This document shows, piece after piece, positions 1 through 42,236 of a stretch of DNA of 42,236 nt. Below the pieces are notes generated by a model that ran no database searches, was not told where the DNA came from, and saw only the letters and a list, made by a program, of their open reading frames with translations. Origin of the DNA: a virus. A program made the translations under genes and the position numbers. The number at the start of each line of letters is the position of its first letter. The stretch's first letter is position 1. The DNA is taken from the UHGV virus genome UHGV-0797471; one strand, written 5' to 3'.

Positions 1-472
1 ATTCTCAATCCTTATCTGCGTAGGCGCAGAAAACAAGCACACACATACAAGTCTTTTCTACGGGACAAAATGCAATGTGTTGCGGCTTTGTGTTACTGGA
101 CTGAGTTTATCAAGGTTAAATACACTGGATCAACATACAGTAAGTTAATGACAGTAAAGCATACAAACTCGATACAACTTACTGATTTTTAAAATGATTT
201 AACGGTAATTCATTGAAATGTCTTTACTAATTACTAAACGCTGTATTAATTGTGATATGTGTGAAATTAAATAAAAATACATTTATTTTCATGGTGATGC
301 AGTAATGTGTTATTGAATGTGTTATTGAATTTATGGTGCAAAAAAATTTTGCATACGTTCAGCAACACAAAGAGCTCCCCTTTCTATAAAGGTTCATTTG
401 AGACTCCCCCTTGACTCCCTCTTCGAAATTGAAGACCATTAACTGTACATAATTACAGTCCTGGATAATATT

Positions 473-739
473 ATGCGCAGAAAAGAATCAAACGTTAGCA
501 GTTTGCCGGAACTCACCAATTTTGAGGTAAGCTATTCCCTAGTTACCAATGAAGTTTACTTGTCTGCATCCTTCACTGATAACATGGCCTGTATACCAAA
601 CTGGCCCTTACAAGAATTTCCGGATCAACTAATATGCATTTCTCGAGCAAAAGCTATTGCCCTAATCGAAGAGCTCCAGAAGACCATCGACTATATGGAC
701 GCAGGAATCGATCGACAATCAGGTAGCCTGCTCCAGTAG
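473..739 (+). CDS. Hypothetical small protein (88 aa) in AT-rich cargo region
   Basis: ORF in six-frame track; no recognisable motif; weak ribosome-binding site; AT-rich context. Confidence 0.25.
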   Translation: MRRKESNVSSLPELTNFEVSYSLVTNEVYLSASFTDNMACIPNWPLQEFPDQLICISRAKAIALIEELQKTIDYMDAGIDRQSGSLLQ

Positions 740-1040
740 CTGGCGAGTTTTATACTCGTTCCCTGCAACAATGGGCTTTTGGTAAGGCACTCACAAATAA
801 GGAATTCGTTAAGGCTTTTGTTCTGGAGACTCTGAAAGATACAAGGAATCAGTTGATGGCTGGTTTGATCATACTAATTAATATATTGTCAAACTCACAA
901 TATATTAATTAGTGGTAGAACATAAAACCGAGTTCTTGACTTTCAATAGCTATTATATGCGATCAACAACCTTAACCATCTCCTTATATTTTATGAGATA
1001 CTCAAACAATTTAAATTTATGAGCAAAGGAAAATAATAAA

Positions 1041-1886
1041 GTGAATAAAAATCCCTGGGATATTCCAGCATGGCACGCTCTGGGCCGAGAAGCATCTTTA
1101 GTTACACAGCTCATTGGTTCTGGGGCAACAGCCATAGGTAAAGCCAATTATGCAGACAAAATAGGTGAATATTACACAGCATTTTTTGGGCTTTCTGTAG
1201 GTTTTGAGAGACTTGCTAAACTAATACTTGTTGCACACTATGCCATTGAACACAAAGGGAAAATGCCTGATGAGAATATTGTAAGAAAATTTGGACATAA
1301 GCTCATTGAATTAACCAACGAGGTTGATAGTATTTCTAAAAAAATGCAACTATCTCTGAGATATTCACGTCCTACACATAAAATTACCTACAAAATACTT
1401 GAATGTTTAGATTCCTTTGCTGATGCCCGACGGGGACGTTACGCAAATTTCTCCTCATTAAGCAGCCCCAATTTAACCAATAATGAACCTATTAATAAAT
1501 GGTGGGGAGAAGTAGCCGAGAGTATCCTTGAAAAACATTATTATTATACAGTTGAACAAAGACGTGTTGAAGAAAATGCTAGGTTTATCAATGCCACTCT
1601 TTCACCGTATACAACGGTCATGTATATGAATGAAAGTACCAACATTATGCAAGACCTTATATCAGCCTCCATCCGTACTGGACAAAATACCATTGTTCAA
1701 AAGTGGGGAAGATTCTATTCTCTTAGCATCGCTCGTTGGCTTGCCACAGTATTAGCAGAACTGTCTGATATAGCTTCTCATAAATATGGAATAATTAGTT
1801 TTTATGGCCTTAGTGAACATTGTTGCAGTTATATAGTTGAAGATAGTTTTTTAAAAAACAGAAAAATATGGCCACTTCGCCAATAG
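1041..1886 (+). CDS. Hypothetical cargo (moron) protein, 281 aa, function unknown
   Basis: GTG start with AAAGGA Shine-Dalgarno about 9 nt upstream; AT-rich compared with tail genes; ends 5 bp from the truncated invertase stop; no family recognised by eye. Confidence 0.5.
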   Translation: MNKNPWDIPAWHALGREASLVTQLIGSGATAIGKANYADKIGEYYTAFFGLSVGFERLAKLILVAHYAIEHKGKMPDENIVRKFGHKLIELTNEVDSISKKMQLSLRYSRPTHKITYKILECLDSFADARRGRYANFSSLSSPNLTNNEPINKWWGEVAESILEKHYYYTVEQRRVEENARFINATLSPYTTVMYMNESTNIMQDLISASIRTGQNTIVQKWGRFYSLSIARWLATVLAELSDIASHKYGIISFYGLSEHCCSYIVEDSFLKNRKIWPLRQ

Positions 1887-1890
1887 TTAA

Positions 1891-2205
1891 CTAGAAAATC
1901 TGCATAAGGGGGAGAAATCCCCCACCTGTAATAACATAACTACTAAAATTAACACCTTGTTCGCACAACTCCTCCACCAGCACGACAAGATGCCGCACAC
2001 TGCGCCCCAGCCGATCCAGCTTCCAGACAACCAGAGTGTCACCTGCCGATAATGTCCTGAGCAGTTTTTTCAGTCCCGGCCTTTCGGACTTTGTACCGCT
2101 TATCTTGTCTTCAAAAAACAGCTCGCATCCTGCACAGTTCAGCGCATTACGTTGTAGATCTGTGTTCTGGTCATTTGTTGACACACGTACATAGCCAATA
2201 AGCAT
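1891..2205 (-). pseudogene. Truncated serine recombinase / DNA invertase (Gin/Hin/Pin/Cin family), catalytic N-terminus only
   Basis: MLIGYVRVSTNDQNTDLQRNAL...GDTLVVWKLDRLGRS matches the invertase catalytic domain. The ORF stops after about 104 aa where full-length invertases are about 185-195 aa. No C-terminal HTH segment in any minus-strand frame; a G/C homopolymer sits at the divergence point. Confidence 0.7.
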
Positions 2206-2231
2206 AGTGGATCCCTCTGACAAAAGCAGGA

Positions 2232-2630
2232 ATGATGCCATTTGCTCGTTATTTCTGCATTTTCATAAACGTTGGTTTGGGAGAAGCGGCAAAACGGAAT
2301 GTGGGCACAGGAGATAATCAGATACCGGATATGGGAGCATTCGCTTCTGGTTCGGGATGGTTCAGGCTACCAGGTGGATATATTGTTCAGTTTGGCACTT
2401 TTTCAGGAAACACGACCCGCTTTATCAGTGGACACTTCCCTATACCATTCCCTAATCAGCCGATGATTTCAGTCAGTGTTATGTCTGATGCCGTTCAGTC
2501 AGACCCGTCGAATCCTGCCCCGCAGGTTTTGTCTGTAAATTTTGAACATATCAGTAATTCAGCGTGGCGTGTGGCAACCAGTGATATCTCACAGCAATAC
2601 AGATTCAGTTATATTTCGATAGGACGGTAG
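2232..2630 (+). CDS. Alternative tail-fibre C-terminal cassette (silent orientation; would fuse to the constant N-terminus after inversion)
   Basis: Shares the NxGLGE junction with tail fibre 3638-4450 at the inverted-repeat crossover; followed by a tail-fibre assembly gene; lacks its own N-terminal constant part. Confidence 0.5.
   Translation: MMPFARYFCIFINVGLGEAAKRNVGTGDNQIPDMGAFASGSGWFRLPGGYIVQFGTFSGNTTRFISGHFPIPFPNQPMISVSVMSDAVQSDPSNPAPQVLSVNFEHISNSAWRVATSDISQQYRFSYISIGR
2261..2286. repeat. Invertase crossover site (hix/gix-like), left copy
   Basis: Reverse complement CTTCTCCCAAACCAACGTTTATGAAA. The 15-mer CTTCTCCCAAACCAA is a perfect inverted repeat of 4081-4095. Resemblance to the hix/gix consensus is judged from memory. 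Confidence 0.55.
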
Positions 2631-2632
2631 AA

Positions 2633-3073
2633 ATGCAGAAATATATTTTCAGTGCCGATAAAAATGCGTTTTTCCCTGTGGAGCTTAAAATCGCTTATCA
2701 GGAATCCGGCGAATGGCCCGATGATGGAATCGAAATTGACGACACTGTTGCTGCCGAATTTATGAAGGAAGCACCAGAAGGAAAATACAGAGGTGTCATC
2801 GACGGAATGCCTGCATGGATTGATATTCCACCGCCAACTCATGAGGAACAAATTGCCGCAGCCGAACTGAAAAAGCAGCAATTGATTAATCAGGTCAACG
2901 AATACATAAACAGTAAGCAATGGCCTGGTAAAGCGGCGATTGGTCGCCTGAAAGGTGAGGAACTGGTGCAATATAATTTGTGGCTGGATTATCTGGACGC
3001 ACTGGAACTGGTCGATACTTCCGGTGCGCCAGATATTGAATGGCCTACGCCTCCGGCAGTTCAGGCCAGATGA
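2633..3073 (+). CDS. Tail fibre assembly protein (alternative copy)
   Basis: C-terminus ...[14 protein letters not shown] parallels the ...[14 protein letters not shown] end of the convergent assembly gene; position mirrors Mu U'. Confidence 0.6.
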   Translation: MQKYIFSADKNAFFPVELKIAYQESGEWPDDGIEIDDTVAAEFMKEAPEGKYRGVIDGMPAWIDIPPPTHEEQIAAAELKKQQLINQVNEYINSKQWPGKAAIGRLKGEELVQYNLWLDYLDALELVDTSGAPDIEWPTPPAVQAR

Positions 3074-3641
3074 CATCCGGCGCGGTGCTGGTATCTGTTG
3101 CCGTCACCGCGTCAATGTAATCCAGCACAGCGTTAAGCCGGGTTGTTTCTGCCTGCGTCAGTTTCCGCCCGGCTTGTAATTTCAGCTGAATCAGACTAAT
3201 GGAAGCCATTGCTGCATCAATCAGTGACTGGCGCTGTGCTTCTGACGCGTCTACTGCGGCGCTATGCTGTGCCTCGGTATCCGTCACCCATTTCTCACCA
3301 TCCCATTTATCGTATGGCGTTAACGGTGAAAGCGTGACATAACCATCTTTGATGGCACCGATATAATCCACTGTAACAGCTGCGCCATTTTCGATTGAGT
3401 AAACAGTCTCATTGCGATGGTCCTCTTCATGGCTCCATCCCTTACCTGTAAATACAGCCACTTTTCCCGGAATGTTTTCGCCAGGGTTAATTCCAGTGGA
3501 ACAGGCGGGCATACTTACGCCAGTATTAATATATTCATCAGACCAGCCCGTATACTCAGATGTTTCAGCATCATAATAAAAACAACGCATATCGCCCGGC
3601 ACTGTAGCCAGTCCATTTTCATCAAAAATTGGGGTCATCAT
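3045..3641 (-). CDS. Tail fibre assembly protein
   Basis: Conserved C-terminal assembly-protein motif; immediately downstream of the tail fibre gene. Confidence 0.7.
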
Positions 3642-4450
3642 TTAGCCCTCACCAGAAAGTTAAATGCAATATTTCGCGGTCTGACGGCAACAAAATTCAC
3701 ACCATCACCCACAGAGTTACTGGTGAAATTAAATCGTGAAAATCCTGGCTGATTTCCGGCGATACCATCATGAAAATTAATTGTGTGGCCCGCACCATCG
3801 CCTATATTCCCGGCAAACTGAGAAAAGTTTGTAGCTGCCTGCCAGCTTAATAATTCGCGACCACCGTCTGCACCTCGCCCGTCATCCCAGATACGAATGA
3901 AATCACCGCGGGCTTCAGGTAATACCAGCGAAGGAAACACTTTCGCCAGCACAGGGTAATCAGAGGCAGAAAATTTCGCCCCGTTAAACTTCAAAAACAC
4001 CATACCGGACCAGCTGTCGATGACAGAATTTGGCATTGCAGCGGACGGCCAGAAGAACGGAACGCCAATAGCTGGGGCACCTTCTCCCAAACCAAGGTTT
4101 TCGAGAGCTGTTTTCACCGTGCCGTCCGATTTGATATCGCCAAACGGATTCTTGCGGCTCAGGTATTCAACAGCAAACCCCGATCCCAGCAATTCAACAA
4201 AACCGGGCAGATCACCATTATCAAGCACATCCCGTTGCGTTTTATCACTTACAAACTGGGCCAGAGCTGCAGCAATAAAGCTGGCCTGCCGAATAACCTT
4301 ATTGACTTGCGCACTGGAGGCTTTCCCTGCTGTAAATCCAGATAAAAGCGCGGGCAACGCTTCCCATTCCTCCTGCGATATAACATTGGCATTTCGATCC
4401 GTTGCAAACGCTTTAAAGTCATTTTTCGCCATCAGAGTAATACTCCCCAT
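3638..4450 (-). CDS. Tail fibre protein (constant N-terminus plus currently expressed variable C-terminus)
   Basis: Position between baseplate genes and assembly protein; crossover site lies inside the ORF at codons 117-124. Confidence 0.65.
4082..4107. repeat. Invertase crossover site (hix/gix-like), right copy
   Basis: TTCTCCCAAACCAAGGTTTTCGAGAG; inverted partner of 2261-2286, about 22 of 26 positions matching. Confidence 0.55.
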
Positions 4451-5112
4451 GCTCCTACATCAAAACCACTGATGAATTCGTTATCCATATCAAAACCAAA
4501 AAATTTTGAGCCTTCCGATGGGGTTTCCACCGAAGGTGTTTCAATGCCACCCGCCCATACCCCGGCGGCTTTTACTGTGAGATACCCCTGTTTAATTGCC
4601 GCAATTAACTCACGCGATACATCTGAAATATCAGTATCAGGAAAGACCCAGACCGATATCGTCATGTCCTGGTTATCGACTATCTGCATTCGCAGCCCGG
4701 ATCCTGCTGTTGCCGCGTCAAGAATTGCCGGAAGCGAATCATTCCGTCCGTCCCAGTTATTAATCGCAATCTTCGCTTTAAGAATGACACGATAAGTTTC
4801 ATCGCTGAGATACATGTATCCTGAATCAGGATCGTATGGTCCCTGCCATACCCCCTGATCATATCCAAGCCCGTCGGTATCCCAGCTGAAATAGACACCT
4901 GAGATAGGCTGGCTGACAACACGGCTACGTCCGATCCACAATCCAAGGATGTCAAGTTGCACACCAACCGCAGAGTCAATATCAAATGCACTAATCAGCC
5001 CTCTGGTGGCAGCCGCAACATCAATAAGTGGCCGGGTCATCAGATCAACATGCGCAAGAAATTTAGGTTTGGTGGCGTGGTAGTTCGTGATTAGTTCGGT
5101 GTATTTGCTCAT
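4432..5112 (-). CDS. Tail/baseplate protein (wedge-like)
   Basis: Position between baseplate J-like gene and tail fibre; 19-nt overlap with tail fibre start. Confidence 0.45.
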
Positions 5113-6308
5113 GACTCCACCGTTATAACGATATTTTTCGGGGTACAGGACGCAGATTCGTTGTATCTGATATCAATGTTTGATGACGACAAAGCCCCCG
5201 GGGATTTCCCAATCGTCAGTTCCTGAATATCGTAATAGCGTGCATTCCCGCCACTCACCACGCCAAGATTCGCCGGTGAGTAAATGCGACTTAAAAGGAC
5301 CGAATCACCAATCATCAGACTATTGATATAGTCGGAAATAGCCTGCTGGATCTGCTGCCCTATCTGTGAGGTATAACCCGTAAAAACTTTTAATTTAATC
5401 AGGGCATAAACAGGCACATCACTGGAACGCGAGAATTTGATTACATGGGGATTGCCGTATTTATCCGGAACCGTAACGGATGTTGTACCGTGAGTGGCTG
5501 TCCCCTGGCCTTTATTCCCTCTGATAGCCTGAGCAATATCCGTTACATCACCGCCATCCACAATTACAGCAACAGAGTGTGGCGGTAACCCGTTACCGTC
5601 CTCCGAACCAGTATCGTTTTCATAGAGTTTGTGGCGGGTTACACCGGTAACATTAGAAACAGCACCATCCAGTGCTTCAAATGGGGTTATTGATGGCAAC
5701 GCAACACTTTGCGACTGGCGGATACGTAACTCAGCGTCAGTTTCTGCCGGAGTGCCCACAGTGGCTGCAGCAGGATTGGTTACCGAAACCCAGCCACGGG
5801 TTGGCGTATTAATTTCAGTGATAGTTCCAGCCAGCGCCGCCACTGCACCACTGACGGAACATGTTGCGGTCACCATCACTGTACCATCCACGCCTACCAC
5901 CACTGAAGCAGGCAAACGCCATATCACATTATTACTGTCTTTCACGCTGCCATTAATGATGGTTGTTCCGGCAGTTCCTGTAAGAAGCAAATCAACCGTA
6001 GAGTTCGTCGCGCCTTTACGTGAAATACCATTTATTTTCACGTTACAGGTCAGTGCAGCCCCATAGCCGGTTGCCGGTGAAAAACAGTTGTAGACAGTTA
6101 TCGCAGTATTATTGGCATCATGAATCGCCAGCGCCATCAGAGCCACCATCTGGCCGTCTTTGCTGTCCGGTTCGAGGTAGGCATCACTGCCATAAATCTG
6201 CTGAAAATAGCTAATCAGGGTGCTGAGTATCGTCTGATAATCAGGCGCACTGATCCCCTCCGCGGTTACCTTTGCAGATAAACCGAGAGAATCAAGGTTC
6301 AGAGCCAT
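5109..6308 (-). CDS. Baseplate J-like protein
   Basis: Size (399 aa) and position in baseplate cluster; overlapping stop/start with neighbours. Confidence 0.5.
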   Translation of the reverse strand: MALNLDSLGLSAKVTAEGISAPDYQTILSTLISYFQQIYGSDAYLEPDSKDGQMVALMALAIHDANNTAITVYNCFSPATGYGAALTCNVKINGISRKGATNSTVDLLLTGTAGTTIINGSVKDSNNVIWRLPASVVVGVDGTVMVTATCSVSGAVAALAGTITEINTPTRGWVSVTNPAAATVGTPAETDAELRIRQSQSVALPSITPFEALDGAVSNVTGVTRHKLYENDTGSEDGNGLPPHSVAVIVDGGDVTDIAQAIRGNKGQGTATHGTTSVTVPDKYGNPHVIKFSRSSDVPVYALIKLKVFTGYTSQIGQQIQQAISDYINSLMIGDSVLLSRIYSPANLGVVSGGNARYYDIQELTIGKSPGALSSSNIDIRYNESASCTPKNIVITVES

Positions 6309-6661
6309 TACGCCTCCGATGTAACAGTCGTTATTCCATAAAGAGTGTCGATTTCAGCGGAAAACATGACACGTCGGGTCGTGGTATCCAGCGTCGTATT
6401 GAAAGAGAGGATTGATTTAACGCCCTGCGTTTCGAGGATGCGCTTACGGATCGCCAGGTTGTAGGTTTCCGGCTTCTGCTTACCGAGTACGGACTGGATC
6501 CACGGAGTCCCCTCGGTGGTGTCGAGAAACCATTGCCCATACCACAATTCGAATCGCGTTTTTACCGCCTGCGCCACGGCCTCCGGTGAGTTAATCAGCC
6601 AGGTGTCATCACCGCTGCCAAAGGTGTAATCGCCATCGGCGTCTTCACGTCTGTATCGCAT
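6308..6661 (-). CDS. Small baseplate protein (gp46/W-like)
   Basis: 117 aa, tightly coupled between the V-like and J-like genes. Confidence 0.45.
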   Translation of the reverse strand: MRYRREDADGDYTFGSGDDTWLINSPEAVAQAVKTRFELWYGQWFLDTTEGTPWIQSVLGKQKPETYNLAIRKRILETQGVKSILSFNTTLDTTTRRVMFSAEIDTLYGITTVTSEA

Positions 6662-7413
6662 CAGTTTACCCCGTCGGTACTGCTTCCACCGCGCTGAACA
6701 CCACCATGAGTGTGCGTATCATCGATTGGCTTGCCGTTAGCCTTCACGCTCCCCAAAAACTCAACAGCACCAGTGATTTTTGAAGCCACACCAGAAACCA
6801 CAGACCCCACCATGCCCCCCATCCAGGTTAACAGGCCATGAATGGTTACTTTCTCAGAAAAATCAGCCAGGGGGGCAACCACATCAAGCCCCCCCGGAGC
6901 GACAATTTTAATTTTCCTGGTATCAGGATTAAGCTCAAAATAGGTGCTGCCGTCGTCACTACGCAACTGTGTGGCACTGGTATTAATACCGCTAATCTTC
7001 CTAGCCTGCGACTGGGGACCGACAATACAAAACGCATCCGATAAATCATGCATTCTGTCATCAACCGTCTCCTGTATCCCGCCGCTCTGCCACCAGAAAT
7101 CAATACAACGATCGGCAAAAACGACAAGACACTCATCCCCAGCTTTTACCGGAAAAGTCAACGTACAGCCTCCGCCGCGCGGGAATACCACTGGCACATC
7201 CACCAGCAATGGGTAATTTTTGGTAATGCGGTTACCGTCGTTATCCTTTTCAACTGACCGGATAGCTGGCTGCACAACCGCCGTCACCGCGTCAGGATCG
7301 AATGACTGAATAATGCCAGGCAAGGCGACACGGATCTGGTTCTTTGTTGTTTCCCGTTCAGATTTAAATGTTTCGGCAAGATCGCCACTGCGGGTCTGGT
7401 CAGTTACTGCCAT
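6661..7413 (-). CDS. Baseplate assembly / spike protein (V-like)
   Basis: 250 aa with Gly-rich C-terminal stretch; position in baseplate operon. Confidence 0.45.
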   Translation of the reverse strand: MAVTDQTRSGDLAETFKSERETTKNQIRVALPGIIQSFDPDAVTAVVQPAIRSVEKDNDGNRITKNYPLLVDVPVVFPRGGGCTLTFPVKAGDECLVVFADRCIDFWWQSGGIQETVDDRMHDLSDAFCIVGPQSQARKISGINTSATQLRSDDGSTYFELNPDTRKIKIVAPGGLDVVAPLADFSEKVTIHGLLTWMGGMVGSVVSGVASKITGAVEFLGSVKANGKPIDDTHTHGGVQRGGSSTDGVN

Positions 7414-7420
7414 TGGTAGG

Positions 7421-7457
7421 CTCCAAAAAGCAAAAAACCCGCCGGGTGGCAGGTTTT
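7421..7457 (-). terminator. Intrinsic terminator downstream of moron cassette
   Basis: Minus-strand RNA AAAACCUGCC-ACCC-GGCGGGUUUU followed by UUGCUUUUU; about 9-10 bp stem. Confidence 0.5.
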
Positions 7458-7473
7458 ATCTCATGAAGAATGA

Positions 7474-7986
7474 CTATCGGTGGATAGTATTAAAGTATTC
7501 AGAAAGCTGATTATCAGTTATCAAACACAACTGCATCAAATAAATAGAGTATTTCAATAACTTTTCATCACGAACGGGGGCGGGACGTAAATACTTCCCG
7601 CCGTGAAAGAGATTATTTCTTATATACGGGATCTGCTTTAATGCTTCAGCAAGAGAATGAGGTTCGATTGGAGGTTTATCCTCCCACGAAAAATCATGCC
7701 TCTGCTGCTTCACAGGTTGCTGACATAGATACTCAACTGCCCTATCGACATTTCTATTTCCAGTAGGATATAAAGGCCGCGTATCATCAGTAGCGTAGCG
7801 GCTCCAGTCAGCACCGATTAGATAATTTCTACGATCAGTTTTTTTGAAATTAATTCTTTTTAACGCATATTCGAAACGCGAAAAATAATTAAAAAACCTT
7901 ATAACAAGAGTAATATCAATTCCGCCGAGAAGTTCCTGAAAGTCAGGGTCTTGAAATGAATTCAAAGGATCATCATCAACTGTCAC
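7474..7986 (-). CDS. Moron protein with HEPN-like R-x4-H motif (candidate RNase-type toxin / abortive-infection protein)
   Basis: RNNLFH at residues 123-128 of 170 fits the R-x4-6-H HEPN signature; AT-rich; inserted between baseplate genes; ATGA overlap with the upstream gene. Confidence 0.4.
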   Translation of the reverse strand: MTVDDDPLNSFQDPDFQELLGGIDITLVIRFFNYFSRFEYALKRINFKKTDRRNYLIGADWSRYATDDTRPLYPTGNRNVDRAVEYLCQQPVKQQRHDFSWEDKPPIEPHSLAEALKQIPYIRNNLFHGGKYLRPAPVRDEKLLKYSIYLMQLCLITDNQLSEYFNTIHR

Positions 7987-8318
7987 TTGCTGCTCACTTT
8001 TTTACACGGGAAAGATCCAATGATTTTCGGCGCGTCCATGCTGTTCTGCAGCAGCTGGACGTTCAGGAAAGCTTTTCCGTTACGTTTCACAAACTCAAAG
8101 CCGTAATTGTTACCATCACGGGAAGGCATCAGGCCCATGTCCATTTTCATGTTTGAATAGTCACCATCTTTTCCCAGAAATTTTATCTTCTGTGATGTGA
8201 CAGTTTCACCGTTAATAACAGTCATTCCGTCACCGGTCATCGTGTAGTTGCCGCACTGAATTGCAGCCATCGCCGGAGCAGTAACCATCATAACTAACGC
8301 CAAACATAACCGTTTCAT
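7983..8318 (-). CDS. Small secreted/periplasmic protein (signal peptide), moron
   Basis: N-terminus MKRLCLALVMMVTAPAMA is a typical Sec signal peptide; 111 aa; not a structural-protein pattern. Confidence 0.5.
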   Translation of the reverse strand: MKRLCLALVMMVTAPAMAAIQCGNYTMTGDGMTVINGETVTSQKIKFLGKDGDYSNMKMDMGLMPSRDGNNYGFEFVKRNGKAFLNVQLLQNSMDAPKIIGSFPCKKVSSK

Positions 8319-9382
8319 TAAAGCCCTCTTTCCCTCGCTGATGAGGAAACAAGATCCGCCGCGCCACGCGCTTCACACATCATATCCATGTACCACGCCT
8401 GGCCCCTTGTGTCGCCAGTGTACATAATCCCGCGCACAATATAAACGCCATCCGTTGCGATGCTGGCAGGCTGCGATGTGGTGCCGCTGAGCGTGATATT
8501 TCCGTCCGTGTTCTGGTCGGTGATCTGACCACCAGCCATCGCAATATCGTTGTTCGACAACGCGGTACGATAGACGGAAGCCTGATCCAGCTGAATGAGC
8601 CCGTTAACCCGGATGTTCGGATTAATAAGCGCGCGGACGTTTACGCCGTTACCGATAGTCTGCTGCGGCATTCCAATAAGCCCGGTAGCGCTGTTGAGCA
8701 CAATCGCTTCGTGAACATATTCGTTATTCACCACCATCTGGCGCTGACCGTCCACGAATTGCCATGTTGCGCCACATTGTCCGGCTACGTTATCCATTAG
8801 ATGCCGCGTCATGCCAAAGAGTACCCGCCCCCGGGGGAATACAGTAGCAGGCATTTCAGGCGTCAGGCCTTCGGTCGCGCCTTTGGCTTCGAAGTCTTTC
8901 ATCAGCGCACGGTTCACATCAGCGACCGTGTAACCGGCAGCCAGCGTCTGTGAGGTTATACTGGTAGCAAAAGCCAGATCAGTATCTGCTGCCTGAATCA
9001 GGACGTAGGTATCAACCGGACTGTCTTTTCCTGTGACCGAGTAGCGAATTTCACCGCTGAAAATCAGTCCGTAGTTGCGGCCATCTCTCTGGCCCACGTC
9101 CGCCGCGTCAACTTCCCGCACGGTCCCTACGTCGCTTGCTGACACCTCCGGCGCGATACCGTCGTAACCGGCAATCAGACGCACTTTCGAAAACTCCTGC
9201 CCGGTAATTCGGTTCACAGTATCTGCCGAGAGGTTATAAATTTTGATAGTCCCTACCCGGGACGCGCTGCTGATGTTGAACCAGTCGATCGTAAAGGTGA
9301 CTTTGAAATCACTTAGCTCAATTCCCTGACCGTTCCCGTCCACAAGCTGCAGCTCGAAATGTCTCATCCAGTTCTGTGACAT
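8318..9382 (-). CDS. Tail/baseplate hub-like protein
   Basis: 354 aa between tape-measure-proximal genes and baseplate cluster. Confidence 0.45.
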   Translation of the reverse strand: MSQNWMRHFELQLVDGNGQGIELSDFKVTFTIDWFNISSASRVGTIKIYNLSADTVNRITGQEFSKVRLIAGYDGIAPEVSASDVGTVREVDAADVGQRDGRNYGLIFSGEIRYSVTGKDSPVDTYVLIQAADTDLAFATSITSQTLAAGYTVADVNRALMKDFEAKGATEGLTPEMPATVFPRGRVLFGMTRHLMDNVAGQCGATWQFVDGQRQMVVNNEYVHEAIVLNSATGLIGMPQQTIGNGVNVRALINPNIRVNGLIQLDQASVYRTALSNNDIAMAGGQITDQNTDGNITLSGTTSQPASIATDGVYIVRGIMYTGDTRGQAWYMDMMCEARGAADLVSSSARERGL

Positions 9383-9384
9383 GC

Positions 9385-9687
9385 TTACTCCGTTGATACC
9401 AGTAAATGGCTGCGACCGCCCAGGTCAGTTTTTGTGGGGTAATCCTGTGTGTTGTCATCACAGACCACCACCAGCTTAAAACCAAGCCCCATACAGGCGT
9501 ACTGCGCCAGCAGGTCAGCACCAGTGACGAGAGGAATACCGGAGATTACCGGCTCCCCTCTGTCGTTCTGCAGGTCCATAATCCAGTACAGATCGCGCCA
9601 TATGATGCTAATCCGCCAGGTGACACCACCCAGGACGATGCTGAACTGCTGGTTGTCCGCTGTCAGCGGAATTTCCTGAATTGTCAT
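9385..9687 (-). CDS. Tail protein (small)
   Basis: 100 aa, translationally coupled within the tail operon. Confidence 0.4.
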   Translation of the reverse strand: MTIQEIPLTADNQQFSIVLGGVTWRISIIWRDLYWIMDLQNDRGEPVISGIPLVTGADLLAQYACMGLGFKLVVVCDDNTQDYPTKTDLGGRSHLLVSTE

Positions 9688-10274
9688 TAGCCGCCCCCCA
9701 GTAATGACGCCACGTTACCCGTGATGCTTTTCAGCAGTGAAGTATCTGGAGGCTTTGTGGTTTTGTTGCCGCTGTTCTGTACCGCCGACGTGCTGGCCCC
9801 TTCCTTCATGTTGGTTTTATCCGCGACGGTAATCTGCTGTGTCCGGGAGATAATGACCTCCCTCAGGGTGAGGACGGCGGACAGGACGTTTTCGGTTGTC
9901 TTGTCCGTCGTCACTTCCAGCGCCCGGATCAACATGTTGCTGTACAGCCGTTTACCGGTTACCACATCGAAGGGGATACGGCTTTCCTGCAGACCCAGTA
10001 GCTCCTGATACGTCTGCTGAGGACTCAGGCCGAGCAGGCTGGTAGCCGTCAGGTTACTGGCAAAATCCAGCAATGCGCCGCCACCGGCGAAACCAACCTC
10101 CATCACCACTTCTGACGGTTTTTTATAGGCATGATCAGCGACAGCGGCCCCGACCTCTACCGGATGCTCTGTTATTTCAAGCATATCTGTATGCTTCTCT
10201 GAAATAACAACACTGGGAACAATCATTCCTATTTTTCTGCTCTGCTGATGAAAAAGTGTAGAGAGAATATCCAC
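9687..10274 (-). CDS. Tail protein downstream of tape measure
   Basis: 195 aa; start abuts tape measure stop. Confidence 0.4.
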   Translation of the reverse strand: MDILSTLFHQQSRKIGMIVPSVVISEKHTDMLEITEHPVEVGAAVADHAYKKPSEVVMEVGFAGGGALLDFASNLTATSLLGLSPQQTYQELLGLQESRIPFDVVTGKRLYSNMLIRALEVTTDKTTENVLSAVLTLREVIISRTQQITVADKTNMKEGASTSAVQNSGNKTTKPPDTSLLKSITGNVASLLGGG

Positions 10275-12280
10275 TAACCCACCCTCACCTGATTACTTCG
10301 CATGACCTGAGCATTTGCAGACTGTTGCCGACGTGCAACCTCATTACCGACAGCGTGCGGATCTCCGCCACCGTAAATGTGGTAGGTATTTTGCTGGTTA
10401 ACCTCTGTCACTTTGCCACTAATTCCCGCCACGGCAGCCTTATTAATCAGCTCTCGAGAATAGATATTTCTTCCATTCTCATGCTGGATAATGCTGCTCA
10501 TCAATGCTGACATGGTTTGCGGATCGCTCATATTCAGGGCAGCCCGGGGATCCACTCCCAGTCGTTGCGATACAGCCCTGATATACGCTGTTGTGTTGTT
10601 ATTATCAGACGCAGGTGCCCAGGTAGAGATAATTTTCTCCACACTGTTTATTCCCCGTCCGGCGTACAGCATTAACTGACGAGCAAGAGCCCGTAATCCA
10701 TCAAAGGCAGTTTCAAATCTGGCAAATCGCCCGCCCGGGCGTTCAAGAGAAGCCCCTGCCTGACCAGCAAAATTAAGGTTTCCCGGATTGTTATTCCGTT
10801 CTCCTCGTTTCGTAGCCTGTGCATATTGTTCCGGCTCAGCACCTGGAATATCTGACTGAATATTTGCGCCTTTTACGGTATGAGGATTACGACCAAAATC
10901 GGTATCAATGCCAAGCCAGCGCAATGAATCTCCAATATTTTGTTTCGTGTAATCCCAGGATGACTTCGCACTGGCACCAATATTTTCGCGATCAGAGTAC
11001 AAATACGCAGCATAAGCCATCCAGCCTTTTAACCACGGCGGGACCGGCAAACCTGATATTTTCCCGAAAGCCCCCAGAACCCTGGATACCCAGACACCCG
11101 CGATGAATGTACCAAGGATTTCCAGTGCATTTTGCCAGCCGCCAACACCATCTTTTAGTTCCAGAAGGTGATCACGAAGCCAGGTGATCGCATCCTTCGC
11201 TTTATCTATTGCCGGTTGCCATTTTTCCCAGTCGATAAGACTGTTACCGCCTTCTTTCCATGTTTTGTAGTCTTCCCACAAGAGACCGAGAGCCACGATC
11301 AGACCGGTAATCAGCCCTATAGGTGACATCCAGAAAGTAGAGTTAAGTATCCGCATGGCGACAACCAGACCGCCGATAACCTCTATCAGGGTTTTCGTTT
11401 CGGCATCCAGTTTCCCCCACCACTCGATGATATCTCCGACACCATCGACTATCCGAAATGCTACCCGCCCGACTATCTCACCCAGCCAGAGGATCCCCTT
11501 TATGACCTTTGTGATGGTGACTTCAATTTTGGGAAAATTTTCAATTATCTTTTTGCGCAGGTTATCAATCTGCCCCGCCAGTCCGTCCGCAAGATTCGAT
11601 CCGATTTTGTCCCGCGCCATCCTGGCCATTTCACCGAGCGATTTCAGCGAGGTCATAAACCGGTTTGACGATAAGGCAGCCTGATCGGCATTAAATCCGA
11701 TCGCTTTCACCATTTCTGAATACTGAGCGCTGAACTGCCCCACTCCGCGACGCATAGCCATCAGGGTATTTTCGTCAATGCCCAGCATCTGCGCATACTG
11801 GTTAGCCCGGTAATACGGCATGCTGCTGAGTTTCTGTCCAACGCCCGTAAAGATAGCAGCCATGTCACGCATGTTACCGCTGGCATCACGGGTCTGTACG
11901 CCCAGGCGATTCAGAAAGCCTTCTGCTCCGGGATTGTTACGAATAAACCGGGAGAGGCTTTCCAGAGAAGATCGCGCAGCGTCCACACTGCCGCCAACCT
12001 GCGAAACCGCATAGCCAATAGACTGAATTCCCTGGACCGTCGCGCCGGTGCGCTGTGACGCCCAGTAAAGATTATCCAGGCCGGAGGCGATCTTAGCCGT
12101 GAAGGCCACCACGGACAGCGCAGCCCCTTCAACAGCCAGCCCCATTTTGATGACATTTGCAGTTGTACCGGCGAGGACAGAACCGAACTTTTTCGCTCCT
12201 GCATCATCCACACGGAAGCCAAGCGAGACGAGGAAATCTTTAATAGTTTCAGCGTTCATTATCCTCTCTCCATTTCTCAA
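10274..12280 (-). CDS. Tail tape measure protein
   Basis: 668 aa; Ala/Gly-rich helical N-terminus with hydrophobic segments; sits after tube and chaperone. Confidence 0.7.
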   Translation of the reverse strand: MRNGERIMNAETIKDFLVSLGFRVDDAGAKKFGSVLAGTTANVIKMGLAVEGAALSVVAFTAKIASGLDNLYWASQRTGATVQGIQSIGYAVSQVGGSVDAARSSLESLSRFIRNNPGAEGFLNRLGVQTRDASGNMRDMAAIFTGVGQKLSSMPYYRANQYAQMLGIDENTLMAMRRGVGQFSAQYSEMVKAIGFNADQAALSSNRFMTSLKSLGEMARMARDKIGSNLADGLAGQIDNLRKKIIENFPKIEVTITKVIKGILWLGEIVGRVAFRIVDGVGDIIEWWGKLDAETKTLIEVIGGLVVAMRILNSTFWMSPIGLITGLIVALGLLWEDYKTWKEGGNSLIDWEKWQPAIDKAKDAITWLRDHLLELKDGVGGWQNALEILGTFIAGVWVSRVLGAFGKISGLPVPPWLKGWMAYAAYLYSDRENIGASAKSSWDYTKQNIGDSLRWLGIDTDFGRNPHTVKGANIQSDIPGAEPEQYAQATKRGERNNNPGNLNFAGQAGASLERPGGRFARFETAFDGLRALARQLMLYAGRGINSVEKIISTWAPASDNNNTTAYIRAVSQRLGVDPRAALNMSDPQTMSALMSSIIQHENGRNIYSRELINKAAVAGISGKVTEVNQQNTYHIYGGGDPHAVGNEVARRQQSANAQVMRSNQVRVG

Positions 12281-12436
12281 TGCGTCGCTGGTTATCCGCT
12301 TTTACCGCCAGATGGTCATTCAAGAGAGCAATGTCATACAAATCGACAGAGCCATCTTTAAGTGCTGTATAAGGAATTAACCCGGCGTCAACCGGATTGA
12401 GAAGGTAGGACAGCCCGTCCGGCAGGCTGTTAAACG

Positions 12437-12889
12437 TCAGCCCTGTTGCAGGCTCTGCGTCGTGCTGGTAAGGGGTGTAGGCAAAAAATTTCCCAGCGAA
12501 TCGGCGACCACCCGCGCCACCAGCTGCAGCATGACCAGCAAGTCAATATCATCAAACATCAGTTCGCCCTGGGTAAATACCGGCACCCATCCGTCCATAT
12601 GACGCCGCGATACCACCGCAAGACAGGGATGAATAATCGCATCGGTGTCATCTTCGGTCAGGGAAGACAGTTCCTCAGCGATACGCGGGAGCATGGTTTC
12701 AAACACCGGTTTTAACTGTTCGAATTTCACGGTGTCGATTTTGCCGTCAGCAGGCAAACGGGAGCGAATACTCCCGAAATCTGACATCATTCCTGCCAGC
12801 ACCGGCAGAAGTTTGCGGGTCACTTTCAGCTGGTCAAAAACGCTGAGTTTTGCCGTGCGATATTTCACGCCTTTAATTTCGAATTCCAT
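12437..12889 (-). CDS. Tail assembly chaperone (G-like), possible -1 frameshift extension
   Basis: 150 aa between tube and tape measure; slippery heptamer A_AAT_TTT at 12485-12491 (minus strand) opens a -1 frame running to 12358. Confidence 0.5.
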   Translation of the reverse strand: MEFEIKGVKYRTAKLSVFDQLKVTRKLLPVLAGMMSDFGSIRSRLPADGKIDTVKFEQLKPVFETMLPRIAEELSSLTEDDTDAIIHPCLAVVSRRHMDGWVPVFTQGELMFDDIDLLVMLQLVARVVADSLGNFLPTPLTSTTQSLQQG

Positions 12890-12892
12890 GCA

Positions 12893-13333
12893 TTAAAACT
12901 CCCCGAGAACCTGGTCAATCTTGCCGCAGTCAAACACCCACGGCATCGTATTACCGGTTTTAGCGTTGGCGTTATCCGGTTGTTTCTGGAACGCAACACT
13001 GCGTGCCGTGATGATGTCGCCGCTGACCTTGTTGCGGATAACGATAACGTTATTCCCCCATGTGGCAGAAGACTGGCTCTGTGCGTTATACGCCAGCGAC
13101 AATTTTTTATTTGTCGGTGATGTCTTCAGAAGGTTAACGGTAATCGTCCCGCTTTTATCTGCATGGAGGCTGTGCATCACTTCACCATCAGCACCGATGG
13201 TCATGGTGTTTTTAGGACCGCCCATCGCAACCACAATCCCCTCTTCAGAACTTGCCGAACCGTACCCGAGGTCAATCGAACCGGTCGGCCCGGTCAGCGT
13301 CGCAGTGACATCCATAAAAGAATAGGTAGACAT
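12893..13333 (-). CDS. Tail tube protein
   Basis: 146 aa immediately downstream of the sheath gene. Confidence 0.6.
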   Translation of the reverse strand: MSTYSFMDVTATLTGPTGSIDLGYGSASSEEGIVVAMGGPKNTMTIGADGEVMHSLHADKSGTITVNLLKTSPTNKKLSLAYNAQSQSSATWGNNVIVIRNKVSGDIITARSVAFQKQPDNANAKTGNTMPWVFDCGKIDQVLGEF

Positions 13334-13343
13334 TCACTTCCCC

Positions 13344-14489
13344 TTAGCGAACAACGTTAATCTGTACGTCAGCGTAATGAACCGCGCCTGCAAGTTTTAT
13401 TGCAGCCTGAATCACCGGAGCCTTACGGGCTTCACGTTCTGATTGTGCCTGTTCATCCAGCGGCTGGGCGTATACGTAATAACCTTTGGGCAGCGTGTCA
13501 CCTGATGACAACTGGCCAAGGTCGCCACCGTTCCATACGCCCGGAGCAATCAGTCCATTCTGAACGGCCTGATCCAGTGATTTTTCAACATTTGATAACA
13601 GTCGGGTAATACCGGCTTCAGTCTGGGGAACCTTCGTGGTGCTGGTATAAAGCAGGTTATAGAGGTTGGTCTGCACATAATTCTGTAACCAGTCCAGGCC
13701 GTGGCGTTCATCAAAGAAATCGCCGTTAGCCATCACTCCCTGCTGGAGGATAGCTGTATCATTCTGGTAGTACACGAACACATTGCAGTTTTTTGCATCA
13801 AGTGCCGATGCCTGGCTGACTGTCAGTGTTTCATACCCGACACCCGGCTCCTGCTTAAACTTGAGCGTAATCGCGGTATTACTGCCATTGAAATTAACCG
13901 TGAATGCCCGGCCAAATGCAGATAACGCAGCGAATTTATTACCCGATGAATATTGTATAAAACTGCGTGAATATCCGGCGCTTTTCAGTTTTGATGCCAA
14001 ATCATCTCTGGATGCAGTCTGCAGGCATTTCTCATCGCTTGTCGTAATCGCCAGAATACGGCTTACAGAAGAGGATTCGATCGCCGCAGCCACTTTCAGC
14101 CAGTCTGCATCCGGAATATCTGCATCGTCTGCAATCCCCAGCCCATACCATGAAGTATAATCAAGCATGGCATTCACAGCCTGCTCCAGCGTCTCAGGCG
14201 TGGCCTGTTCGCTGTCTCCCTTCGTTTTCACCCAACGACCAACAAAAACCTCCTGAGGTTTCGGTGATTGTGAGAAAAACACCTGCGCAGCTTTATATTC
14301 TGGTGATTCCACGCCAAAATCTTTTCCAATATCTTCCGCGGCAGAATAACGGCGAATGCGCTCACTTACCGGAATGATTGTGGACGGGCCGAGAATGAGT
14401 AATGCACCAAAATTTCGCCCTGATGCTGCACGCGGCGACATGATCACATCAACATTAACAACGTTTGATACAGGCAAGCCCTGTGCCAT
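13344..14489 (-). CDS. Tail sheath protein
   Basis: 381 aa, upstream of tube, typical sheath-tube pairing. Confidence 0.65.
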
Positions 14490-14492
14490 AGC

Positions 14493-15059
14493 TTAATCTC
14501 CGAAAAAGATGACTGGTGCTTCCACCAGCGATTTAATACCGTACTCGCGCACAACCTTCCGGCGCAGGCGCACCGTCATATCGTAGCGGCGGACCCATTG
14601 CTGATTAATAAGTTCAGGGAAGGGAGTCAGACCTGTGTAATCGCCAAGAGACAGCCCCAGCGCATTCAGTGCTGCATTGTTCTGCGGCACAGATATACCG
14701 TCACGAAACCGGGACGCATACACCATCCCCGCCGGTCCATAAAACGAAGCCATACACTCAATCGTTTCATGCCGCCAGAGCTGAGAGCCATCATCGGTCT
14801 GTCTGGTGAATGCCGGACTGTCATCACCTGACCATCCGATAACCCCAAACGCACACCAGTTCGTTTCAACCGGTAGCAGTGGCGGCTGCTCTTTCTGCCA
14901 GCGCGGGCGAACCATCCCGGCAGACAGGCCGGAAACGTTACGCATCCACTGGCTTAACAGCCTGTCGAGCGCTTCGTCATAATCCGGATCGCCACTGGTT
15001 GGTATTAACCATCCGCGCTCTGTACTGGTGTTATTGCTCAACCGGAGTTCCCCCATCAA
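14493..15059 (-). CDS. Head-tail joining / tail completion protein
   Basis: Position between connector genes and sheath. Confidence 0.4.
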   Translation of the reverse strand: MMGELRLSNNTSTERGWLIPTSGDPDYDEALDRLLSQWMRNVSGLSAGMVRPRWQKEQPPLLPVETNWCAFGVIGWSGDDSPAFTRQTDDGSQLWRHETIECMASFYGPAGMVYASRFRDGISVPQNNAALNALGLSLGDYTGLTPFPELINQQWVRRYDMTVRLRRKVVREYGIKSLVEAPVIFFGD

Positions 15060-15420
15060 ACGGCATCAACTCACAATGCGCCTGAACGAATCCGGCACCA
15101 TACGCTGTATACGGGTCGACGAAAGTCACACGATAATCACGGCCCTGATACGTCACGATATCGGCATCACGGCCAGTCTGTCCCTGTGTCAGTCGCTCAG
15201 TCGTCACAATCAGAATTGCACCACTGATTACCTGCCCGGCCTGCATACGACGGTTTTCCAGAGAGCGATCAACAGTTACGACTCCGGCAAACTGCTTTTT
15301 AACTTCACTGTCGCTGCCGATCCCGTCCTCATCCACCGTTTGCACTCGGCGTGTTACCCACAAATTGAAGCCGCAAAAATCGGGGTCAAAAAGCACATCT
15401 GTTACATCAAGAGTCGGCAT
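15031..15420 (-). CDS. Head-tail connector protein
   Basis: 129 aa, overlapping neighbours in late operon. Confidence 0.4.
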   Translation of the reverse strand: MPTLDVTDVLFDPDFCGFNLWVTRRVQTVDEDGIGSDSEVKKQFAGVVTVDRSLENRRMQAGQVISGAILIVTTERLTQGQTGRDADIVTYQGRDYRVTFVDPYTAYGAGFVQAHCELMPFDGGTPVEQ

Positions 15421-15961
15421 CTTTATCCCTCACTACATGGGTAATAGCTCTGCGATATTGCCCGGTGTCAATTAATGGTTTCGCCAGATCGGTTCCGGGA
15501 GATTCGCCAGCAACACGCCGGGCAAGTTCCAGTGTTGCCCCCTTGCGCCCCCGACGAGCCCGGGCTTCAACAGTGCTGTCAGCAAGCGGCGTAAAGCCGG
15601 TAATAGTCATGTAACGCCTGACGCCATTAGCGGCCAGCGTTCCGGCACGGTTGAGTGCGCGTTCTGCTCCCGCAGCATTACCATCAAGAGCAGCCTGCGC
15701 CGCGGTTTTGAGCTGCGGCACCGTCTGCTCTTCTGCCGATTTAACGCCGGGGACCAGGTGAGGTCGTGGCGGGATGTTCTGCTCTGGTGAGCCGTATTCG
15801 TTGAGGTAACCGATGCCCGCATTACCAAACGGAACATCATCCCGCCCGCTGTCTTCCGAAGGGATGCCGACCAGCACATCTTTTTTGGTTAACGACCTGA
15901 GCGCATCCAGAATGGCCTTAGCGTTATCCACCCTCGTTGTTACACCGCTTTTGAAACTCAT
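15407..15961 (-). CDS. Virion morphogenesis / connector protein
   Basis: 184 aa, Ala/Arg-rich; late operon position. Confidence 0.4.
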
Positions 15962-16365
15962 AGCTGGCGACCGCCTGCACCGAACATCGTGATCAACTGA
16001 TAAAATTCAGCGCCATATCGGGTGTTATTCCAGAAACCTGCATCAGGATTCAGCGTCGCGCTGGTGTCATAGCTGACGCTTACCTTGTCAACGGACTTTG
16101 AGGACTGAACACCATTGGTTGAACCGCCCGGCCCGCCAGCCAGCATCGCCCGGCTGTCTGCCGCCCAGAGCGTCATGTAGTGTGCAACGAACAATCCGGC
16201 AAAATACGGAAACAACTTTTTGCCGGTGACGTTTTCGCTCAGCAGTTCATCGGCCAGATTCAGACGAAACTGGATTTGCGCTTCGGGATATTTGGCAGGG
16301 TCAGCAAACTGCGGGAAGTCGCGGCGAAAATCACTTACCGCTGGCAGATTTTGATTCTTTGGCAT
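15958..16365 (-). CDS. Head-tail adaptor-like protein
   Basis: 135 aa downstream of capsid genes. Confidence 0.4.
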
Positions 16366-16552
16366 TTTTTACCTCGTTACGCGCGTCTGTGGCTTTGCCA
16401 ACGGATACTTCCGCGTGCGCACGAGTGAACCAGTGCGTGGCAACGTCTTCCTCCACAGCATGACGGCCTTTAACAAACTCGCGCCGTGAACCGTCGGGAA
16501 GCGTGAGCACAAACGGGGTATGTACGTGTATTACTGCATTATTTTTTGCCAT
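16331..16552 (-). CDS. Small head-associated protein
   Basis: 73 aa ORF tightly following major capsid gene. Confidence 0.35.
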
Positions 16553-16593
16553 CGGGTCATCCTTAATGGCCCCGCCAGGGGGCCATGTGGCTG

Positions 16594-17535
16594 TTAAATG
16601 CCATCAACGTACGAAATGGTTTCTTTGTACACTGGCTCAACCGCACCCAGCTTGCCGTAGTAAGTGACGATCTGATACAGACCGCGATACTGCACCGGCA
16701 CGCTCTGAAGCGGAACCAGCGGGTAGCGAACGTATTTTTTATCGTTGGTGTACGCAACCATGCGATCCTTTTTCCTCACACCACGGCCTTTCAGCCATTT
16801 AACCGCGCGGATATTCAGCGGAACACCGTTCTGGTGATAGCTGATGGTGTTGGTCTGAAGATACGTCAACAGGGACTGGTTACCCGCAGATGAAACGATG
16901 ATGCTGGACAACAGAGCAAACTGCTCAGGCGGGATCAGCAAATCACGCGGAACCACAGAGTAACCGGAAGCGGCCCACGCATCAGACAGCACCTGGTTAA
17001 TGCTTGCGCGGATTTCGTCCGGTGTTGAGGTTGCCCACGTTTTGGCAGCGTTGTTGACAGGCACGCCGTCCAGGGTAACAAGGCCTTTCAGGTTTAATGC
17101 GGAATCGCCAACATATACCTGTTCATCGTTATCCATCTGCCATTTCAGTTGCATACCGTCATACTTCTGCGTATCAATCGGGCGGCCGACCTGCTGAGCA
17201 GCCTGCAATTCTATGACCGTCCAGCCAAGTTCCATCCCCCACAGGTTCAGCGGGTTACCGGATTTGCCGATATCCACGTTCACGCCAGCAATAGCGGTTG
17301 AGTCTTTGCCTACCCAGTTTTTGCCATTCGGATTTGCACCAGTACCCGCAGCGGCGAAGCTGGTATTCGTCCAGCTGGAAATGTCATCTGCGATAGAGAC
17401 ATCTTCACGCAACTGAATATCGCGGGTCCAGGTGTACCCCACCAGTGGCAGGTTCAGCGTCTGGTCGAGTCGCTCCAGCTCCCCGATGAGAAAGGCACCA
17501 GAGCTGTCAACGGTTGCCTGATCAAAAGTAATCAT
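16594..17535 (-). CDS. Major capsid protein
   Basis: 313 aa, follows scaffold/protease and decoration-like genes; typical size and order. Confidence 0.6.
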   Translation of the reverse strand: MITFDQATVDSSGAFLIGELERLDQTLNLPLVGYTWTRDIQLREDVSIADDISSWTNTSFAAAGTGANPNGKNWVGKDSTAIAGVNVDIGKSGNPLNLWGMELGWTVIELQAAQQVGRPIDTQKYDGMQLKWQMDNDEQVYVGDSALNLKGLVTLDGVPVNNAAKTWATSTPDEIRASINQVLSDAWAASGYSVVPRDLLIPPEQFALLSSIIVSSAGNQSLLTYLQTNTISYHQNGVPLNIRAVKWLKGRGVRKKDRMVAYTNDKKYVRYPLVPLQSVPVQYRGLYQIVTYYGKLGAVEPVYKETISYVDGI

Positions 17536-17546
17536 TCGTCTGTTCC

Positions 17547-18053
17547 TTAAATCTTCCAGGAAATTTCTGCATTGCCGTCAGCATCACCGGCACCTGTGAA
17601 TTCAGCGTTGGTCAGCACCACATTTTTGCCACTGACTGACGTGGACATGAATCCCCCCAGCGGCACTTTGATGGATTCATCAGTGGAGACGACAACGTAT
17701 ACCGGGTCGCCTTTTTTGATGGTGCTGGCATCAAAATCAGAACCGAGATTAACAGTCACGTAGCCACGCTTCATGGCGTCGCCCGGGAAGTTCTTGCCTG
17801 TTCCCACCTGGCGAACCATGTCCGGCTGCGACGTGGTCGGATAAGGGCGCACGTAGATCCCCTTTACCTTGTCTGCGGTATCACCATCTGCCAGCGGCAC
17901 GAAAAAACCGTCATCATCGTATTTACCAGCCAGGCCATAGGCAGCGAAGGCGTTATCGGATTTAAGGACCACCGGTTCGACGGTTAAGTCCTGCGGGCGA
18001 GAGACAGCCCCGGCAATGCCAACAGGCATCCGGTACAGAAATACATTATTCAT
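17547..18053 (-). CDS. Head structural/decoration-like protein
   Basis: 168 aa between scaffold and capsid genes. Confidence 0.4.
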   Translation of the reverse strand: MNNVFLYRMPVGIAGAVSRPQDLTVEPVVLKSDNAFAAYGLAGKYDDDGFFVPLADGDTADKVKGIYVRPYPTTSQPDMVRQVGTGKNFPGDAMKRGYVTVNLGSDFDASTIKKGDPVYVVVSTDESIKVPLGGFMSTSVSGKNVVLTNAEFTGAGDADGNAEISWKI

Positions 18054-18056
18054 TTT

Positions 18057-19277
18057 TTACCCTTTACGGTTTGCCCAGAATTCAGCGTTTTGTTTGTTCA
18101 GGGAAGCGATACTGGTCATGCCCATGTTTAGGCGCTGTGCATCGCCGGTGGTGGCGCGGGTGTTTCGCCCTTTGGCAATCTCAGACACGGCATTAAACGC
18201 CATGTCGACCGATTGTTTCGGCAATTTGCGGATATCCGCATCACCGACAATCTGGCGAACCAGCGTTTTATCTGCGGAAGCCAGAACCTCGCGTTTGAAC
18301 TCGGTCGGTTTCATCTTACGGCTCAGATCGATACCCGGAACGATAACTTCGGCACGCCAGGCTGAGTCACCAGTAATCGTGGTTTCCTCTTCATCGTCCT
18401 CGCCGTCACCGGTCGGATTATCGTCAGGCTTATTATCGTTATCGCCCGTGGCATTTCCTTCCAGCTTAGCCAGCAGGGCTTTCAGTAATGTTTTGAGGTC
18501 ATCATCACTGTCGCCGGTTGGACCTCCACCCATCTCTGGTGCTTTGTCCGGTAGTGGTTGCTGCGGGGACAGGTTGATGTTGAGATTAACGCCCTGCGGC
18601 AAATCCCCCTCATCTCCTGTAACCGATGCGGGAGCCGACTCCACCAGTTCGTTCATGGTGTCGGCATCTCCTGTCTTGATGGCTGCACGCATGCGGTTCC
18701 ACCAGTTTTTCTTTTGATTTGCCATTGTGTCTCTGTCTCCAATTGCACAACGATTTCCGGCTCTGCCTTTGGGGACAAGAGCCACATGGTTTCCGGTAAT
18801 ATCGACCTGCCCGGCTTTACCTGGCTCGGTCTGCTCGTACTCCGCGTCATAGCCGCACGACACTTCTCGCAGGCCATCTTCGATAAGCTGAATGGCGTTT
18901 TCGTCTTTGACGATAAGGTCAGCCAGCATCAAATCAGACTGCTCACCCGTCCCGCGCCGGACATTCTGGAGGTGCCCGACAGCAAGCTCTTTCCAGTTCT
19001 CGGGATTTACCAGCCGCACATTCCCGTTTTCATCTTCAGGATGCAGGATCGTGATGCTCATCCCTTCGAATGAGGCGAGCGTGGCCGGATGGAATACCTG
19101 CTCAGGAGAACGCGTGACGACTATTTCACCGAACTTATCGGGTTTCAGTTTTGGCAGGTCATCAGCACCATAGAGCTGCTTACCTGTTCGTCCTATCGGC
19201 ACGTCTTTGCACAGCAACGAGCCGTCAGCCAGCTGATAGCGGGTTTCCCCCAGCCGGGTATTGAAAAAATATTTCAT
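18057..19277 (-). CDS. Prohead protease / scaffold protein
   Basis: 406 aa with acidic low-complexity C-terminal half (GDSDDD, DDEEE), typical of scaffold/protease fusions. Confidence 0.5.
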   Translation of the reverse strand: MKYFFNTRLGETRYQLADGSLLCKDVPIGRTGKQLYGADDLPKLKPDKFGEIVVTRSPEQVFHPATLASFEGMSITILHPEDENGNVRLVNPENWKELAVGHLQNVRRGTGEQSDLMLADLIVKDENAIQLIEDGLREVSCGYDAEYEQTEPGKAGQVDITGNHVALVPKGRAGNRCAIGDRDTMANQKKNWWNRMRAAIKTGDADTMNELVESAPASVTGDEGDLPQGVNLNINLSPQQPLPDKAPEMGGGPTGDSDDDLKTLLKALLAKLEGNATGDNDNKPDDNPTGDGEDDEEETTITGDSAWRAEVIVPGIDLSRKMKPTEFKREVLASADKTLVRQIVGDADIRKLPKQSVDMAFNAVSEIAKGRNTRATTGDAQRLNMGMTSIASLNKQNAEFWANRKG

Positions 19278-19291
19278 GTGTTACCTGCGAT

Positions 19292-20065
19292 TCAGGCGGG
19301 ATAAGAATGGGAGGTGGGAAAAACGATTTCTTTATAACAGCGGCAATTCGGGAGCTCGCCAGCGTGACCGGTCATGCCATCAAGCGTTGGAGGTTTGCCC
19401 CATTCGACAAATTTACCTTCCATTTCCCGATGAGAATGCCTGACGTCACCATCTTCGGCTGTACGCCAGATATAACCATTCGAACCAATTGCCAGCGCAC
19501 GCGCCTGATCCAGCGCGCCGGTTGCACGTCCAAGTTCAGTACGGGCAATCAGGTCAGCTCTGGACTTTGCTATATCACCCGATGCGGCTATTTCTTTAGC
19601 AAAATGTTCCGCTCTCCCACCGGTCACAACAGCTTCAATCGCCCGATTCTGGATGTCGTACACCCTGTCAGCCGCCTCGAGGGGTAGCGATTTAATGTAC
19701 TTAACCTGTTCAGCAACGATGGATTTCATCACCTGCCCTGGCGGGGCACTGTTTACCAGATTGCGTAGCTCACGGCTGATGGTTTTGCTGTGTTTACGCC
19801 ACTGCTCATCATTCTTGCGCACAATATCGGCGGTAAAGTTTTCCGCGACCTTTGTCGCCCAGGGGGTGATGATTTCACTGTAGCGCTCCAGCGCCTCAAT
19901 AATTTCCGTGATACTGTCATTTGAACCATCGTAGTGACCATTTACGATGTCCCCGACCGCCCGCGCTATCCTGCGTAGGCTGGTTCGATACCGGATTTCC
20001 GCCTGACGGTTCCTGCGGTTCGTCATCAGGTTCGCCGATGCCGGGCGGCGCTTCATCTTCGGCAT
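19292..20065 (-). CDS. Head morphogenesis protein (Mu F-like / SPP1 gp7 family)
   Basis: C-terminal motif ...YIWRTAEDGDVRHSHREMEGKFVEWGKPP...ELPNCRCY is characteristic of this family. Confidence 0.65.
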   Translation of the reverse strand: MPKMKRRPASANLMTNRRNRQAEIRYRTSLRRIARAVGDIVNGHYDGSNDSITEIIEALERYSEIITPWATKVAENFTADIVRKNDEQWRKHSKTISRELRNLVNSAPPGQVMKSIVAEQVKYIKSLPLEAADRVYDIQNRAIEAVVTGGRAEHFAKEIAASGDIAKSRADLIARTELGRATGALDQARALAIGSNGYIWRTAEDGDVRHSHREMEGKFVEWGKPPTLDGMTGHAGELPNCRCYKEIVFPTSHSYPA

Positions 20066-21383
20066 TCTCGATGTCCTCGTCGGTAATGGATGCCCCGATG
20101 CCGGTTACGTCAGAATTTTCTCGCAAATCAGTCATAGCGGCTTTCAGTGTCATCAGACCATCACCCAGCGCTGTACTGATTGCGTTGGTAGTGTTTAACG
20201 CCACCGTTGAGCGATCGACATCAGACATTTGCCAGAGCGGGTTAAACTCAAACGTGAAATCGTCCGGCAGCGGCTTGCCAAGTTCCGAACGATGCATGAT
20301 GTCCAGTATCCGCCGCACCGGAAGACGTAAACGCCTCTCCTGCAACGAGCTTACCCGGTCGTAATAGTTGGCAAGGTCTGCATCGCCGGTAGAAAATCCC
20401 TTCGGGGACTGTCCGAACAACCGCACCAGTGGGATACCAACAGCGCCACTAATCTGTTCTGCAAACTGTGAAAGGATGTCATCCAGACCACTGAAGCTGT
20501 ACTGATGGGTTTCAAACTTATCCCGCGAGTCCATGAGAGTCATGCCTTCATTGCTCTGGAACTGTCGAATCAGGTCAATATTCTTCAGCAACGCTTCATA
20601 CGCAGGACCACCAAGTGCGATAAGCTCGCGTAGCTTCTCCACGCTGTAGGTACGCAAATGCGCTTTGTAGACCAGCTGCGCCGCGCCGACAGTAGCGCTG
20701 TCGAACGCGGTAAGACGATCCCAGATACGCTCTACAACCGACATTCCCCATTCGTTCTCGGTCATCTTCTGCTGAAATGGCAGCGTGACGCCATCAAAGC
20801 GAATCAGTCGACTGTGATGAATGCGCCAGGCAGGAATTCCCGTTGCTGTGGTCACCACATCGTAAAACTCAGGTTTACCCAGGTCCGGCCCCATATCTTT
20901 AATGCGGCGGGTCAGTACCGGGTCAATCATCCAGCGGTCGAGCGGGAGAATTCCCTTAAACTTGCCCTTACCGATGGTTTCGGGTCGCAGCGGGGTCATT
21001 GGTGCCTGCCCCTCAATCATGATGAAACCCACCGCGCCGCCGTAGAGGCGCGACCATTTCAGCACGTCATTCAGCGCATCCCAGATTTGCAACTCATCCA
21101 GTTGTGATTCGAGAATGCCACGATCTTTTGCATCAATTTCCGAAGTGATGCGAATGCCTTTGCGGGTCATATCATCCGGGATAGCATCGACTGCTTCGCC
21201 GATGATCCAGGACGAACGATAGGACCATTCCACCAGCATGCGGTTACGACTGGTGAAATTAGCCCGGTAGGTGGATGCTGAGTGCTGGTTAGGTGTCTGC
21301 ATCCCTACGCGGGCAATAAAATTCTCATAACCATCAGCTGTGGCCTGCGCAGTTCGCCGCAGGGCTTGTTTGTTTCGTGCCAT
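19917..21383 (-). CDS. Portal protein
   Basis: 488 aa directly downstream of large terminase; acidic C-terminal tail. Confidence 0.65.
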   Translation of the reverse strand: MARNKQALRRTAQATADGYENFIARVGMQTPNQHSASTYRANFTSRNRMLVEWSYRSSWIIGEAVDAIPDDMTRKGIRITSEIDAKDRGILESQLDELQIWDALNDVLKWSRLYGGAVGFIMIEGQAPMTPLRPETIGKGKFKGILPLDRWMIDPVLTRRIKDMGPDLGKPEFYDVVTTATGIPAWRIHHSRLIRFDGVTLPFQQKMTENEWGMSVVERIWDRLTAFDSATVGAAQLVYKAHLRTYSVEKLRELIALGGPAYEALLKNIDLIRQFQSNEGMTLMDSRDKFETHQYSFSGLDDILSQFAEQISGAVGIPLVRLFGQSPKGFSTGDADLANYYDRVSSLQERRLRLPVRRILDIMHRSELGKPLPDDFTFEFNPLWQMSDVDRSTVALNTTNAISTALGDGLMTLKAAMTDLRENSDVTGIGASITDEDIENAEDEAPPGIGEPDDEPQEPSGGNPVSNQPTQDSAGGRGHRKWSLRWFK

Positions 21384-23005
21384 CAGGCCTGTCTCCCTAG
21401 CAGCTCCCAGATGTTCAGGGCTGAATTCATTGGGGCATAGTTGATCATCACCGAGTCGGCAAGGTTTGGCGATCGGGTTCCATCAGGCTGTTTATCAATA
21501 ACTATTTTTCCCACACCATTAATGGAATAGGTCGGCTGCGAAAGCTCGATGATGAGTTTATCTTTGAGTGCCATGCTACTGCTGATTGAGATGATTTCGT
21601 CCGGGTTGTAAGCCATACCTTCAACCACGGCGCGCCAGGTATTCTGAAAAAGTTTACGTAACCGCCACCAGCTCTGGGCTTTGGCGTTAGCGAAGAAGTC
21701 CTTGTTCAGACGTGCGGCTTGCCCGTTGTCCCCGCGAACAGCTTCATCATCCGGATCAAATACCGCGCCACTACCTCGAAACGGTGTGGCAAGTATTGAC
21801 GGTCGACGCGCAGCGTTACGCAGTTCGTTGATAGCGCGTGCATCGCCGCGAACGCCAGCGCCCAGCCCGTCCTCGTCAAAGCGAAACTCTTCGAGGTTGT
21901 CCTGTTCGCAAAAGCCGAAAACCTTCTTGACGGACTGATAAATGTCGCTGCCCACACCGGACCATTCCCGCACATTTTCCAGGAGGAAGCCATGACGGGT
22001 GGAAAAGGCATTTTTGTCCCTGCCTTCGTCGGCGACATCCATCGCGCCAAGTCGTTTGCCTGTTGGCTGGATACCCAGTTTGATATGCGCATCAACGGCA
22101 GCCTGTACCCATTCGGATGGAATCAGGACGCCTTCCGCTGATGCGCTGTAGTTCAGATCAAGTTCCTGTGCCACCACCACCGGATTATCGATTTTCTCGC
22201 ATTCCCTGCGATACCACTCTTCATCCTTGCGAGGATCATCCCGCCAGTGGAATGTGAATACCGGTATCTTCCCGCCATGACGCTTCTGAGCGAACGGGTT
22301 AGCCATGCCGTTAACTGAACTCAGGTCGATACGGCAACGCGTCGTTTGTGACAACGCCGCATCAATCAGCAGAGGACGCTGAAGGAATGCAGCCTCATCA
22401 ACCAGATAAAGCGTGGTACGGTCACCACGACCAATATTATCGCCAGCCTCGCCTTTGATAACGGCACCAGTTTCAGGAAACTCAACACGCATATATGGCG
22501 CGTGCTTCTTCTCGCTCCACGAACCGCGAAACTCTACAGGCAGTGTTTCCACGAACTTGCGCGCCTTCCAGAACAATGCTTTCGGGTCACCGGTGCTGTC
22601 GACGTATTCCTCTTTACGGGAGCCGAAACCGATAACCATTTCTTTGTTGAAGAGACAAAGCGAACATGCCAGTCCGATCGCGGTCCAACTGAGCCCCATT
22701 TCACGGGATTTTTCGGTAATACCATTCTCCCGATTGCCCCAGCGTTCCATAATCCAGTGGATCCACTCCTCCTGCTTAGGGAAGAGTAAAAACGGAATGG
22801 TCACCGGCAGGCCATAATCAATATTACGCGGGTCCGTTGTCATGCCCCAGTCGATGATGAACTGAGCCGGATTGGTTCGGTAAAACTGTTTTAGTGCAGG
22901 CAATATTTCAGGATTCTGGCGAATGCGCTGTAGGCGTTCCATCCGCCATTCAAAAACCATCTGGTAATCAGGATGTTTAAAATCGAAGGGGAATGGTAAC
23001 GGCAT
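21383..23005 (-). CDS. Terminase large subunit
   Basis: 540 aa; LYLVDEAAF Walker-B-like motif; sits between small terminase and portal. Confidence 0.75.
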
Positions 23006-23007
23006 AC

Positions 23008-23580
23008 TTAGCCCATCATTTTTCTATACGCCTCTGCAGCCTGCTCCGGCGTTAAGTTGGTAATTTCTGTTCTGACTGGTCCTCCATCAGCGCCAGTCAC
23101 TTCATTTTTGACGTTGTCTTTAAACGCCTGAACAGAAACATGACGCCCAAGCAACTCAAGGTTTTTAACCTTATCAGGCCACTTAATCTTTTTAAGGATC
23201 CCGACCATTTCTCTGTCATCTCCTCGCCCCTCAAACATTTCAGCGAGGTTAAATCCACTCAGGTACCGACGCCACGATTCCGGCCACGCAGACAGAGGCT
23301 TAATACTTAAATCGTCCTCTAGGATGTCAGCCACATCGAGCCTGTCGATCTCAACCAGTCGCATCAGCACATAATTCGCATCAATGCCCAGTTGATCAAT
23401 ACGCTCCTGCTTTAGCTCGTTAATACGGGCGCGTATCTCAGGTTTACCGTATAGTTCAGCCCCCGTAACATGTGCTCGCCTGGAGACGTAGCCTGCGCGA
23501 ATAGCTGCTTGTGTAGCATTCAGATCGACAAGAAACTCGCGACAAAACACCTCGTGTTTTGCTTTCAGCTTCTTAGTCAT
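23008..23580 (-). CDS. Terminase small subunit
   Basis: N-terminus [24 protein letters not shown] matches the conserved terminase small subunit HTH region. Confidence 0.75.
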
Positions 23581-23641
23581 TTTATTTTCCAGTTATCAGG
23601 TCATTATCGAAGCCCCTCCTGGAAGAGCTTCTGTAATGCTA

Positions 23642-24166
23642 TTACCGGGACTGTTCTATTTGTCGGACACCAGCCAACTGGTTATTCGCCTTCTCGATGG
23701 CTGCCAACAATGGGTTAATCCACAGAACAGCCTGGCAATATGTCAACGTTCTGGTGGTAGTGGCACGATCACCGGCTGGGTCAATGTACCCGGAATCGGC
23801 GTGCAATGCGCTGGCGCGTAAACGGTTCGCGTAGTTGAGCAACCCGACAGCAATATCAGCAGGAACAGGGAAATCACAGTTCTTTTCACGGAGCAGAACC
23901 TCACGGTATTTGATGACTGTCTTCTCGTGACCGATGTCGACCAGAGAATTTAATCGGCTTGCGTTTTCTGCTATCTGGTTAAAACGATTGAAGTTTAATG
24001 CCTGATTAGCTATCACTTTCCCTTGATATTCAGCTTCACCTTCCGCTTTATCAGCCCGCAACTTTTCTGCCTGATACTTGCTGTGGTAATGGTTTGCAGA
24101 CCAGACGAGCGCCCCAAAGGCAGAGAAGAAAAATGCCGCGATGACAATCTTATAAGTCAGCTTCAT
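23642..24166 (-). CDS. Putative spanin (Rz-like), N-terminal membrane anchor
   Basis: N-terminal TM helix then coiled-coil-like region; immediately downstream of endolysin, overlapping its stop. Confidence 0.45.
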   Translation of the reverse strand: MKLTYKIVIAAFFFSAFGALVWSANHYHSKYQAEKLRADKAEGEAEYQGKVIANQALNFNRFNQIAENASRLNSLVDIGHEKTVIKYREVLLREKNCDFPVPADIAVGLLNYANRLRASALHADSGYIDPAGDRATTTRTLTYCQAVLWINPLLAAIEKANNQLAGVRQIEQSR

Positions 24167-24626
24167 TTACCACCCCACCAGCATCTTTAAACCTGGAAAT
24201 CAGGTCACCGATTTTATGTTCATACTGACCGTAACCTGCACCAGGTAACGACGCCCAGATATTGCTGCAACGGTCGATTGCCTGACGAATATCGCCACGG
24301 TCAATCATCGGTAAAGCGCCACGCTCTTTAATCTGCTGCAGCGCCACAGCGTCCTGACTTTCTGGCGAAAAATCTTTCAGGCCAAGCTGCTTGCGGTAGG
24401 CATCCCACCAGCGTGAAAGAAGCTGATACCGGCCTGCGGCTGTTGATTTAAGCTTCGGGTTTAGCGTGACAAGTTTGCGAGGGTGATCGGAGTAATCAGT
24501 GAACAACTCACCTCCGACGATAACGTCATAACCGTGATTACGTGTCGGTTGTCGCCCGTTATCCGTTCCTTCTGACCATGCCACCATATCCAGGAAAGCT
24601 TTACGTTGGGAATTTAGTGTCTGCAT
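24150..24626 (-). CDS. R: Endolysin, lambda R-type lytic transglycosylase
   Basis: Near-identical to lambda R as recalled: NSQRKAFLDMVAWSEGTDNGRQPTRNHGYDVIVGGELFTDYSDHPRKLVTLNPKLKSTAAGRYQLLSRWWDAYRKQLGLKDFSP. Confidence 0.9.
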   Translation of the reverse strand: MQTLNSQRKAFLDMVAWSEGTDNGRQPTRNHGYDVIVGGELFTDYSDHPRKLVTLNPKLKSTAAGRYQLLSRWWDAYRKQLGLKDFSPESQDAVALQQIKERGALPMIDRGDIRQAIDRCSNIWASLPGAGYGQYEHKIGDLISRFKDAGGVVNEADL

Positions 24627-24629
24627 GAA

Positions 24630-24971
24630 TTACTCCTTAGAGCCACCAAACTTGTTACCGATTACTCGCATTGCAGCCCCACGAATAGCATCGACACCGA
24701 TCAGCCCAACACCACCACCAATGGCAACAGAAAGCGATTTAGGCCATCCGACATACTCAAGAGCGGATGCAAAAGTCAGCGTCAGAGCACCACAGAGCAA
24801 AATCTCAAGCGTTTTTCGTTTCCAGCCGCCGCCACCGCCAAAATAGGCAATGCGCAAGCCAGCCATAACAATTGACATAACCACTGCGCCCAACGGCGTA
24901 TCTCCACGCCACCAACTTTGTAAGAGTTCCAGTAAGTCAGGCCAGGAATGAGGAGCATTGTGCATTTTCAT
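24630..24971 (-). CDS. Holin with dual-start (MKM) motif
   Basis: GGAGGTGGGAAG Shine-Dalgarno precedes ATG-AAA-ATG (M-K-M), as in lambda S holin/antiholin dual start; 2-3 predicted TM helices. The six-frame ORF extends to 24989 but lacks an SD there. Confidence 0.6.
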   Translation of the reverse strand: MKMHNAPHSWPDLLELLQSWWRGDTPLGAVVMSIVMAGLRIAYFGGGGGWKRKTLEILLCGALTLTFASALEYVGWPKSLSVAIGGGVGLIGVDAIRGAAMRVIGNKFGGSKE

Positions 24972-25070
24972 ACTTCCCACCTCCGCCATTACGGGGTGTT
25001 GTTGAAAGGCGGGCCCTGCGTATACGCCCGTAGGATTGGGTTATGAGCCGTCCTTCGGTGGGCCCTGAAT

Positions 25071-25095
25071 ACAAAAAAAGTTCGCCATAGCGAAC
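25071..25095 (-). terminator. Intrinsic terminator between Q and holin (proximal to holin)
   Basis: Minus-strand RNA GUUCGC-UAUG-GCGAAC followed by UUUUUUU. Confidence 0.55.
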
Positions 25096-25323
25096 CTTGT
25101 TAAATTTGTTAAAAAAGGAAGTTATTTAACATAATGTACGTTATAGGAACCACACGATCCCCGCTCGCAATAGATTTGCGATGAAAGGCCTATTTAATCA
25201 ACTTAAGTGGTCCAGAATGACGAAATTCGAGTGAATAAAAGGTGCATAAAAAAGGGCAAAAACTGCATAGCGTTTTTTCGCAGCGAAAGCCCTGTTTTAT
25301 TAACTTTTCCCCAGAATGGGGCA

Positions 25324-25350
25324 ATAAAAAAGGCCCCCTTGCGGAAGCCT
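25324..25350 (-). terminator. Intrinsic terminator (candidate tR'-like) downstream of Q
   Basis: Minus-strand RNA AGGCUUCC-GCAA-GGGGGCCU (8-bp stem including two G-U pairs, GNRA loop) followed by UUUUUUU. Confidence 0.55.
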
Positions 25351-25503
25351 CTTCGTGATGAACTGTTTTCAACAGATATCAGGCTAATCGGCTTTTTGGA
25401 ATTCCACAACTATTTTTTATCTTACCTTGATACCTGAAGCCGTCAGGTGTTTACGGCAATCCTGAATACCATCTGATTCCCTTACGTGATTGATTACTGG
25501 ATA
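25351..25503 (-). promoter_or_regulatory. Candidate late promoter / Q-utilisation region
   Basis: Non-coding stretch between Q stop and first terminator; contains TTGTGG-17nt-TAGCCT on the minus strand. Assignment is by analogy to lambda pR'-tR'; exact promoter not resolved. Confidence 0.3.
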
Positions 25504-25926
25504 TTATGCCGCCGGGCAGCTCCTTCGCAAAGTCCTGATAGCCTTAGGCTTTGACTGAACTGCTTGATCCATTTCCAGAACCACGTCCAGCATAGCCAGG
25601 CAGCCGTCGATAAATCCCTCTGCAGCCTGGAGCCTCTTCAGAACTTGAGTGTGTGATACGCCGAGCTTCACACCCATAGCCCTCACAGGCATCGCCTGGA
25701 TGTAATGCCACTCAAGGAGCGTACACAGGTACGGATCTTTTTTCTTCAGGCAGTTCATAGCAGAGCTGATGATCAGACCGTCATTGTCACTGCACTTCAG
25801 CCGCCCGGCTTGCGTTGCAGGTAGCAGATTCTTAAATCCAGCGGAAACAGGTGGATAGTAGACACTGCAACCTTCGCTCGCAGCCCAGCCCCCCCATCGC
25901 TCTAAAACCAGTCGAATATCACGCAT
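25504..25926 (-). CDS. Q: Late-gene antiterminator Q (phage 82 / QuuD-like family)
   Basis: N-terminus MRDIRLVLERWGGWAA...AGFKNL... and C-terminal KRLQAAEGFIDGCLAMLDVVLEMD match the Q82/QuuD family as recalled; located immediately upstream of the lysis cassette. Confidence 0.75.
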   Translation of the reverse strand: MRDIRLVLERWGGWAASEGCSVYYPPVSAGFKNLLPATQAGRLKCSDNDGLIISSAMNCLKKKDPYLCTLLEWHYIQAMPVRAMGVKLGVSHTQVLKRLQAAEGFIDGCLAMLDVVLEMDQAVQSKPKAIRTLRRSCPAA

Positions 25927-25951
25927 AGCTCTGACCTCTACGTTTTGCTAC

Positions 25952-26242
25952 TTACCGTTCATCTTTCATTTTGAGGTTAGAAAGATGTTTAAGCCGCTGG
26001 CAATACGCTTTCCAGTAAGCCTCAGAGTGCATCGGGTGCTCGATATCGCTATACAGCCATACACAGTCGTCGCGCTGAGTTACCGGCGGTGGCGCCAACA
26101 CATCTCGAGTGGCCTGCGTTAGTGCTCTTTTGAAGAAAAAAGCCTCCCCTAAGGGCTGGTAGTCTCTGTTGAATGCTTCCCAAGCCCCCTCAGCTGTTTT
26201 GCGGATACCGTAAGGCATACATTGGCGGAATATCTTTGACAT
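25952..26242 (-). CDS. Hypothetical early protein
   Basis: 96 aa ORF between the ori-like repeats and Q; no motif recognised. Confidence 0.45.
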   Translation of the reverse strand: MSKIFRQCMPYGIRKTAEGAWEAFNRDYQPLGEAFFFKRALTQATRDVLAPPPVTQRDDCVWLYSDIEHPMHSEAYWKAYCQRLKHLSNLKMKDER

Positions 26243-26288
26243 CGTCGTATCCTCATTTAGTTATTTGCTAATTTTTTCAAGTTAATTT

Positions 26289-26554
26289 CCGGGTGACGGC
26301 TAGGTGACGCGTAATTACATATCCGTCACCTGCTGCAAAGCGCGCCATATAAGGCCTGAAGATGTTTTAGGTGACAGGTGACGGTTGATTTTAGTTCTCT
26401 ATATATAAGCGATCGTATAATACCTAAAATACACACTATCGCGTATATAGTTTTAAATTCTGCCGTCACCTGTCACCTTTAGCACATTTCCCATTGTTTT
26501 ATATATACTTTTTAAGGTGACGCTTAAGCGTTTTGCCGTCACCTAGCCGTCACC
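26289..26554. repeat. Palindromic iteron array (about 10 copies of GGTGAC/GTCACC) flanking an AT-rich core; candidate replication origin
   Basis: Mirror-symmetric clusters: 26291-26309 vs 26536-26554, 26323-26332 vs 26515-26523, 26369-26384 vs 26463-26478. AT-rich, itself near-palindromic centre at 26386-26462. Lies just downstream of the primase/helicase gene. Confidence 0.55.
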
Positions 26555-26557
26555 TTT

Positions 26558-28819
26558 TTACAATCCAGATTGCAAAATTTCGCAAGATTTATATATTTCG
26601 CGCAATTCTTCGTTGCTGAAATCGTTATTTTTTACAAGAATCCAAATCCTATATACAAACCCGTCAATTTTTACGCGTACGGGTTCCCGCTTTGTTCTTT
26701 CTTTCAAAATGCGAGTAATATGCTTCTGGTTAATTTCTACATCCATTCCTGCTTCTGCCAGTATTGCGTTAACAATTTGTTGATAAGTCATTGCTGGCAC
26801 AGGCGGATTATCCAGGATTTCAATAAGAGCAGCCTCCACATCGCTCTTATTGCTTTCAATCATCAGAAGGCGTTCTTTCGTCTCGGGGGCGCGCTGCCAG
26901 TTAAAGCGAGACAGGTCAACGCCCATCAGATACCAGTACACCTGGGCGATAAAGTCGCTGTCGCTTAGCGCACCGTACAGGCTGGCGTAATGCTCTTCAG
27001 TTGCGGCGAAGTCAGGGCCCCCCAGCACAGCGATACGTCGGTCTTCCTCTGGCAGCGCCAGCGCATCAAAGTGGTTGGTGTAGAACAGAAAGCCGGTGTA
27101 TATATCCATCGTTTTTTTGCTGCCATATTTGCGGTTCACTTCAAACCGTGGTTCTGTCAGCACGTCACGGATCTTATCGTTCACCTCATACCGCTTATCA
27201 TTTTCGCGCACCTCGTCAATGGTGCATAGAAGCGTATTGTACAGATAGTCATGGAACTGGTTATCGCACAGGATCTTCATGCGAGTACGAGCACAGTTCC
27301 ACGGACCAAGCACGCGCTCCATTAACTGGCTGACCCATCCTCTGCCCGTACCATGTGCGGAAGCCACATGCAGAATAGAAATCGGGCATCGACGCTCCGG
27401 ACGCTGAACCATCCACCCCAGACGGGCGATGAAAAACTCGCGCTGCCAGGCATCAGGTACCAGATACGCCATATGATTAAGGAACGTGGACACCTTACTT
27501 GTATCCGCTGTACGTGGATGCTCAGGCATATAAAATTCGTTTATCTCAAACCGCCCGTCGAAACGCTCGATAATACGTCCCGCACCGGGCTTATAGCCTG
27601 TCGTCTCAGCAATCTTCTTATGCCGATGCTCTATCCACCGTTTGGTTGCGGGAGTTGGTTGCCCTTTCCCTTCTGGCGGGAACTGGTAAGGCGCCATCAG
27701 GTTTTTGAACGACTTCATATCCATCATGCACTGATATGGCGGTCGGCTAAGATCACATACCTGGTCACCCTCGATGACGTAGATAAAGCGTTCCAGAAAA
27801 TGAGCTGTCATATCTGTATTAATATCGGTAAATTCAGGCTTATCGCCATCTTCAACCACCGTGAGATCTTCGAACAGGGATTGCGTATAGCCGTAGCCTT
27901 CCAGCCAGTCGGCATCAGTAAGCCCCGCATCGGTGTTGTGCATGCTTTTAAAATGTCCCTGTTCAAATCCCCCCGTCCCTTTTGGGAAATACTTAATGGA
28001 TGTTTCGCTGCAACCGTTGCTGTATTCTGACTCATCCCGAAACGGTTTCAGATTGCGGGAACCATCAGAGCTGACTGACAGAGTCCACCCGTTCGCGTCA
28101 AGCCAGTCGGCGACATCATCTGTCGCGGAAGGATCAACACAGGAAAGATCACGCTGACGTCCTGCACCTGCGGTATAGCTGTCTTTCACGGGTAAGTTAT
28201 CCGCCAGACGCTGCCACAGGCTTTCGAGCTGTTCAGATGTAATTTTCAGAGGTTCGCCGGGCAGACCGCAGTCCCACTGAATACGTTCGCCTGCCGGATG
28301 GGTACCACAAGCCACAAACTGCTGGCCCTTAGCGAGCAGCTCTATTTGTTTGTTTTCGCCTTCCAGGCGGTGACCACGTTTACGGTAGTCGCCATCAACA
28401 GCAATCAGGTACAGGCATTTATGACTGTCAGCCCGCCAGCGACGTGGCGGAAGTTCCCCCAGGCATGACAGGATAATATTGCGTACGATCTCCTGCATCC
28501 CGGCGTCATTGATATCGCAGTCCAGAGCCACCACCCCGTCGCCAGTACGAACGCAAATACCGTAATCGGGTTCGTTCGACCACCGGGCAAAATCGTTTTC
28601 CGTAACAACATAGTTAGCCCAGTCGGGGATACCAACAACCTTACGTTGGCCATTGTAGCGACTGGGGGTTTTGCCGAAATTATGAGACAGCTTGCTATTA
28701 GGCGACAGTTCTGCACAGGGATTGGACACCACAGGTAAAAGCCTGTCTGTCATCCCCAACACCAGATCGAAGTGGAACCACTCATCGGGCGTAGCTCCCC
28801 ATGGTTTGTTATCAGACAT
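26558..28819 (-). CDS. Replication protein: primase (Prim-Pol-like N-terminus) with D5/P4-alpha-like NTPase C-terminus
   Basis: 753 aa; N-terminal VALDCDINDAG-type acidic motif; C-terminal degenerate P-loop HVASAHGTGRGW; first gene after cro in the early operon. Confidence 0.6.
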   Translation of the reverse strand: MSDNKPWGATPDEWFHFDLVLGMTDRLLPVVSNPCAELSPNSKLSHNFGKTPSRYNGQRKVVGIPDWANYVVTENDFARWSNEPDYGICVRTGDGVVALDCDINDAGMQEIVRNIILSCLGELPPRRWRADSHKCLYLIAVDGDYRKRGHRLEGENKQIELLAKGQQFVACGTHPAGERIQWDCGLPGEPLKITSEQLESLWQRLADNLPVKDSYTAGAGRQRDLSCVDPSATDDVADWLDANGWTLSVSSDGSRNLKPFRDESEYSNGCSETSIKYFPKGTGGFEQGHFKSMHNTDAGLTDADWLEGYGYTQSLFEDLTVVEDGDKPEFTDINTDMTAHFLERFIYVIEGDQVCDLSRPPYQCMMDMKSFKNLMAPYQFPPEGKGQPTPATKRWIEHRHKKIAETTGYKPGAGRIIERFDGRFEINEFYMPEHPRTADTSKVSTFLNHMAYLVPDAWQREFFIARLGWMVQRPERRCPISILHVASAHGTGRGWVSQLMERVLGPWNCARTRMKILCDNQFHDYLYNTLLCTIDEVRENDKRYEVNDKIRDVLTEPRFEVNRKYGSKKTMDIYTGFLFYTNHFDALALPEEDRRIAVLGGPDFAATEEHYASLYGALSDSDFIAQVYWYLMGVDLSRFNWQRAPETKERLLMIESNKSDVEAALIEILDNPPVPAMTYQQIVNAILAEAGMDVEINQKHITRILKERTKREPVRVKIDGFVYRIWILVKNNDFSNEELREIYKSCEILQSGL

Positions 28820-28822
28820 GGG

Positions 28823-29023
28823 TTACGCCTTTTGTCTAGCTGTCACTTCCTGAAAAAGCTTTTCTATCGCACGTACTGTAGAAAAGCGAGGGTCAGAATG
28901 AACCCCGGTGAGAAGCCGACTAATAGAAGACTGCTTCACGCCTGCAATTTCGGCAATTTGGTTTTGGGTATACCCTGAATCAATCAAGCTTTTGACCATC
29001 TCTTGTGGTGTTAGTCCGGACAT
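28823..29023 (-). CDS. cro: Cro-like HTH transcriptional regulator
   Basis: 66 aa; helix-turn-helix TQNQIAEIAGVKQSSISRLLTG; divergent from CI repressor; GGAG Shine-Dalgarno. Confidence 0.65.
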   Translation of the reverse strand: MSGLTPQEMVKSLIDSGYTQNQIAEIAGVKQSSISRLLTGVHSDPRFSTVRAIEKLFQEVTARQKA

Positions 29024-29164
29024 ATTTAAGTCTCCACTTTCGTCTATAGCGCAAATTTATACGAAAACGGATTATTCAGCAATACGGCAATTCTATATCA
29101 TCCTGGATTAAAATATCCGATAACGCATAATCACCGTCCCTGTATACAACATGGATGAATCCAA
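29024..29164. promoter_or_regulatory. Immunity switch region: divergent cro and cI promoters with candidate operators
   Basis: Minus-strand TTGCTG-16nt-ATAAAT candidate cro promoter; repeated ATACGAAAACGG / ATAACGCATAAT motifs, with related copies downstream of cI near 29940-29975. Confidence 0.5.
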
Positions 29165-29839
29165 ATGATTGATACTACCGATATCCTTTCTCAAAACATC
29201 AAGTACCTGATGGACAAAGCCAAGATAAGCTCGATAACTGAGCTGGCACGTCGGTTACAACTGAACCAACCAACGCTACACAGGCTGGTATCAGGAGAGG
29301 TGAAAGATCCGAAATACGCAACGTTAAAGCAGATCGCCGACTACTTCCACGTGTCACCAATAGACCTGGCAGAAAGGAGCCTTCAAGAAATGGAGAAAGA
29401 GGACGCGACGGGTATAAAAACGTATATTTCTCTTAGGTTTAATAAAGTACCTGTTTTGGGAAACACTCAGCTAGGCGTTGGAGGACTTTGGAGCGACACC
29501 CAATATTCAGTAGGTAGCAGTGATGGTTTCATATACTGGCCGACAAAGGATGAAGATGCATACGCCCTGAAATGTGTTGGTGATTCAATGATGCCTAGAA
29601 TCAAAGAGGGTGAGTTCGTAATCGTCGAACCCAACCACGACTACACTCCTGGTGATGAAGTACTTGTGGTTACCCGGGACGGTGAGGTCATGGTTAAAAC
29701 CTTCTTGTTCGAACGCGATGGCCTGTTCCATCTAATGTCTGTAAATGAAGATCATCCACCAGTCAGAGTACCACGCGAAAACATTGAAAAAATCCATTAC
29801 GTGGCGGGGATCGCCAAATCCGCGCTACGCATGTACTAA
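29165..29839 (+). CDS. cI: CI-type prophage repressor (N-terminal HTH, C-terminal S24 LexA-like autopeptidase)
   Basis: HTH ITELARRLQLNQPTLHRLVSG; S24 catalytic motifs GDSMMPRI (Ser) and VMVKTF (Lys); divergent from cro. Confidence 0.85.
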   Translation: MIDTTDILSQNIKYLMDKAKISSITELARRLQLNQPTLHRLVSGEVKDPKYATLKQIADYFHVSPIDLAERSLQEMEKEDATGIKTYISLRFNKVPVLGNTQLGVGGLWSDTQYSVGSSDGFIYWPTKDEDAYALKCVGDSMMPRIKEGEFVIVEPNHDYTPGDEVLVVTRDGEVMVKTFLFERDGLFHLMSVNEDHPPVRVPRENIEKIHYVAGIAKSALRMY

Positions 29840-29870
29840 CCTTTACAGTCTGATAACTTACTTCTGATCA

Positions 29871-29900
29871 AACCGCTCTCCACAAGGGCGGTTTTCTTAT
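29871..29900 (+). terminator. Intrinsic terminator after cI
   Basis: CCGCTCT-CCACA-AGGGCGG stem-loop followed by TTTTCTTATTT. Confidence 0.5.
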
Positions 29901-29923
29901 TTGCAAAATAATTCATTTTCGTA

Positions 29924-29952
29924 TTGACGCAAAATCCCATAACGCATATAAA
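29924..29952 (+). promoter_or_regulatory. Near-consensus sigma-70 promoter (TTGACG-17nt-TATAAA) firing rightward into a non-coding region
   Basis: Hexamers at 29924-29929 and 29947-29952 with exactly 17-nt spacing; no plus-strand ORF downstream before 31009. Confidence 0.5.
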
Positions 29953-30135
29953 TACGATACCGCATAATTAATGCGTTTTTTAATACCAGCTCTTTAACAA
30001 ACTGAACCGCGTGACAGGTAAGCCGCAGTACTCCTGGCAAAATGAAATGGCACCCGATGGGATCGAGGTAAGCGCCGAGTCCGTATGCGTACGGTAAGCG
30101 TAGAGGACAACACCGCGACGAACTGATAAGTCACG

Positions 30136-30163
30136 CAAGTTGAAACGCCCCGACGATGGGGCG
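30136..30163 (-). terminator. Possible terminator hairpin downstream of the zinc-ribbon gene
   Basis: CGCCCC-GACGAT-GGGGCG hairpin; only a weak U-tract on either strand. Confidence 0.3.
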
Positions 30164-30214
30164 CTTAGTTCCTTTAACTCTGGGTGGCCGGAAGGGTACC
30201 CATGCTTAAAGAAA

Positions 30215-30784
30215 TTACTGGTTGTAAGGATCGTAATCCGTGATTGCCTTCCCCGGATTTTCATCTTCAGCAGGCAGTCTGGCCTCTAAAGCATTTCGGT
30301 TGAACAGATAGGAAGCCCTACAGTGCGAACAAACCATATTAACGGCTCGCCCAAGGCCTGGCTTAATAACCAGACCTTCCGCTTGCAATATAGATTTTCT
30401 CTTTTGCTCGTAGCAATTGGGACAAATATAAACCGGAGATTGGTCAGTATCTGCAGAAAGCTTGCTGCGATAGACCAGAGTACCCCGCATAGGCTGGTAA
30501 AGTTCATAGCTCGCCGCTTCAGCGGCCCAGTTCTCTTGCTTTACTTTCTCATTTTCCAGTTCAACAATTTTCTCCTTAGCCGCAATCAGCAGCTCCTGAA
30601 GCGACATTTGCTGCATCTGAACATCCATTAGCTTATCGAGTAAGGTGTGCGTCTTCTCTTTAACTGCATAGTCGACAGTCAGATTCTGAATCTCTCTTGC
30701 TGCTCCAACCGCGCCTTTAATTGCTCCTCCCACGCCGGATAACGATTCAGTTATCCGGGAAAGAATTCCTTTTTCTTCAGACAT
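30215..30784 (-). CDS. Coiled-coil plus Cys4 zinc-ribbon protein, unknown function (candidate antirepressor/regulatory or exclusion protein)
   Basis: 189 aa; N-terminal heptad-rich region; C-terminal CPNC...x25...CSHC; transcribed toward cI from the divergent promoter region. Confidence 0.5.
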   Translation of the reverse strand: MSEEKGILSRITESLSGVGGAIKGAVGAAREIQNLTVDYAVKEKTHTLLDKLMDVQMQQMSLQELLIAAKEKIVELENEKVKQENWAAEAASYELYQPMRGTLVYRSKLSADTDQSPVYICPNCYEQKRKSILQAEGLVIKPGLGRAVNMVCSHCRASYLFNRNALEARLPAEDENPGKAITDYDPYNQ

Positions 30785-30920
30785 ATCTAATCTCTCTCAA
30801 ACTGTAGGGGTGAAGAGATATTAGACGATTTCTCACTGTAGGGGTACAAGGAGAACCACCTCGCCTGATGTGGTTAAAAGCAGGCACTCGATGATATCCA
30901 TGTAATTGCTGTGTGTAGTC

Positions 30921-30950
30921 TTTGCCCGCCGCAAATGACGGGCTTTTTTA
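30921..30950 (+). terminator. Intrinsic terminator upstream of the rightward operon
   Basis: GCCCG-CCGCAAATGA-CGGGC followed by TTTTTT. Confidence 0.5.
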
Positions 30951-31008
30951 TGTCTGAAAGCGCACTCGCAACAGCGCGCTCCCCGATATGAAAAAAGGAA
31001 TACAACCG

Positions 31009-31158
31009 ATGAAACCTGAACACCTCTATCGACTGACGGGGCGCGATGTTCTCCGTTATCGCCGTAAAAACTTCGATTTGATGACCGGTCTGGCCGTTGC
31101 CACTGCGCTCGGTCTGATCATCACTTTCATTCTCCTTGTAGCGAGGACCACAGTATGA
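31009..31158 (+). CDS. Small membrane protein (49 aa), first gene of rightward operon
   Basis: AAGGA Shine-Dalgarno 9 nt upstream; [49 protein letters not shown] has one C-terminal TM helix; stop overlaps the next start (ATGA). Below the 60-aa cutoff of the ORF track. Confidence 0.4.
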   Translation: MKPEHLYRLTGRDVLRYRRKNFDLMTGLAVATALGLIITFILLVARTTV

Positions 31159-32057
31159 GTTTAGAAACCAGTCTCGAACTTAATAATCAACTTCTGGCAC
31201 AACATAATGCGCTGCTTGAACGTCTTATCCGCACAATGGCATCAGGTATTGTTATGCATCCTGACACGATTTCACGAGTGCAGGAATGTCGGGATACAGC
31301 AACTGAAACTGAAAATATGTCAGCGGCAATGACACTGGATGATCTGGAGTTCAGCGACGTTATCGCACTGGCTGGTTTCTACCCAGTAGCCACCCCTATC
31401 ACAGAAGACATGCTGCAACGTGCTGTTGCCTACCGTGATGCTGAAGGCGATAAACGAGTAGTTCAGATTGATGCTCTCGACAGCGCATTGCAGGGCGTCA
31501 AACGAGCCAGGGCGCTGCTTAAACCTGCTCTCCTGGACCTGTCCCGTAACATCCTTAAGTTCTGGGACGACCTGCCAACCATCGGCGAGCGACGTGCTTT
31601 TGCCGAGCAGCTACTTGATGCACCTGCGGATGGGCGTGATGAAGTTAAGCCGAAAAAGGCCAGTAACAAAGATGGAGAACGCACGGGGCCGTTTTACGTC
31701 AAAAATGTATCCGGCACAGCAGCCAGTGAACTCCACACCTTACGCAAGTTGAACGAGATGCTGAAAAAAGGCCATATCGAGACCAACCGTGTTGAGTACC
31801 TTCAGCTGCAGGAAGAATTTGCACGCAGAGACACAGCAAATTCCAGCCAGAATAATGACGCCAAAGATGACCATACAATTGATTTCGCGGCACTACGCAA
31901 ACAAGCTGAAGGGTTGATCCTCCAGTTAGCAAAAGGGGGTTACCGGGCAGAAGCTATTGCAATTCTGGAAAAACAGGGAGCCAGGAAACTTGGTGAAGTA
32001 ACGGATGAAAATCTCGCTGAAGTAATCACCCTGGCTGAAAAAGCACTGGAGGGTTAA
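31155..32057 (+). CDS. Hypothetical acidic early protein
   Basis: 300 aa; translationally coupled to flanking genes; no motif recognised. Confidence 0.5.
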
Positions 32058-32059
32058 TC

Positions 32060-33361
32060 ATGCCAGACGTTCATGCACAACTTTCTCCATCATCAGCGCA
32101 TCGATGGATGCGCTGCCCAGGAAGTCTGGCGCTGGAGGCCACACAACCGGATAAAGAAACAACTTTTGCAATCGAGGGCACTGCAGCGCACGCGCTTGCT
32201 GAAAAAGTTCTACGAAACAGGCAAAGCCACCCGGAACACTACGCCGGATGCAATGTTTCTATGTTTCTCGGCTCATACCCCCTTCGCGAAAATCCTGATG
32301 ATACATCTGGCCCACAGGTGGATGATGAAATGGTCGAAGCCGTTGGCCGGTATGTTGATACGGTCTGGACTCTTGCACAGAATAATGAACTATTGGTTGA
32401 ACAACGTGTTGATTTCTCACATATAACGGGTGTGGAAGAATCTTTCGGAACTGCCGACGGCATAATCATCGCTGGTAGCGAATTACAAATCCACGACCTG
32501 AAATATGGCAAAGGCGTCCGCATTGATGCAGAACAAAATGAGCAACTACAACTGTATGCTCTGGGTGCTCTCGAACAATTCAGCATGCTGTATGACTTTG
32601 AGACTGTAAGATTATTTATTCACCAGCCAAGGCTCAACCACGTTTCAGAATGGTCGTTAACCGTGCAGGAACTTCAGTCTTTCGGTAAACGAGCACAGGA
32701 GGCCGCAACCAGTGCGATCCTTGTTCTCAATATTGCTGAATGCGAAGGCATTGAGACACTACCGCTGGAAAACTTCATACCTGGAGAAAAGCAGTGCCGC
32801 TTCTGTAAAGCAAAAGCTATTTGCACTGCCCAGAAAATGCAGCATTTACAAACAGCGGCCAGCGACTTTGAAGATCTGACAAAGCCTGTCAGCGAAATAA
32901 TCACCAATGCCAGCGCACGTGTACCTCTGTTAACCATTGAGCAGCTTGCGGAGATCTATAGCCAGGCCGACTTTATTGAGTCCTGGCTAAAGGCAGTACG
33001 GGACCGGGTTCACAATGAACTCAATGCCGGACATCCGGTACCGGGGTTTAAACTGGTAACAGGAAAACAAGGTAACCGGGCCTGGAGTGATGAAGAGGCA
33101 GCTCGCGCACTTCTGAAGGACCAGTTCAGGTACAAAACTGAAGAAGTATTCGACTTTAAACTTATTAGTCCCACAAAAGCCGAAAAACTTATCAAAAAGG
33201 CCAGTCCACGCCGTTGGTCAAAAGTCGAGGCACTGATAACACGAGCTGATGGTAAACCAACCGTCGTTCCCGAGTCAGACCCACGCCCCGCACTCAATAT
33301 CAACCCTGTAAATGATTTCGACGACGTATCCGACGATACGCTAACCGCAGACCTCATCTGA
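32060..33361 (+). CDS. PD-(D/E)XK nuclease, DUF2800 / Cas4-RecB-like
   Basis: N-terminal [15 protein letters not shown] signature of DUF2800; C-terminal Cys cluster [10 protein letters not shown]; upstream of DUF2815 and PolA as in the known phage module. Confidence 0.7.
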
Positions 33362-33376
33362 TTTAAGGAAATACCC

Positions 33377-33925
33377 ATGAAACTGAAGCTGAACAATGTT
33401 CGTCTGGCCTTCCCGTCTCTGTTTGAAGCTAAAACTGTAAACGGCGAAGGCGATCCGCGTTTCTCCGCAGTATTTTTAATGTCTCCCAAACACCCACAAC
33501 TGGAAGAAATCCGTAAAGCTATGAAGCAGGTAGCGAAGGAAAAATGGGGAGAGAAGTGGGAGCCCATTTATAACCAGCTGGAGAAAAAACTCAATCTGTG
33601 CCTGCATGATGGTGATGAAAAAGCAGAGTATGAAGGCTTCCCCGGCAATTTCTTCCTGAATGCTGCTAACAAAGCGCGCCCAGCTGTTCTTGATCGCGAT
33701 CGTTCGCCACTTATTCAGGCTGACGGACGTCCTTATGCAGGGTGCTATGTAAACGCCGTTATCGATATCTGGGCACAGGACAATAATTTCGGTAAACGCA
33801 TTAATGCCTCACTCGGCGGAGTCCAGTTCCTGCGAGACGGCGATGCATTCGCTGGCGGCGGAGTGGCAAGCGCTGACGATTTCGACGATATCAGCGAAGG
33901 TGCTGATGCTGAAGCACTAATTTAA
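33377..33925 (+). CDS. DUF2815-type phage ssDNA-binding protein
   Basis: MKLKLNNVRLAFPSLFEAK... N-terminus typical of DUF2815; acidic C-terminal tail DDFDDISEGADAEALI. Confidence 0.65.
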   Translation: MKLKLNNVRLAFPSLFEAKTVNGEGDPRFSAVFLMSPKHPQLEEIRKAMKQVAKEKWGEKWEPIYNQLEKKLNLCLHDGDEKAEYEGFPGNFFLNAANKARPAVLDRDRSPLIQADGRPYAGCYVNAVIDIWAQDNNFGKRINASLGGVQFLRDGDAFAGGGVASADDFDDISEGADAEALI

Positions 33926-33977
33926 CCCTACTTCATAGACGCCCGGTTAAACACCGGGCTACTGATTAGGCGTATAA

Positions 33978-34607
33978 TCACTCAGGAATCTTAATCTTTC
34001 TCAATTCTTTATTTAGTTCACAGATCTTTTTCTTAGACGGGAAAGTATCATACATCCAAAAACCAACAGTCTCTAAAACTATTATCATAACCATATACAC
34101 AAGATAATTTAAAAGGCCTTCATTTTGCCCTATGGAAATAATGCAGATAATAGAAAAAAGGGTAAACAGCACAAAACACAGAAAGGAAAACAGACGACTA
34201 ATAATAAATAAAAAACCTGAAAAATCAACATTAATAAAAAACACTCCGTTATCTTTCTCTATATAATTCTGAAGCTTAATCAACTGATTTATATACTGTC
34301 TTTTTTCTAATCTATTGCAAATGTAAATAACATCTCTTCGGTTATAAGAGGATTGCAATTTCAGCGCATCACGAATAATTTTATCATTTATTCTTTTTTC
34401 TATGGCTTTCTTATCCTCCTTATCCAGATAACGTTCATACTTAATTAAATATAAAATTAACTTCTTGACATATTTAGGCTCTTTATACTTATAATTAAAA
34501 ATGATCTTTCTTATCCAGACTCCCATAACAATCAAACATGAAAAAATATATCCAGCTATTTTCTCCAGATGCTCTGTATGGTCAATCAAGTATTGGATCA
34601 TATGCAT
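33978..34607 (-). CDS. AT-rich multi-pass membrane protein (moron; candidate superinfection-exclusion / abortive-infection protein)
   Basis: 209 aa with N- and C-terminal hydrophobic helices and a Lys-rich middle; strongly AT-rich; antisense to the replication operon between the SSB and polymerase genes. Confidence 0.5.
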   Translation of the reverse strand: MHMIQYLIDHTEHLEKIAGYIFSCLIVMGVWIRKIIFNYKYKEPKYVKKLILYLIKYERYLDKEDKKAIEKRINDKIIRDALKLQSSYNRRDVIYICNRLEKRQYINQLIKLQNYIEKDNGVFFINVDFSGFLFIISRLFSFLCFVLFTLFSIICIISIGQNEGLLNYLVYMVMIIVLETVGFWMYDTFPSKKKICELNKELRKIKIPE

Positions 34608-34653
34608 AATTAATCTTTTAATCAGTTAATAGAATAAAAACCTAGGTAAACAC

Positions 34654-36717
34654 ATGTCCAATATACTATGGGGCGACCTGGAAACCTATTGCGAAATCCC
34701 TATTACGAACGGTACCCATGCGTATGCCGAAGGCGTTGAAGTGATGCTTTTCGCATGGGCTATCAACGACGGGCCAGTAAACGTGTGGGATATCACTGCC
34801 GGTGGTGGTATTCCACACGGCTTATACGAAGCAATCGCAGACCCTGAAACCCTGCTTTATTTCCATAACTCTCACTTCGACCGCACCGTTCTGCGTTATG
34901 CAATGCCGCGACTGGCACCGCCAGTCGAACGTTGGCGCGACACGATGGTGCAGGCGCTGGCGCACGGTCTCCCGGGGTCTCTGGGGGAACTCTGCGAAGT
35001 ACTAGGCGTCCCGCAAGACAAAGCGAAGGACAAAGAAGGTAAAGCGCTGATCCAGCTGTTCTGTAAGCCACGTCCGAAAAACAGCAAACTGCGTCGGGCC
35101 ACCAGTAAAACCCATCCGGAAGAATGGCGGCGCTTTGTTGCTTACGCCGGACTGGATATCGAAGCAATGCGTGAAGTCTATAAACGTCTGCCGAAGTGGA
35201 ATTATCAGGGGACAGAGCTGGCGCTCTGGCATCGTGATCAGCAGATCAACGACCGGGGCGTCTGCATGGACATGCAACTCGCGCGCGCTGCGATCGAAGC
35301 GGTAGACCAGGAGCAAAAGCGCCTGGCAAAGCGTACACAGGAAATGACTGATGGCGAAGTGCAGGCAGCCACACAACGGGACGCGTTGATTAAGCACATC
35401 GTTGAATCCTACGGTGTGGAGCTACCAGACATGCAACGCAGTACCCTGGAACGTCGTATGGCCGACCCCGATTTATCATCTGCCGTGAAAGAACTGCTGG
35501 CTATCCGCCTGCAAGCCAGTACTACCAGCACCAGTAAATACAAGGCACTGATGAAAGGCGTAAGCCACGACGGGCGCTTACGCGGTACGCTACAGTTCTG
35601 CGGGGCGTCACGTACCGGTCGTTGGGCCGGACGGCTATTCCAGCCCCAGAACCTTCCCCGCCCTTCACTAAAACAGGAACAAATAGACGAAGGCATCGAA
35701 GCACTGAAAGCCGGATGTGCAGACCTGCTGTTTGACAATATCATGGAACTAACCAGTTCAGCGTTACGTGGCTGCATTATCGCGCCAACAGGCAAAAAAC
35801 TAGTGGTAAGTGACTTGTCAAACATTGAAGGCCGTATGCTGGCATGGCTGGCGGGAGAAGAATGGAAACTGAATGCATTCAGAGAGTATGACGCTGGAAC
35901 GGGTCCGGACTTATATAAACTGGCGTATGCAAAAGCTTTCGATATTGCACCAGATGATGTTGATAAACACATGCGTCAGATCGGTAAAGTCATGGAACTC
36001 GGTCTGGGTTATGGAGGTGGTGTATCGGCTTTCATCACTTTTGCTCTGGTTTACGGTCTCGATCTCGACGAGCTGGCGAACGCCGCACTGCCAAACATTC
36101 CCCGCGATGTTATCCGCGAGGCAAAAAGCTGGTACGACGAATCGGTTAAGCGTAAGTCGACCTTTGGCCTGTCCGAGCGTGTATTCATCGCATGTGACTC
36201 GCTCAAGCGCCTGTGGCGCAGGGCGCACCCGGCGACCTGCGATTTCTGGTACGAGCTGGAGCGCACTGTCCGCACAGCAATCGCCACACCGCAAAAAACA
36301 TTGTATTGCGGCTATCTTAAAATCCGACGTGATGGCGCGTGGCTGCGCATACAGCTACCATCCGGACGCGCTGTATGCTACCCGTCTCCGGTTATCGAAC
36401 AAGGGAATATCACCTACATGGGTGTTAACTCTTATTCGCGTAAATGGCAACGACTCAAAACCTACGGCGGAAAGCTGGTGGAGAACGTCACCCAGGCGGC
36501 CGCCCGCGACGTTCTAGCCAGAAACATGCCGCTGATCGAGGGTGCCGGTTACAGCATTGTGCTAACGGTACACGACGAGGTGATCACCGAAGCACCAGAC
36601 ACAGAAGATTTCAACGATAAAGCGCTTTCCGCGCTTCTCTCCACTAACCCCGAATGGGCACCCGATATTCCGCTGAACGCTGGCGGCTTTGAGGCGTACC
36701 ACTACAAAAAAGATTGA
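34654..36717 (+). CDS. Family A DNA polymerase (Pol I-like with 3'-5' exonuclease domain)
   Basis: N-terminal exo motif WGDLETY; polymerase motifs [16 protein letters not shown] and [11 protein letters not shown]; 687 aa. Confidence 0.85.
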
Positions 36718-36781
36718 TATAACTCACCTTATCGAGCTATGGCGACATGCTGAATTCGAGTAAATTAAAGGTACAATACTT

Positions 36782-37543
36782 ATGCAGGAACTAACTGAAA
36801 TGCCGATCAACTATCCATACCCGAGAGAATCTTTTCCTGACTTTTTGAGGGAGTGTGGGTTCACCAATTTTTCCCACGAACAGCGTGAGACTTATGACTG
36901 CTATCGTTTAACGAATGGCGTAATTGTTAACCTTTACACCACCCGGACCATTCAGTTTCAAGGGAACCCTCAAGAACGTCCCAATGTTGAAACTGCAATA
37001 ATGTCCCATTTAGGAACGCCCCCCACGGCAACACCACTAGCCGTAGAACAGCCATCTGAGCTTCCCAAAAAGATATTCATTGTTCACGGCCATGACCATA
37101 CTGCAAAGGAACAACTTGAGCTAATCCTTCATAAACTTGGATTACCAGACCATTTCATTTTGCAGAATACGGGAGGGACTGGACTCACCATTATTGAAGA
37201 GCTTGAACGTGAAATTGGGCAAGGACAAACTGCTACTCGTTTCGGGATTGTTCTTTTGACACCTGATGATATGGGATACTCAAAGCGCGCCGGTGAAGCA
37301 GAAATCCAACCCCGCGCAAGACAGAACGTTGTACTCGAGATGGGTATGCTTCTTTCGTCCTTAGGGCGCAGCAATGTAGCAATCCTTCAGAAACAGCACC
37401 TAGAACAGCCTTCTGATGCTAACGGGATTTTGTATCTGAATTTCAACGACCATGTACGTGAAACAGTTCCTCGTCTAGTGCAACGGTTACAAAATTCTGG
37501 TTTCGAATTTACACAAGCTCAAATAGCTAACGCTTCCTCGTAA
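36782..37543 (+). CDS. TIR-like domain protein (COG4271 / PF10137-type nucleotide-binding TIR-like), with 95-aa N-terminal extension
   Basis: KIFIVHGHD...GIVLLTPDDMGY...ARQNVVLEMGMLLSSLGRSNVAIL matches the hallmark motifs of this family as recalled; AT-richer than flanks; followed by its own terminator. Confidence 0.6.
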   Translation: MQELTEMPINYPYPRESFPDFLRECGFTNFSHEQRETYDCYRLTNGVIVNLYTTRTIQFQGNPQERPNVETAIMSHLGTPPTATPLAVEQPSELPKKIFIVHGHDHTAKEQLELILHKLGLPDHFILQNTGGTGLTIIEELEREIGQGQTATRFGIVLLTPDDMGYSKRAGEAEIQPRARQNVVLEMGMLLSSLGRSNVAILQKQHLEQPSDANGILYLNFNDHVRETVPRLVQRLQNSGFEFTQAQIANASS

Positions 37544-37565
37544 TTACCCCCTTATTGTTGATTAC

Positions 37566-37590
37566 AACCCTGCATTGCGGGGTTTTTTAT
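37566..37590 (+). terminator. Intrinsic terminator after the first TIR-like gene
   Basis: CCCTGC-ATT-GCGGGG stem-loop followed by TTTTTT. Confidence 0.55.
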
Positions 37591-37778
37591 TTGGGAATAA
37601 AAACCCTATGTCATTTAAATACCGGGACAGTCCGCTTTATTACCGGACTGCACGGGAGGCTTTGCGCCTTGAACAGTCCAGCGGGTACGACCGGGCGATG
37701 CAGGTCTGGGCCAAAGCGAACGTCGGTTTGATTTTTGTCTGATGCAGAACATGCGCGAAAAGCGTAAGGAGGTGGACG

Positions 37779-37973
37779 ATGTCTAATATCGATAATAAAG
37801 GTTGGGGGTTCCCCGCCCTGTCGAAAAAAGCACATTTCTTTAATTCGGGGGAAGCCATATCACTATGCGGAAAATGGATGTTCACAGGTATCAGGATTGA
37901 CGAATGGCATGACCATCCTGAGAACTGCGCTATCTGCATGAAGAAACGCAAAAAGCAGGAAGGCGAAAGCTAA
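37779..37973 (+). CDS. Small Cys/His-rich protein (putative zinc-binding), 64 aa
   Basis: Strong TAAGGAGGT Shine-Dalgarno 7 nt upstream; C-x..H-x-H..C-x2-C pattern; stop overlaps the VRR-NUC start. Confidence 0.4.
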   Translation: MSNIDNKGWGFPALSKKAHFFNSGEAISLCGKWMFTGIRIDEWHDHPENCAICMKKRKKQEGES

Positions 37974-38257
37974 TGGCCTATGAACGTGAAAACCTAATCG
38001 AAAAGCACCTCGTCGCTGAAGTAAAAAAGGCTGGCGGGGTTGCCTTTAAGTTCGTATCTCCCGGTCTCCGCTCGGTACCAGATCGCATTGTTCTGCTACC
38101 CGGCGGTCGCATCGTCTTTGTCGAATGCAAAGCACCAGGCAAACCACCACGACCTGATCAGTTGCGCGAGCATGAACGTCTGCGAAAACTGGGCTTTACC
38201 GTGGTAGTACTGGATAGTAAGGAGCTTTCATGTATATTAGGCAAAAAATTACAATAG
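37973..38257 (+). CDS. VRR-NUC domain nuclease
   Basis: PDRIVLLPGGRIVFVECKAPGKPPRPDQLREHERLRKLGFTVVV matches the VRR-NUC core. Confidence 0.75.
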   Translation: MAYERENLIEKHLVAEVKKAGGVAFKFVSPGLRSVPDRIVLLPGGRIVFVECKAPGKPPRPDQLREHERLRKLGFTVVVLDSKELSCILGKKLQ

Positions 38258-38272
38258 GAGTCTGTGTAAGCT

Positions 38273-39190
38273 ATGGCTAAGCAACAAACGAAAGAAATAA
38301 ACCAAGATGATGTAAAAGACAACAAAAATATGCCACCTCATATATGCGGCATTATTATGCCAATTGCGGACATAGAAGGTTATCCCACTGGACATTGGAG
38401 AAATGTTCATGACATTATTTGTGAAGCATCAAATGATGCCGGATTCAAGGCAAATTTGGTAAGTTCAGATGATGATGTTGCAGTAATACAAAAACGAATT
38501 GTTCAAAATCTTTATGAAAACCCCATAGTTGTTTGCGATATAAGTGCTCGAAACGCTAATGTAATGTTTGAATTAGGAATGCGTCTCGCATTTGACAAAC
38601 CGACCGTAATTATTAAGGACGAGCGCACTCCTTATAGCTTTGACATTTCATCAATTGAACATTTAGAGTACCCTTCGGATTTAAGATACCAATCAATCAA
38701 TTTATTCAAAGAAAGACTTGCGAGCAAGATAAAAGAAACATATTTAAAGTCAGTAACTGATCCTGAATACACAACATTCCTCAAACATTTTGGCACTTTC
38801 AAAGTTGCACAACTAGACCAGAAAGAAGTATCAGAAACTGAGTATCTGGCATCTGAGATTAAAGATATCAAATCATTATTGATATCTCTTAGGGCAACAG
38901 CAACGACAAAATCCAGATTTTTCGACTCACCGAAAAATTACTCGCAGCAGGAAATTGACAACTCTGTAGATATTATTAAAAATGGAGTTGCCAGTTATAC
39001 TATAAGGAGTGAAGGATTTAGTATATCAAAATCAGCACTAGAAAAGTTACGCCAAAGACTACACAACGCAGGATTTCAAGTCGAGCAAATAGTATTGACA
39101 GGAAAAGAAGTAATTATTCATCTGTCATCACCTTTAATAAATGAAGAAGAAAATATTTTTAAAGATGCAATAGTAACAGCACTATTATAA
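38273..39190 (+). CDS. Second TIR-like / nucleoside 2-deoxyribosyltransferase-like fold protein with about 150-aa C-terminal extension
   Basis: IVVCDISARNANVMFELGMRLAFDKPTVII parallels the ARQNVVLEMG core of 36782-37543; clearly AT-rich; own hairpin terminator downstream. Confidence 0.5.
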   Translation: MAKQQTKEINQDDVKDNKNMPPHICGIIMPIADIEGYPTGHWRNVHDIICEASNDAGFKANLVSSDDDVAVIQKRIVQNLYENPIVVCDISARNANVMFELGMRLAFDKPTVIIKDERTPYSFDISSIEHLEYPSDLRYQSINLFKERLASKIKETYLKSVTDPEYTTFLKHFGTFKVAQLDQKEVSETEYLASEIKDIKSLLISLRATATTKSRFFDSPKNYSQQEIDNSVDIIKNGVASYTIRSEGFSISKSALEKLRQRLHNAGFQVEQIVLTGKEVIIHLSSPLINEEENIFKDAIVTALL

Positions 39191-39202
39191 ATAACATTTT
39201 TA

Positions 39203-39238
39203 AAACAACAAAAGGTCTAAATTGGCCTTTTGTTGTTT
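39203..39238 (+). terminator. AT-rich hairpin terminator after the second TIR-like gene
   Basis: AACAACAAAAGG-loop-CCTTTTGTTGTT, about 12-bp stem. Confidence 0.45.
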
Positions 39239-39252
39239 AGGAGCCATATTAT

Positions 39253-40647
39253 ATGCCCCCAAAATATATACCTCGCCCCTACCAAGTTCTCATTATCAAC
39301 CACGAAACCGAAACCCTGCGCGGCAACATCTGGGCGGGGATGGGAATGGGTAAAACCGTGGCAACGCTCACTGCGCTGGAAGATCTCTTTATGGCAGGGG
39401 CAGAAACATGCCCCGCACTGGTCCTCGCGCCGCTGCGCGTGGCTGCCAGCACATGGCCGGATGAAGCACTGAAGTGGGGACATTTGCGCAATATCGAGGT
39501 GCAGCCAATTATTGGTAATGCCAAAGCGCGCTCTATGGCGCTGACGAACAGCAACGCAAGCGTGTTCACCATCAACTACGATAACCTTGTCTGGCTGATT
39601 GAAGAATTGGGAGAACGATGGCCGTTCGGTACTGTCATTCCAGATGAAAGCACCCGGCTAAAATCCTTCCGGCTGCGCGGTGGTGGTAAGCGCGCGGCGG
39701 CGCTGGGCAAAGTGGCGCATAAGTATGTCCGGCGCTGGATAAATCTCACCGGTACGCCAGCACCGAACGGCCTGGTAGATTTGTGGGGACAATCGTGGTT
39801 TGTGGACCAGGGGCAACGTCTCGGGCGCACTTACGGCGCGTTTACCTCACGCTGGTTCAACTCGATACAGTTTCCGGGGCAGAGCTGGACCAAACTGGAG
39901 CCTTTTGCTCACTCACAGGGTGAAATACAGCGAGCGTTAGCCGATGTAACCCTCTCGCTGGATGCGGCCGACTGGTTCGATATCAAAGACCCCATCCATA
40001 ACGTAATCCGCGTGGATATGCCACCGAAGGCCCGTCAGCAGTATCGTGAAATGGAAAAGGAAATGTTCCTCGAGCTGAATGGCGAAGGCATCGAAGCACC
40101 GAACGCCGCGGCAAAGACACTGAAGTGTCTGCAAATCGCCAGCGGCGCAGTATACACAGATGACACCGGAAGTTGGTCAGAACTGCATGACACCAAACTA
40201 CAGGCGCTGGACAGCATACTGACCGAAGCAGCTGGCGCACCTGTGCTGGTTGCTTATCACTGGAAACACGATCTTGAACGCTTGCTTAAAGCATTCCCTC
40301 GCGGTCGTCACCTCGACCAGGATCCACAGACACTGCGCGACTGGAATTCCGGAAAGATTCCTGTTCTCTTTGCACACCCAGCCAGCGCGGGCCACGGCCT
40401 GAACATGCAGGACGGCGGAAATATACTGGTATTTTTCTCACACTGGTGGGACCTGGAGCAATATCAGCAAATTATTGAACGTATCGGCCCCACCAGGCAG
40501 ATACAGGCCGGACACAATCGTCCGGTATTTATTCACCACATTATTGCTGCCGACACTATGGATGAAATGGTGATGGAGCGGCGCAACTCAAAACGAACAG
40601 TGCAGGACATCCTGCTCGATGCCATGAAAAAGAGAGGTATAGCATGA
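39253..40647 (+). CDS. SNF2-family helicase
   Basis: Walker A GMGMGKTV; DExx-like IPDESTRLK; 464 aa; follows VRR-NUC as in the known phage module. Confidence 0.8.
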   Translation: MPPKYIPRPYQVLIINHETETLRGNIWAGMGMGKTVATLTALEDLFMAGAETCPALVLAPLRVAASTWPDEALKWGHLRNIEVQPIIGNAKARSMALTNSNASVFTINYDNLVWLIEELGERWPFGTVIPDESTRLKSFRLRGGGKRAAALGKVAHKYVRRWINLTGTPAPNGLVDLWGQSWFVDQGQRLGRTYGAFTSRWFNSIQFPGQSWTKLEPFAHSQGEIQRALADVTLSLDAADWFDIKDPIHNVIRVDMPPKARQQYREMEKEMFLELNGEGIEAPNAAAKTLKCLQIASGAVYTDDTGSWSELHDTKLQALDSILTEAAGAPVLVAYHWKHDLERLLKAFPRGRHLDQDPQTLRDWNSGKIPVLFAHPASAGHGLNMQDGGNILVFFSHWWDLEQYQQIIERIGPTRQIQAGHNRPVFIHHIIAADTMDEMVMERRNSKRTVQDILLDAMKKRGIA

Positions 40648-40844
40648 GCGAGAAACCCGACGATTTACTCACCCCGGATGAAGTATGCCAAAAGTTAGGT
40701 ATTACACAGAAAACGCTATGTGAGTGGAATATTAAGCATCGTCATCGGGCTATCCTGGCACCAATTCGTTTCAGTGCAAAAGTAGTTCGTTATGAGCGCC
40801 GAAATATCGACGCTTTTATTCAAAAATGTCGCAGCCAGTATTAA
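40644..40844 (+). CDS. AlpA/MerR-type HTH DNA-binding protein (possible excisionase / regulator)
   Basis: 66 aa; LTPDEVCQKLGITQKTLCEW HTH; adjacent to integrase. Confidence 0.55.
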   Translation: MSEKPDDLLTPDEVCQKLGITQKTLCEWNIKHRHRAILAPIRFSAKVVRYERRNIDAFIQKCRSQY

Positions 40845-42133
40845 CCTCGCCGCCGTAGCAATGCCACCTGCGCAAGTATGCTCCGCTCGTGAGCCTCGAA
40901 AGCTTCGCGCTTCAACGCAATCTCTTCCTGTAAAATCTCATCAGAAAAGTCGTAATGTTCTGCCATCGGGTCATCTGACTTGCTGGAGTGGTGAAGGCAA
41001 AGGAGGCTGATTTCCCTTCGGTCTGAGCGGGAATAGCCTCTTTCCTTCATCAAGGCAATAACATTGCTCTTAAGGAATTTACGGCACATCGTATTAAATG
41101 CACCGTCTTTCCCTTTAACAGTCCCATCATGTTTTATTCCTTTTACAGCCCCGTCCGGGCTGTATGTTTTCACCAGCTTATCCAGTGATCGTTTTGAAAA
41201 TGGCTGCATTGGATCACGTGGCTGCAAAAATACATAATCCCTGTTGCACTCAGGAACTGAATCACGCCAGGCTTTCTGCTCGTCGATAATCCGCCGGATC
41301 TCAGGGGTTATCGGCAGGCGGAAAGCCTTTTGTGTTTTCATAGCCCCTCGCATGCCGATAACCCCTTCCGGATAAACAATTTCACCAGCCTCCTCGTGAA
41401 CGTAGTCCCAGCGCAGGTTATGGACATTAATCGGACGAACACCAGTGATGATCATGAAGCGAACAGCATTCTTCTGGTGTACAGAGGTGCAGGCAGCAAC
41501 ATTGAGCCAGAGTCGGGCGATTGATTCAATATCGGTAAAAAGCCGTGTGGGGGTAGGTTTCTGTACGCGGGAGGAAACATAATCATCTGGCAGACTGGCG
41601 GCAACATTGCGGCCGTTGCAAAGAGTAGGTGCGCAGAACTTCCAGAACCGACGGAGCTCGGCAAACAACTCCAGGGCGTTATTGTTCGAGCGAGTAGCGA
41701 TCCACTCGTCCAGCACTTCCACCAGCCGATTGTATGTTACGTCGCTGAACACCTCGCGCTCGCCGAACGTTGCTTTAATCCGGTCGATACGCACCCCGTA
41801 GGTTGTGAAACTGTCCGGGCTCAGCTTCTGCCGGGCGACTTTGGCTTTGAGGTCATCCCGGTACATTTCCAGCGCTGCATGTACGGACTCTGCCCGCAGG
41901 CCACCGTCAGCCATACCTAGCGCTTTTTCGCGCGCCAGCTGGATAGCGAGCTCCGGCCACTCGCCGAGCTTTTTACCTTTGAGGCCCATCTTTTTTGGAA
42001 ACTCGGCGTAAAATGTAACCTTACCGGCTTTGCTGAAATCGATACGGAGATAGTTCTCTTTTTCGTATTTGGAACGGCGAGCCACGCCGGAAGCAGCGAG
42101 GATGATTTTGGCGGCAGCAACACAGATTTTCAT
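40841..42133 (-). CDS. int: Tyrosine integrase (P4-like, divergent)
   Basis: 430 aa; N-terminal arm-binding-like segment (KYEKENYLRIDFSKAGKVTFYAEF...LAREKA); ITGVRP box-I-like motif; C-terminal His/Tyr-containing region; terminal position in prophage. Confidence 0.65.
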   Translation of the reverse strand: MKICVAAAKIILAASGVARRSKYEKENYLRIDFSKAGKVTFYAEFPKKMGLKGKKLGEWPELAIQLAREKALGMADGGLRAESVHAALEMYRDDLKAKVARQKLSPDSFTTYGVRIDRIKATFGEREVFSDVTYNRLVEVLDEWIATRSNNNALELFAELRRFWKFCAPTLCNGRNVAASLPDDYVSSRVQKPTPTRLFTDIESIARLWLNVAACTSVHQKNAVRFMIITGVRPINVHNLRWDYVHEEAGEIVYPEGVIGMRGAMKTQKAFRLPITPEIRRIIDEQKAWRDSVPECNRDYVFLQPRDPMQPFSKRSLDKLVKTYSPDGAVKGIKHDGTVKGKDGAFNTMCRKFLKSNVIALMKERGYSRSDRREISLLCLHHSSKSDDPMAEHYDFSDEILQEEIALKREAFEAHERSILAQVALLRRRG

Positions 42134-42236
42134 GTGTGCGCTGGTATAGGGGGGTTTACAGGCGTCCCATTTTTCAGATGCGGCTAAAACATCGTCATTA
42201 TTGGGGCTATCCGGATTATGTGTTACAGTGCGCGGC

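What the first reader, a model, noticed from the sequence alone, without database searches (positions are those of the whole stretch)
1..1890. AT-rich cargo region at the tail-fibre-distal end, with a gene replacing the invertase 3' end
Seen in sequence: strongly AT-rich non-coding DNA plus two ORFs (473-739 and GTG-initiated 1041-1886). The latter ends 5 bp from the truncated invertase stop, suggesting its acquisition deleted the invertase 3' half. A tandem 12-bp duplication (AATGTGTTATTG twice, 304-327) is present.

Established knowledge: the region between tail-fibre genes and the attachment site (lambda b region) is a hotspot for accessory and defence cargo.
Basis: partly seen in the sequence, partly recalled or inferred. 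Interest (0 to 1): 0.45.

Follow-up and report, generated by a model that had tools for sequence, protein, structure and literature searches.

The report
Prophage cargo gene: candidate HEPN-like defence
A 1.2-kb foreign cassette in this E. coli prophage overwrote half of the tail-fibre invertase gene and brought in an unannotated 281-aa protein, whose relatives sit inside restriction operons and prophage defence hotspots and which probably acts as a stand-alone anti-phage RNase.

Summary
Bases 1-472 are the phage attachment site (attP), with its core at 248-265. The 12-bp tandem repeat lies in an attP arm, is conserved in relatives, and is probably an integrase arm site. ORF 473-739 is conserved phage backbone.

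Related prophages at the same yfhH/yfhL site keep an intact 182-184-aa pinE plus a different 215-aa gene. Homology to them breaks at 754/755 and resumes at 1939-1945, inside the invertase.

The cassette carries a frameshifted 3' remnant of a dinI-like gene, a perfect 17-bp inverted repeat, and the 281-aa gene.

That protein has no Pfam, PADLOC, PHROG or NCBIfam match. It belongs to a family of about 950 clusters at 50% identity, almost all about 280 aa. Ten of 54 species-level loci sit between hsdS and hsdR of type I restriction operons. Others sit in both P2 accessory hotspots, beside Thoeris, or on IncX plasmids.

Most likely it is a solo abortive-infection RNase. This is inferred, not shown.

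The parts
1..218 (.). Integrase-proximal arm of attP. The window is the excised, circular form of the phage. It carries the motif copies AATGTGTTGCGG (75-86) and TTTGTGTTACTG (88-99).
   Evidence: Window 1-240 matches, at 100%, the other prophage end between the integrase gene and yfhL in 160 E. coli genomes.
219..272 (+). Phage-borne mimic of the yfhL 5' end (MSLLITKRCINCDMCE...) containing the attP core at 248-265.
   Evidence: The three-way alignment of attP, attL and attR shows that only AATTGTGATATGTGTGAA (248-265) is common to all three. Bases 228-265 are identical to yfhL in some genomes.
304..327 (+). Tandem 12-mer AATGTGTTATTG x2 in the P' arm. Probably arm-type integrase-binding sites rather than a recent duplication.
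   Evidence: Seen. It is conserved, with one substitution, in the 93%-identical relatives F11 and 2013C-4465. Five of the 7 plus-strand matches to [AT]TGTGTT[AG][CT] in the 42-kb window, and the only minus-strand match, lie within about 450 bp around the core.
357..372 (-). Inverted copy of the same motif. It pairs with 86-101 across the core.
   Evidence: Inverted repeat I3 (16 nt, 88% complementary).
473..739 (+). ORF88, a conserved backbone gene of unknown function. It is not part of the swapped cassette.
   Evidence: It matches phrog_17793 (unknown function) at E 5.8e-46. Window 228-754 is present in 159 E. coli genomes, whichever cargo follows it.
755..1944 (.). The swapped cassette (1.19 kb). 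It replaces about 1.07 kb that in relatives holds a 215-aa gene and the 3' half of pinE.
   Evidence: Homology to F11 and 2013C-4465 ends at 754 and resumes at 1939/1945. The cassette is found in 44 of 5,426 complete E. coli genomes, each time beside the truncated recombinase (separated from it by an IS421 insertion in one genome, L033).
762..881 (+). Frameshifted 3' remnant of a DinI-like gene (...FVLETLKDT... / ...ESVDGWFDHTN*). A scar from the donor element.
   Evidence: It is 73-77% identical in nucleotides to the 3' ends of annotated DinI-like genes in E. coli prophages and phage-plasmids.
873..913 (.). Perfect 17-bp inverted repeat with a 7-nt spacer (ACTAATTAATATATTGT / ACAATATATTAATTAGT), 130 nt upstream of the 281-aa gene. 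Its role is unknown; an operator or a transcript hairpin are possibilities.
   Evidence: The RNA fold is -17 kcal/mol, z = -7.2, with 0 of 200 shuffles as stable. No U-tract follows, and the terminator scan does not call it.
1041..1886 (+). The 281-aa cargo gene (GTG start, AGGA 9 nt upstream). A candidate solo HEPN-like defence protein.
   Evidence: See the full report.
1908..1923 (.). GC hairpin GGGGGA-GAAA-TCCCCC between the cargo gene's stop codon and the invertase break.
   Evidence: Sequence. The fold is -14.6 kcal/mol, z = -3.1. The terminator scan does not call it.
1891..2241 (-). Truncated Pin/Gin-type serine invertase ORF. The genuine part is about 1942-2205 (residues 1-88 of 182-184), and the last 16 codons are foreign. 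The E-helix and the HTH domain are lost.
   Evidence: Pfam Resolvase matches only profile positions 2-98 of 145. RefSeq marks it as a pseudogene missing the C-terminus.
2267..4100 (.). Invertible tail-fibre segment bounded by 20-bp inverted crossover sites (2267-2286 and 4081-4100). It is still found in both orientations.
   Evidence: Inverted repeat I1, 95% complementary. Strain 22AR0747 has exactly this segment inverted at 99.9% identity, beside the same truncated invertase and cassette.
40841..42133 (-). Tyrosine integrase. Its upstream region runs across the window ends into attP.
   Evidence: Pfam Phage_integrase at E 3.4e-7, and a weak Arm-DNA-bind_3 match at E 0.067.

Best explanation
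Window 755-1944 is a cargo cassette that entered this temperate myovirus by illegitimate recombination with another mobile element. The donor was one in which the gene lay downstream of a dinI-like gene. The event overwrote the previous occupant of the slot between ORF88 and the invertase (a 215-aa gene in relatives) together with the 3' half of pin.

The 281-aa protein it encodes is the founding E. coli example of a large, unannotated family of stand-alone proteins of about 280 aa. I propose that it is a latent HEPN-like ribonuclease that works as a single-protein abortive-infection defence. Expressed from the prophage, it would stay inactive until a competing phage infects. It would then cleave host or phage RNA (tRNA or rRNA, as other solo HEPN defences do) and stop the infection. 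The proposed active site is built from invariant H86 in the loop before helix 88-101, a basic residue at position 82, and the invariant E56-R57-x2-K60 face of helix 2. R133-Y134-x-N136 may contribute.

What is shown:
- the swap and its boundaries;
- the family's size, conservation and solo architecture;
- its genomic contexts.

What is supported but not proven: the HEPN-like fold.

What is inferred: the defence function, the RNase chemistry and the trigger.
For: The swap:
- Breakpoints lie at 754/755 and 1939-1945 relative to relatives that keep an intact pinE plus a different gene.
- A dinI remnant marks the left side as a scar.
- GC is 0.35-0.39 over the gene, against about 0.5 in the adjacent tail genes.
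- The cassette occurs in 44 of 5,426 genomes at 98.7-100% identity, with an intact ORF each time.

The family:
- 486 hits with a single sequence and 949 representatives at 50% identity. Full-length members are about 265-290 aa with one matched stretch.
- E56, K60, H86, Y134 and W154 are invariant across 65 members at 26-48% identity. Position 82 is R or K in 60 of 65.

Context:
- 10 of 54 species-level loci have the order hsdM-hsdS-[gene]-hsdR on one strand. In 6 of them the gene lies 9-17 nt after hsdS; in the other 4 a further ORF of about 204-245 aa separates them. hsdR follows after 9-19 nt in the 7 loci where it was detected. The 10 fall on at least 5 separate branches of the family.
- One copy lies directly after hsdR, beside an integrase, in an island with HNH, Vsr and DUF4917 genes.
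- In Serratia P2-like prophages it lies between gpA and the portal gene, in one case next to a PvuII restriction system. This is the documented P2 defence hotspot (PMC9122126).
- In a Morganella P2-like prophage it lies between the tail-fibre assembly gene and the sheath gene. By my knowledge this is the P2 Z/fun position; accessory and defence cargo within P2 tail genes is reported in bioRxiv 10.64898/2026.02.27.708500.
- It lies 3.5 kb from Thoeris thsA/thsB, and at the end of a Klebsiella lambdoid prophage.
- It appears in a Vibrio array of same-strand short ORFs, which is my integron-cassette reading, and on 134 plasmids, 116 of them conjugative.

Fold:
- The AlphaFold2 model has pLDDT 80 and pTM 0.81.
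- HEPN_AbiV is the only Pfam family matched by more than one of 65 members.
- An invariant acidic residue in helix 2 and an invariant His in the helix 3-4 loop match the HEPN geometry described in PMC3710099. That paper also lists families that keep the His but lose the Arg.

Precedent: HepS is a solo, prophage-borne HEPN abortive-infection protein with no partner (PMC13043305).
Against: - There is no experiment of any kind on this family.
- The canonical Rx4-6H motif is absent. The spacing is [R/K]-x3-H, and the basic residue is Lys in 28 of 65 members.
- Foldseek against the PDB and BFVD found nothing (best E 0.2-0.3). Profile searches of PDB sequences found nothing either.
- The Pfam AbiV hits are weak (E 0.002, 2 of 65 members).
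- Some HEPN-fold families are not nucleases, for example MtlR and the sacsin HEPN domain.
- For the 41 non-embedded loci scanned, most immediate neighbours are housekeeping genes. No formal enrichment statistic was computed.
- No promoter signal above background lies upstream of the gene, so expression in the lysogen is assumed.
Confidence: 0.55

Rival explanations
1. It is a defence or exclusion protein with a HEPN-like fold, but it is not a nuclease. It might instead be a sensor, an adaptor, or a protein that binds and blocks a phage or host factor. The conserved E-R-x2-K, H and R-Y-x-N residues would then form a ligand- or protein-binding site.
Against: An invariant His, an invariant acidic residue and a basic residue sit where HEPN nucleases place their catalytic residues (PMC3710099). 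Solo proteins with no effector partner normally have to carry the effector activity themselves.
Confidence: 0.17
2. It is a selfish toxin or addiction module that stabilises the mobile element or restriction operon carrying it. It would have an unrecognised antitoxin (RNA or a small protein) and no role in phage defence.
Against: In 6 of the restriction-embedded loci the gene is 9-17 nt from hsdS, and hsdR follows within 9-19 nt where it was detected (5 of those 6), which leaves no room for a partner. DNA similarity between the window and homologous loci starts only 16-37 nt upstream of the start codon and ends at the stop, so there is no conserved flanking RNA. No conserved neighbouring gene was seen across the contexts.
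Confidence: 0.1
3. It is a counter-defence or restriction-control protein, for example an anti-restriction factor or a regulator of type I enzymes, carried by phages and plasmids to help them establish.
For: It occurs on phages and conjugative plasmids and is physically linked to type I restriction genes.
Against: An inhibitor placed operonically between a host's own hsdS and hsdR would disable that system, yet this arrangement is seen on at least 5 branches of the family. The prophage positions it occupies are those known for defence cargo, not for early anti-defence genes (PMC9122126). The fold signal points to HEPN rather than to DNA mimics.
Confidence: 0.06
4. It is a phage structural or invertase-associated protein, and the truncated invertase is an annotation or assembly artefact.
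For: Only its position next to the tail-fibre and invertase module.
Against: Homologues occur in restriction operons, chromosomal islets, plasmids and a Vibrio array of short ORFs, with no phage genes nearby. In the phage collection it is found only in three near-identical E. coli phages. The same junction is present in 44 independent complete genomes and in three sequenced induced phages.
Confidence: 0.01

Closest known systems
HepS (solo HEPN abortive-infection protein of the Salmonella Gifsy-1 prophage; PMC13043305)
   Different: There is no detectable sequence relationship. HepS is about 218 aa with a canonical R100-x4-H105 motif, whereas this protein is 281 aa with [R/K]-x3-H and extra invariant residues. 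The trigger and substrate here are unknown, and nothing has been tested.
AbiV / Pfam HEPN_AbiV (PF18728), a lactococcal abortive-infection RNase
   Different: The window protein itself gives no AbiV hit, even at E up to 1. AbiV is about 200 aa and needs the abiV2 transcript as antitoxin, and no conserved flanking RNA exists here. Membership is not established.
PrrC / RloC anticodon nucleases (HEPN effectors embedded in type I restriction operons)
   Same: The genomic placement is the same in about one fifth of species-level loci: hsdM-hsdS-[gene]-hsdR on one strand. This suggests a back-up role if restriction is defeated (PrrC logic as described in PMC3710099).
   Different: PrrC and RloC carry an N-terminal ABC ATPase regulatory domain and a canonical HEPN motif. 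This family has no ATPase domain, is about 280 aa, and is mostly found outside restriction operons. There is no sequence similarity.
Prophage accessory ('moron') slots: the lambda b region and the P2 old/tin and Z/fun loci
   Same: The slot is variable and lies between structural genes and the attachment site, holding alternative single-gene cargo of low GC. Family members occupy both P2 slots in other genera (PMC9122126).
   Different: Here the exchange was imprecise and destroyed a neighbouring backbone gene, the invertase. This phage is neither lambdoid nor P2-like.

Membership tests
HEPN superfamily | Four-helix up-down bundle fold of the HEPN domain | tested here: inconclusive
HEPN superfamily | Rx4-6H catalytic motif at the helix 3 / helix 4 junction | tested here: not met
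   H86 is invariant and lies in the loop before helix 88-101. The nearest conserved basic residue is position 82 (R in 32 and K in 28 of 65 members), which gives [R/K]-x3-H. Variant families that keep the His but not the Arg are described in PMC3710099, so this lowers the membership claim but does not exclude HEPN-like chemistry.
HEPN superfamily | Conserved acidic or polar residue in helix 2 facing the motif | tested here: inconclusive
   E56 is invariant, R57 is conserved in 64 of 65 members, and K60 is invariant. All three lie in predicted helix 42-70.
HEPN superfamily | Dimerisation that juxtaposes two motifs; metal-independent RNase activity | not testable with these tools
   No multimer prediction and no biochemistry were available.
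AbiV family (PF18728) | Significant match to the family profile | tested here: not met
   The window protein has no Pfam hit at E up to 1. Only 2 of 65 distant members match weakly (best E 0.0022).
Known or candidate defence systems in PADLOC-DB v2.0.0 | Match to any model, including the PDC candidates from guilt-by-embedding | tested here: not met
   The window protein has zero hits. Among the 65 members there are only scattered weak hits (CARF_HEPN_mCpol in 2 members at E 0.003; PDC-S70 in 1 member at E 0.027).
Anti-phage defence gene (operational definition by context) | Recurrent embedding in, or adjacency to, known defence systems and location in mobile-element defence hotspots | tested here: met
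   10 of 54 species-level loci lie between hsdS and hsdR, on at least 5 branches of the family. One further Pfam-labelled case was found. Other contexts are the P2 gpA-portal slot, the P2 tail slot, a Thoeris island and a restriction/integrase island. No formal enrichment statistic was computed.
Anti-phage defence gene (operational definition by function) | Reduces plating or propagation of at least one phage | not testable with these tools
   This needs plaque assays.
Pin/Gin/Cin/Hin serine invertase (the neighbouring gene) | Complete catalytic domain with E-helix plus a C-terminal HTH DNA-binding domain | tested here: not met
   Only residues 1-88 of 182-184 remain. The Resolvase profile is covered over positions 2-98 of 145.
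Type II/III toxin-antitoxin HEPN toxin | Conserved adjacent antitoxin gene or RNA | tested here: not met
   No conserved neighbour was seen across contexts. In 6 restriction-embedded loci the gene lies 9-17 nt from hsdS, and hsdR follows within 9-19 nt where detected. Flanking DNA is not conserved beyond 16-37 nt upstream.

The most novel reading that the evidence does not exclude
The 281-aa protein founds an undescribed, widespread family of single-protein immune effectors (about 950 clusters at 50% identity; Proteobacteria, with transfers to Mycobacterium, Nitrospinota and others). The family would use a re-wired HEPN active site: [R/K]-x3-H plus E-R-x2-K plus R-Y-x-N. It would serve as a portable second line of defence, operonic with type I restriction in some hosts (as PrrC is) and carried solo by prophages and conjugative plasmids in others.
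Probability: 0.35. Interest if true: 0.65.

Novelty: new variant of a known kind. Interest (0 to 1): 0.5.

Why it matters
If the protein is a working defence, it adds a sizeable family to the bacterial immune repertoire that Pfam, NCBIfam, PHROGs and PADLOC (including its embedding-derived candidates) all miss. It would also show that HEPN-type chemistry can run on a motif outside the Rx4-6H rule used to recognise such enzymes. The family moves between restriction operons, both P2 hotspots, a Vibrio array of short ORFs and IncX plasmids that circulate in clinical Enterobacteriaceae. It may therefore influence phage susceptibility of strains relevant to phage therapy. The locus is also a clean natural example of an imprecise cargo swap that cost the phage a backbone gene, with the lost function apparently supplied in trans by the host's other invertases.

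Tried and rejected
- Pfam, PADLOC, PHROGs and NCBIfam scans of the 281-aa protein gave nothing.
- PDB sequence-profile searches with a 30-member and a 65-member alignment gave only chance hits.
- Foldseek against the PDB and BFVD gave nothing below E 0.2. The afdb50 library was unavailable.
- An Rfam scan of 1-2400 found no RNA family.
- Promoter and terminator scans were no better than shuffled sequence, so no claim about expression is made.
- I looked for a donor of the cassette. DNA similarity to homologous loci covers only the ORF plus 16-37 nt upstream. The dinI-like gene of a different prophage at the same att site (strain B771) does not match the remnant at the nucleotide level. No donor was identified.
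- I considered that ORF88 and the cargo gene form a two-gene system. I rejected this because ORF88 is kept with a different downstream gene in relatives and is absent from every other context of the family.
- I considered that the 12-bp repeat is a recent duplication or a cargo-related repeat. I rejected this because it is conserved in relatives and forms part of a motif set on both attP arms.
- Literature searches for the RefSeq protein accession and for the phage name found nothing.
Full report
**What the window is.** The window is a temperate E. coli myovirus in its circular (attP) form. Bases 228 onward are 99.7% identical to one end of prophages that sit next to yfhH in E. coli chromosomes, and to three induced phages, vB_EcoM-606R2, 611R5 and 683R1. 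Bases 1-240 match the other prophage end at 100%, between the integrase gene and yfhL. A three-way alignment of attP, attL and attR leaves AATTGTGATATGTGTGAA (248-265) as the common core. That core sits inside a phage-borne copy of the yfhL 5' end at 219-272. The integrase is 40841-42133 on the minus strand.

**Check of the observation.**
- GC is 0.31-0.43 across 1-1950, against about 0.44-0.56 in the adjacent tail genes.
- ORFs 473-739 and 1041-1886 and the truncated invertase ORF 1891-2241 (minus strand) are present.
- The stop codons are 4 bp apart, not 5.
- The tandem AATGTGTTATTG x2 is at 304-327.

**The 12-mer belongs to attP, not to cargo.** Both copies are kept, with one substitution, in relatives that are only 93% identical. 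Similar motifs occur at 75-86 and 88-99 on the other arm. An inverted copy lies at 357-372, and another match lies at 42218. In all, 5 of the 7 plus-strand matches to [AT]TGTGTT[AG][CT] in 42 kb, and the only minus-strand match, lie within about 450 bp of the core. Direct repeats on both arms are what arm-type integrase sites look like. This rests on established knowledge of lambda-type attP sites, and binding was not tested.

**Extent of the cargo.**
- 159 E. coli genomes carry window 228-754, which includes ORF88.
- Only 44 carry 755-1944, each time beside the truncated recombinase. In one of them an IS421 element has inserted between the gene and the recombinase remnant.
- In strains F11 and 2013C-4465, homology stops at 754 and resumes at 1945 and 1939 respectively.
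- Between those points the relatives carry a 215-aa gene with no Pfam or PADLOC match, plus an intact 182-184-aa pinE.
- The window's invertase keeps residues 1-88 and then reads 16 unrelated codons.
- The swapped cassette is therefore 755-1944. ORF88 (phrog_17793, function unknown) is backbone.

**Inside the cassette.**
- Bases 762-881 are a frameshifted 3' remnant of a DinI-like gene. It is 73-77% identical in nucleotides to many annotated dinI-like genes, and its translation ends ...ESVDGWFDHTN*.
- A perfect 17-bp inverted repeat at 873-913 overlaps the remnant's stop codon. It folds at -17 kcal/mol with z = -7.2.
- The 281-aa gene follows, and then a GC hairpin at 1908-1923.
- Two truncated genes at the two edges, dinI on the left and pin on the right, mark this as the derived state and point to an imprecise recombination with another mobile element. 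No donor was found.

**The 281-aa protein: family.**
- It has no match in Pfam, PADLOC v2, PHROGs or NCBIfam.
- A single-sequence search finds 486 relatives at E <= 0.001. The 120 best are listed, nearly all 279-283 aa, with no Pfam domain on record and, where a source names them, only "hypothetical protein". They reach 56-74% identity in Enterobacterales, Vibrio, Halomonadaceae and Alphaproteobacteria.
- A profile search of 1.8 billion representatives finds 949 clusters at 50% identity.
- In 65 members at 26-48% identity, E56, K60, H86, Y134 and W154 are invariant. E17, G28, A35, Y44, A47, F49, G54, R57, L61, L123, F126, R133, N136, P150, V158, E198 and R232 are at least 90% conserved. Position 82 is R or K in 60 of 65.

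**The 281-aa protein: genomic context.**
- A one-genome-per-species scan returned 54 loci, including Mycobacterium paraense at 52% identity, a Nitrospinota genome and a Longimicrobiaceae genome.
- In 10 of these the order is hsdM-hsdS-[gene]-hsdR on one strand. In 6 the gene lies 9-17 nt after hsdS. In the other 4 a further ORF of about 204-245 aa separates them. hsdR follows after 9-19 nt in the 7 loci where it was detected. The 10 are spread over at least 5 branches of the family. A Pfam-labelled metagenomic example shows the same order.
- Other contexts found:
  - directly after hsdR, next to an integrase, in an island with HNH, Vsr and DUF4917 genes;
  - between gpA and the portal gene of Serratia P2-like prophages, once beside a PvuII restriction system. 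This is the defence hotspot described in PMC9122126;
  - between the tail-fibre assembly gene and the sheath gene of a Morganella P2-like prophage. By my knowledge this is the P2 Z/fun slot, and accessory and defence cargo inside P2 tail genes is reported in bioRxiv 10.64898/2026.02.27.708500;
  - 3.5 kb from Thoeris genes;
  - at the end of a Klebsiella lambdoid prophage;
  - in a Vibrio vulnificus array of same-strand short ORFs, which I read as integron cassettes;
  - as solo chromosomal islets;
  - on 134 plasmids, 116 of them conjugative, including a 273-aa member on IncX backbones.
- Immediate neighbours of the 41 non-embedded loci scanned are mostly housekeeping genes. Scattered among them are Fic/SoFic, Phd, AbiJ, Druantia, MADS, reverse-transcriptase and methyltransferase hits.
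- The site between hsdS and hsdR is a recognised place for embedded defences (PMC12255303; bioRxiv 10.1101/2024.01.29.577857). This family is not among the embedding-derived candidates already in PADLOC.

**The 281-aa protein: fold.**
- The AlphaFold2 model is all-helical, with pLDDT 80 and pTM 0.81. Residues 135-148 and 268-281 are of low confidence.
- About 20 of the top 60 hits are HEPN-superfamily structures. They include YutE, HepT toxins, AF0298, sacsin HEPN, Csm6, AbiA, HepS, AbiV, MtlR/YggD, 1wwp and the integron-cassette protein 3jrt. Several of these assignments come from PMC3710099, and a few from my own knowledge.
- The rest of the list is generic helical bundles.
- Foldseek found nothing.
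- HEPN_AbiV is the only Pfam family hit by more than one of the 65 members, and only weakly.
- The invariant His sits in the loop before helix 88-101, and an invariant Glu sits in helix 2. HEPN nucleases place their His and acidic residue at these positions (PMC3710099).
- The canonical Rx4-6H spacing is not met. I therefore do not file the protein as a HEPN member, and I say only that it most likely works like one.

**Mechanism proposed.** I propose a latent, stand-alone RNase that aborts infection by competing phages. The closest functional model is HepS, a solo prophage HEPN protein activated by a phage structural protein (PMC13043305). In restriction-embedded homologues the model is PrrC (PMC3710099). 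Defence function, RNase chemistry and trigger are all inferred. The rival explanations, in decreasing order of likelihood, are:
- a non-catalytic defence protein;
- a selfish toxin or addiction module;
- a counter-defence protein or restriction regulator;
- a structural or invertase-associated protein, which the data exclude.

**Side result on the invertase.** The invertible tail-fibre segment is 2267-4100, bounded by 20-bp inverted sites. Strain 22AR0747 has the same cassette and the same truncated invertase at 99.7% identity, but its segment is inverted. Several other genomes also break at 2286. The switch has therefore flipped since the truncation. It was presumably flipped by another Pin-family invertase acting in trans; cross-complementation among Gin, Cin, Pin and Hin is established knowledge.

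**Verdict.** The gene is a credible, still untested candidate for a new solo defence family with a non-canonical HEPN-like site.

Noticed in passing
window 1-472 and 42134-42236: The window is the circularised phage. attP has its core at 248-265 inside a phage-borne mimic of the yfhL 5' end, so integration rebuilds yfhL with a phage-encoded N-terminus (MSLLITKRCINCDMCE against the host's MALLITKKCINCDMCE).
   Followed up: yes
window 75-99, 304-327, 357-372, 42218: A shared motif, [AT]TGTGTT[AG][CT], is clustered on both attP arms in direct orientation, with one inverted copy. These are probable arm-type integrase sites. The integrase has only a weak Arm-DNA-bind_3 match (E 0.067).
   Followed up: partly
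window 2267-4100; L089 5040-6873: The invertible tail-fibre segment is found in both orientations among near-identical lysogens that all carry the truncated invertase. This implies inversion in trans by another invertase after the truncation.
   Followed up: yes
window 873-913: A perfect 17-bp AT-only inverted repeat with a 7-nt spacer (-17 kcal/mol, z -7.2) overlaps the stop codon of the dinI remnant and promoter-like hexamers on both strands. Its function is unexplained.
   Followed up: partly
L021 6573-7220; L022 6574-7221: The alternative occupant of the same slot in relatives is a 215-aa protein (WP_001288820 / WP_001288816) with no Pfam or PADLOC match. It is another uncharacterised cargo gene worth testing.
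   Followed up: partly
L023 1847-2668: Conjugative plasmids typed IncX1/IncX3 carry a 273-aa distant family member (about 25-33% identity, with the same SIGLER..K, GH and RYYN motifs). It lies near the resolvase, hns, hha and topB genes. In all, 134 plasmid records match, mostly from Klebsiella and E. coli.
   Followed up: partly
L042, L057, L073, L085 (between hsdS and the family gene): In four of the restriction-embedded loci, an extra ORF of about 204-245 aa sits between hsdS and the family gene. It was not analysed and could be a second embedded gene or a partner in that subgroup.
   Followed up: no
L045 10001-10831: Mycobacterium paraense encodes a homologue 52% identical to the E. coli phage protein. 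That is unusually high for a cross-phylum pair and indicates recent horizontal transfer and strong constraint.
   Followed up: no
L033 4937-6049; hit H17: Insertion sequences have landed in or next to the cassette in some genomes. IS421 lies between the gene and the invertase remnant, with window 1910-1922 duplicated on either side. An IS1 element lies within the matched region in another strain.
   Followed up: partly
L032 5241-5489: A different prophage uses the same att site. It shares only the first 145 nt of the P' arm and has a full DinI-like gene right next to att, followed by sigma-like and YadA-like genes. It is not the donor of the remnant at the nucleotide level.
   Followed up: partly
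window 40645-40842: A small ORF immediately upstream of, and convergent with, the integrase gene (MSEKPDDLLTPDEVCQKLGITQKTL...) looks like an AlpA/excisionase-type HTH protein. It was read by eye only.
   Followed up: no

What the first reader, a model, noticed from the sequence alone, without database searches (positions are those of the whole stretch)
1891..4107. Gin/Hin-type invertible tail-fibre segment with hix-like crossover sites but a truncated invertase
Seen in sequence: a 15-bp perfect inverted repeat (2272-2286 vs 4081-4095), extending to about 26 bp with roughly 22 of 26 matches, flanks a 1.8-kb segment. The segment contains two convergent tail-fibre assembly genes and two alternative tail-fibre C-terminal cassettes. 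The right site lies inside the tail-fibre ORF at a shared NxGLGE junction, so inversion would swap the C-terminus in frame. The adjacent invertase gene retains only about 104 aa of catalytic domain.

Established knowledge: this is the Mu G / P1 C / e14 P host-range switch architecture.

Inference: the switch is probably locked in the current orientation unless an invertase is supplied in trans by another prophage.
Basis: partly seen in the sequence, partly recalled or inferred. Interest (0 to 1): 0.6.

Follow-up and report, generated by a model that had tools for sequence, protein, structure and literature searches.

The report
Phage host-range switch lacking its invertase
This is an ordinary e14/Mu-type invertible tail-fibre segment in an intact temperate E. 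coli phage whose own invertase gene is cut in half, and related genomes show the segment has still flipped, so it probably borrows an invertase from other resident elements.

Summary
Two inverted 26-bp crossover sites (2260-2285, 4082-4107) flank a 1.8-kb segment. Both sites are 26/26 identical to the two sites of the E. coli K-12 e14 P segment. The segment carries two convergent tail-fibre chaperone genes and two alternative fibre C-termini.

The adjacent invertase gene keeps only codons 1-89 of a PinE-like gene (1939-2205). An AT-rich cargo block (755-1944) replaced its 3' half. No 3' half exists anywhere in the window.

The window is a whole 42-kb temperate phage in attP form. The same prophage sits at yfhL in 43 of 5,426 complete E. 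coli genomes, always with this truncation.

The switch is not simply dead. In two separate lineages, genomes with identical flanks and the same remnant carry the segment precisely inverted at the repeat. The window's orientation dominates: 18 versus 3 complete genomes, and about 663 versus 56 contigs.

Flipped copies lie mostly in genomes that hold another invertase. This fits "locked unless an invertase comes in trans" but does not prove it.

It is a known architecture, and the phage is already deposited and annotated. Interest is low to moderate.

The parts
755..1944 (.). AT-rich cargo block whose acquisition removed the 3' half of the invertase gene. It contains a 281-aa ORF (1041-1886, +) of unknown function and a GGGGGA/TCCCCC hairpin at 1908-1923.
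   Evidence: A relative with full-length pinE (E. coli BH100, L015) aligns to window 228-754 and 1945-2286 but not in between. There it holds a different 215-aa cargo gene plus the pinE 3' 294 nt. GC is 32-39% here against 44-55% to the right. The ORF has no hit in Pfam, PADLOC, PHROGs or NCBIfam.
1939..2205 (-). Invertase remnant: codons 1-89 of a PinE-like serine DNA invertase. It retains the catalytic Ser9 but lacks helix E and the DNA-binding domain. The frame runs on through 15 unrelated codons to a stop at 1891-1893.
   Evidence: Pfam Resolvase, profile positions 2-98 of 145, E=1.5e-28. Alignments to full-length invertases diverge after residue 89. It matches residues 1-91 of the 193-aa Gin structures 4M6F and 3UJ3. 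It is 95% identical in DNA to e14 pinE. PGAP marks it as a pseudogene. No 3' half is present elsewhere in the window.
2116..2187 (.). Stretch equivalent to the recombinational (Fis) enhancer: nt 19-90 of the invertase gene, retained inside the remnant.
   Evidence: The P1 record annotates the Cin enhancer at nt 19-90 of cin. The window's equivalent stretch is 69/72 identical to e14 pinE, 54/72 to cin and 53/72 to gin. The Hin enhancer is 65 bp and lies about 100 bp from a hix site (PMC3798978). Function here is inferred by homology only.
2260..2285 (.). Left 26-bp crossover site, TTTTCATAAACG-TT-GGTTTGGGAGAA, with central dinucleotide at 2272-2273.
   Evidence: It is 26/26 identical to the e14 site next to pinE. 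The inversion breakpoints in natural copies fall inside it.
2232..2630 (+). Silent cassette ORF of 132 aa. An 18-codon leader outside the segment (MMPFARYFCIFINVGLGE) is fused to the alternative gp53-like fibre C-terminus (2287-2630).
   Evidence: Pfam Gp53-like_C, E=4.5e-9. The leader is conserved with e14 stfE and in all relatives examined. After inversion this C-terminus joins the fibre N-terminus in frame.
2633..3073 (+). Tail-fibre assembly chaperone for the silent cassette (146 aa, TfaP-like).
   Evidence: Pfam Caudo_TAP, E=9e-34. It is 56% identical to e14 TfaP.
3045..3641 (-). Tail-fibre assembly chaperone for the expressed cassette (198 aa, TfaE-like).
   Evidence: Pfam Caudo_TAP, E=5e-26. 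It is 63.5% identical to e14 TfaE.
3638..4450 (-). Expressed tail fibre, 270 aa (264 aa from the annotated start). The constant N-terminus (4096-4450) lies outside the segment. The variable collar-type C-terminus (3638-4093) lies inside it.
   Evidence: PHROG tail-fibre families, E down to 9e-81. Residues 118-269 are 42% identical to e14 StfE, and the motif before the site is shared with e14 StfP.
4082..4107 (.). Right 26-bp crossover site inside the fibre gene. On the minus strand it reads CTCTCGAAAACC-TT-GGTTTGGGAGAA. The central dinucleotide is at 4094-4095.
   Evidence: It is 26/26 identical to the e14 site inside stfP. DNA homology to an unrelated P2-like phage ends at 4106.
2273..4094 (.). 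The invertible segment itself, 1822 bp from site centre to site centre.
   Evidence: It is found precisely inverted, with identical flanks, in E. coli 22AR0747 relative to the window and strain WP3-W18-ESBL-08. The homologous segment is likewise inverted between strains 97-3250 and O111:H11 8D.

Best explanation
The region is an e14 P-segment-type host-range switch in an otherwise intact 42-kb temperate myovirus-like phage that integrates at yfhL.

How the switch is built: the late operon reads leftwards into a short tail-fibre gene. The fibre's N-terminus is fixed. Its C-terminus and the matching chaperone lie inside a 1.8-kb segment bounded by two inverted 26-bp sites. Inversion at the central dinucleotide swaps in the other C-terminus and chaperone in frame.

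What went wrong: in this phage lineage a cargo-gene replacement at the prophage end deleted codons 90 onward of the PinE-like invertase. The phage therefore cannot make a protein that binds the sites or forms a dimer. Everything needed in cis survives: both sites, identical central dinucleotides, and the enhancer-equivalent stretch in the gene's 5' end.

Consequence (inferred): the segment rests in one orientation, the one in the window. It flips only when a compatible serine invertase is supplied by another prophage or plasmid in the same cell.

Shown: the anatomy, the lesion, and natural inversion behind the lesion. Inferred: that the inversions were catalysed in trans.
For: Identity of the system:
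- Both sites are 26/26 identical to e14's.
- The remnant is 95% identical to pinE.
- The gene order and chaperone pairs match e14.

The lesion:
- Homology to full-length invertases ends at residue 89.
- A sister phage in E. coli BH100 has an intact 184-aa pinE and a different cargo gene in the same slot.
- All truncated alleles share the same breakpoint and the derived changes M70V, R83Q and R88S, so the truncation happened once.
- They show a raised nonsynonymous:synonymous ratio: 6:6 and 9:6, against 2:10 and 6:30 in intact genes.

Inversion after truncation:
- In the ST38-like group, flanks are identical and the segment 2267-4100 is reversed exactly at the repeat. Each outer half-site stays with its flank.
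- The same holds in an EHEC-like group, whose left flank is 100% identical over 2559 bp.

Bias in orientation:
- 18 versus 3 complete genomes.
- Exact fibre proteins occur on 663 versus 56 contigs.
- For comparison, a paper reports 33% inverted copies for e14, which has an intact pinE (PMC12529663).

Helpers:
- A Din-type invertase 3' half elsewhere on the chromosome is present in 2 of 3 flipped genomes and 1 of 18 unflipped ones (Fisher one-sided p=0.041).
- The third flipped genome has a PinR/Q-type gene.
- None of the 10 genomes without any detectable second invertase is flipped.

Precedent: in K-12, a pinE mutant locks the e14 segment. PinQ from another prophage inverts the same sites in trans when overproduced (PMC12529663).
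Against: - The helper association rests on small numbers of related genomes and is not corrected for phylogeny. It weakens to p=0.12 if PinR/Q-type genes are counted as helpers.
- Helper loci were counted through 'places per record'. I could not view them, so their completeness is unverified.
- Plasmid-borne invertases, such as those on P1-like plasmids, were not assigned to genomes.
- Eight unflipped genomes do carry another invertase.
- Sequence alone cannot distinguish site-specific crossover from rare homologous recombination within the 15-20 bp repeat.
- No read-level data were available to show switching within one culture.
Confidence: 0.7

Rival explanations
1. The switch is a dead fossil that never inverts any more. 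On this view the two orientations in databases are inherited from before the truncation. Alternatively, they arose when recombination between related prophages moved the truncated gene next to a segment of the other orientation.
For: Prophages of this family are mosaic. The remnant's 5' part in strain MS20658 differs by 28 synonymous codon changes, and cassettes differ between lineages. One orientation dominates strongly.
Against: The truncation has a single origin, so it arose in one orientation. In two lineages the opposite orientations have flanks that are identical or near-identical: 100% on the left and at most 1 mismatch in 1620 bp on the right. The segments differ only by the repeat asymmetry. 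A recombinational origin would need crossovers within the 60 bp between the remnant and the site, twice. The silent cassette and its chaperone are still intact ORFs.
Confidence: 0.12
2. The inversions arise without any invertase, through rare RecA-dependent or replication-slippage recombination between the 15-20 bp inverted repeats.
For: The crossover points cannot be told apart from homologous exchange inside the 15-bp identical core. One flipped genome has no Din-type invertase on its chromosome.
Against: From my own knowledge, 15-20 bp is below the roughly 23-27 bp usually needed for efficient RecA recombination in E. coli. Flips are enriched where a Din-type invertase is present. The K-12 pinE mutant, with the same repeats, is reported as locked (PMC12529663).
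Confidence: 0.1
3. The opposite orientation in some genome records is an assembly artefact.
For: Invertible regions can break or confuse assemblies. Two deposited prophage records from one strain (689R2 and 689R6) end at or near this module.
Against: The repeats are only 20 bp, far shorter than any read. The flipped state is seen in three independent complete genomes of one group and several of another. The flipped fibre protein occurs on 56 contigs from several sources.
Confidence: 0.03
4. The 104-aa remnant protein is itself still an active invertase.
For: It keeps the active-site serine and the conserved D/R residues of the catalytic core.
Against: It lacks everything after residue 89 of a roughly 185-193-aa enzyme, including helix E and the DNA-binding domain. 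Both are needed for dimerisation, for site binding and for the Fis contact (PMC3798978). It also accumulates nonsynonymous changes.
Confidence: 0.02

Closest known systems
P segment and PinE of the E. coli K-12 cryptic prophage e14
   Same: - Both 26-bp sites are identical.
- The gene order is the same, with the same short leader ORF next to pin.
- The segment size is nearly the same: 1822 versus 1827 bp centre to centre.
- The invertase 5' end is 95% identical.
- A variable cargo slot lies beyond pin; it holds mcrA in e14.
   Different: - e14 has an intact 184-aa PinE and switches on its own.
- e14 is a defective remnant, whereas this is a complete phage.
- One cassette here is a gp53-like type not found in e14.
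G segment and Gin of phage Mu; C segment and Cin of phage P1
   Same: - Serine (Din-family) invertase systems that swap the fibre C-terminus and its chaperone by inversion between two 26-bp sites.
- The enhancer lies in the invertase gene's 5' end.
- The remnant matches the Gin crystal structures.
   Different: - The segments are longer (3 to 4.2 kb).
- The cassettes are unrelated.
- The sites differ in sequence: Mu gix is TTCCTGTAAACCGAGGTTTTGGATAA.
- Their invertases are intact.
- In P1 the site overlaps the 3' end of cin.
Trans-acting inversion between prophages: PinQ of Qin acting on e14 (Kirigo et al., NAR 2025, PMC12529663), and Fin complementing Hin in Salmonella (Kutsukake 2006; cited, not read)
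   Same: An invertase encoded by one element inverts a segment in another. The sites involved for PinQ have the same core as here.
   Different: In those cases the target still has its own invertase. Here the cognate gene is destroyed in the whole phage lineage, so any switching would be wholly dependent on a helper.
Salmonella phage SEN34 (Brunovirus), the nearest classified relative of this phage
   Same: It shares the terminase-to-baseplate module, including the baseplate J-like and DUF2612-like genes immediately before the fibre.
   Different: SEN34 has a single fibre and chaperone. It has no invertase and no invertible segment.

Membership tests
Din-family (Gin/Cin/Pin/Hin) invertible tail-fibre switch, e14 P-segment type | Two roughly 26-bp imperfectly palindromic crossover sites in inverted orientation with matching central dinucleotides | tested here: met
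   Sites at 2260-2285 and 4082-4107, with centres TT and AA. Each is 26/26 identical to an e14 site. The pair is not expected by chance.
Din-family (Gin/Cin/Pin/Hin) invertible tail-fibre switch, e14 P-segment type | An adjacent, complete serine invertase gene (catalytic domain, helix E, helix-turn-helix domain) | tested here: not met
   Only residues 1-89 of about 185 remain. No 3' half is found anywhere in the window. The gene is a pseudogene in RefSeq annotation.
Din-family (Gin/Cin/Pin/Hin) invertible tail-fibre switch, e14 P-segment type | A recombinational enhancer with Fis sites in cis, within the 5' part of the invertase gene | tested here: inconclusive
   The stretch homologous to the annotated P1 enhancer (nt 19-90) is present at 2116-2187 and is 69/72 identical to e14 pinE. 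Fis binding and enhancer activity cannot be tested with these tools.
Din-family (Gin/Cin/Pin/Hin) invertible tail-fibre switch, e14 P-segment type | The segment carries two alternative fibre C-termini, each with its own chaperone, in opposite orientation. The constant N-terminus and promoter lie outside, and both fusions are in frame. | tested here: met
   The alternative fusion is annotated as an intact protein in a natural inverted copy.
Din-family (Gin/Cin/Pin/Hin) invertible tail-fibre switch, e14 P-segment type | The segment is actually found in both orientations | tested here: met
   Precise inversions are seen between near-identical prophages in two lineages. The census gives 18:3 genomes and 663:56 contigs. 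Switching within a single culture was not testable.
Din-family (Gin/Cin/Pin/Hin) invertible tail-fibre switch, e14 P-segment type | Inversion alters the phage's adsorption specificity | not testable with these tools
   This is inferred from the two unrelated C-terminal domains: collar-type versus gp53-like.

The most novel reading that the evidence does not exclude
A whole lineage of functional temperate phages keeps an 'orphan' host-range switch, with the sites, enhancer, both cassettes and both chaperones intact but no invertase. Which receptor-binding tip its progeny carry would then depend on which other invertase-bearing prophage or plasmid shares the lysogen. That would be a dependence of one phage's host range on its co-residents.

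A further untested possibility concerns the conserved leader-fused cassette ORF (2232-2630). It could act in the lysogen like e14 StfE2, which blocks T2 adsorption.
Probability: 0.35. Interest if true: 0.45.

Novelty: new member of a known kind. Interest (0 to 1): 0.3.

Why it matters
The finding mainly confirms that a textbook switch is present and that its recombinase gene is broken. The modest added value comes from public genomes, which show the broken switch still being flipped occasionally. That gives a natural example of cross-talk between mobile elements through a shared recombinase.

If confirmed, host-range predictions for such prophages would need to take the rest of the mobilome into account. 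A 'pseudogene' invertase would then not by itself mean a frozen tail fibre. It also marks the DNA just beyond the invertase gene as a cargo-exchange hotspot, where gene gain can damage the neighbouring gene.

Tried and rejected
- **Viewing the helper invertase loci.** I tried to see these loci in the flipped genomes. The similarity search shows only the best place per record. I therefore used chimeric queries (a lineage-specific tag plus invertase 3' halves) and read 'places per record'. This gives counts but not coordinates or completeness.
- **Probe sensitivity.** A first single-allele 3'-half probe looked too insensitive, because Din 3' halves are only 62-70% identical to one another. A five-allele probe gave the same counts.
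- **Plasmids of strain 1296KP.** I tried to reach them by neighbouring accession numbers. One accession did not exist and the other belonged to a different strain.
- **Fis consensus.** A strict Fis-consensus regular expression found nothing useful in any invertase gene except one hit in gin. I relied on homology to the annotated P1 enhancer instead.
- **Promoters and terminators.** The scan of 1800-4600 gave no more hits than shuffled sequence, so I make no promoter claim for the leader ORF.
- **Other prophages in the depositing strains.** A phage-collection search for other invertase-bearing prophages from the strains that yielded the deposited copies found none.
- **Selection on the enhancer.** I rejected the idea that the remnant is kept by selection for its enhancer. 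The EHEC-like lineage has 5 changes in that stretch and has still inverted.
- **The 281-aa cargo protein.** It had no hit in four profile libraries. I did not pursue it with the costly searches.
Full report
**What the window is.** The window's first 265 bases are contiguous with its last base in E. coli prophage copies. Window 228-42236 and 1-265 map head to tail onto one prophage in strain WP3-W18-ESBL-08, with 7 mismatches in 42 kb. The window is therefore a complete temperate phage genome written in its excised (attP) form. In lysogens it sits between yfhH and yfhL. Annotation of the prophage shows an almost entirely intact gene set, from integrase through replication, lysis, head, tail and baseplate genes. 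Near-identical copies are deposited as predicted phages vB_EcoM-606R2, -611R5 and -683R1. The nearest classified relative named in the literature is Salmonella phage SEN34, genus Brunovirus. SEN34 shares the tail and baseplate module but has a single fibre and no invertible segment.

**Checking the observation.** The inverted repeat is real. Its arms are 2267-2286 and 4081-4100, 19/20 complementary, with a perfect 15-bp core. The 19-nt core pattern occurs exactly twice in 42 kb and never twice in 100 shuffles. Written as 26-bp sites, the left one (2260-2285) and the right one (4082-4107) match each other at 21/26. They share identical inner half-sites and the central dinucleotide.

Between the sites lie two convergent Caudo_TAP chaperone genes (2633-3073 on the plus strand, 3045-3641 on the minus strand). 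There is also the variable C-terminus of the expressed fibre (3638-4450, minus strand; PHROG tail-fibre hits). A silent gp53-like C-terminal cassette lies at 2287-2630. The crossover lies within the codons for N-L-G-L-G-E in the fibre and N-V-G-L-G-E in the silent ORF. A simulated exchange gives an in-frame alternative fibre.

**The invertase lesion.** The ORF next to the left site matches the Resolvase catalytic domain over profile positions 2-98 of 145. It matches residues 1-91 of the 193-residue Gin structures. DNA and protein alignments with full-length invertases show homology for codons 1-89 only (window 2205 down to 1939). Fifteen unrelated codons and a stop follow. tblastn with PinE, Gin, Cin and PinR finds nothing resembling the missing half in any frame of the window. 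NCBI's annotation pipeline calls the gene 'incomplete, missing C-terminus'.

The cause is visible in a sister prophage at the same chromosomal site in E. coli BH100. That prophage has an intact 184-aa pinE and a different 215-aa cargo gene. The window aligns with it at 228-754 and 1945-2286 but not in between. Block 755-1944 is AT-rich (32-39% GC) and carries a 281-aa ORF with no family match. It replaced the old cargo together with the last 294 nt of pinE. In e14 the corresponding slot holds mcrA, so this is a cargo-exchange position.

**What system it is.** Both 26-bp sites are 26/26 identical to the two sites of the K-12 e14 P segment. The remnant's 267 nt are 95% identical to e14 pinE. The chaperones are 63.5% and 56% identical to TfaE and TfaP, and the expressed cassette is StfE-like. 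The short leader ORF that runs from beside the invertase gene into the segment (MMPFARYFCIFINVGLGE) is conserved with e14 stfE.

The module is exchanged between unrelated phages. A P2-like phage (500465-2) shares window 2003-4106 at 94% identity, and the homology stops at the outer edge of the right site.

The stretch equivalent to the enhancer annotated in P1 cin (nt 19-90) is retained at 2116-2187. It is 69/72 identical to pinE. This agrees with the published position of the Hin enhancer, about 100 bp from a hix site (PMC3798978). The cis-acting parts therefore look complete and only the enzyme is missing.

**Is it locked?** I searched 5,426 complete E. coli genomes. The cargo-plus-remnant junction occurs in 43 of them, plus one more interrupted by an insertion of about 1.3 kb at the hairpin. 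All truncated alleles I read share the breakpoint and the derived changes M70V, R83Q and R88S. This points to a single truncation event. They also show relaxed protein constraint: nonsynonymous to synonymous codon changes of 6:6 and 9:6, against 2:10 and 6:30 in intact genes.

Within the near-identical (at least 99.9%) group, which includes ST38 strains:
- 18 genomes have the window's orientation.
- 3 genomes (22AR0747, MSB1_6C, 1296KP) have the opposite one.
- In 22AR0747 the flanks are identical to those of an unflipped strain.
- There, segment 2267-4100 is reversed exactly at the repeat.
- Each outer half-site stays with its flank.
- The alternative fibre is annotated there as an intact protein.

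A second, EHEC-like lineage with different cassettes shows the same thing. Strains 97-3250 and O111:H11 8D are 100% identical over the 2559-bp left flank (1 mismatch in the 1620-bp right flank), and their segment is exactly inverted. At least two inversions have therefore occurred after the truncation.

A wider census by exact protein sequence finds the window-orientation fibre on 663 contigs and the flipped fibre on 56. That is about 92:8. For e14, which has a working PinE, a paper reports 33% inverted copies among genomes (PMC12529663).

**Who does the flipping?** I counted other invertase genes on each chromosome. The method used a lineage-specific tag joined to the 3' halves of five Din-family invertase genes, and I read the number of matching places per record.
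- A second Din-type 3' half is present in 2 of 3 flipped genomes and 1 of 18 unflipped ones in the first group. Fisher's one-sided test gives p=0.041.
- The third flipped genome has a PinR/Q-type gene.
- Ten unflipped genomes have no detectable second serine invertase on the chromosome, and none of these is flipped.
- In the EHEC-like group, all four records with one orientation carry Din-type genes. Three of the five with the other orientation carry none.

These numbers are small and phylogenetically dependent, and they ignore plasmids. P1-like plasmids with Cin-type genes are common. The association becomes non-significant when PinR/Q-type genes are counted as helpers (p=0.12).

Published experiments supply the mechanism. 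In K-12 the e14 segment, with the same repeat core, is locked in a pinE mutant. It is inverted by PinE, and also in trans by overproduced PinQ from another prophage (PMC12529663).

**Conclusion.** The region is a member of a well-known kind of system, in a phage that is already deposited and whose invertase is already flagged as a pseudogene. The one point beyond the textbook is that this invertase-less switch is fixed in a whole phage lineage yet has flipped repeatedly in nature. The most likely cause is borrowed invertases. That step is inferred, not shown.

**Unresolved.** Every ST38-like genome shows one extra high-similarity match to the 1939-2286 region that lacks a detectable invertase 3' half. 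I could not locate it.

Noticed in passing
window 1-270 and 42236: The window is a circular permutation of the excised phage. Window 218-268 encodes a replacement 5' end of the host ferredoxin gene yfhL (MSLLITKRCINCDMCE). In lysogens yfhL therefore starts with phage-derived codons and upstream DNA. The host's original 5' end is left as a fragment at the other junction. The identical att core is about 248-265.
   Followed up: partly
window 36782-37543 (+): A 253-aa TIR-domain protein in the early region matches the PADLOC candidate defence family PDC-S35 at E=1e-108. It is a likely prophage-borne anti-phage gene.
   Followed up: no
window 1041-1886 (+): A 281-aa AT-rich cargo ORF has no match in Pfam, PADLOC, PHROGs or NCBIfam. 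The exact protein is seen on at least 1000 public contigs. It occupies the slot that holds mcrA in e14 and a 215-aa ORF (WP_001288820.1) in the BH100 relative.
   Followed up: partly
window 2232-2285: An 18-codon leader outside the segment is fused in frame to whichever cassette faces the invertase gene. It is conserved with e14 stfE. In K-12 the equivalent leader-fused chimera, StfE2, is reported to block phage T2 adsorption (PMC12529663). No promoter evidence was found here.
   Followed up: partly
window 2250-2262 and 2631-2643: A perfect 13-nt inverted repeat (TATTTCTGCATTT / AAATGCAGAAATA) brackets the silent cassette ORF. By my estimate about 0.06 such repeats are expected by chance in this 2.8-kb stretch. 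No explanation was found.
   Followed up: no
window 1908-1923; E. coli CAU16175 chromosome near 4221466-4222804: In one genome about 1.3 kb is inserted at the GGGGGAGAAATCCCCC hairpin, and about 13 bp of the window are present on both sides. The size and the G/C-flanked target resemble IS186 from memory. This was not checked.
   Followed up: no
window 7474-8318 (-): Two small ORFs (170 aa and 111 aa) sit between baseplate genes. By eye the 111-aa one has a signal-peptide-like N-terminus. Both match only PHROG families of unknown function, so they look like inserted accessory genes.
   Followed up: no
ST38-like E. coli chromosomes (e.g. NZ_AP022003.1): Each shows one extra high-similarity match to window 1939-2286 (invertase 5' end and site) elsewhere in the chromosome. 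No detectable invertase 3' half accompanies it. It may be a second invertase remnant. I could not obtain its location.
   Followed up: partly
L007 2875-3072 (E. coli 97-3250): In the EHEC-like lineage the segment is shorter. The chaperone beside one cassette is only a 65-aa ORF. Cassette content differs between lineages that share the same truncated invertase.
   Followed up: no

What the first reader, a model, noticed from the sequence alone, without database searches (positions are those of the whole stretch)
7414..8318. Moron cassette inside the baseplate operon: HEPN-motif protein plus signal-peptide protein with own terminator
Two tightly coupled genes on the minus strand interrupt otherwise contiguous tail genes. 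The 170-aa protein has RNNLFH near its C-terminus, fitting the HEPN R-x4-6-H RNase signature. The 111-aa protein has a canonical Sec signal peptide. A strong hairpin plus U-tract (7421-7457) follows on the same strand. The region is AT-rich.

Inference: acquired toxin / abortive-infection-like or host-interaction cargo riding on late transcription; the pairing with a secreted partner is unusual for HEPN proteins.
Basis: partly seen in the sequence, partly recalled or inferred. Interest (0 to 1): 0.6.

Follow-up and report, generated by a model that had tools for sequence, protein, structure and literature searches.

The report
Swappable toxin slot in phage baseplate operon
Between two baseplate genes of this temperate E. 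coli phage lies a terminator-bounded slot where related prophages carry different toxin or defence-type genes; here it holds an unannotated, probable HEPN-type RNase, while the neighbouring secreted protein is a conserved phage gene and not part of the insert.

Summary
All the described features are present: two overlapping minus-strand genes between baseplate hub and spike, an RNNLFH motif, a Sec signal peptide, a terminator and low GC.

Only the 170-aa gene (7474-7986) is acquired cargo. In 35 related loci the slot holds this gene (4 loci), nothing (4), or unrelated genes such as YafO toxin, Phd-Doc or an Mrr nuclease.

The 111-aa secreted protein (7983-8318) is a backbone gene. It has at least 410 homologue clusters, it stays when the slot is empty, and one locus has the HEPN-like gene without it. 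The two proteins are therefore not a functional pair.

The terminator (7425-7457) is the slot's fixed border. It lies 18-24 nt before the spike ATG in 28 of 30 cargo-bearing loci, with 13 stem variants and compensatory changes.

The most likely function is a stand-alone HEPN RNase acting in prophage defence, as HepS and Tha do. Activity and expression are untested.

The parts
8318..9382 (-). Baseplate hub gene (354 aa), the upstream anchor of the locus.
   Evidence: phrog_196 'baseplate hub' 2e-88; weak PF22759 E217_GP41 match. 77-96% identical in Mulock, SEN34 and YP3.
7983..8318 (-). Conserved backbone gene for a 111-aa Sec-secreted small beta-barrel protein ('sp111'; phrog_3443). It is not part of the acquired cargo.
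7474..7986 (-). Variable cargo gene: a 170-aa stand-alone HEPN-like protein, a putative RNase (phrog_19013).
7858..7884 (-). FSRFEYALK motif (residues 35-43), which contains E39-x3-K43, the HEPN-type upstream acidic Ex3[KR] element.
   Evidence: E39 is invariant (145 of 145) and K43 is in 143 of 145. It lies in predicted helix 25-44. Ex3[KR] is described for HEPN in PMC3710099.
7594..7620 (-). RNNLFHGGK motif (residues 123-131), the putative catalytic R-N-x3-H of HEPN.
   Evidence: R123, H128 and G129 are invariant; N124 is in 144 of 145. The motif sits at the C-terminal end of helix 112-127, with H128 opening the loop. In the only PDB sequence hit it aligns on catalytic R401/N402/H406 of Csx1-Crn2.
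7425..7457 (-). Intrinsic terminator (stem 7434-7457, T-tract 7425-7433). It is the conserved downstream border of the cargo slot, about 20 nt before the spike ATG.
   Evidence: A hairpin with a T-tract lies 18-24 nt upstream of the spike ATG in 28 of 30 cargo-bearing loci, and also in the cargo-less L045. There are 13 distinct stems with compensatory C-G/T-A and G-C/A-T changes. It is absent where sp111 abuts the spike.
6661..7413 (-). Spike (membrane-puncturing) gene, the downstream anchor. Its GGAG ribosome-binding site (7421-7424) follows the terminator directly.
   Evidence: PF18352 5e-44 plus PF18946 Apex. PGAP names it a 'membrane-puncturing spike protein'.

Best explanation
The locus is a cargo hotspot inside the baseplate operon of a lineage of temperate Enterobacterales myoviruses (relatives of SEN34/Brunovirus, Mulock, YP3 and vB_EcoM-606R2).

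The backbone order is hub - sp111 (a conserved secreted protein) - [slot] - terminator - spike. In this window the slot holds one AT-rich acquired gene. Its 170-aa product is a stand-alone member of a large, unannotated HEPN-like family.

Inferred mechanism: the protein forms a HEPN-type homo-oligomer in which R123/N124/H128 and E39 build a metal-independent RNase site. It stays inactive until a phage-derived trigger appears. It then cleaves RNA (tRNA, rRNA or mRNA) and aborts infection by competing phages. This is how the prophage solo HEPN proteins HepS and Tha work.

The terminator most plausibly stops cargo-derived transcription from running into the spike and baseplate genes in a lysogen. 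Late transcription must therefore read through it.

Shown here: the slot architecture, cargo variability, family size, the conservation pattern, the position of the motif in the model, and terminator covariation.

Inferred only: RNase activity, oligomerisation, the trigger, the defence role and the timing of expression.
For: Slot: 35 loci with hub and spike anchors (34 also have sp111) carry the HEPN-like family (4), nothing (4) or unrelated cargo. That cargo includes YafO toxin with a partner, Phd-Doc, a membrane-anchored Mrr_cat nuclease, secreted or membrane proteins, and IS elements. The cargo region has GC 0.36-0.47 in all but one locus, against 0.51-0.57 for hub and spike in the four phages measured. 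In E. coli, 352 genomes match the hub-to-spike query and 25 carry this cargo; annotations under the match in others include DUF4282, DUF2335 and YafO genes.

Defence context: distant members sit beside HEPN_AbiV, TIR_2, Mrr/DEAD, an nSTAND3 ATPase and XRE+ImmA genes. Seven of ten hand-picked upstream neighbours are SLFN/AlbA_2, Abi_C (x2), TIR_2, HNH, DUF4365 and HEPN_Swt1. In viral contigs the family sits at varied positions outside this slot.

Precedent: HepS (PMC13043305) and Tha (PMC11087260).

Against: The gene is translationally coupled to sp111, which is coupled to the hub. No promoter stands out (6 sites found against 5.1 expected). Expression in the lysogen, which a defence role requires, is therefore unproven, and the gene may be expressed only late.

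The ten neighbours were chosen by eye from 50, so they are not an unbiased census. No recurrent partner gene was found.
Confidence: 0.6

Rival explanations
1. One reading: the 170-aa HEPN toxin and the 111-aa secreted protein were acquired together and work as a pair (toxin plus partner or immunity protein).
For: The two ORFs overlap by 4 nt (GTGA) and are co-oriented. Both have GC below the backbone. Several HEPN-carrying loci keep the same overlap.
Against: sp111 has at least 410 homologue clusters against 27 for the 170-aa protein in the same kind of search. sp111 is present with unrelated cargo and with an empty slot. L005 has a 74%-identical HEPN-like gene but no sp111 homologue. None of 78 metagenomic family members shows a recurrent neighbour. 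A periplasmic protein cannot neutralise a cytoplasmic RNase.
Confidence: 0.04
2. The 170-aa protein is a late-expressed RNase that serves the phage's own lytic cycle, not the lysogen. It could act in host RNA shut-off, in attack on co-resident competitors, or in counter-defence such as degrading cyclic-oligonucleotide signals.
For: It is translationally coupled into the late tail operon and has no intergenic space for a promoter. The best PDB sequence hit is Csx1-Crn2, a cOA-signalling RNase / ring-nuclease fusion.
Against: Only a minority of otherwise near-identical phages carry it, so it is dispensable for lytic growth. Slot-mates in relatives are classic TA or defence genes. Distant relatives lie in bacterial defence-island-like neighbourhoods with no evident phage genes nearby. 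The conserved terminator suggests insulation of lysogen-phase transcription.
Confidence: 0.2
3. It is an addiction or stabilisation toxin, as in a type II TA system, whose antidote is unrecognised. It maintains the prophage and does not defend against phages.
Against: There is no MNT or other small partner ORF in the slot: the 60 nt between the stop codon and the spike ATG hold only the terminator and the RBS. The family is mostly stand-alone with variable neighbours.
Confidence: 0.1
4. It is a non-enzymatic helical protein, for example a tail-assembly accessory or regulatory protein, and the R...H pattern is incidental.
For: The bare motif is common by chance (64% of shuffles). No significant match to any HEPN model or solved structure was found by Foldseek or hhalign.
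Against: R123, H128 and E39 are the only invariant side chains among 145 sequences at about 30% identity. Relatives with the same tail genes lack the protein. Most family members seen lie in contigs with no evident phage genes nearby.
Confidence: 0.06

Closest known systems
HepS, the 'HEPN Solo' abortive-infection protein of Salmonella prophage Gifsy-1 (PMC13043305; PDB 9OIJ/9OIK)
   Same: A single small prophage-encoded protein with an R-x4-H HEPN motif and no co-occurring partner or antitoxin. It sits in an accessory-gene position of a temperate phage. HepS rests inactive and is triggered by a tail protein of invading phages.
   Different: No sequence or structure match appeared in any PDB search (top 60), so this is a different family. 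[quoted passage not shown] The tetramer, tRNA anticodon cleavage and trigger of HepS are untested here.
Tha-1/Tha-2, the tail-activated HEPN systems of S. aureus prophages (PMC11087260)
   Same: A prophage-borne HEPN RNase with an R-N-x3-H motif (RNSIMH in Tha-1). It is activated by structural tail proteins and acts through abortive infection.
HEPN superfamily as defined by Anantharaman et al. 2013 (PMC3710099), including Abi_2 (AbiD/F), Apea, Swt1 and Csx1/Csm6
   Same: R-[N]-x3-H at the end of a helix followed by a loop, an upstream E-x3-K element, an insert before the motif helix, small size, and defence-island and mobile-element contexts.
   Different: No existing family model detects it at threshold. 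The acidic motif is in the first long helix. A beta-hairpin (48-59) and a short helix are inserted after helix 1.
P2-like phage hotspots, such as the Z/fun locus downstream of a baseplate gene (PMC9122126; bioRxiv 10.1101/2024.10.15.618418), and morons in general
   Same: A fixed position between conserved tail genes where unrelated, AT-rich, defence- or toxin-type genes replace one another. The position is bounded by a terminator.
   Different: This is a different phage lineage and a different position (hub/sp111 to spike). Cargo can be translationally coupled to the upstream late gene instead of having an obvious promoter of its own.

Membership tests
HEPN superfamily (PMC3710099) | A conserved R-x4-6-H motif. 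| tested here: met
   R123-NNLF-H128. R and H are invariant in 145 of 145 diverse members.
HEPN superfamily (PMC3710099) | A polar residue (N, D or H) immediately after the conserved R. | tested here: met
   N124 is present in 144 of 145 members.
HEPN superfamily (PMC3710099) | [quoted passage not shown] | tested here: met
   AF2 model (pLDDT 91.4): helix 112-127, H128-G130 in the loop, last long helix 137-157. This rests on a predicted structure, not an experimental one.
HEPN superfamily (PMC3710099) | [quoted passage not shown] | tested here: inconclusive
   E39-x3-K43 is present and E39 is invariant.
HEPN superfamily (PMC3710099) | A four-helix up-down bundle resembling solved HEPN domains. 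| tested here: inconclusive
HEPN superfamily (PMC3710099) | A significant sequence or profile match to a curated HEPN family. | tested here: not met
   Pfam: no family for the window protein; Abi_2, HEPN_Apea, HEPN_Swt1 and DUF4145 appear only below threshold in about 9 of 145 members. NCBIfam and PADLOC: none. hhalign against a Swt1-HEPN profile: Prob 0.14%. PDB profile hit to Csx1-Crn2: E = 0.03-0.25.
HEPN superfamily (PMC3710099) | Metal-independent RNase activity that depends on R and H, and dimerisation that forms a composite site. | not testable with these tools
   This needs biochemistry, or at least a multimer prediction.
HepS family (PMC13043305) | Detectable homology to HepS (STM14_3211; PDB 9OIJ/9OIK). 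| tested here: not met
HEPN-MNT type II toxin-antitoxin system | An adjacent minimal nucleotidyltransferase antitoxin gene. | tested here: not met
   No such ORF exists in the slot. The neighbours are sp111 (secreted) and the terminator.
Moron / phage cargo hotspot (Juhala 2000; Rousset 2022) | The gene is present or absent, or replaced, between genes that are adjacent or conserved in related phages. | tested here: met
   Among 35 loci: 4 with the HEPN-like family, 4 empty, and the rest with unrelated cargo.
Moron / phage cargo hotspot (Juhala 2000; Rousset 2022) | Nucleotide composition distinct from the flanking genes. | tested here: met
   GC 0.384 and GC3 0.339, against 0.51-0.54 and 0.51-0.61 for hub and spike. 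The same holds for the cargo in SEN34, YP3 and Mulock.
Moron / phage cargo hotspot (Juhala 2000; Rousset 2022) | A downstream terminator. | tested here: met
   The terminator belongs to the slot and not to a particular cargo.
Moron / phage cargo hotspot (Juhala 2000; Rousset 2022) | Its own promoter, allowing expression from the repressed prophage. | tested here: inconclusive
   There is no intergenic space upstream. Only weak 9-of-12 sigma-70-like sites lie inside sp111 (8209->8180), and the count is no higher than in shuffles. Transcript data are needed.
Periplasmic lysozyme / peptidoglycan-hydrolase inhibitors (PliC/MliC, PhiA), considered for sp111 | A specific fold and sequence match to these families. 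| tested here: inconclusive

The most novel reading that the evidence does not exclude
The 170-aa protein founds a new, very large family (about 2,400 clusters at 50% identity) of stand-alone HEPN-type RNases. These would act as single-gene abortive-infection sensors carried in prophage hotspots and bacterial defence islands.

In this phage lineage the protein sits in a terminator-insulated slot next to sp111, a conserved, fast-diverging periplasmic beta-barrel. sp111 may itself be a superinfection-exclusion factor aimed at the tail-tip machinery of incoming phages. If so, the hub-spike junction would be a two-layer protective locus, with an envelope layer and a cytoplasmic layer.
Probability: 0.25. 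Interest if true: 0.65.

Novelty: new member of a known kind. Interest (0 to 1): 0.42.

Why it matters
If the 170-aa protein is an active solo HEPN defence nuclease, it adds a widespread single-gene immune effector that no Pfam, NCBIfam or PADLOC model reached at threshold. Its trigger would be worth finding, because HepS and Tha both sense tail proteins.

The slot itself is a practical discovery site. In one well-delimited position (after sp111, before a recognisable terminator and the spike ATG), hundreds of Enterobacterales prophages display a rotating set of toxins, TA modules and secreted proteins. Many of these have no annotation.

The conserved terminator lies about 20 nt in front of an essential late gene. 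This implies terminator read-through in late transcription, which has not been examined for this phage group.

The conserved secreted protein in the middle of a baseplate operon is unexplained and deserves a test for superinfection exclusion.

Tried and rejected
1. Pfam, NCBIfam and PADLOC scans of both proteins gave nothing at threshold.
2. Foldseek of the 170-aa model against the PDB gave no match (best E = 2.7).
3. hhalign of the family profile gave no signal against the single HEPN_AbiV neighbour or the 142-aa cargo of L017. Against a 28-sequence Swt1-HEPN profile it was not significant, and only the motif-on-motif segment aligned.
4. I tried to locate HepS in the Gifsy-1 record NC_010392 for a direct comparison. 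None of the seven candidate ORFs I translated had R100...H105; the LT2 record evidently differs from strain 14028 there.
5. The MAFFT alignment of the terminators (A5) shifted the 3' arm by one column in three sequences, so I did not use the count of structure pairs on it. I tabulated pairs anchored on the T-tract instead.
6. The promoter scan found no more sites than chance.
7. BLAST clustering of the neighbours of 78 metagenomic family members found no recurrent partner.
8. I considered sp111 as a lipoprotein and rejected it: Q at position -1 of the Cys means there is no lipobox.
9. I considered sp111 as an antitoxin and rejected it because it is exported.

Full report
**1. What the window is**

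The region is 100% identical to Escherichia phage vB_EcoM-606R2 and three sister phages. It also occurs as a chromosomal prophage in E. coli. More distant relatives are Salmonella phage SEN34 (Brunovirus), Klebsiella phages Mulock, GZ7 and RCIP0034, a Wanchaivirus, and Yersinia phage YP3.

On the minus strand the gene order is: tape measure (10274-12280), a 195-aa protein, a Pam3_gp18-type plug (9385-9687), the baseplate hub (8318-9382), a 111-aa ORF, a 170-aa ORF, the spike (6661-7413), a 117-aa ORF (6308-6661) whose homologue in L005 hits Sheath_initiator, and a 399-aa ORF (5109-6308) annotated as baseplate J in the matching phage record.

**2. Observation check**

- The 111-aa ORF (7983-8318) starts on the last base of the hub stop (TAATG).
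- The 170-aa ORF (7474-7986) starts at a GTG that overlaps the 111-aa stop (GTGA). Homologues begin at the equivalent position, which supports the GTG start.
- RNNLFH is residues 123-128.
- A 10-bp hairpin with a T-tract lies at 7425-7457.
- GC is 0.384 for the 170-aa gene and 0.452 for the 111-aa gene, against 0.51-0.54 for hub and spike.
- The signal peptide has a basic n-region, a hydrophobic core and an AMA|A site. These features hold in 30 of 30 homologues although the sequence drifts.

One caveat applies. The bare R-x4-6-H pattern means little by itself, because 64% of shuffles of this protein contain one.

**3. The two genes have different histories**

SEN34, YP3 and Mulock each have two genes between hub and spike. 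The first is always a homologue of the 111-aa protein (53-70% identity). The second is a different, mutually unrelated gene in each phage.

The 111-aa protein ('sp111', phrog_3443) has at least 410 homologue clusters. The named sources in the 120 listed are all Enterobacterales. The 170-aa protein gave 27 homologues in the same kind of search.

I used sp111 as an anchor to fetch 33 prophage loci from bacterial genomes. I located hub, sp111 and spike in these loci plus the window, three phage relatives and two earlier contigs. Of the 39, 35 had both slot borders. Results:
- The gap between sp111 and the spike ranges from 7-75 nt (empty slot: L040, L045, L046, L048) to 4.1 kb.
- The 170-aa family fills the slot in 4 loci (window, L005, L006, L020).
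- Other cargo includes a YafO-family toxin with an upstream partner, a Phd-Doc pair, a membrane-anchored Mrr_cat nuclease, a secreted tRNA_anti-like (OB-fold) protein, several small secreted or membrane proteins, and IS elements.
- The cargo region has low GC (0.36-0.47) in all but one locus.
- L005 carries a 74%-identical copy of the 170-aa gene but has a different secreted protein in place of sp111.

Within E. coli, 352 of 5,426 complete genomes match the hub-to-spike query, and only 25 carry this cargo. In the listed genomes the annotations under the match include DUF4282, DUF2335 or YafO genes instead.

The conclusion is that the 170-aa gene is acquired cargo in a hotspot, sp111 is a backbone gene, and the two are not a functional pair.

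**4. The terminator belongs to the slot**

The hairpin and the spike ribosome-binding site are nearly identical in the window and SEN34 despite different cargo, and Mulock has an analogous hairpin.

A hairpin with a T-tract lies 18-24 nt upstream of the spike ATG in 28 of 30 cargo-bearing loci (L030 has one farther away, at 59 nt) and in the cargo-less L045. It is missing where sp111 abuts the spike directly. All 30 upstream regions extracted, including two that the strict scan missed or placed differently, fold into a hairpin there.

They show 13 distinct stems with compensatory substitutions: C-G to T-A at pair 3, G-C to A-T at pair 4, and a fully different GGCCGC/GTGGCC stem in L028. The structure is therefore under selection.

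Only about 20 nt, containing the GGAG site, separate the terminator from the spike ATG. The essential spike and downstream baseplate genes can thus only be expressed by read-through. I infer that the terminator insulates late genes from cargo transcription in lysogens, and that late transcription is terminator-resistant or leaky. This is not shown.

**5. What the 170-aa protein is**

No Pfam, NCBIfam or PADLOC model matches it. PHROGs places it in phrog_19013, of unknown function.

An exhaustive profile search found 2,392 clusters at 50% identity with E<=1e-3, and 606 with E<=1e-30. Nearly all are stand-alone proteins of 155-180 aa. The public names seen for members are all 'hypothetical protein'.

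Across 145 diverse members (mean column identity 24%) the only invariant residues are E39, R123, H128 and G129. N124, N125, F127, K131, K43 and R139 are nearly invariant.

The AF2 model is confident (pLDDT 91.4, pTM 0.85). It has long helices at 25-44, 78-89, 112-127 and 137-157, a beta-hairpin at 48-59, and an insert at 90-111.

Measured against the criteria of the HEPN superfamily paper:
- R-x4-H is present and invariant.
- The residue after R is N.
- The motif occupies the last turn of a helix, and H128 opens the following loop.
- An E-x3-K element lies upstream.
- An insert precedes the motif helix.

Structure and sequence comparisons give consistent but weak support:
- Foldseek finds nothing.
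- The only PDB sequence hit is Csx1-Crn2 (E = 0.03-0.25). It aligns R123/N124/H128 on R401/N402/H406, the residues shown to form that enzyme's RNase site.
- Sub-threshold Pfam hits (Abi_2, HEPN_Apea, HEPN_Swt1, DUF4145) and PADLOC hits (Cas13a, CARF-HEPN, Csx1, Cas13-ApeA) are mostly to HEPN-type models.
- A profile-profile comparison with a Pfam-verified Swt1-HEPN family was not significant, although its single aligned segment was again motif on motif.

I therefore regard HEPN membership as probable (about 0.75) but not proven. The family is a divergent one that no Pfam, NCBIfam or PADLOC model reached at threshold.

**6. Context of the wider family**

Close relatives (>=52% identity) are always in the same hub-spike slot. 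More distant relatives occur in several settings:
- in viral contigs at other positions, such as just upstream of a very long ORF that may be a tape measure (L058), near tail-component genes of Klebsiella phage ST101-KPC2phi6.1, or beside an integrase-like gene (L062-64);
- after an XRE-HTH plus ImmA/IrrE peptidase pair;
- in a neighbourhood with HEPN_AbiV, TIR_2, RNase_T and Mrr/DEAD genes;
- next to an nSTAND3 ATPase.

Among 78 metagenomic members, neighbours are not recurrent. Ten upstream neighbours that I picked by eye from 50 included SLFN/AlbA_2, Abi_C (twice), TIR_2, HNH, DUF4365 and HEPN_Swt1. That selection is biased.

Rare fusions join the domain to DUF6884, a YaaA-like, probably DNA-binding domain.

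This picture fits a stand-alone defence or toxin effector. The closest characterised analogues are HepS, the solo HEPN of prophage Gifsy-1, which rests as an inactive tetramer, is triggered by tail-tip protein J and cleaves tRNA anticodon loops. The other analogues are Tha-1 and Tha-2 of staphylococcal prophages. Neither is detectably homologous to this protein. HepS (9OIJ/9OIK) never appeared in my PDB searches.

**7. sp111**

The protein is exported, so a virion-structural role is unlikely (inference).

Its divergence is decoupled from that of its neighbours. In YP3 the hub is 96% identical and the spike 88-91%, but sp111 is only 53%. One Serratia prophage (L041) carries five extra tandem paralogues.

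Both patterns suit a conflict-related periplasmic factor such as a superinfection-exclusion protein. This is a guess (about 0.4), not a finding.

**8. Verdict**

The locus is an ordinary kind of thing, a prophage cargo hotspot holding a probable HEPN toxin. It lies at a position and in a phage lineage for which my literature searches found no description, and its cargo belongs to a large family with no functional annotation. Known parallels are the P2 Z/fun hotspot downstream of a baseplate gene and the P2/P4 hotspots. Activity, trigger and timing of expression remain untested.

Noticed in passing
L003 (Yersinia phage YP3) 2532-2654 and 3456-3624: The slot cargo gene YP3_05 (266 aa) is flanked on both sides by the same direct repeat of about 115 nt (AAGTGAAGTTACACCATAACGAATAGTG...CTGTAAAGTGAGACTTT). 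This looks like a footprint of cassette insertion or duplication. YP3 also lacks the usual terminator before the spike.
   Followed up: partly
L041 (Serratia aquatilis prophage) 4501-8828: Besides the anchor copy, the slot holds five tandem paralogues of the secreted sp111 protein (4954-5310, 5471-5698, 6201-6593, 8090-8422, 8463-8828). An oppositely oriented 402-aa ORF that reads like an IS transposase (6807-8015; identified by eye, not scanned) interrupts the array. Such an expansion is typical of immunity or arms-race genes.
   Followed up: partly
window 7421-7457, and the equivalent position in about 30 loci: A covarying intrinsic terminator sits only about 20 nt upstream of the essential spike gene, inside what is otherwise one late operon. 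Spike and baseplate expression must therefore depend on terminator read-through or antitermination. I did not look for a late antiterminator in the window.
   Followed up: partly
L005 5479-5943: In this prophage the position after the hub is occupied by an unrelated 154-aa protein with its own signal-peptide-like N-terminus (MKRCSIFLIVSLSIPLSGIAAP...), not by sp111. It is followed by a 74%-identical copy of the HEPN-like gene. The 'secreted protein' position can therefore also be replaced.
   Followed up: no
L017 and L018, 4983-6142: The slot cargo is a 243-aa plus 142-aa gene pair. The 142-aa protein contains ...RAYYGMYHSALR... and ...AQRVNSDY..., which is reminiscent of classical HEPN (PF05168-type) proteins. 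Pfam gave no hit and hhalign against the 170-aa family was negative, so this is unverified.
   Followed up: partly
L002 (SEN34) 3743-4078 of the reverse complement; record KT630649 15497-15832: SEN34_20 is annotated as 77 aa, but tblastn aligns residues 1-109 of sp111 there. The annotated start is probably too far downstream, or the gene carries a lesion.
   Followed up: no
L001 (ON470579) 5019-6083, equivalent to window 8318-9382: The GenBank record splits the hub into two CDS (420 + 639 nt), whereas the window has one uninterrupted 354-aa ORF that matches full-length hubs of relatives. I did not check for a sequence difference.
   Followed up: no
L020 (CACSKA010000001.1, titled Chryseobacterium sp.): A contig labelled Chryseobacterium carries this Enterobacterales-type prophage, with the hub 93% and sp111 86% identical to the window. 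The record is likely contaminated or mislabelled.
   Followed up: no
P0167 (332 aa) and P0175 (650 aa): Rare fusions of the HEPN-like domain to DUF6884 (PF21818). Pfam's curators describe this as a YaaA-like, probably DNA-binding 'cantaloupe' fold.
   Followed up: partly
L006 1690-3666 (Pantoea prophage tape-measure gene): The tape-measure protein of a related prophage carries an SLT lytic-transglycosylase domain. That would be a plausible periplasmic target if sp111 is an inhibitor or exclusion factor. I did not examine this in the window's own tape measure (10274-12280).
   Followed up: no

What the first reader, a model, noticed from the sequence alone, without database searches (positions are those of the whole stretch)
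26289..26554. Large dyad-symmetric iteron array downstream of the primase/helicase: candidate origin
Seen in sequence: about 10 copies of GGTGAC/GTCACC in three mirror-paired clusters around an AT-rich, itself near-palindromic, centre. The array sits between the stop of the primase/helicase gene and the next gene.

Established knowledge: iterons flanking an AT-rich unwinding element are typical of phage and plasmid origins, for example P4 ori bound by its alpha primase-helicase.

Inference: binding site array for the adjacent replication protein.
Basis: partly seen in the sequence, partly recalled or inferred. Interest (0 to 1): 0.5.

Follow-up and report, generated by a model that had tools for sequence, protein, structure and literature searches.

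The report
Iteron origin beside phage primase-helicase gene
A 263-bp mirror-symmetric array of ten short repeats just after a temperate E. coli phage's primase-helicase gene is very probably that phage's replication origin, because in related phages all ten repeats change together with a few residues of the replication protein's DNA-binding tail.

Summary
Ten GGTGAC hexamers (unit about A-GGTGAC-R-G) lie at 26292-26554, five per strand. They are mirror-symmetric to within 1 bp about position 26423 and flank a 79-bp, 72% A+T centre. The array starts 3 nt after the stop of a 753-aa PrimPol + DUF5906 (SF3-type) protein.

Relatives of that protein at 36-100% identity, from Escherichia to Avibacterium, carry a comparable array directly after the stop. 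Those at 67-100% identity (plus a 59%-identical Xenorhabdus relative) keep the same layout at almost fixed offsets. At least five unit classes occur: GGTGACGG, GGTGACAG, GGTGGCAG, GGTAACAG and GGTGTCAG. In each phage, all or nearly all sites carry the same class.

The class tracks residues 712-725 of the replication protein. These lie in the beta-hairpin wing of a predicted C-terminal winged-helix domain. The class does not track cI, Cro, Q or the downstream ORF. In E. coli prophages the divergent segment is a sharply bounded cassette of about 440 bp (array plus the last ~55 rep codons).

This matches the rep-then-iteron-origin layout known from SaPI satellites, and it resembles pRN1/BIP-1. 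The papers that classify this replication module in Stx phages (Eru10) do not mention it. Verdict: a new member of a known kind. Origin activity itself remains inferred.

The parts
26292..26554 (.). Whole iteron array. It holds ten A-GGTGAC-R-G units, five in each orientation, with a dyad centre at about 26423.
   Evidence: The layout is conserved in relatives.
26463..26554 (-). Rep-proximal arm. Hexamers lie at 26549-26554(-), 26538-26543(-), 26516-26521(+), 26472-26477(-) and 26465-26470(-). Centre-to-centre spacings are 11, 22, 44 and 7 bp.
   Evidence: Offsets 4+, 15+, 37-, 81+, 88+ after the rep stop are nearly invariant in 27 loci.
26292..26384 (+). Q-proximal arm, the mirror image of the other arm. 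Hexamers lie at 26292(+), 26303(+), 26325(-), 26370(+) and 26377(+).
26385..26463 (.). A+T-rich centre (79 bp, 72% A+T) with inner inverted repeat 26402-26416 / 26435-26449 and conserved blocks (TCTATATA..., CTCGCGTATATA). It is the presumed unwinding element.
   Evidence: Centre columns show 72% pairwise identity, against 59% in the spacers.
26558..28819 (-). Replication protein gene (753 aa). Domains: PrimPol (aa 75-185), DUF5906/NrS-1-like SF3 helicase (aa 456-659) and a C-terminal winged helix (about aa 676-753).
26561..26794 (-). Codons for the C-terminal winged-helix domain (about aa 676-753).
26639..26686 (-). Codons for the wing beta-hairpin (aa 712-727), the segment that co-varies with iteron class. 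The most informative positions are 715, 721, 722, 723 and 725.
26290..26727 (.). Divergent specificity cassette (array plus the last ~55 rep codons). It is 58-92% identical to E. coli relatives in 60-nt windows (lowest in the array, highest around the rep stop), and the flanks are about 100% identical.

Best explanation
The array is the replication origin of this temperate phage, a cI / cro / rep / ori / Q module of the type called Eru10 in Stx phages.

Proposed mechanism:
1. The winged-helix C-terminal domain of the PrimPol-SF3 protein encoded immediately upstream binds the ten A-GGTGAC-R-G sites.
2. Because the two five-site arms are mirror images, protein assembles in opposite orientations on either side of the 79-bp A+T-rich centre.
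3. The centre is melted and the PrimPol domain primes synthesis.
4. Forks leave in both directions, probably using the phage's own family-A polymerase, exonuclease and gp2.5-like SSB.

What is shown: the array, its symmetry, its conservation, the winged-helix fold, and the co-variation between iteron class and wing residues.

What is inferred: physical binding, melting, double-hexamer loading, bidirectionality, and use of the phage polymerase.
For: 1. Ten sites with 1-bp mirror symmetry lie around an A+T-rich centre, 3 nt after the rep stop.

2. The layout is conserved. Offsets 4+, 15+, 37-, 81+, 88+, ~176-, ~183-, ~228+, ~250-, ~261- recur in 27 loci with Rep 67-100% identical, and in Serratia, Erwinia, Izhakiella and Xenorhabdus genomes (shifted in Arsenophonus). 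Xenorhabdus (59%) keeps that layout. Avibacterium (36%) and Limnobaculum (46%) have analogous nine-copy arrays with less regular spacing.

3. The pattern of selection fits binding sites. Invariant iteron positions show 99.1% pairwise identity, against 59% for spacers and 49% for the class dinucleotide.

4. Switching is concerted. All or nearly all sites in a phage carry the same class: GGTGACGG, GGTGACAG, GGTGGCAG, GGTAACAG or GGTGTCAG.

5. The protein partner is identified by co-variation.
- E. coli Reps are 98-100% identical over aa 1-700 and diverge only at about aa 700-745. All but one of the class-diagnostic columns lie at 712-725.
- The five columns most informative about class are 722, 715, 721, 723 and 725. 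Backbone clade explains only 27% of the class information. Of the two backbone clades with more than two members, one holds three classes and the other four.

6. Other proteins are excluded. cI and Cro are identical between a GGTGAC phage and a GGTAAC phage, the 96-aa ORF is identical between GGTGAC and GGTGGC phages, and Q does not track class.

7. The tail (aa 640-753) folds as helix-strand-helix-helix-strand-strand-helix (pLDDT 86). Its structural neighbours are nearly all winged-helix domains. Residues 712-727 form the wing.

8. The divergent region is a bounded cassette of about 440 bp, comprising the wing codons plus the array.

9. The anatomy matches the experimentally characterised SaPI origin. 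There, 6-12 penta- or hexanucleotide iterons lie immediately downstream of rep, with an A+T-rich centre, opposite orientations on the two sides, and a winged-helix C-terminal domain that recognises them (PMC9371898).

10. PrimPol-VapE cousins have their own iteron / A+T-rich / iteron arrays in the same position.
Against: - There is no replication, binding or marker-frequency data for this phage or any relative. The Eru papers state that nothing is known about replication proteins of these phages.
- The wing codons lie within about 130 bp of the array, so part of the co-variation could reflect physical linkage.
- The mapping is many-to-one. GGTGGC pairs with four different wing motifs: MTVRMW, DTLRFW, KKERPW and KKLRPW.
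- The helicase P-loop reads GTGRG, with Arg where the NrS-1 helicase has the Walker A Lys. This is invariant in the family, so ATPase and helicase competence is uncertain.
- One relative (L032) has no array after its extended C-terminus.
- Some arrays hold one site of another class.
- No sequence similarity to SaPI Reps or to P4 alpha was detected among solved structures.
Confidence: 0.77

Rival explanations
1. The array binds Rep but serves mainly as a regulatory or roadblock element. Rep bound just after its own gene would gate read-through from the early operon into the 96-aa ORF and Q, so setting late-gene timing, or would act in copy control by handcuffing. The true origin would lie elsewhere.
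For: The array sits inside the apparent cro-rep-ORF-Q transcription unit. The simple scans found no terminator or promoter within it. In Limnobaculum, Avibacterium and Xenorhabdus relatives Q follows 345-447 nt after rep.
Against: A mirror-symmetric two-arm layout around a conserved 72% A+T centre is origin anatomy and is not needed for a roadblock. No second iteron cluster exists in the window that could serve as the origin. The same layout is the proven origin in SaPIs. The two roles are not mutually exclusive.
Confidence: 0.1
2. The selected feature is a large stem-loop or cruciform, as proposed for pRN1 and Bordetella phage BIP-1, which have PrimPol-SF3-winged-helix proteins. On this view the short repeats are not the point.
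For: The single strand folds far better than shuffles (-56.6 kcal/mol, z = -9.9). The pRN1 study found a stem-loop 3' of the rep gene to be required for replication, and saw a similar structure after the BIP-1 rep gene.
Against: Across 16 relatives, changes on both sides of a pair are almost confined to iteron positions. Non-iteron 'pairs' in the spacers are unpaired in up to 13 of 16 sequences. Spacers are only 59% conserved, against 99% for iteron cores. The concerted class switching matched by wing changes points to protein recognition of duplex sites.
Confidence: 0.06
3. The array is a site for another factor, such as immunity repressor operators, a packaging (pac/cos) site, a partition site or a host-protein site.
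For: Dense inverted repeats also occur at operators and centromere-like sites.
Against: cI and Cro are identical in phages with different iteron classes. The terminase genes lie about 3 kb away. No DnaA box better than one mismatch and no IHF site was found. Rfam gave only sub-threshold chance hairpin matches.
Confidence: 0.04
4. The co-variation is only a by-product of linkage. The rep 3' end and the intergenic region are exchanged together by recombination, and the repeats have no sequence-specific partner.
For: The wing codons and the array are contiguous within one cassette of about 440 bp.
Against: Linkage does not explain three observations. All ten copies within one phage carry the same dinucleotide. 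Core positions are 99% conserved while spacers drift. The same wing motif goes with the same class in backbones only 68-80% identical.
Confidence: 0.03

Closest known systems
SaPI (Staphylococcus aureus pathogenicity island) pri-rep-ori replicon
   Same: The origin lies immediately downstream of the rep ORF. It holds 6-12 short penta- or hexanucleotide iterons around an A+T-rich centre, with iterons on the two sides pointing in opposite directions. A winged-helix C-terminal domain of an SF3/MCM-type initiator-helicase recognises them, and binding is specific to the cognate origin. In SaPI5 the primase is fused to Rep (PMC9371898).
   Different: The host element here is a complete temperate phage of Enterobacterales rather than a Gram-positive satellite. 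No sequence similarity to SaPI Reps was detected among solved structures. The array has a fixed 5+5 layout with 11/22/44/7-bp spacing. Nothing here has been tested experimentally.
pRN1 ORF904 and Bordetella phage BIP-1/BPP-1 replication proteins (PrimPol + SF3 helicase + winged helix), with the origin 3' of the gene
   Same: The domain order is the same, with PF09250 PrimPol at the N-terminus, an SF3 helicase and a C-terminal winged helix. A large dyad or stem-loop element lies directly downstream of the rep gene, and a single multifunctional initiator is proposed (PMC4234260).
   Different: The pRN1 authors state that their origin lacks an iteron structure and that the stem-loop itself is required. 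Here the conserved elements are discrete iterons, and the spacers do not keep complementarity.
Satellite phage P4 alpha protein with ori and crr
   Same: A primase-helicase with a C-terminal origin-binding winged helix binds short repeated sites. This rests on my recollection of Ziegelin and Lanka 1995 and Yeo et al. 2002, as cited.
   Different: The P4 primase is of the bacterial Toprim type. From memory, P4 ori and crr are two separate clusters that do not abut the alpha gene. Here there is a single cluster. The P4 origin-binding domain was not among the top structural neighbours.
Eru10 replication region of Shiga-toxin phages (Fagerlund et al. 2022, PMC8951638)
   Same: The gene order is the same: cI, then one PF09250 PrimPol protein, then Q. 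A relative in strain STEC435, with Rep 97% identical, carries stx2b directly after Q.
   Different: That paper classifies gene content only. It does not mention iterons or an origin, and it states that nothing is known about Eru replication proteins.
SV40 and papillomavirus core origins (SF3 initiator-helicases)
   Same: From memory: inverted penta- or hexanucleotide sites for the origin-binding domain flank or adjoin A+T-rich or palindromic melting elements, and two oppositely oriented hexamers assemble there.
   Different: Those are eukaryotic viruses with a different origin-binding fold. This is an analogy only and was not tested here.

Membership tests
SaPI/PICI-type rep-ori replicon | Iterons lie immediately downstream of the rep ORF. 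| tested here: met
   The first hexamer ends 3 nt from the stop codon. The offset is the same in 27 relatives.
SaPI/PICI-type rep-ori replicon | Six to twelve short iterons surround an A+T-rich centre, with sites on the two sides in opposite orientation. | tested here: met
   Ten sites in a 5+5 mirror layout surround a 79-bp centre of 72% A+T.
SaPI/PICI-type rep-ori replicon | The initiator-helicase has a C-terminal winged-helix domain. | tested here: met
SaPI/PICI-type rep-ori replicon | Rep binds only its cognate origin, and the fragment supports Rep-dependent replication. | not testable with these tools
   Only indirect evidence exists: iteron class co-varies with wing residues 712-725.
SaPI/PICI-type rep-ori replicon | The protein is homologous in sequence to SaPI Rep proteins, and the element is a helper-dependent satellite. 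| tested here: not met
   phmmer against PDB chains found only the NrS-1 primase-helicase (E = 4e-8) and no SaPI Rep. The element carries terminase, tail and lysis genes. It is therefore an analogue rather than a member.
pRN1 ORF904 / BIP-1 type replication protein | The protein combines a PrimPol (PF09250) domain, an SF3 helicase and a C-terminal winged helix. | tested here: met
   PF09250 at aa 75-185 and PF19263 at aa 487-595. NrS-1 helicase match at aa 456-659. Winged helix.
pRN1 ORF904 / BIP-1 type replication protein | The origin is a conserved large stem-loop 3' of the gene, without iterons. | tested here: inconclusive
   A strong dyad lies 3' of the gene (z = -9.9). However, it is built of iterons, and the spacer pairing is not maintained.
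P4 alpha / ori / crr | The protein has a Toprim-type primase domain. | tested here: not met
   Pfam finds PrimPol PF09250 and no Toprim domain.
P4 alpha / ori / crr | Two separated iteron clusters (ori and crr) are present. | tested here: not met
   AGGTGACRG occurs only inside 26292-26554. Other GGTGACRG matches are single and scattered.
Lambda-type origin (iterons inside the initiator gene O) | Iterons lie within the initiator coding sequence, and an O/P gene pair is present. | tested here: not met
   The array is intergenic. There are no O or P homologues, and one PrimPol-helicase gene lies between cro and Q.
Eru10 replication region of Stx phages | Only a PF09250 protein (plus a small ORF) and Q lie between cI and the late or stx region. 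| tested here: met
   Window gene order. The STEC435 relative has stx2b after Q. Description in PMC8951638.

The most novel reading that the evidence does not exclude
The wing-plus-iteron cassette of about 440 bp is a natural, exchangeable specificity module. Recombination moves it between otherwise near-identical replicases. This would create at least five mutually orthogonal replicon specificities that differ at two or three bases of the iteron (GGT-NN-C-R-G) and a handful of wing residues. Related co-infecting or co-resident phages, and any satellites, would then be unable to fire each other's origins. The invariant recognition helix would read the invariant GGT/C bases, and the beta-hairpin wing would read the variable dinucleotide, giving a simple recognition code that can be tested.
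Probability: 0.45. Interest if true: 0.6.

Novelty: new member of a known kind. Interest (0 to 1): 0.45.

Why it matters
This gives a concrete, testable origin and initiator-DNA recognition pair for a widespread replication module of temperate phages. The module occurs in 45 of 5,426 complete E. coli genomes, and also in Salmonella, Citrobacter, Serratia, Erwinia, Xenorhabdus, Arsenophonus and Avibacterium. It includes the Eru10 type of Shiga-toxin phages, for which the literature says nothing is known about replication.

Phage replication level influences toxin gene dosage after induction, so knowing the origin and its specificity determinant is practically useful. The natural series of iteron classes, paired with changes in a few wing residues on a background that is otherwise 98-100% identical, is an unusually clean system for working out how a winged-helix initiator reads its site. 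It also allows a test of whether origin specificity diversifies to avoid cross-talk.

Tried and rejected
- A homologue search with only the C-terminal 153 aa returned mostly truncated fragments and little diversity. The full-length search was needed.
- The first Eru paper (Eru1-3) describes unrelated replication genes.
- Promoter and terminator scans found nothing in the array above shuffle expectation.
- Rfam gave only sub-threshold microRNA-hairpin matches caused by the palindrome.
- There was no DnaA box better than one mismatch and no IHF consensus. A single GATC is not conserved in relatives.
- The stem-loop hypothesis was tested by pair counting and not favoured.
- The 47-aa ORF inside the array (26326-26469, minus strand) was treated as spurious, because the region is non-coding in all annotated relatives.
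- GC skew across the window is monotonic and uninformative about an origin.

Full report
**Observation**

The window holds 36 GGTGAC/GTCACC hexamers, against 16.8 +/- 4 expected. Ten of them lie in 263 bp, at 26292+, 26303+, 26325-, 26370+, 26377+, 26465-, 26472-, 26516+, 26538- and 26549-. Elsewhere the density is 0.16 per 263 bp. No other G+C-containing hexamer clusters like this anywhere in the window, apart from shifted versions of the same unit.

Partner sites sum to 52846 or 52847, so the array is mirror-symmetric about 26423 to within one base. The two halves are 73% identical as reverse complements (score 112, against 27 +/- 8 for shuffles). Extended copies give a unit of about A-GGTGAC-R-G. 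Centre-to-centre spacings in each arm are 11, 22, 44-45 and 7 bp.

The central 79 bp (26385-26463) are 72% A+T and contain their own inverted repeat.

**Context**

Read on the minus strand, the order is as follows:

- cI-like repressor, 29165-29839 (on the plus strand)
- Cro-like HTH protein, 28823-29023
- a 753-aa protein, 26558-28819
- the array
- a 96-aa ORF, 25952-26242
- antiterminator Q, 25504-25926
- holin, endolysin, Rz, terminase and structural genes

The 4-kb region around the array (25900-29900) is 100% identical to four induced E. coli phages, vB_EcoM-606R2 and relatives.

The 753-aa protein has a PrimPol domain (PF09250, aa 75-185) and a DUF5906 domain (aa 487-595). It matches the helicase part of the phage NrS-1 primase-helicase over aa 456-659. 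PHROGs calls it a DNA primase. On the other side of cI the phage carries a family-A DNA polymerase, an exonuclease and a gp2.5-like SSB.

The last hexamer ends 3 nt before the rep stop codon. The first hexamer lies 49 nt from the next start codon. No terminator or promoter was detected in the array.

**Comparative test**

Forty-five of 5,426 complete E. coli genomes carry the intergenic region, once each. Fifteen of those copies are only 60-80% identical. Aligning six such prophages with the window shows the same ~315-bp interval. In each lineage the ten hexamers are changed together: GGTGAC in the window, GGTGGC in four strains and GGTAAC in two.

IMG/VR relatives with Rep 67-100% identical all keep 8-10 exact sites, with one exception. 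The sites lie at offsets 4+, 15+, 37-, 81+, 88+, ~176-, ~183-, ~228+, ~250- and ~261- after the stop. These relatives add the classes GGTGTCAG and GGTGACAG. Genomes of Serratia, Erwinia, Izhakiella, Arsenophonus and Xenorhabdus behave the same way, although the offsets are shifted in Arsenophonus.

More distant relatives were also checked:

| Relative | Rep identity | Array downstream of rep |
|---|---|---|
| Xenorhabdus | 59% | same layout, GGTGGCAG |
| Avibacterium | 36% | nine GGTGGC sites, less regular spacing |
| Limnobaculum | 46% | nine TGACACAG sites around an A+T-rich palindromic centre |

All three keep the cI-cro-rep-gap-Q synteny.

Cousins that share the PrimPol N-terminus but have a VapE-type helicase and a different tail also carry their own iteron / A+T-rich / iteron arrays right after the stop. 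Their units are TTACTCAACC x10, GGTGGTTCCA and GTACCAAC.

Across 16 diverse arrays, the invariant iteron positions show 99.1% pairwise identity. The class dinucleotide shows 49%, the spacers 59% and the centre 72%.

**Which protein reads the sites**

The seven E. coli Rep proteins are 98-100% identical in every 50-aa window up to residue 700. They are only 69-76% identical in residues 701-750. All but one of the columns that are fixed within a class and differ between classes lie at 712-725.

Other candidate proteins do not track the class:

- cI and Cro are identical between the window (GGTGAC) and strain B771 (GGTAAC).
- cI is identical between GGTGGC and GGTAAC phages.
- The 96-aa ORF is identical between the window and two GGTGGC phages.
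- Q follows none of the classes.

With 23 distinct Rep sequences, the columns carrying most information about iteron class are 722, 715, 721, 723 and 725. The backbone clade (aa 1-690) explains only 27% of the class information. Of the two backbone clades with more than two members, one contains three classes and the other four.

The motif pairings are as follows:

| Wing motif | Iteron class |
|---|---|
| ...GFVYRIW | GGTGACGG |
| ...GIAQRFW | GGTGACAG |
| ...G(M/L)TVRMW, ...GDTLRFW, ...GKKERPW or ...GKKLRPW | GGTGGC |
| ...G(M/I)(G/A)YRFW | GGTAAC |
| ...G(C/F/S)T(N/Q)RFW | GGTGTC |

At the DNA level the divergent segment is sharply bounded at about 26290-26727. The flanks are essentially identical on both sides. 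The wing codons and the array therefore behave as one cassette of about 440 bp.

**Fold of the tail**

Residues 698-709 form the third helix, which is nearly invariant across classes. Residues 714-727 form the beta-hairpin wing that carries the class-specific residues. A reasonable inference is that the invariant helix reads the invariant GGT/C bases and the wing reads the variable dinucleotide. This is not shown.

**Stem-loop alternative**

The single strand folds much better than shuffles (z = -9.9), as any large dyad would. I counted pairs of that fold on the 16-sequence alignment. Changes on both sides of a pair are almost confined to iteron positions, that is, to the class switches. Most spacer pairs are broken in many sequences, up to 13 of 16. 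Selection therefore acts on the sites, their orientation and spacing, and on part of the centre. It does not act on a continuous hairpin.

**Comparison with known systems**

- **SaPI replicon.** This is the best match in anatomy. The origin lies immediately downstream of rep, with 6-12 penta- or hexanucleotide iterons, an A+T-rich centre and sites on the two sides in opposite directions. A winged-helix C-terminal domain of a self-loading SF3/MCM-type helicase recognises them, and the primase is fused to Rep in SaPI5 (PMC9371898). No sequence similarity to SaPI Reps was detected and the element is a complete phage, so this is an analogue rather than a family member.
- **pRN1 ORF904 and Bordetella phage BIP-1.** In domain architecture the protein belongs with these proteins. 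Their authors proposed an origin in a large stem-loop 3' of the gene and noted the absence of iterons (PMC4234260).
- **P4.** This is a looser analogue, with a Toprim primase and separate ori and crr clusters. There is no second cluster here.
- **Eru10.** The gene module corresponds to the Eru10 replication type of Shiga-toxin phages (PMC8951638). One relative carries stx2b just after Q. The Eru papers do not mention iterons, and they say nothing is known about replication proteins of Eru phages.
- **Other literature.** Searches for DUF5906 and for the identical phages found no description of this origin.

**Caveats**

- Origin function and binding are inferred.
- Linkage between the wing codons and the array could contribute to the co-variation. 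It does not explain within-array homogeneity, or the recurrence of the same pairings on distant backbones.
- The helicase P-loop reads GTGRG, with Arg where NrS-1 has the Walker A Lys. This is invariant down to 36% identity, so self-loading helicase activity should not be assumed.
- One relative (L032) lacks the array.
- Some arrays contain a single site of another class.

**Verdict**

The array is very probably the Rep-recognised replication origin of this phage family. It is a new member of a known kind, and the exchangeable wing-plus-iteron specificity cassette is its most interesting feature.

Noticed in passing
window 27330-27365 (Rep aa ~485-496, minus strand): The helicase P-loop reads S/T-A-H-G-T-G-R-G-W. 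It has Arg where the NrS-1 helicase (GTGKG) has the Walker A lysine. The Arg is invariant in all 36 relatives that cover the helicase domain, down to 36% identity. A Walker B hhhhDE motif (LLCTIDEV) is present in nearly all of them.
   Followed up: partly
window 32060-36717: The temperate phage encodes its own exonuclease (32060-33361), a gp2.5-like SSB (33377-33925) and a family-A DNA polymerase (34654-36717), on the far side of the repressor gene from rep.
   Followed up: partly
L032 2776-3400 (IMGVR_UViG_2528768011_000002): This Rep relative has a C-terminal extension of about 20 aa and no iteron array after the stop. The next coding region follows almost directly. It may be a deletion or a defective prophage.
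   Followed up: partly
L033/L034 3721-3990; L036 3688-3963; L062 3694-4221: Proteins that share the PrimPol N-terminus (97% or ~52-62% identical over the first ~320-420 aa) but have a VapE-type helicase and a different tail carry their own mirror-arranged arrays right after the stop. The units are TTACTCAACC x10, GGTGGTTCCA and GTACCAAC, each around an A+T-rich or palindromic centre.
   Followed up: partly
alignment A3: L022 at offset 37-, L031 at offset 81+: Some arrays are mixed. The GGTGACAG-class array of L022 contains one GGTGTCAG site, and L091 and L092 likewise show only 8 exact GGTGAC sites. The GGTGTC-class array of L031 contains one GGTGAC site. These may be traces of class switching or of tolerated cross-recognition.
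   Followed up: no
L003 1189-2424 (E. coli STEC435): A prophage whose Rep is 97% identical, with a GGTGGC-class array, carries stx2b (A and B subunits) and a tRNA-Arg directly downstream of Q. This links the replication module to Shiga-toxin phages of the Eru10 type.
   Followed up: partly
window 26326-26469 (minus strand): A 47-aa GTG-initiated ORF lies wholly inside the array. It is not annotated in any related record and is probably spurious.
   Followed up: partly
window 25952-26242 versus L004/L005/L007 3255-3488 and L006 3069-3488: The small ORF between the array and Q is replaced by unrelated ORFs (96, 76 or 139 aa) in otherwise similar prophages. It has no Pfam or PHROG match.
   Followed up: no

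What the first reader, a model, noticed from the sequence alone, without database searches (positions are those of the whole stretch)
29924..30170. Strong promoter driving a structured non-coding region next to cI, convergent on the zinc-ribbon gene
Seen in sequence: TTGACG-17nt-TATAAA on the plus strand just downstream of the cI terminator. It is followed by about 200 bp with no credible ORF that contains a long-range inverted repeat (GCGTGAC at 30011-30017 vs GTCACGC at 30131-30137), three copies of GGTAAGC, a CCGTA-TGCG-TACGG hairpin and a GC-rich terminal hairpin (30146-30163). The next plus-strand terminator with a good T-run is at 30921-30950.

Inference: either a discrete small RNA of about 200 nt, or a long antisense transcript covering the zinc-ribbon gene, analogous to lambda OOP or P22 sar antisense control.
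Basis: partly seen in the sequence, partly recalled or inferred. Interest (0 to 1): 0.55.

Follow-up and report, generated by a model that had tools for sequence, protein, structure and literature searches.

The report
Phage early-operon antitermination leader RNA
A repressor-controlled early promoter of a temperate E. coli phage is followed by a conserved, non-coding leader of about 175 bases (a ribosomal-type boxA plus a folded RNA domain) that sits exactly where sister phages carry the HK022 "put" antiterminator, so it most likely lets RNA polymerase read through the terminators that stand in front of the phage's replication genes.

Summary
TTGACG-17-TATAAA (29924-29952), the inverted repeat, three GGTAAGC, both hairpins and the lack of an ORF are all present; two coordinates are off by 1-2 nt.

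The promoter carries the operator motif also found between cro and cI, so it is a PL analogue. A perfect rrn-type boxA (GCTCTTTAACAA, 29989-30000) follows it. And 29989-30163 is a sharply bounded, portable module, over 85% identical behind at least 8 unrelated promoter/immunity types and before several unrelated flanks. Indels of 1, 2 and 26 nt exclude coding.

Downstream lie a reverse-oriented hkaP-like moron, an RprA-like intrinsic terminator, then exonuclease, SSB and DNA polymerase genes.

Among 54 sister-phage loci, 28 carry this module, 22 carry an HK022 putL homologue in the same slot (same promoter, same flank), and none carries both.

Best explanation (about 0.65): a cis-acting, nut/put-like processive antitermination leader in which a large folded domain occupies the boxB position. 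No N-like protein was found. It matches nothing in Rfam and no paper found by sequence.

The sRNA and antisense readings are secondary at most. It is a new variant of a known kind.

The parts
29870..29894 (+). Intrinsic terminator of the cI-like repressor gene (29165-29839).
   Evidence: 10-bp stem followed by a T-rich tail.
29924..29952 (+). Early-left (PL-like) promoter: -35 TTGACG at 29924-29929, 17-nt spacer, -10 TATAAA at 29947-29952. Predicted transcription start about 29959.
   Evidence: Sequence. The hexamers are conserved in YeP4 and L009 (TTGACC ... TATAAA) while the spacer differs. The start site is inferred, not measured.
29939..29981 (+). Putative repressor operators: ATAACGCATAT (29939-29949), ATACCGCATAA (29957-29967) and the palindrome CGCATAATTAATGCG (29961-29975) followed by T6.
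   Evidence: the motif ATAMCGCATAW has exactly three perfect copies in the 42-kb window. Two are here and the third is at 29120, between cro and cI. None of 100 shuffles reached the total number of matches found. One search also flags 29961-29975 as terminator-like.
29989..30000 (+). boxA, GCTCTTTAACAA: 12 of 12 identical to the E. coli rrn boxA-spacer (u)GCUCUUUAACAA(uuua).
   Evidence: It is the only exact copy in the window. The rrn sequence comes from PMC2724277, Table 1. It is nearly invariant in the 59 type A variants of alignment A2 (GCTCTTTAACAA in most; CTTCTTTAACAA, GTTCTTTAACAA and GCTTTTTAACAA in the L003-like, L039/L059/L088 and L032 variants, with TTTAACAA invariant), and is GCTCTTTAACAA in A' and A2.
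30009..30015 (+). P1 helix, 5' arm (GCGUGAC). It starts 8 nt after boxA, the position where lambda nut sites have boxB.
   Evidence: the pair 30010-30135 is CG in 49 sequences, AU in 7, UA in 2 and UG in 1. In the A' relatives P1 is GCACUGG/UCAGUGC, a different sequence forming the same helix.
30017..30052 (+). Conserved 5' core, GGUAAGCC...CUCCUGGCAAAAUGAAAUGGC. It contains the first GGTAAGC.
   Evidence: CCTGGCAAAAYGAAATRGC is shared by types A, A' and A2. Its pairing is unresolved.
30050..30073 (+). Hairpin GCACCCGAU-GGG-AUCGAGGUAAGC, which contains the second GGTAAGC.
   Evidence: always paired, but it never varies within type A, partly because the search core lies here. In A' and A2 other hairpins occupy the same place.
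30081..30094 (+). Hairpin CCGUA-UGCG-UACGG, with a UNCG-type loop.
   Evidence: L023 carries a compensatory A-U to G-C change and L080 a U.G pair. The hairpin is removed by a 26-nt deletion in L053 and L088.
30093..30108 (+). Third GGTAAGC (30093-30099) and the invariant GUAGAGGAC (30100-30108).
   Evidence: GTAGAGGAC is also kept in the A2 variants.
30130..30136 (+). P1 helix, 3' arm (GUCACGC).
30146..30163 (+). Terminal hairpin CGCCCC-GAYGAU-GGGGCG, which marks the 3' boundary of the portable module. On the minus strand it is followed by UUUCAACUU and may also end the hkaP-like transcript.
   Evidence: C-G changes to U.G in 9 variants. That change is tolerated only on the plus-strand RNA. 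The boundary is seen.
30215..30784 (-). hkaP-like zinc-ribbon moron, convergent with the leader transcript. It is not part of the conserved module.
   Evidence: 30% identity, E = 4e-16, to HkaP of lambda-like phage HK630, where it also lies reversed inside the PL operon. PHROG 1244.
30840..30953 (+). RprA-like element with an intrinsic terminator (30921-30950). It is the last barrier before the early genes.
   Evidence: RF00034, 50.2 bits, below the gathering score of 70, E = 1e-4. The core TGCTGTGTGTAGTCTTTGCCC lies downstream on the same strand in 68 of 89 type A loci. It is also present in put-type loci.
31009..37543 (+). Early-left operon that the leader must serve: 49-aa protein, 300-aa protein, DUF2800 exonuclease (32060-33361), Gp2.5-like SSB (33377-33925), family A DNA polymerase (34654-36717) and a TIR-domain protein (36782-37543).

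Best explanation
The region is the head of the phage's repressor-controlled early-left (PL-type) transcript, and 29989-30163 is a cis-acting processive antitermination signal.

After the prophage repressor is lost, RNA polymerase starts near 29959 and transcribes a consensus boxA. boxA is the binding site of host NusB-NusE. Eight nucleotides later, where lambda nut sites have boxB, the polymerase transcribes a folded domain of about 130 nt closed by helix P1, followed by a terminal hairpin.

The nascent RNA, with Nus factors and possibly a partner not yet identified, would convert the polymerase into a termination-resistant form. That form can cross about 1 kb of untranslated RNA antisense to the hkaP-like moron, which is a target for Rho. 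It can also cross the RprA-like intrinsic terminator at 30921-30950 and so reach the exonuclease, SSB and DNA polymerase genes.

Shown: the promoter and operator motifs, the boxA, the portability and conservation of the module, its non-coding nature, helix P1, the barriers downstream, and mutually exclusive occupancy of the slot by this module or by a putL homologue.

Inferred: that transcription starts there, that Nus factors bind, and that the folded domain confers terminator read-through.
For: 1. PL analogue. The promoter lies just after cI, points away from it, and carries two perfect copies of a motif whose only other perfect copy lies between cro and cI.

2. boxA. It matches rrn boxA at 12 of 12 positions and occurs once in 42 kb.

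3. Portable unit. The block 29989-30163 recurs at 85-100% identity behind at least 8 unrelated promoter/operator types, each with its -10 element about 20-35 nt upstream, and in front of several unrelated flanks.

4. Non-coding, plus-strand RNA. Indels of 1, 2 and 26 nt exclude coding, and the G.U changes are tolerated only on the plus strand.

5. Structure. P1 covaries within type A (CG, AU, UA, UG) and is kept with a different sequence in the Yersinia A' relatives.

6. Need for read-through. In L009 the RprA-like terminator follows the module, and its U-tract ends about 15 nt before the ATG of the first early gene. In L196 a UUCG-hairpin terminator sits about 25 nt before that ATG. Neither leaves room for another promoter. 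In the window the essential replication genes lie behind the same terminator.

7. Same slot as put. Of 54 sister-phage loci, 28 carry the boxA module and 22 carry one HK022 putL homologue instead. None carries both. The putL match is 90% over 42 nt (E = 5e-11) and about 80% over 80 nt. It shows a compensatory change in stem I and keeps the AACCAT element. My numbering of the HK022 sequence agrees with the residues named in PMC9378689.

8. Precise swap. L201 (put) and L027 (module) share about 92% identical promoter DNA up to the transcript start and the same downstream flank. put is an experimentally proven antiterminator RNA that needs no protein factor (PMC9378689).

9. Second swap. In Rac-like lambdoid prophages the module is exchanged, between identical flanks, for another boxA-linked RNA (type B). 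The fold of type B is strongly supported: 97% of cells paired against 25-41% in the slid controls, with 14 compensatory pairs.
Against: There is no transcript, 5'-end or read-through measurement.

The -10 hexamer lacks the usually conserved final T.

Folding energy is no better than that of shuffled sequence.

Type A sequences are so alike that only 2 of 31 proposed pairs show compensatory change. The inner fold is therefore unresolved.

boxA with Nus factors alone (the rrn type) is known to act on Rho-dependent terminators. Suppression of intrinsic terminators in lambda needs N and boxB (PMC2724277). No N-like protein was found in type A loci, so the agent that would defeat the intrinsic terminator is unknown.

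Sharing a slot shows replaceability, not identical biochemistry.

Two variants lack 26 nt of the domain, so part of it is dispensable, or those copies are defective.
Confidence: 0.65

Rival explanations
1. A discrete, trans-acting small RNA. The module, alone or together with the RprA-like 3' end, is released as a stable RNA of about 200-300 nt that acts on host or phage targets as a base-pairing regulator, sponge or protein decoy. On this view boxA is incidental.
For: The module is a self-contained, portable cassette closed by P1 and ending in a stable hairpin.

In L009-type loci a transcript from the promoter that stops at the next terminator would be an RNA of about 300 nt. Its 3' end would be the conserved RprA core plus a hairpin and U-tract of the type that binds Hfq.

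A, A', A2 and B cassettes are swapped like accessory genes.
Against: In the window there is no terminator at the end of the module; the sequence after the hairpin is GCUUAGUUCC.

The RprA-like part is separated from the module by inserts of 0-750 nt and is also present in put-type loci that lack the module. The two are therefore independent.

No conserved complementary target was found in the phage. The one 14-nt match includes a position that varies in the family.

The module's alternative in the same slot is put, a cis-acting element.
Confidence: 0.15
2. One reading: the promoter exists to make a long antisense transcript that silences the convergent zinc-ribbon (hkaP-like) gene, in the manner of lambda OOP or P22 sar.
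For: Plus-strand transcription from 29959 necessarily crosses 30215-30784 antisense. The terminal hairpin can serve as the minus-strand terminator of that gene.
Against: Most loci with the module have no convergent gene after it (L005, L009, L196 and others). The hkaP-like gene also sits reversed inside N-dependent PL operons of lambda-like phages, so it is an inserted moron. The promoter is operator-controlled and heads an 8-kb operon.
Confidence: 0.05
3. A signal-sensing attenuator, riboswitch-like or protein-binding. The folded domain binds a metabolite or protein and decides locally whether polymerase stops at the next terminator.
For: The architecture is a multi-helix domain closed by one helix with highly conserved junction strands. 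That is typical of aptamers. Terminators often follow closely.
Against: The downstream terminators are of unrelated sequence, lie 15-750 nt away, and sit outside the conserved block. No alternative pairing with a terminator can therefore be conserved. boxA and the swap with put both point to a processive, terminator-independent mechanism. No Rfam aptamer matched.
Confidence: 0.08
4. A conventional nut site for a phage antiterminator protein not yet recognised. The folded domain is only the binding platform, an oversized boxB, for an N-like or other phage protein.
For: The type B cassette lies directly upstream of an N-like gene in Salmonella P22-like phages. The match to Pfam N_peptide is E = 1.6e-4, below threshold, and the C-terminus resembles that of P22 gp24 as I recall it. 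The order boxA, then a spacer, then a structure is the nut layout.
Against: An iterative search (jackhmmer) with lambda N, P22 gp24 and the Salmonella protein found nothing in the 4 kb after any type A module. In the window the first plus-strand ORF is 800 nt away, behind the terminator. A PL-encoded factor could therefore not start the process. There is a single site per genome, with no nutR counterpart.
Confidence: 0.07

Closest known systems
Lambda-type nut sites (nutL: boxA, spacer, boxB, acting with protein N and NusA/B/E/G)
   Same: It lies just downstream of the repressor-controlled early-left promoter. It has a boxA followed after about 8 nt by a structured element. It serves an operon that contains terminators and reversed morons such as hkaP.
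   Different: The boxA is the full rrn consensus, not the weaker lambda form. The boxB position is occupied by a multi-helix domain of about 130 nt instead of a 15-nt hairpin. No N-family gene was found. There is only one site per genome.
HK022 put RNAs (putL and putR), cis-acting antiterminator RNAs that need no protein factor
   Same: It occupies exactly the same genomic slot. Sister phages with the same promoter, the same downstream flank and the same RprA-like terminator carry a putL homologue instead, and the two elements are mutually exclusive. It is a single, self-contained, portable RNA element.
   Different: There is no sequence similarity. It is about 175 nt against about 70 nt. It starts at about +31 and not at +2/+3. 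It contains boxA, which put lacks. It is not a two-stem V-shaped fold. Binding to the beta' zinc-binding domain is untested.
E. coli rrn antitermination leader (boxB-boxA-boxC with Nus factors, SuhB and S4) and other boxA-only elements
   Same: The boxA-spacer core GCUCUUUAACAA is identical. The task of protecting long untranslated RNA from Rho is plausibly the same.
   Different: In rrn, boxA alone suffices against Rho and there is no large conserved domain downstream. Here an intrinsic terminator must also be passed.
Type B boxA-linked leader RNA
   Same: The layout and position are the same: boxA, 8-10 nt, then a domain closed by P1. It replaces type A between identical flanks (L095 against L003). 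The two share the short motifs AUGGCA and GCGGCG..GACAA just before the 3' arm of P1.
   Different: A covariance model of type B does not detect type A beyond boxA. Type B has a GNRA hairpin and no terminal hairpin. It is rare in E. coli (2 of 5,426 genomes).

Membership tests
Lambda-type nut site | A boxA sequence (CGCUCUUA or UGCUCUUUA) in the early transcript. | tested here: met
   GCTCTTTAACAA at 29989-30000 is the only exact copy in the window. It is identical to the rrn boxA-spacer in PMC2724277.
Lambda-type nut site | A boxB hairpin of about 15 nt with a GNRA-like pentaloop, a few nucleotides after boxA. | tested here: not met
   Eight nucleotides after boxA begins the 5' arm of P1, which closes a domain of about 130 nt. 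No 5-bp stem with a pentaloop lies there.
Lambda-type nut site | An N-family arginine-rich antiterminator protein encoded by the phage, normally as the first PL gene. | tested here: not met
Pfam and NCBIfam scans of the window's early proteins gave no N match. Sensitivity for such short, divergent proteins is low.
Lambda-type nut site | A second site (nutR) in the rightward early operon. | tested here: not met
   There is one boxA and one module per window and per contig. cro and the primase gene are 3 nt apart.
HK022 put RNA | Sequence or structure homology to putL or putR (about 70 nt, two stem-loops, starting at +2/+3 of the transcript, no boxA). | tested here: not met
   Sensitive blastn of the region against the phage collection, which holds HK022 (NC_002166), gave no HK022 hit. 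Short-word blastn of the module against the HK022 PL region gave only chance matches of 11 nt or fewer, whereas the put-type sister leader matched at E = 5e-11. The put features are taken from PMC9378689.
HK022 put RNA | It acts in cis on RNA polymerase through the beta' zinc-binding domain, without protein factors. | not testable with these tools
   This needs in vitro transcription or rpoC (Y75N-type) mutants.
HK022 put RNA | Position between the early promoter and a terminator-containing early operon. | tested here: met
   It is the same slot that putL homologues occupy in 22 sister loci, with mutually exclusive distribution.
rrn-type boxA/Nus antitermination | A consensus boxA that is sufficient on its own, with no further conserved RNA required. 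| tested here: inconclusive
   boxA is consensus. However, 165 nt downstream are co-conserved with it as one unit. Whether they are required cannot be computed.
Any curated Rfam family (sRNAs, riboswitches, ribozymes, leaders) | A covariance-model match. | tested here: not met
   There is no hit at E <= 10 within 29924-30170, using permissive filters. The same holds for type B.
OOP- or sar-type antisense RNA | A short RNA with its own promoter and terminator, overlapping and consistently linked to the target gene. | tested here: not met
   There is no terminator at the end of the module. The convergent gene is absent from most loci that carry the module.
RprA sRNA (downstream element at 30840-30953, not the finding itself) | An Rfam RF00034 match at or above the gathering score. 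| tested here: not met
   The score is 50.2 bits against a gathering score of 70. Only the 3' core and the terminator match; the 5' half is the hkaP promoter region.

The most novel reading that the evidence does not exclude
The boxA-linked folded RNA is a self-sufficient antiterminator that needs no phage protein. That would make it a second class of put-like RNAs. It would be anchored to the elongation complex by NusB-NusE through a consensus boxA, and its domain of about 130 nt would do the job of N plus boxB.

Together with cassettes A', A2 and B it would form an undescribed superfamily of interchangeable 'RNA-N' modules at the head of early operons in temperate enterobacterial phages. The fraction of transcripts that still terminate would be released as an RNA with an RprA-mimicking 3' end.
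Probability: 0.3. Interest if true: 0.8.

Novelty: new variant of a known kind. Interest (0 to 1): 0.62.

Why it matters
Three solutions are known for processive antitermination of phage early and ribosomal transcription:
- protein N acting on boxA and boxB;
- the protein-free put RNA of HK022 and its relatives;
- boxA with Nus factors alone, in ribosomal RNA operons.

The element here combines a ribosomal-grade boxA with a large conserved RNA domain. No N protein is in sight, and sister phages carry put in the same position. If the inferred function is right, it is a fourth design. It also gives a natural set of swaps (put, type A, A', A2, type B) behind the same promoters and in front of the same terminators. 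That would make testable how an RNA can replace N, and whether Nus factors can be harnessed against intrinsic terminators.

There are practical consequences too. About 2% of complete E. coli genomes carry it, and genome annotation places 'hypothetical protein' ORFs over it. It is also a compact, portable candidate part for terminator-proof expression.

Tried and rejected
1. Rfam scan with permissive thresholds over 28500-31500. Nothing matched in the finding; only the RprA-like hit downstream.

2. Thermodynamic test. The minimum free energy is no better than that of shuffled sequence, so folding energy gives no support.

3. Coding hypothesis. This covers the annotated 47-aa minus-strand ORF, a 94-aa minus-strand ORF and a 28-aa plus-strand ORF. 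It is rejected by indels of 1, 2 and 26 nt, by the absence of codon periodicity, and by the unrelated flanks.

4. Known EHEC and EPEC prophage sRNAs (AgvB, and PasA to PasD). The Pas genes lie in the late region, next to Q and the lysis genes. They are unrelated.

5. Target search inside the phage. The only hit is a 14-nt complementarity to the TIR-domain gene, and it includes a position that varies in the family. It is probably chance.

6. GTDB-wide pattern scan. It returned only Citrobacter, Pseudocitrobacter and Trabulsiella copies, all over 85% identical, plus one chance hit. It added no diversity for covariation.

7. Search for an N-like protein. One was found only after type B cassettes in Salmonella P22-like phages.

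8. Homology between types A and B. The type B covariance model finds type A only through boxA (E = 0.3-7). I treat the two as analogous, not as demonstrated homologues.

9. Literature search with four conserved sequence strings from the cassettes. There were no relevant papers.

10. Ideas considered by eye and dropped:
- An RfaH ops-like motif in ACGGTAAGCGTAG, which does not fit in register.
- A CsrA sponge, because GGA is not consistently placed in loops across the types.
- The terminal hairpin as a boxB, because its loop has 6 nt and it lies 146 nt from boxA.
- DNA iterons, because the G.U changes are strand-specific.

11. The inner fold of type A could not be settled. The hairpin has the one compensatory change.
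Full report
**1. What is in the sequence**

The window carries a lambda-like immunity region:
- a cro-like gene at 28823-29023 (minus strand);
- directly downstream of cro on the same strand, a VapE/primase gene at 26558-28819;
- a LexA/S24-type cI gene at 29165-29839 (plus strand);
- the cI terminator hairpin at 29870-29894.

Thirty nucleotides after that terminator lie TTGACG (29924-29929), a 17-nt spacer and TATAAA (29947-29952). The consensus scan skipped the site only because the -10 hexamer lacks a final T. Both hexamers are kept in Yersinia phage YeP4 and in contig L009 while the spacer differs.

- The inverted repeat is GCGTGAC at 30009-30015 and GTCACGC at 30130-30136.
- GGTAAGC occurs at 30017, 30067 and 30093.
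- CCGTA-TGCG-TACGG is at 30081-30094.
- The GC-rich hairpin is at 30146-30163.

**2.

First, the motif ATAMCGCATAW has exactly three perfect copies in 42 kb. Two overlap the promoter (29939 and 29957) and one lies between cro and cI (29120). No shuffle reached the observed total. The promoter is therefore most simply a repressor-controlled early-left promoter, the analogue of lambda PL: downstream of cI and pointing away from it.

Second, 29989-30000 reads GCTCTTTAACAA. This is identical to the E. coli rrn boxA-spacer core, given as CACugcucuuuaacaauuua in PMC2724277 Table 1. It is unique in the window.

**3. The conserved unit**

BLAST against 5,426 complete E. coli genomes found the region in 104 of them. 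The alignment breakpoints fall at window 29989 and about 30163.

A scan of viral contigs with a 19-nt core gave 84 loci and 59 distinct variants. In all of them conservation starts at boxA and ends at the terminal hairpin.
- Upstream there are at least eight unrelated promoter/operator types, each with a -10 element about 20-35 nt before boxA.
- Downstream there are several unrelated flanks.

Copies in Citrobacter, Pseudocitrobacter and Trabulsiella are over 85% identical.

The block is non-coding. Variants differ by indels of 1, 2 and 26 nt, and substitutions show no codon periodicity. The 'hypothetical protein' ORFs that GenBank and RefSeq place here are not conserved.

**4. Is it structured?**

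Folding energy is no better than that of shuffled sequence (z = +0.35 and +0.11). The family is also too uniform for strong covariation. On 59 sequences the proposed structure has 99.7% of cells paired, but only two pairs show compensatory change:
- the P1 pair 30010-30135 (CG in 49, AU in 7, UA in 2, UG in 1);
- one pair in the CCGUA hairpin (A-U to G-C in L023).

The terminal hairpin shows C-G to U.G in nine variants. That change is tolerated only if the plus strand is the functional RNA.

More distant relatives help.
- The Yersinia YeP4 group (A') has the same promoter and boxA and shares CCUGGCAAAACGAAAUAGC. It closes its domain with a different helix, GCACUGG/UCAGUGC, and has its own terminal hairpin.
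- Variant A2 (L191, L196) keeps the 5' core, P1, GUAGAGGAC and the terminal hairpin. Its central hairpins are replaced.

I conclude that P1 and the overall plan are real. The plan is: boxA, 8 nt, a P1-closed multi-hairpin domain, then a terminal hairpin. The inner fold is unresolved.

**5. What the transcript must cross**

Downstream on the plus strand lie a 49-aa protein, a 300-aa protein, a DUF2800 exonuclease, a Gp2.5-like SSB, a family A DNA polymerase and a TIR-domain protein. This is an early replication operon.

Two barriers stand between the promoter and that operon.
- A reversed zinc-ribbon gene at 30215-30784. It is a homologue of HkaP (30% identity, E = 4e-16). In lambda-like HK630 that moron also sits reversed inside the N-dependent PL operon.
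- An RprA-like element with an intrinsic terminator at 30840-30953 (50.2 bits, below the gathering score).

The RprA-like core lies downstream, on the same strand, in 68 of 89 type A loci. In L009 it follows the module directly, and its U-tract ends about 15 nt before the ATG of the first early gene. In L196 a UUCG-hairpin terminator sits about 25 nt before that ATG. There is no room for another promoter in either case. The early genes can therefore be transcribed only by polymerase that started at the boxA-module promoter and ignored a terminator.

**6. The decisive comparison**

I collected sister phages through the 300-aa early protein, taking 9 kb of flank. The 54 loci fall into these classes:
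- 28 carry the boxA module (26 type A and 2 A2);
- 22 carry, on the same strand and in the same place, a single homologue of HK022 putL;
- 4 have neither, and they have too little upstream sequence to judge;
- none carries both.

Identification of the put element rests on the following.
- It matches HK022 at 90% over 42 nt (E = 5e-11) and at about 80% over 80 nt. The HK022 match lies between nun and cI.
- It has a compensatory change in stem I: GUCG..CGAC against GACG..CGUC.
- It keeps the AACCAT -10-like element.
- My numbering of the HK022 sequence reproduces the residues named in the cryo-EM paper PMC9378689: A3, G7, C10, C15, U19, C25 and U28.

L201 (put) and L027 (module) share about 92% identical promoter DNA up to the transcript start. 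They also share the same downstream flank, AGTTCCCTTTGGGGTG. Only the leader element differs. In L201 the put element is followed by the same RprA-like terminator and the same early genes.

put is an experimentally established, protein-independent, processive antiterminator RNA. Its mutually exclusive replacement by the boxA module in an otherwise identical setting is the strongest evidence available here for what the module does.

**7. A wider set of boxA-linked leaders**

In Rac-like lambdoid prophages the type A domain (L003) is exchanged, between identical flanks and after the same boxA, for a different RNA, type B (L095, E. coli AW1.7).

Type B also occurs after the cI genes of Serratia phage BZS1 and of Salmonella P22-like phages, and in 38 viral contigs.

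The fold of type B is strongly supported. 97.2% of cells are paired, against 25-41% when the partners are slid. Fourteen pairs have compensatory changes, including seven of the nine pairs of P1 and a hairpin with a GNRA loop.

Type B is not in Rfam. Its covariance model does not recognise type A beyond boxA. I therefore call the two analogous, not homologous.

Only in the Salmonella phages is type B followed by an N-like protein (Pfam N_peptide, E = 1.6e-4, sub-threshold). No N-like protein was found after any type A module.

**8. Mechanism proposed**

After the repressor is lost, polymerase starts near 29959 and transcribes boxA, which recruits NusB-NusE as in rrn and nut complexes. It then transcribes the folded domain at the position of boxB. 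Together these would convert the elongation complex into a form that resists Rho on the long untranslated antisense stretch and reads through the intrinsic terminator before the replication genes.

The anatomy, the conservation, the barriers and the swap with put are shown. Transcription, Nus binding and read-through are inferred. Whether the domain acts alone, like put, or with an unidentified protein is open.

The main weakness is this. boxA with Nus factors alone is documented against Rho-dependent terminators, whereas intrinsic terminators need N and boxB in lambda (PMC2724277). The agent that would do this here is not identified.

**9. Rivals**
- A trans-acting sRNA remains possible as a by-product (0.15). 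In L009-type loci, terminated transcripts would be about 300 nt with an RprA-like 3' end.
- Antisense control of the hkaP-like gene cannot explain the conservation, because most module-bearing loci lack that gene (0.05).
- A local attenuator or riboswitch is unlikely. The downstream terminators are unrelated in sequence, lie at variable distance and sit outside the conserved block (0.08).
- A classical nut site for an unseen phage protein is a variant of the main explanation (0.07).

**10. Novelty and score**

There is no Rfam family, no hit in well-studied phages and no paper containing the conserved strings.

The class of function is known: nut, put and rrn antitermination. This architecture is not: a consensus boxA fused to a large P1-closed domain, no N protein, and interchangeability with put.

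I rate it a new variant of a known kind, with interest 0.62.

Noticed in passing
window 30840-30953 (+); also L009 7110-7168 and L201 8745-8800: RprA-like element. The 3' core AAUUGCUGUGUGUAGUCUUUGCCC and the terminator hairpin with its U-tract are nearly identical to the Rfam RprA consensus (50.2 bits, gathering score 70). The 5' half is unrelated. It sits immediately before the first early gene in most phages of this family: 68 of 89 type A loci, and put-type loci too. A phage copy of the RprA 3' seed could mimic or compete with host RprA.
   Followed up: partly
L095 2561-2704; L096 2469-2600; L097 2469-2602; L098-L135: 'Type B' RNA. It is a domain of about 115 nt closed by a 9-bp helix. It contains a GNRA (GAGA) hairpin and the invariant strands AUAACUCAG, AUGGCA and GCGGCGGACA, and it is always preceded by a boxA variant. 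It is found after the cI genes of Serratia, Salmonella (P22-like) and E. coli prophages. Covariation is strong (14 compensatory pairs). It is not in Rfam.
   Followed up: partly
L201-L243 (22 loci), e.g. L201 8370-8460: Homologues of HK022 putL, about 80% identical and with a compensatory change in stem I, occur in myovirus-type E. coli prophages unrelated to HK022. There is a single copy (no putR), directly after the early-left promoter.
   Followed up: partly
window 30215-30784 (-) and 30836-30887: The 'zinc-ribbon gene' is a homologue of HkaP of phages HK620 and HK630. Its upstream 52 nt, with the direct repeat ACTGTAGGGGT at 30801 and 30836, are about 90% identical to intergenic DNA in more than 130 lambda-like and P22-like phages. 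This is presumably the promoter or regulatory region of the moron.
   Followed up: partly
window 29961-29981 (+): The palindrome CGCATAATTAATGCG followed by TTTTTT lies at about +3 to +23 of the predicted transcript. It fits the operator motif, and the scan also scores it as an intrinsic terminator. It is specific to this immunity type.
   Followed up: no
window 36782-37543 (+): A TIR-domain protein (Pfam CAP12/Pycsar effector TIR, E = 3e-31) is encoded inside the early replication operon of the phage.
   Followed up: no
window 31009-31158 (+) and homologues in most type A and put-type loci: The conserved 49-aa first early protein has an arginine-rich N-terminus (RLTGRDVLRYRRKNF) followed by a transmembrane helix. 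Its function is unknown (PHROG 11981). It is translationally coupled to an acidic 300-aa protein of unknown function.
   Followed up: no
L003 3180-3240; L095 2745-2800; L114; L121; L008: In Rac-like lambdoid prophages the cassette is followed by a conserved Shine-Dalgarno sequence and a three-codon mini-ORF (ATG AAG MAC TAA, or ATG CAC AAG TAA). A small hairpin GCGG-ACAGA-CCGC comes next. A similar hairpin, GGCGGACAGCAAGUCGCC, precedes boxA.
   Followed up: no
L097 2626-2973 (+), with L101, L109 and L118: Salmonella P22-like phages encode, right after the type B RNA, a basic protein of 103-115 aa. It has an N-family C-terminus (LPNVAVYSGVKTKQ...) and a distinct arginine-rich segment (FKARQYARYASFRANKL). 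It appears to be an unannotated N/gp24 analogue.
   Followed up: partly
L053 and L088 (equivalent to window 30067-30092): Two variants have lost exactly the 26 nt between the second and third GGTAAGC repeats. This removes the CCGUA hairpin. Either that hairpin is dispensable or these copies are defective.
   Followed up: no
window 30037-30050 against 37150-37163: There is a 14-nt perfect complementarity between the leader RNA (GCAAAAUGAAAUGG) and the mRNA of the TIR-domain gene. About 0.07 such matches are expected by chance, but it includes a position that varies in the family.
   Followed up: no

What the first reader, a model, noticed from the sequence alone, without database searches (positions are those of the whole stretch)
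30215..31158. Zinc-ribbon gene and leader architecture at the start of the rightward operon
Seen in sequence: a 189-aa coiled-coil plus Cys4 zinc-ribbon protein is transcribed leftward toward cI from the region 30785-31008. That region contains a direct repeat CCCCTACAGT (twice on the minus strand, 28 bp apart) and a plus-strand intrinsic terminator (30921-30950) immediately upstream of a 49-aa single-TM protein that is translationally coupled to the next gene.

Inference: the terminator in the operon leader suggests attenuation or antitermination control of the replication operon. The zinc-ribbon protein is a candidate antirepressor or regulator; the small TM protein could be a Kil-like or toxin-like peptide.
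Basis: partly seen in the sequence, partly recalled or inferred. Interest (0 to 1): 0.5.

Follow-up and report, generated by a model that had tools for sequence, protein, structure and literature searches.

The report
Phage defence gene beside RprA-like RNA
The zinc-ribbon gene is a known kind of prophage anti-phage defence protein (Rip1), and the terminator beside it ends a short stretch identical to the 3' part of the host regulatory RNA RprA, so this phage family may copy a host small RNA inside the leader of its early genes.

Summary

- **Zinc-ribbon gene.** The 189-aa protein (30215-30784, minus strand) is a full-length homologue of Rip1 of phage HK446. Rip1 is a prophage defence protein that senses small-terminase or portal rings and forms a pore. 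It is not an antirepressor.
- **The two CCCCTACAG repeats.** They belong to a portable promoter cassette. The same cassette precedes sieB in lambda and P22, where the promoter and RNA start are annotated, and it precedes rip1 in HK446.
- **Start of the operon.** The rightward operon starts about 1 kb further left, at a promoter with immunity-specific operator repeats (29925-29953). That promoter is followed by a conserved, structured 175-nt leader RNA.
- **The rip1 cassette.** It is a swappable insert, antisense to the operon, in that leader.
- **The leader terminator.** The terminator at 30924-30949 closes a 24-nt single-stranded stretch identical to the 3' domain of E. coli RprA (its processed form). 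This core is invariant across relatives whose neighbouring genes share only about 74% DNA identity, while the hairpin covaries.
- **Position.** The module sits where lambda and HK446 carry PreS, an Hfq-dependent sRNA that ends at terminator tL2a.

My best reading is an sRNA mimic of RprA made by termination, with the replication genes expressed by read-through. The function is inferred, not shown.

The parts
29901..29966 (.). Operator-like repeats (an OL equivalent) shared with the cro-cI intergenic region
   Evidence: family D1: 29112-29129, 29931-29948 and 29949-29966. pair I1: 29059-29082 with 29901-29924. Heteroimmune relatives carry their own matching repeats at both places.
29925..29953 (+). 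Early-right promoter, TTGACG-N17-TATAAA, the true start of the rightward operon
   Evidence: Read from the sequence. L003 has TTGACA at the same place, and a promoter-like site lies at the same relative position in the heteroimmune L004. The consensus scan did not list it because the -10 lacks the final T.
29993..30165 (+). Conserved, structured 175-nt leader RNA that ends in the hairpin 30148-30165
   Evidence: 92-98% identical in relatives whose p300 protein is 58-75% identical. Indels of 1, 2 and 26 nt exclude coding. Consensus structure of 29 pairs, 97.9% paired; 6 pairs changed on both sides against 1.1 +/- 0.9 in shuffles and 0-2 in slid controls. No Rfam match.
30166..30895 (-). Swappable cargo cassette (moron slot), here holding rip1 with its own promoter
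   Evidence: Relatives have 47-741 nt between the leader RNA and the RprA-like core, holding different cargo or none. Many E. coli prophages match the window only from 30896 rightwards.
30215..30784 (-). rip1 homologue (ring interacting pore 1), an anti-phage defence protein
30801..30849 (-). sieB-type promoter of rip1: -35 TTGTAC 30849-30844; repeat copy 1 30845-30835; -10 TAATAT 30823-30818; predicted RNA start A at 30811, which is the first base of repeat copy 2 (30811-30801)
   Evidence: Alignment with lambda and P22 sieB, HK446, Yersinia and Photorhabdus rip1, and a Serratia sieB-like gene. The P22 record annotates the sieB promoter and RNA start at the aligned positions.
30854..30875 (.). 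Conserved hairpin AACCAC...GTGGTT at the outer edge of the promoter cassette
   Evidence: Present in every copy of the cassette. Its function is unknown.
30904..30949 (+). RprA 3'-domain-like module: single-stranded core AAUUGCUGUGUGUAGUCUUU(GCCC) 30904-30927, terminator hairpin 30924-30943, U6 30944-30949
   Evidence: 24/24 identical to E. coli K-12 rprA. Rfam RprA 50.2 bits, E = 1e-5 to 5e-5, below the gathering score of 70. The query hits the annotated rprA gene in 5424 of 5426 E. coli genomes. The core is exact in more than 120 viral contigs. 74 of 80 loci picked without reference to the core carry it with at most 1 mismatch.
30959..30980 (+). Conserved stem-loop AGCGCAC...GCGCGCU between the terminator and the first ORF
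   Evidence: The closing stem AGCGCA/UGCGCU is kept around loops of variable length in relatives, and the whole element is absent in the shortest leaders. Not analysed further.
31009..31158 (+). 49-aa first ORF of the operon: basic N-terminus, hydrophobic C-terminus; function unknown
   Evidence: phrog_11981. Annotated CDS. 63-100% identical in relatives.
31155..32057 (+). 300-aa protein (phrog_6784), translationally coupled by the ATGA overlap, followed by DUF2800 nuclease, Enc34-type SSB and PolA

Best explanation
Positions 29925-31008 form the roughly 1.1-kb leader of the repressor-controlled early-right (replication) operon of a temperate E. coli myovirus. The elements, in order:

1. A promoter overlapped by CI operator repeats.
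2. A conserved, structured 175-nt RNA.
3. An inserted, oppositely oriented defence gene, rip1. It is expressed from its own sieB-type promoter, and the two CCCCTACAG repeats are part of that promoter and of the mRNA 5' end.
4. A 24-nt single-stranded stretch identical to the 3' domain of host RprA, closed by an intrinsic terminator.
5. A translationally coupled 49-aa ORF and the replication genes.

Shown by computation: the Rip1 homology; the common origin of the promoter cassette with sieB promoters; the identity to RprA; the strong conservation of the core together with covariation of the hairpin; and the need to transcribe through the terminator.

Inferred:
- In the lysogen, rip1 is transcribed and CI shuts off the early promoter.
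- After induction, early transcripts run antisense through rip1. As with sas and sieB in P22, this probably dampens the phage's own defence gene.
- Transcripts that stop at the terminator are trimmed to an Hfq-type sRNA of about 47 nt that carries the seed of processed RprA. This would parallel lambda PreS, which ends at tL2a.
- Transcripts that read through express the replication genes. The structured leader RNA may help read-through.
For: Rip1.
- Sequence and fold matches to HK446 Rip1; the mechanism of Rip1 is taken from review PMC13434031.
- Homologues sit as antisense inserts right after N in HK446 and in a Yersinia prophage, and between the lysis and terminase genes in Photorhabdus.

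Promoter cassette.
-.
- In Serratia the same cassette precedes a SieB-like gene (PF14163, E = 3e-5, just below cut-off on a partial sequence).

Early promoter and operators.

Terminator inside the operon: in cargo-free relatives the terminator ends about 20 nt before the start codon.

RprA identity.
-.
- Processed RprA is the last 47 nt of the sRNA and is active in vivo (PMC9262595). Conservation in the phage copies begins within a nucleotide or two of that 5' end.

Selection on the core.
- In 14 divergent loci the core is 100% identical. The flanking 40 nt are 58% identical, the spacer 63%, the 49-aa ORF 84% and the p300 gene 74%.
- The hairpin covaries.
- SfV keeps GCUGUGUGUAGUC ahead of an unrelated terminator.

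Precedent and synteny.
- Lambda LPR1/PreS is an Hfq-bound, processed sRNA that ends at tL2a in the PL operon.
- HK446 has the order N, rip1 (antisense), PreS homologue.

Leader RNA structure.
Against: - No expression, Hfq-binding or target data exist for this element.
- The Rfam RprA score is below the gathering threshold, and the central rpoS-pairing region of RprA is absent.
- The window's own hairpin is weak and has a C.A mismatch.
- Two natural relatives (L187, L165) lack the core and terminator, so the module is dispensable in them.
- More distant genera differ. Serratia has another sequence before the terminator. Sodalis, Mixta and Erwinia lack the core. Pluralibacter has a 5-mismatch version.
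- The loci come mostly from a few closely related host genera, and many are related by descent, so the counts overstate independent events.
- Antitermination by the leader RNA has no direct support. Some relatives (M-17 type) have a different leader.
Confidence: 0.6

Rival explanations
1. The terminator and the sequence before it act only in cis. They would form a regulatory termination point, like tL or tR, that gates the replication operon, and the conserved 24-nt stretch would serve termination, antitermination or RNA processing. On this view the identity to RprA reflects common descent of a terminator module and has no trans-acting role.
For: - The terminator lies inside the operon and must be read through.
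- A conserved structured RNA sits just after the promoter, the position expected for an RNA antiterminator.
- Lambda tL2a was known as a terminator long before PreS was found.
- The module can be lost.
Against: - Sequence upstream of intrinsic terminators is not normally invariant while the stem itself varies.
- SfV keeps the core ahead of an unrelated hairpin.
- The same 24 nt are the active processed part of a host Hfq sRNA.
- The lambda element in the equivalent position does act in trans.
Confidence: 0.25
2. The conserved 22-24 nt stretch is a recombination linker at a boundary between mosaic modules. It would be kept because it lets phages exchange the variable cargo slot and immunity region against the replication module.
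For: The left edge of homology in many E. coli prophages falls at 30896, just before the core. The cargo to its left is highly variable.
Against: - The right-hand flank is itself 60-85% identical, so it offers plenty of homology.
- A linker does not explain identity to host rprA, the presence of the core in unrelated phage groups (class A, STnc100-type), or its position at a terminator.
- The other edge of the slot is the 175-nt RNA, which shows structural covariation.
Confidence: 0.1
3. One reading: the zinc-ribbon protein is an antirepressor or regulator acting on CI, and the repeats are its own or CI's binding sites.
For: It lies near cI and carries a Cys4 zinc ribbon.
Against: - It is a full-length homologue of a structurally and functionally characterised defence pore.
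- Homologues occur away from immunity regions.
- CI has its own S24 autocleavage domain.
- The repeats accompany unrelated cargo (sieB) in phages of other immunity types.
Confidence: 0.03

Closest known systems
Rip1 (ring interacting pore 1) of Escherichia phage HK446, PDB 9oox (Patel et al. 2026, as summarised in PMC13434031)
   Same: - 52% identical over the whole length, with the same order of parts: N-terminal amphipathic helix, long coiled coil, C-terminal four-Cys zinc ribbon.
- Prophage-borne and oriented against the surrounding operon.
- Same promoter cassette.
- Same place relative to the early promoter and to a terminator-derived sRNA.
   Different: - About 25 extra C-terminal residues (low-confidence tail ending in DYDPY, shared with P0004 and P0010).
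- The host phage is a myovirus with a PolA-type replication module and no N protein.
- Which phages trigger it, if any, is untested.
sieB promoter region of lambda and P22, and the P22 sas antisense RNA
   Same: - Homologous upstream cassette: the hairpin, the -35, the CCCCTACAG repeat, the -10, and CCCCTACAG again at the RNA start.
- The gene lies antisense inside the repressor-controlled early operon, so early transcripts are antisense to it.
   Different: The cargo is rip1 rather than sieB. No Esc-like internal start and no sas RNA have been shown here.
Lambda PreS / LPR1 sRNA (terminator tL2a of the PL operon)
   Same: - Lies inside the early operon, after the sieB/rip1 slot and before further early genes.
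- The 3' end is an intrinsic terminator that must be read through.
- Shares ...UCUUUGCCC, then a hairpin, then U6AU..CUG.
   Different: The single-stranded part upstream is different. Here it equals the RprA 3' domain rather than the PreS seed. Lambda uses N for read-through, and no N-like gene is present here.
RprA (Rfam RF00034), specifically its processed 47-nt form
   Same: An identical 24-nt stretch directly before a terminator hairpin and U-tract. The conserved region begins within a nucleotide or two of the 5' end of the processed form.
   Different: - Lacks the 5' hairpin and the central region that pairs with rpoS, csgD and hdeD.
- Scores below the Rfam gathering threshold.
- Different hairpin sequence.
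- Phage-borne, with no promoter of its own.
- Placed in an operon leader.
STnc100 (RF02076) / PasD prophage sRNAs
   Same: In one locus (L058) a sequence that passes the STnc100 threshold ends in the same RprA-like core and terminator. This shows that the module occurs on a curated family of prophage sRNAs.
   Different: The STnc100 consensus has a different, variable segment at that place. The window itself does not match STnc100.
HK022 put RNA (processive antitermination by a cis-acting RNA)
   Same: A structured RNA directly after an early promoter and ahead of terminators, in a phage without an N-like protein in the leader.
   Different: No sequence or structure comparison was made. The element here is about 175 nt, whereas put is about 70 nt (from memory). 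Function is untested. This is an analogy only.

Membership tests
Rip1 anti-phage defence proteins | Full-length sequence homology to characterised Rip1 | tested here: met
   Profile against 9oox_L: E = 1.5e-66, residues 3-164 aligned with 3-162. 52% identity by BLASTP. The first two residues of the 9oox sequence were assumed; the rest was taken.
Rip1 anti-phage defence proteins | Fold: N-terminal helix, long coiled coil, C-terminal zinc-ribbon domain | tested here: met
Rip1 anti-phage defence proteins | Four zinc-binding Cys conserved | tested here: met
   C121, C124, C152 and C155 are invariant in 52 sequences.
Rip1 anti-phage defence proteins | Prophage context as a stand-alone gene | tested here: met
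Rip1 anti-phage defence proteins | Protects against phages by assembling on small-terminase or portal rings and forming a membrane pore | not testable with these tools
   Known for Rip1 from PMC13434031. Not testable in silico here.
RprA sRNA (RF00034) | Reaches the Rfam gathering score | tested here: not met
   50.2 bits against 70.
RprA sRNA (RF00034) | 3' domain (processed RprA): conserved single-stranded stretch, terminator and U-tract | tested here: met
   24/24 identical to K-12 rprA, followed by a hairpin and U6. Aligns to the annotated rprA gene in 5424 genomes.
RprA sRNA (RF00034) | Central region that pairs with rpoS, csgD and hdeD (about nt 30-70) | tested here: not met
   Low-confidence, non-matching alignment upstream of the core.
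RprA sRNA (RF00034) | Own Rcs-controlled promoter and chromosomal ydiK-ydiL locus | tested here: not met
   The element lies in a phage operon leader. In cargo-free relatives it follows the 175-nt RNA after 48 nt. The Rcs box was not searched for.
Early-operon, terminator-derived phage sRNA (lambda PreS type) | Lies inside the repressor-controlled early operon, with its 3' end at an intrinsic terminator that is followed by early genes | tested here: met
Early-operon, terminator-derived phage sRNA (lambda PreS type) | Sequence homology to PreS | tested here: inconclusive
   Only ...UCUUUGCCC, the hairpin and U6AU..CUG are shared. The position after the rip1/sieB slot is the same in HK446.
Early-operon, terminator-derived phage sRNA (lambda PreS type) | Accumulates as a short RNA, binds Hfq and regulates targets through a seed | not testable with these tools
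   Requires Northern blots, RIL-seq and reporter assays.
sieB-type (PsieB) promoter cassette | Homology to the mapped P22 sieB promoter and RNA start | tested here: met
   Alignment together with the P22 annotation of the promoter and start site.
Processive antitermination RNA (put-like) | Conserved structured RNA between the promoter and the first terminator | tested here: met
Processive antitermination RNA (put-like) | Similarity to put, or demonstrated terminator read-through | not tested
   The HK022 record fetched lacked a put annotation, so no comparison was made.
STnc100 (RF02076) | Match to the family model | tested here: not met
   No match in the window at E <= 10. Only L058 matches.

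The most novel reading that the evidence does not exclude
A widespread set of temperate phages of enterobacteria carries an exact copy of the active, processed 3' domain of the host sRNA RprA, placed at a terminator inside their early operons. The set includes this PolA-type myovirus family, Eeyore/Flotzy-like phages and some STnc100-type lambdoid elements. On induction the phage would release an RprA mimic that takes over part of the host's Hfq/RprA regulon. The single-stranded segment before the terminator would behave as an exchangeable seed cassette, holding the PreS seed, the RprA seed or other sequences.
Probability: 0.4. Interest if true: 0.75.

Novelty: new variant of a known kind. Interest (0 to 1): 0.6.

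Why it matters
- **A hypothetical gene gets a name.** The gene is annotated 'hypothetical protein' in the matching phage and E. coli records examined here. It can now be called Rip1, a recently solved defence protein. This also shows that rip1 and sieB share one portable promoter cassette and one preferred slot, antisense inside the early operon.
- **A possible phage copy of a host sRNA.** If the RprA-like module is a working sRNA, phages copy the business end of a core host stress sRNA. That would extend the single lambda PreS example into a family with swappable seeds. The cited work does not settle what processed RprA does, and this offers a handle on it.
- **How common it is.** About 578 extra copies occur in 5,424 complete E. 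coli genomes, some of them on plasmids. They could confound RprA probes and RprA read counts in RNA-seq and RIL-seq.
- **A candidate RNA antiterminator.** The 175-nt leader RNA is a new candidate structured RNA, and a testable candidate for protein-free antitermination.

Tried and rejected
- **Searches that gave nothing for the zinc-ribbon protein.** Pfam, NCBIfam and PADLOC (2023) found nothing. Only PHROGs (unknown function), the PDB sequence search and the fold search identified it.
- **Rfam at gathering thresholds.** It found nothing in the whole window. The RprA match appeared only in an E-value scan of the region.
- **tRNA scan.** Negative.
- **Single-sequence fold of the leader.** The 228-nt leader was no more stable than shuffles (z = +0.26). 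Only the comparative analysis supported a structure.
- **Scan for targets of the core in the window.** A duplex-energy scan timed out. A k-mer scan found one 13-nt perfect complement at 39053-39065 (about 0.015 expected by my estimate). It lies in an AT-rich accessory gene present only in this phage's closest relatives, so I rejected it as the reason for the core's conservation.
- **Does the phage copy track the host's rprA in other genera?** I looked, but only 9 loci were recovered.
- **Other readings of the repeats.** I considered a LexA box, sigma-32 or sigma-S signals, or pairing with the RprA-like core. None fit. The P22 annotation gave a simpler answer.
- **An att-site remnant of rprA.** Rejected, because the integrase and the prophage ends are elsewhere (40841-42133).
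- **An own promoter for the RprA-like RNA inside the cassette** (TAGACG-N17-TACAAG). Too weak and not conserved, so not claimed.
- **HK022 put.** Not compared.
Full report
**What the window is.**
The window is 100% identical, over the 4.6 kb searched around the finding, to Escherichia phage vB_EcoM-606R2 and its siblings, which are induced prophages of E. coli. On the minus strand lie the late genes, a Q-type antiterminator, a primase-helicase and a Cro-like gene. cI (HTH plus S24 peptidase) is on the plus strand at 29165-29839. A rightward set of replication and recombination genes follows: a 49-aa ORF, a 300-aa protein, a DUF2800 nuclease, an Enc34-type SSB, PolA and a helicase. An integrase lies at the right end.

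**Check of the observation.**
- The repeat is an exact 11-mer at 30801-30811 and 30835-30845, 34 bp start to start rather than 28 bp apart.
- The terminator hairpin on its own is marginal (z = -0.6), and the consensus scan missed it.
- The 49-aa ORF starts at 31009 and overlaps the next gene by ATGA.

**The zinc-ribbon protein is Rip1.**
- Pfam, NCBIfam and PADLOC gave nothing. PHROGs gave only an unknown-function family.
- The sequence profile confirms it: E = 1.5e-66 over the full length, 52% identity.
- According to a 2026 review (PMC13434031), Rip1 is a single-protein prophage defence. It assembles as a 12-mer around the small-terminase ring (E. coli phages), while escape mutations map to the portal in Pseudomonas phages. 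Its N-terminal amphipathic helices form a pore, so the infected cell lyses prematurely.
- The family is large, with 1255 representatives.

**The repeats are part of a portable sieB-type promoter.**
- The roughly 100 nt upstream of rip1 consist of a hairpin AACCAC...GTGGTT, then (T)TGTAC, CCCCTACAG, a TA...T hexamer, and CCCCTACAG again. This stretch travels with rip1 in HK446, Yersinia and Photorhabdus.
- The same stretch precedes sieB in lambda and P22.
- In Serratia it precedes a SieB-like membrane protein.
- The P22 record annotates the sieB promoter and the RNA start. By alignment, the window has its -35 at 30849-30844, its -10 (TAATAT) at 30823-30818, and a predicted start at 30811.
- So one repeat copy abuts the -35 and the other forms the first bases of the mRNA. 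Why the motif is duplicated remains unexplained.

**Where the operon really starts.**
- Sequences of the cro-cI intergenic region recur just after the cI terminator, at 29901-29966. They overlap TTGACG-N17-TATAAA at 29925-29953.
- Two heteroimmune relatives have different repeats, and again each pair is shared between the two places. This is the operator-promoter logic of OR and OL.
- Relatives with no cargo have the order promoter, 175-nt element, 48 nt, core and terminator, then about 20 nt, then the start codon. The replication genes must therefore be transcribed through the terminator.

**The cargo slot.**
- Between the 175-nt element and the core, relatives carry 47 to 741 nt. The contents are nothing, several small plus-strand ORFs (one a 64-aa CxxC...CxxC protein), a 170-aa protein with a weak beta-clamp-domain match, or one of two rip1 variants on the minus strand.
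- rip1 is therefore a moron inserted antisense in the leader.
- HK446 rip1 and lambda/P22 sieB sit in the same kind of place, right after N and against the PL operon.
- In P22, an antisense RNA made by the superinfecting phage (sas) switches off SieB synthesis (PMC12197685). By analogy, early-right transcripts here may silence rip1 during the phage's own lytic growth. This is inference.

**The terminator closes an RprA-like module.**
- An E-value scan of Rfam gave a full-length but sub-threshold RprA match at 30840-30953: 50.2 bits, E = 5e-5 for the 1.3-kb stretch, which I scale to about 2e-3 for the whole window. All the confident columns are in the 3' part.
- Aligned to K-12 rprA, AATTGCTGTGTGTAGTCTTTGCCC is identical at 24 of 24 positions. 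A different hairpin and a U-tract follow.
- A 55-nt query hits the annotated rprA gene in 5424 of 5426 complete E. coli genomes. It also hits about 578 further places, 32 of them on plasmids.
- Processed RprA, the last 47 nt by my count from position 60 of the K-12 gene (AUUGCUG...), coexists with the full-length RNA and is active on its own (PMC9262595). In the phage copies, conservation starts within a nucleotide or two of that 5' end.

**Evidence for selection on the core.**
Across the loci held there are 48 distinct downstream sequences. All fold as hairpins, nearly all with a U-tract, and the inner pairs covary.
- That sample was chosen by the core itself. I therefore re-sampled 80 loci through the 300-aa protein. 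Of these, 56 have the exact core, 18 have one mismatch, and 6 show no core. Of those 6, 2 are truncated contigs, 2 have an insertion that pushed the region outside my search window, and 2 (L187, L165) have truly lost the module.
- In 14 divergent loci the core is 100% identical. The 40 nt upstream are 58% identical, the spacer 63%, the 49-aa ORF 84% and the p300 gene 74%.
- These loci are related by descent, so this is not 14 independent trials.

**Other contexts of the core.**
- It occurs downstream of cI-like genes in Eeyore/Flotzy-type phages.
- It occurs at the 3' end of one sequence that passes the STnc100 model.
- It occurs, with an unrelated terminator, in the PL leader of SfV.
- Outside the Escherichia/Klebsiella/Salmonella circle it fades. 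Serratia has another sequence before the same kind of terminator. Sodalis, Mixta and Erwinia lack it.

**The closest functional precedent.**
- Lambda LPR1/PreS is an Hfq-bound sRNA of 88 nt, processed to 68 nt. Its 3' end is terminator tL2a of the PL operon. It is made in lytic growth and raises dnaN expression (bioRxiv 10.1101/2024.10.31.621285).
- In HK446 the PreS homologue lies directly after the rip1 cassette, which is exactly where the window has the RprA-like module.
- PreS and the module share ...UCUUUGCCC, a hairpin and U6AU..CUG, but differ upstream.
- I found no paper in the library that mentions an RprA-like RNA in phages. The papers on PreS and Pas/STnc100 do not mention RprA.

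**The 175-nt leader RNA.**
- Positions 29993-30165 are 92-98% identical in relatives whose p300 protein is 58-75% identical.
- Indels of 1, 2 and 26 nt rule out coding.
- The consensus structure has 29 pairs. They include a 7-bp closing helix with two independent compensatory changes (C-G to U-A, G-C to A-U) and several changes to G-U that make sense only on the plus strand.
- 97.9% of cells are paired. Six pairs changed on both sides, against 1.1 +/- 0.9 in shuffles (0 of 500 reached the observed value) and 0-2 in slid controls.
- The structure was derived from the same sequences, which inflates such numbers.
- No Rfam family matches.
- Its place, right after the promoter and before a terminator that must be passed in a leader with no N-like ORF, fits an RNA antiterminator of the put kind. 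This is untested, and some relatives have another leader.

**Verdict.**
It is wrong about the protein and about where the operon starts.
- The gene is a new member of a known defence family.
- The leader carries what looks like a new variant of the PreS-type terminator-derived phage sRNA, one that copies the 3' domain of host RprA.
- The sequence facts are solid. The trans-acting function, the silencing of rip1 and the RNA-mediated antitermination are inferences.

Noticed in passing
window 29993-30165 (+): A 175-nt non-coding element directly after the early-right promoter. It is more conserved than the neighbouring genes, shows structural covariation and has no Rfam match. It contains three GGTAAGCG repeats, and two relatives carry a 26-nt deletion between two of these repeats.
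   Followed up: partly
window 36782-37543 (+): A 253-aa protein matching the PADLOC candidate defence system PDC-S35 (E = 1e-108), with TIR-effector similarity. This would be a second defence gene, located inside the replication operon.
   Followed up: no
window 38273-39190 (+), especially 39053-39065: An AT-rich 305-aa accessory gene with a weak TIR-effector match. It contains a 13-nt perfect complement (CAAAGACTACACA) to the RprA-like core, where about 0.015 such matches are expected by my estimate. The gene occurs only in this phage's closest relatives.
   Followed up: partly
window 33978-34607 (-): A 209-aa, AT-rich, hydrophobic protein (phrog_10579) oriented against the operon between the SSB and PolA genes. 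It looks like another moron.
   Followed up: no
window 30959-30980 (+): A conserved stem-loop between the terminator and the 49-aa ORF. The closing stem is kept around loops of very different length in relatives, and the element is absent in the shortest leaders.
   Followed up: no
L197 1659-2254, L183, L203, L181: Some relatives carry a 170-174-aa plus-strand ORF in the cargo slot, with a weak, sub-threshold match to the central domain of the DNA polymerase III beta clamp (E = 0.0016). This is curious because lambda PreS acts on dnaN.
   Followed up: partly
L004 about 3266-3460; L002 about 3305-3500: A 64-aa CxxC...CxxC plus-strand ORF fills the slot in many E. coli prophages and ends about 15 nt before the RprA-like core. 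In these phages the core would be a 3' UTR.
   Followed up: no
L133 and L134 (Serratia), about 300 nt upstream of the p300 homologue: The same leader layout, but the stretch before the terminator reads CUAUGCAGUUCUCCCUUGCCCC instead of the RprA core. The promoter cassette drives a SieB-like gene.
   Followed up: partly
L187 2150-2360; L165 2100-2360: Natural variants that have lost the core and the 5' arm of the terminator (L187), or the whole module, which is replaced by a plus-strand ORF running up to the 49-aa gene (L165).
   Followed up: partly
L058 8201-8401: A sequence passing the STnc100 model ends in the RprA-like core, whereas the family consensus has a variable segment there. This suggests exchangeable seeds on a common scaffold. 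The RprA model scores it at 54.5 bits.
   Followed up: partly
E. coli complete genomes: 32 of the matches to the RprA-like module lie on plasmids, for example an exact 23-nt match on an 89-kb record, NZ_JBRBPZ010000006.1.
   Followed up: no
window 30215-30290 (C-terminus of Rip1): The window's Rip1 has a C-terminal tail of about 25 residues that is absent from HK446 Rip1. The tail ends in TDYDPY, a motif shared with homologues P0004 and P0010, and has low model confidence.
   Followed up: no
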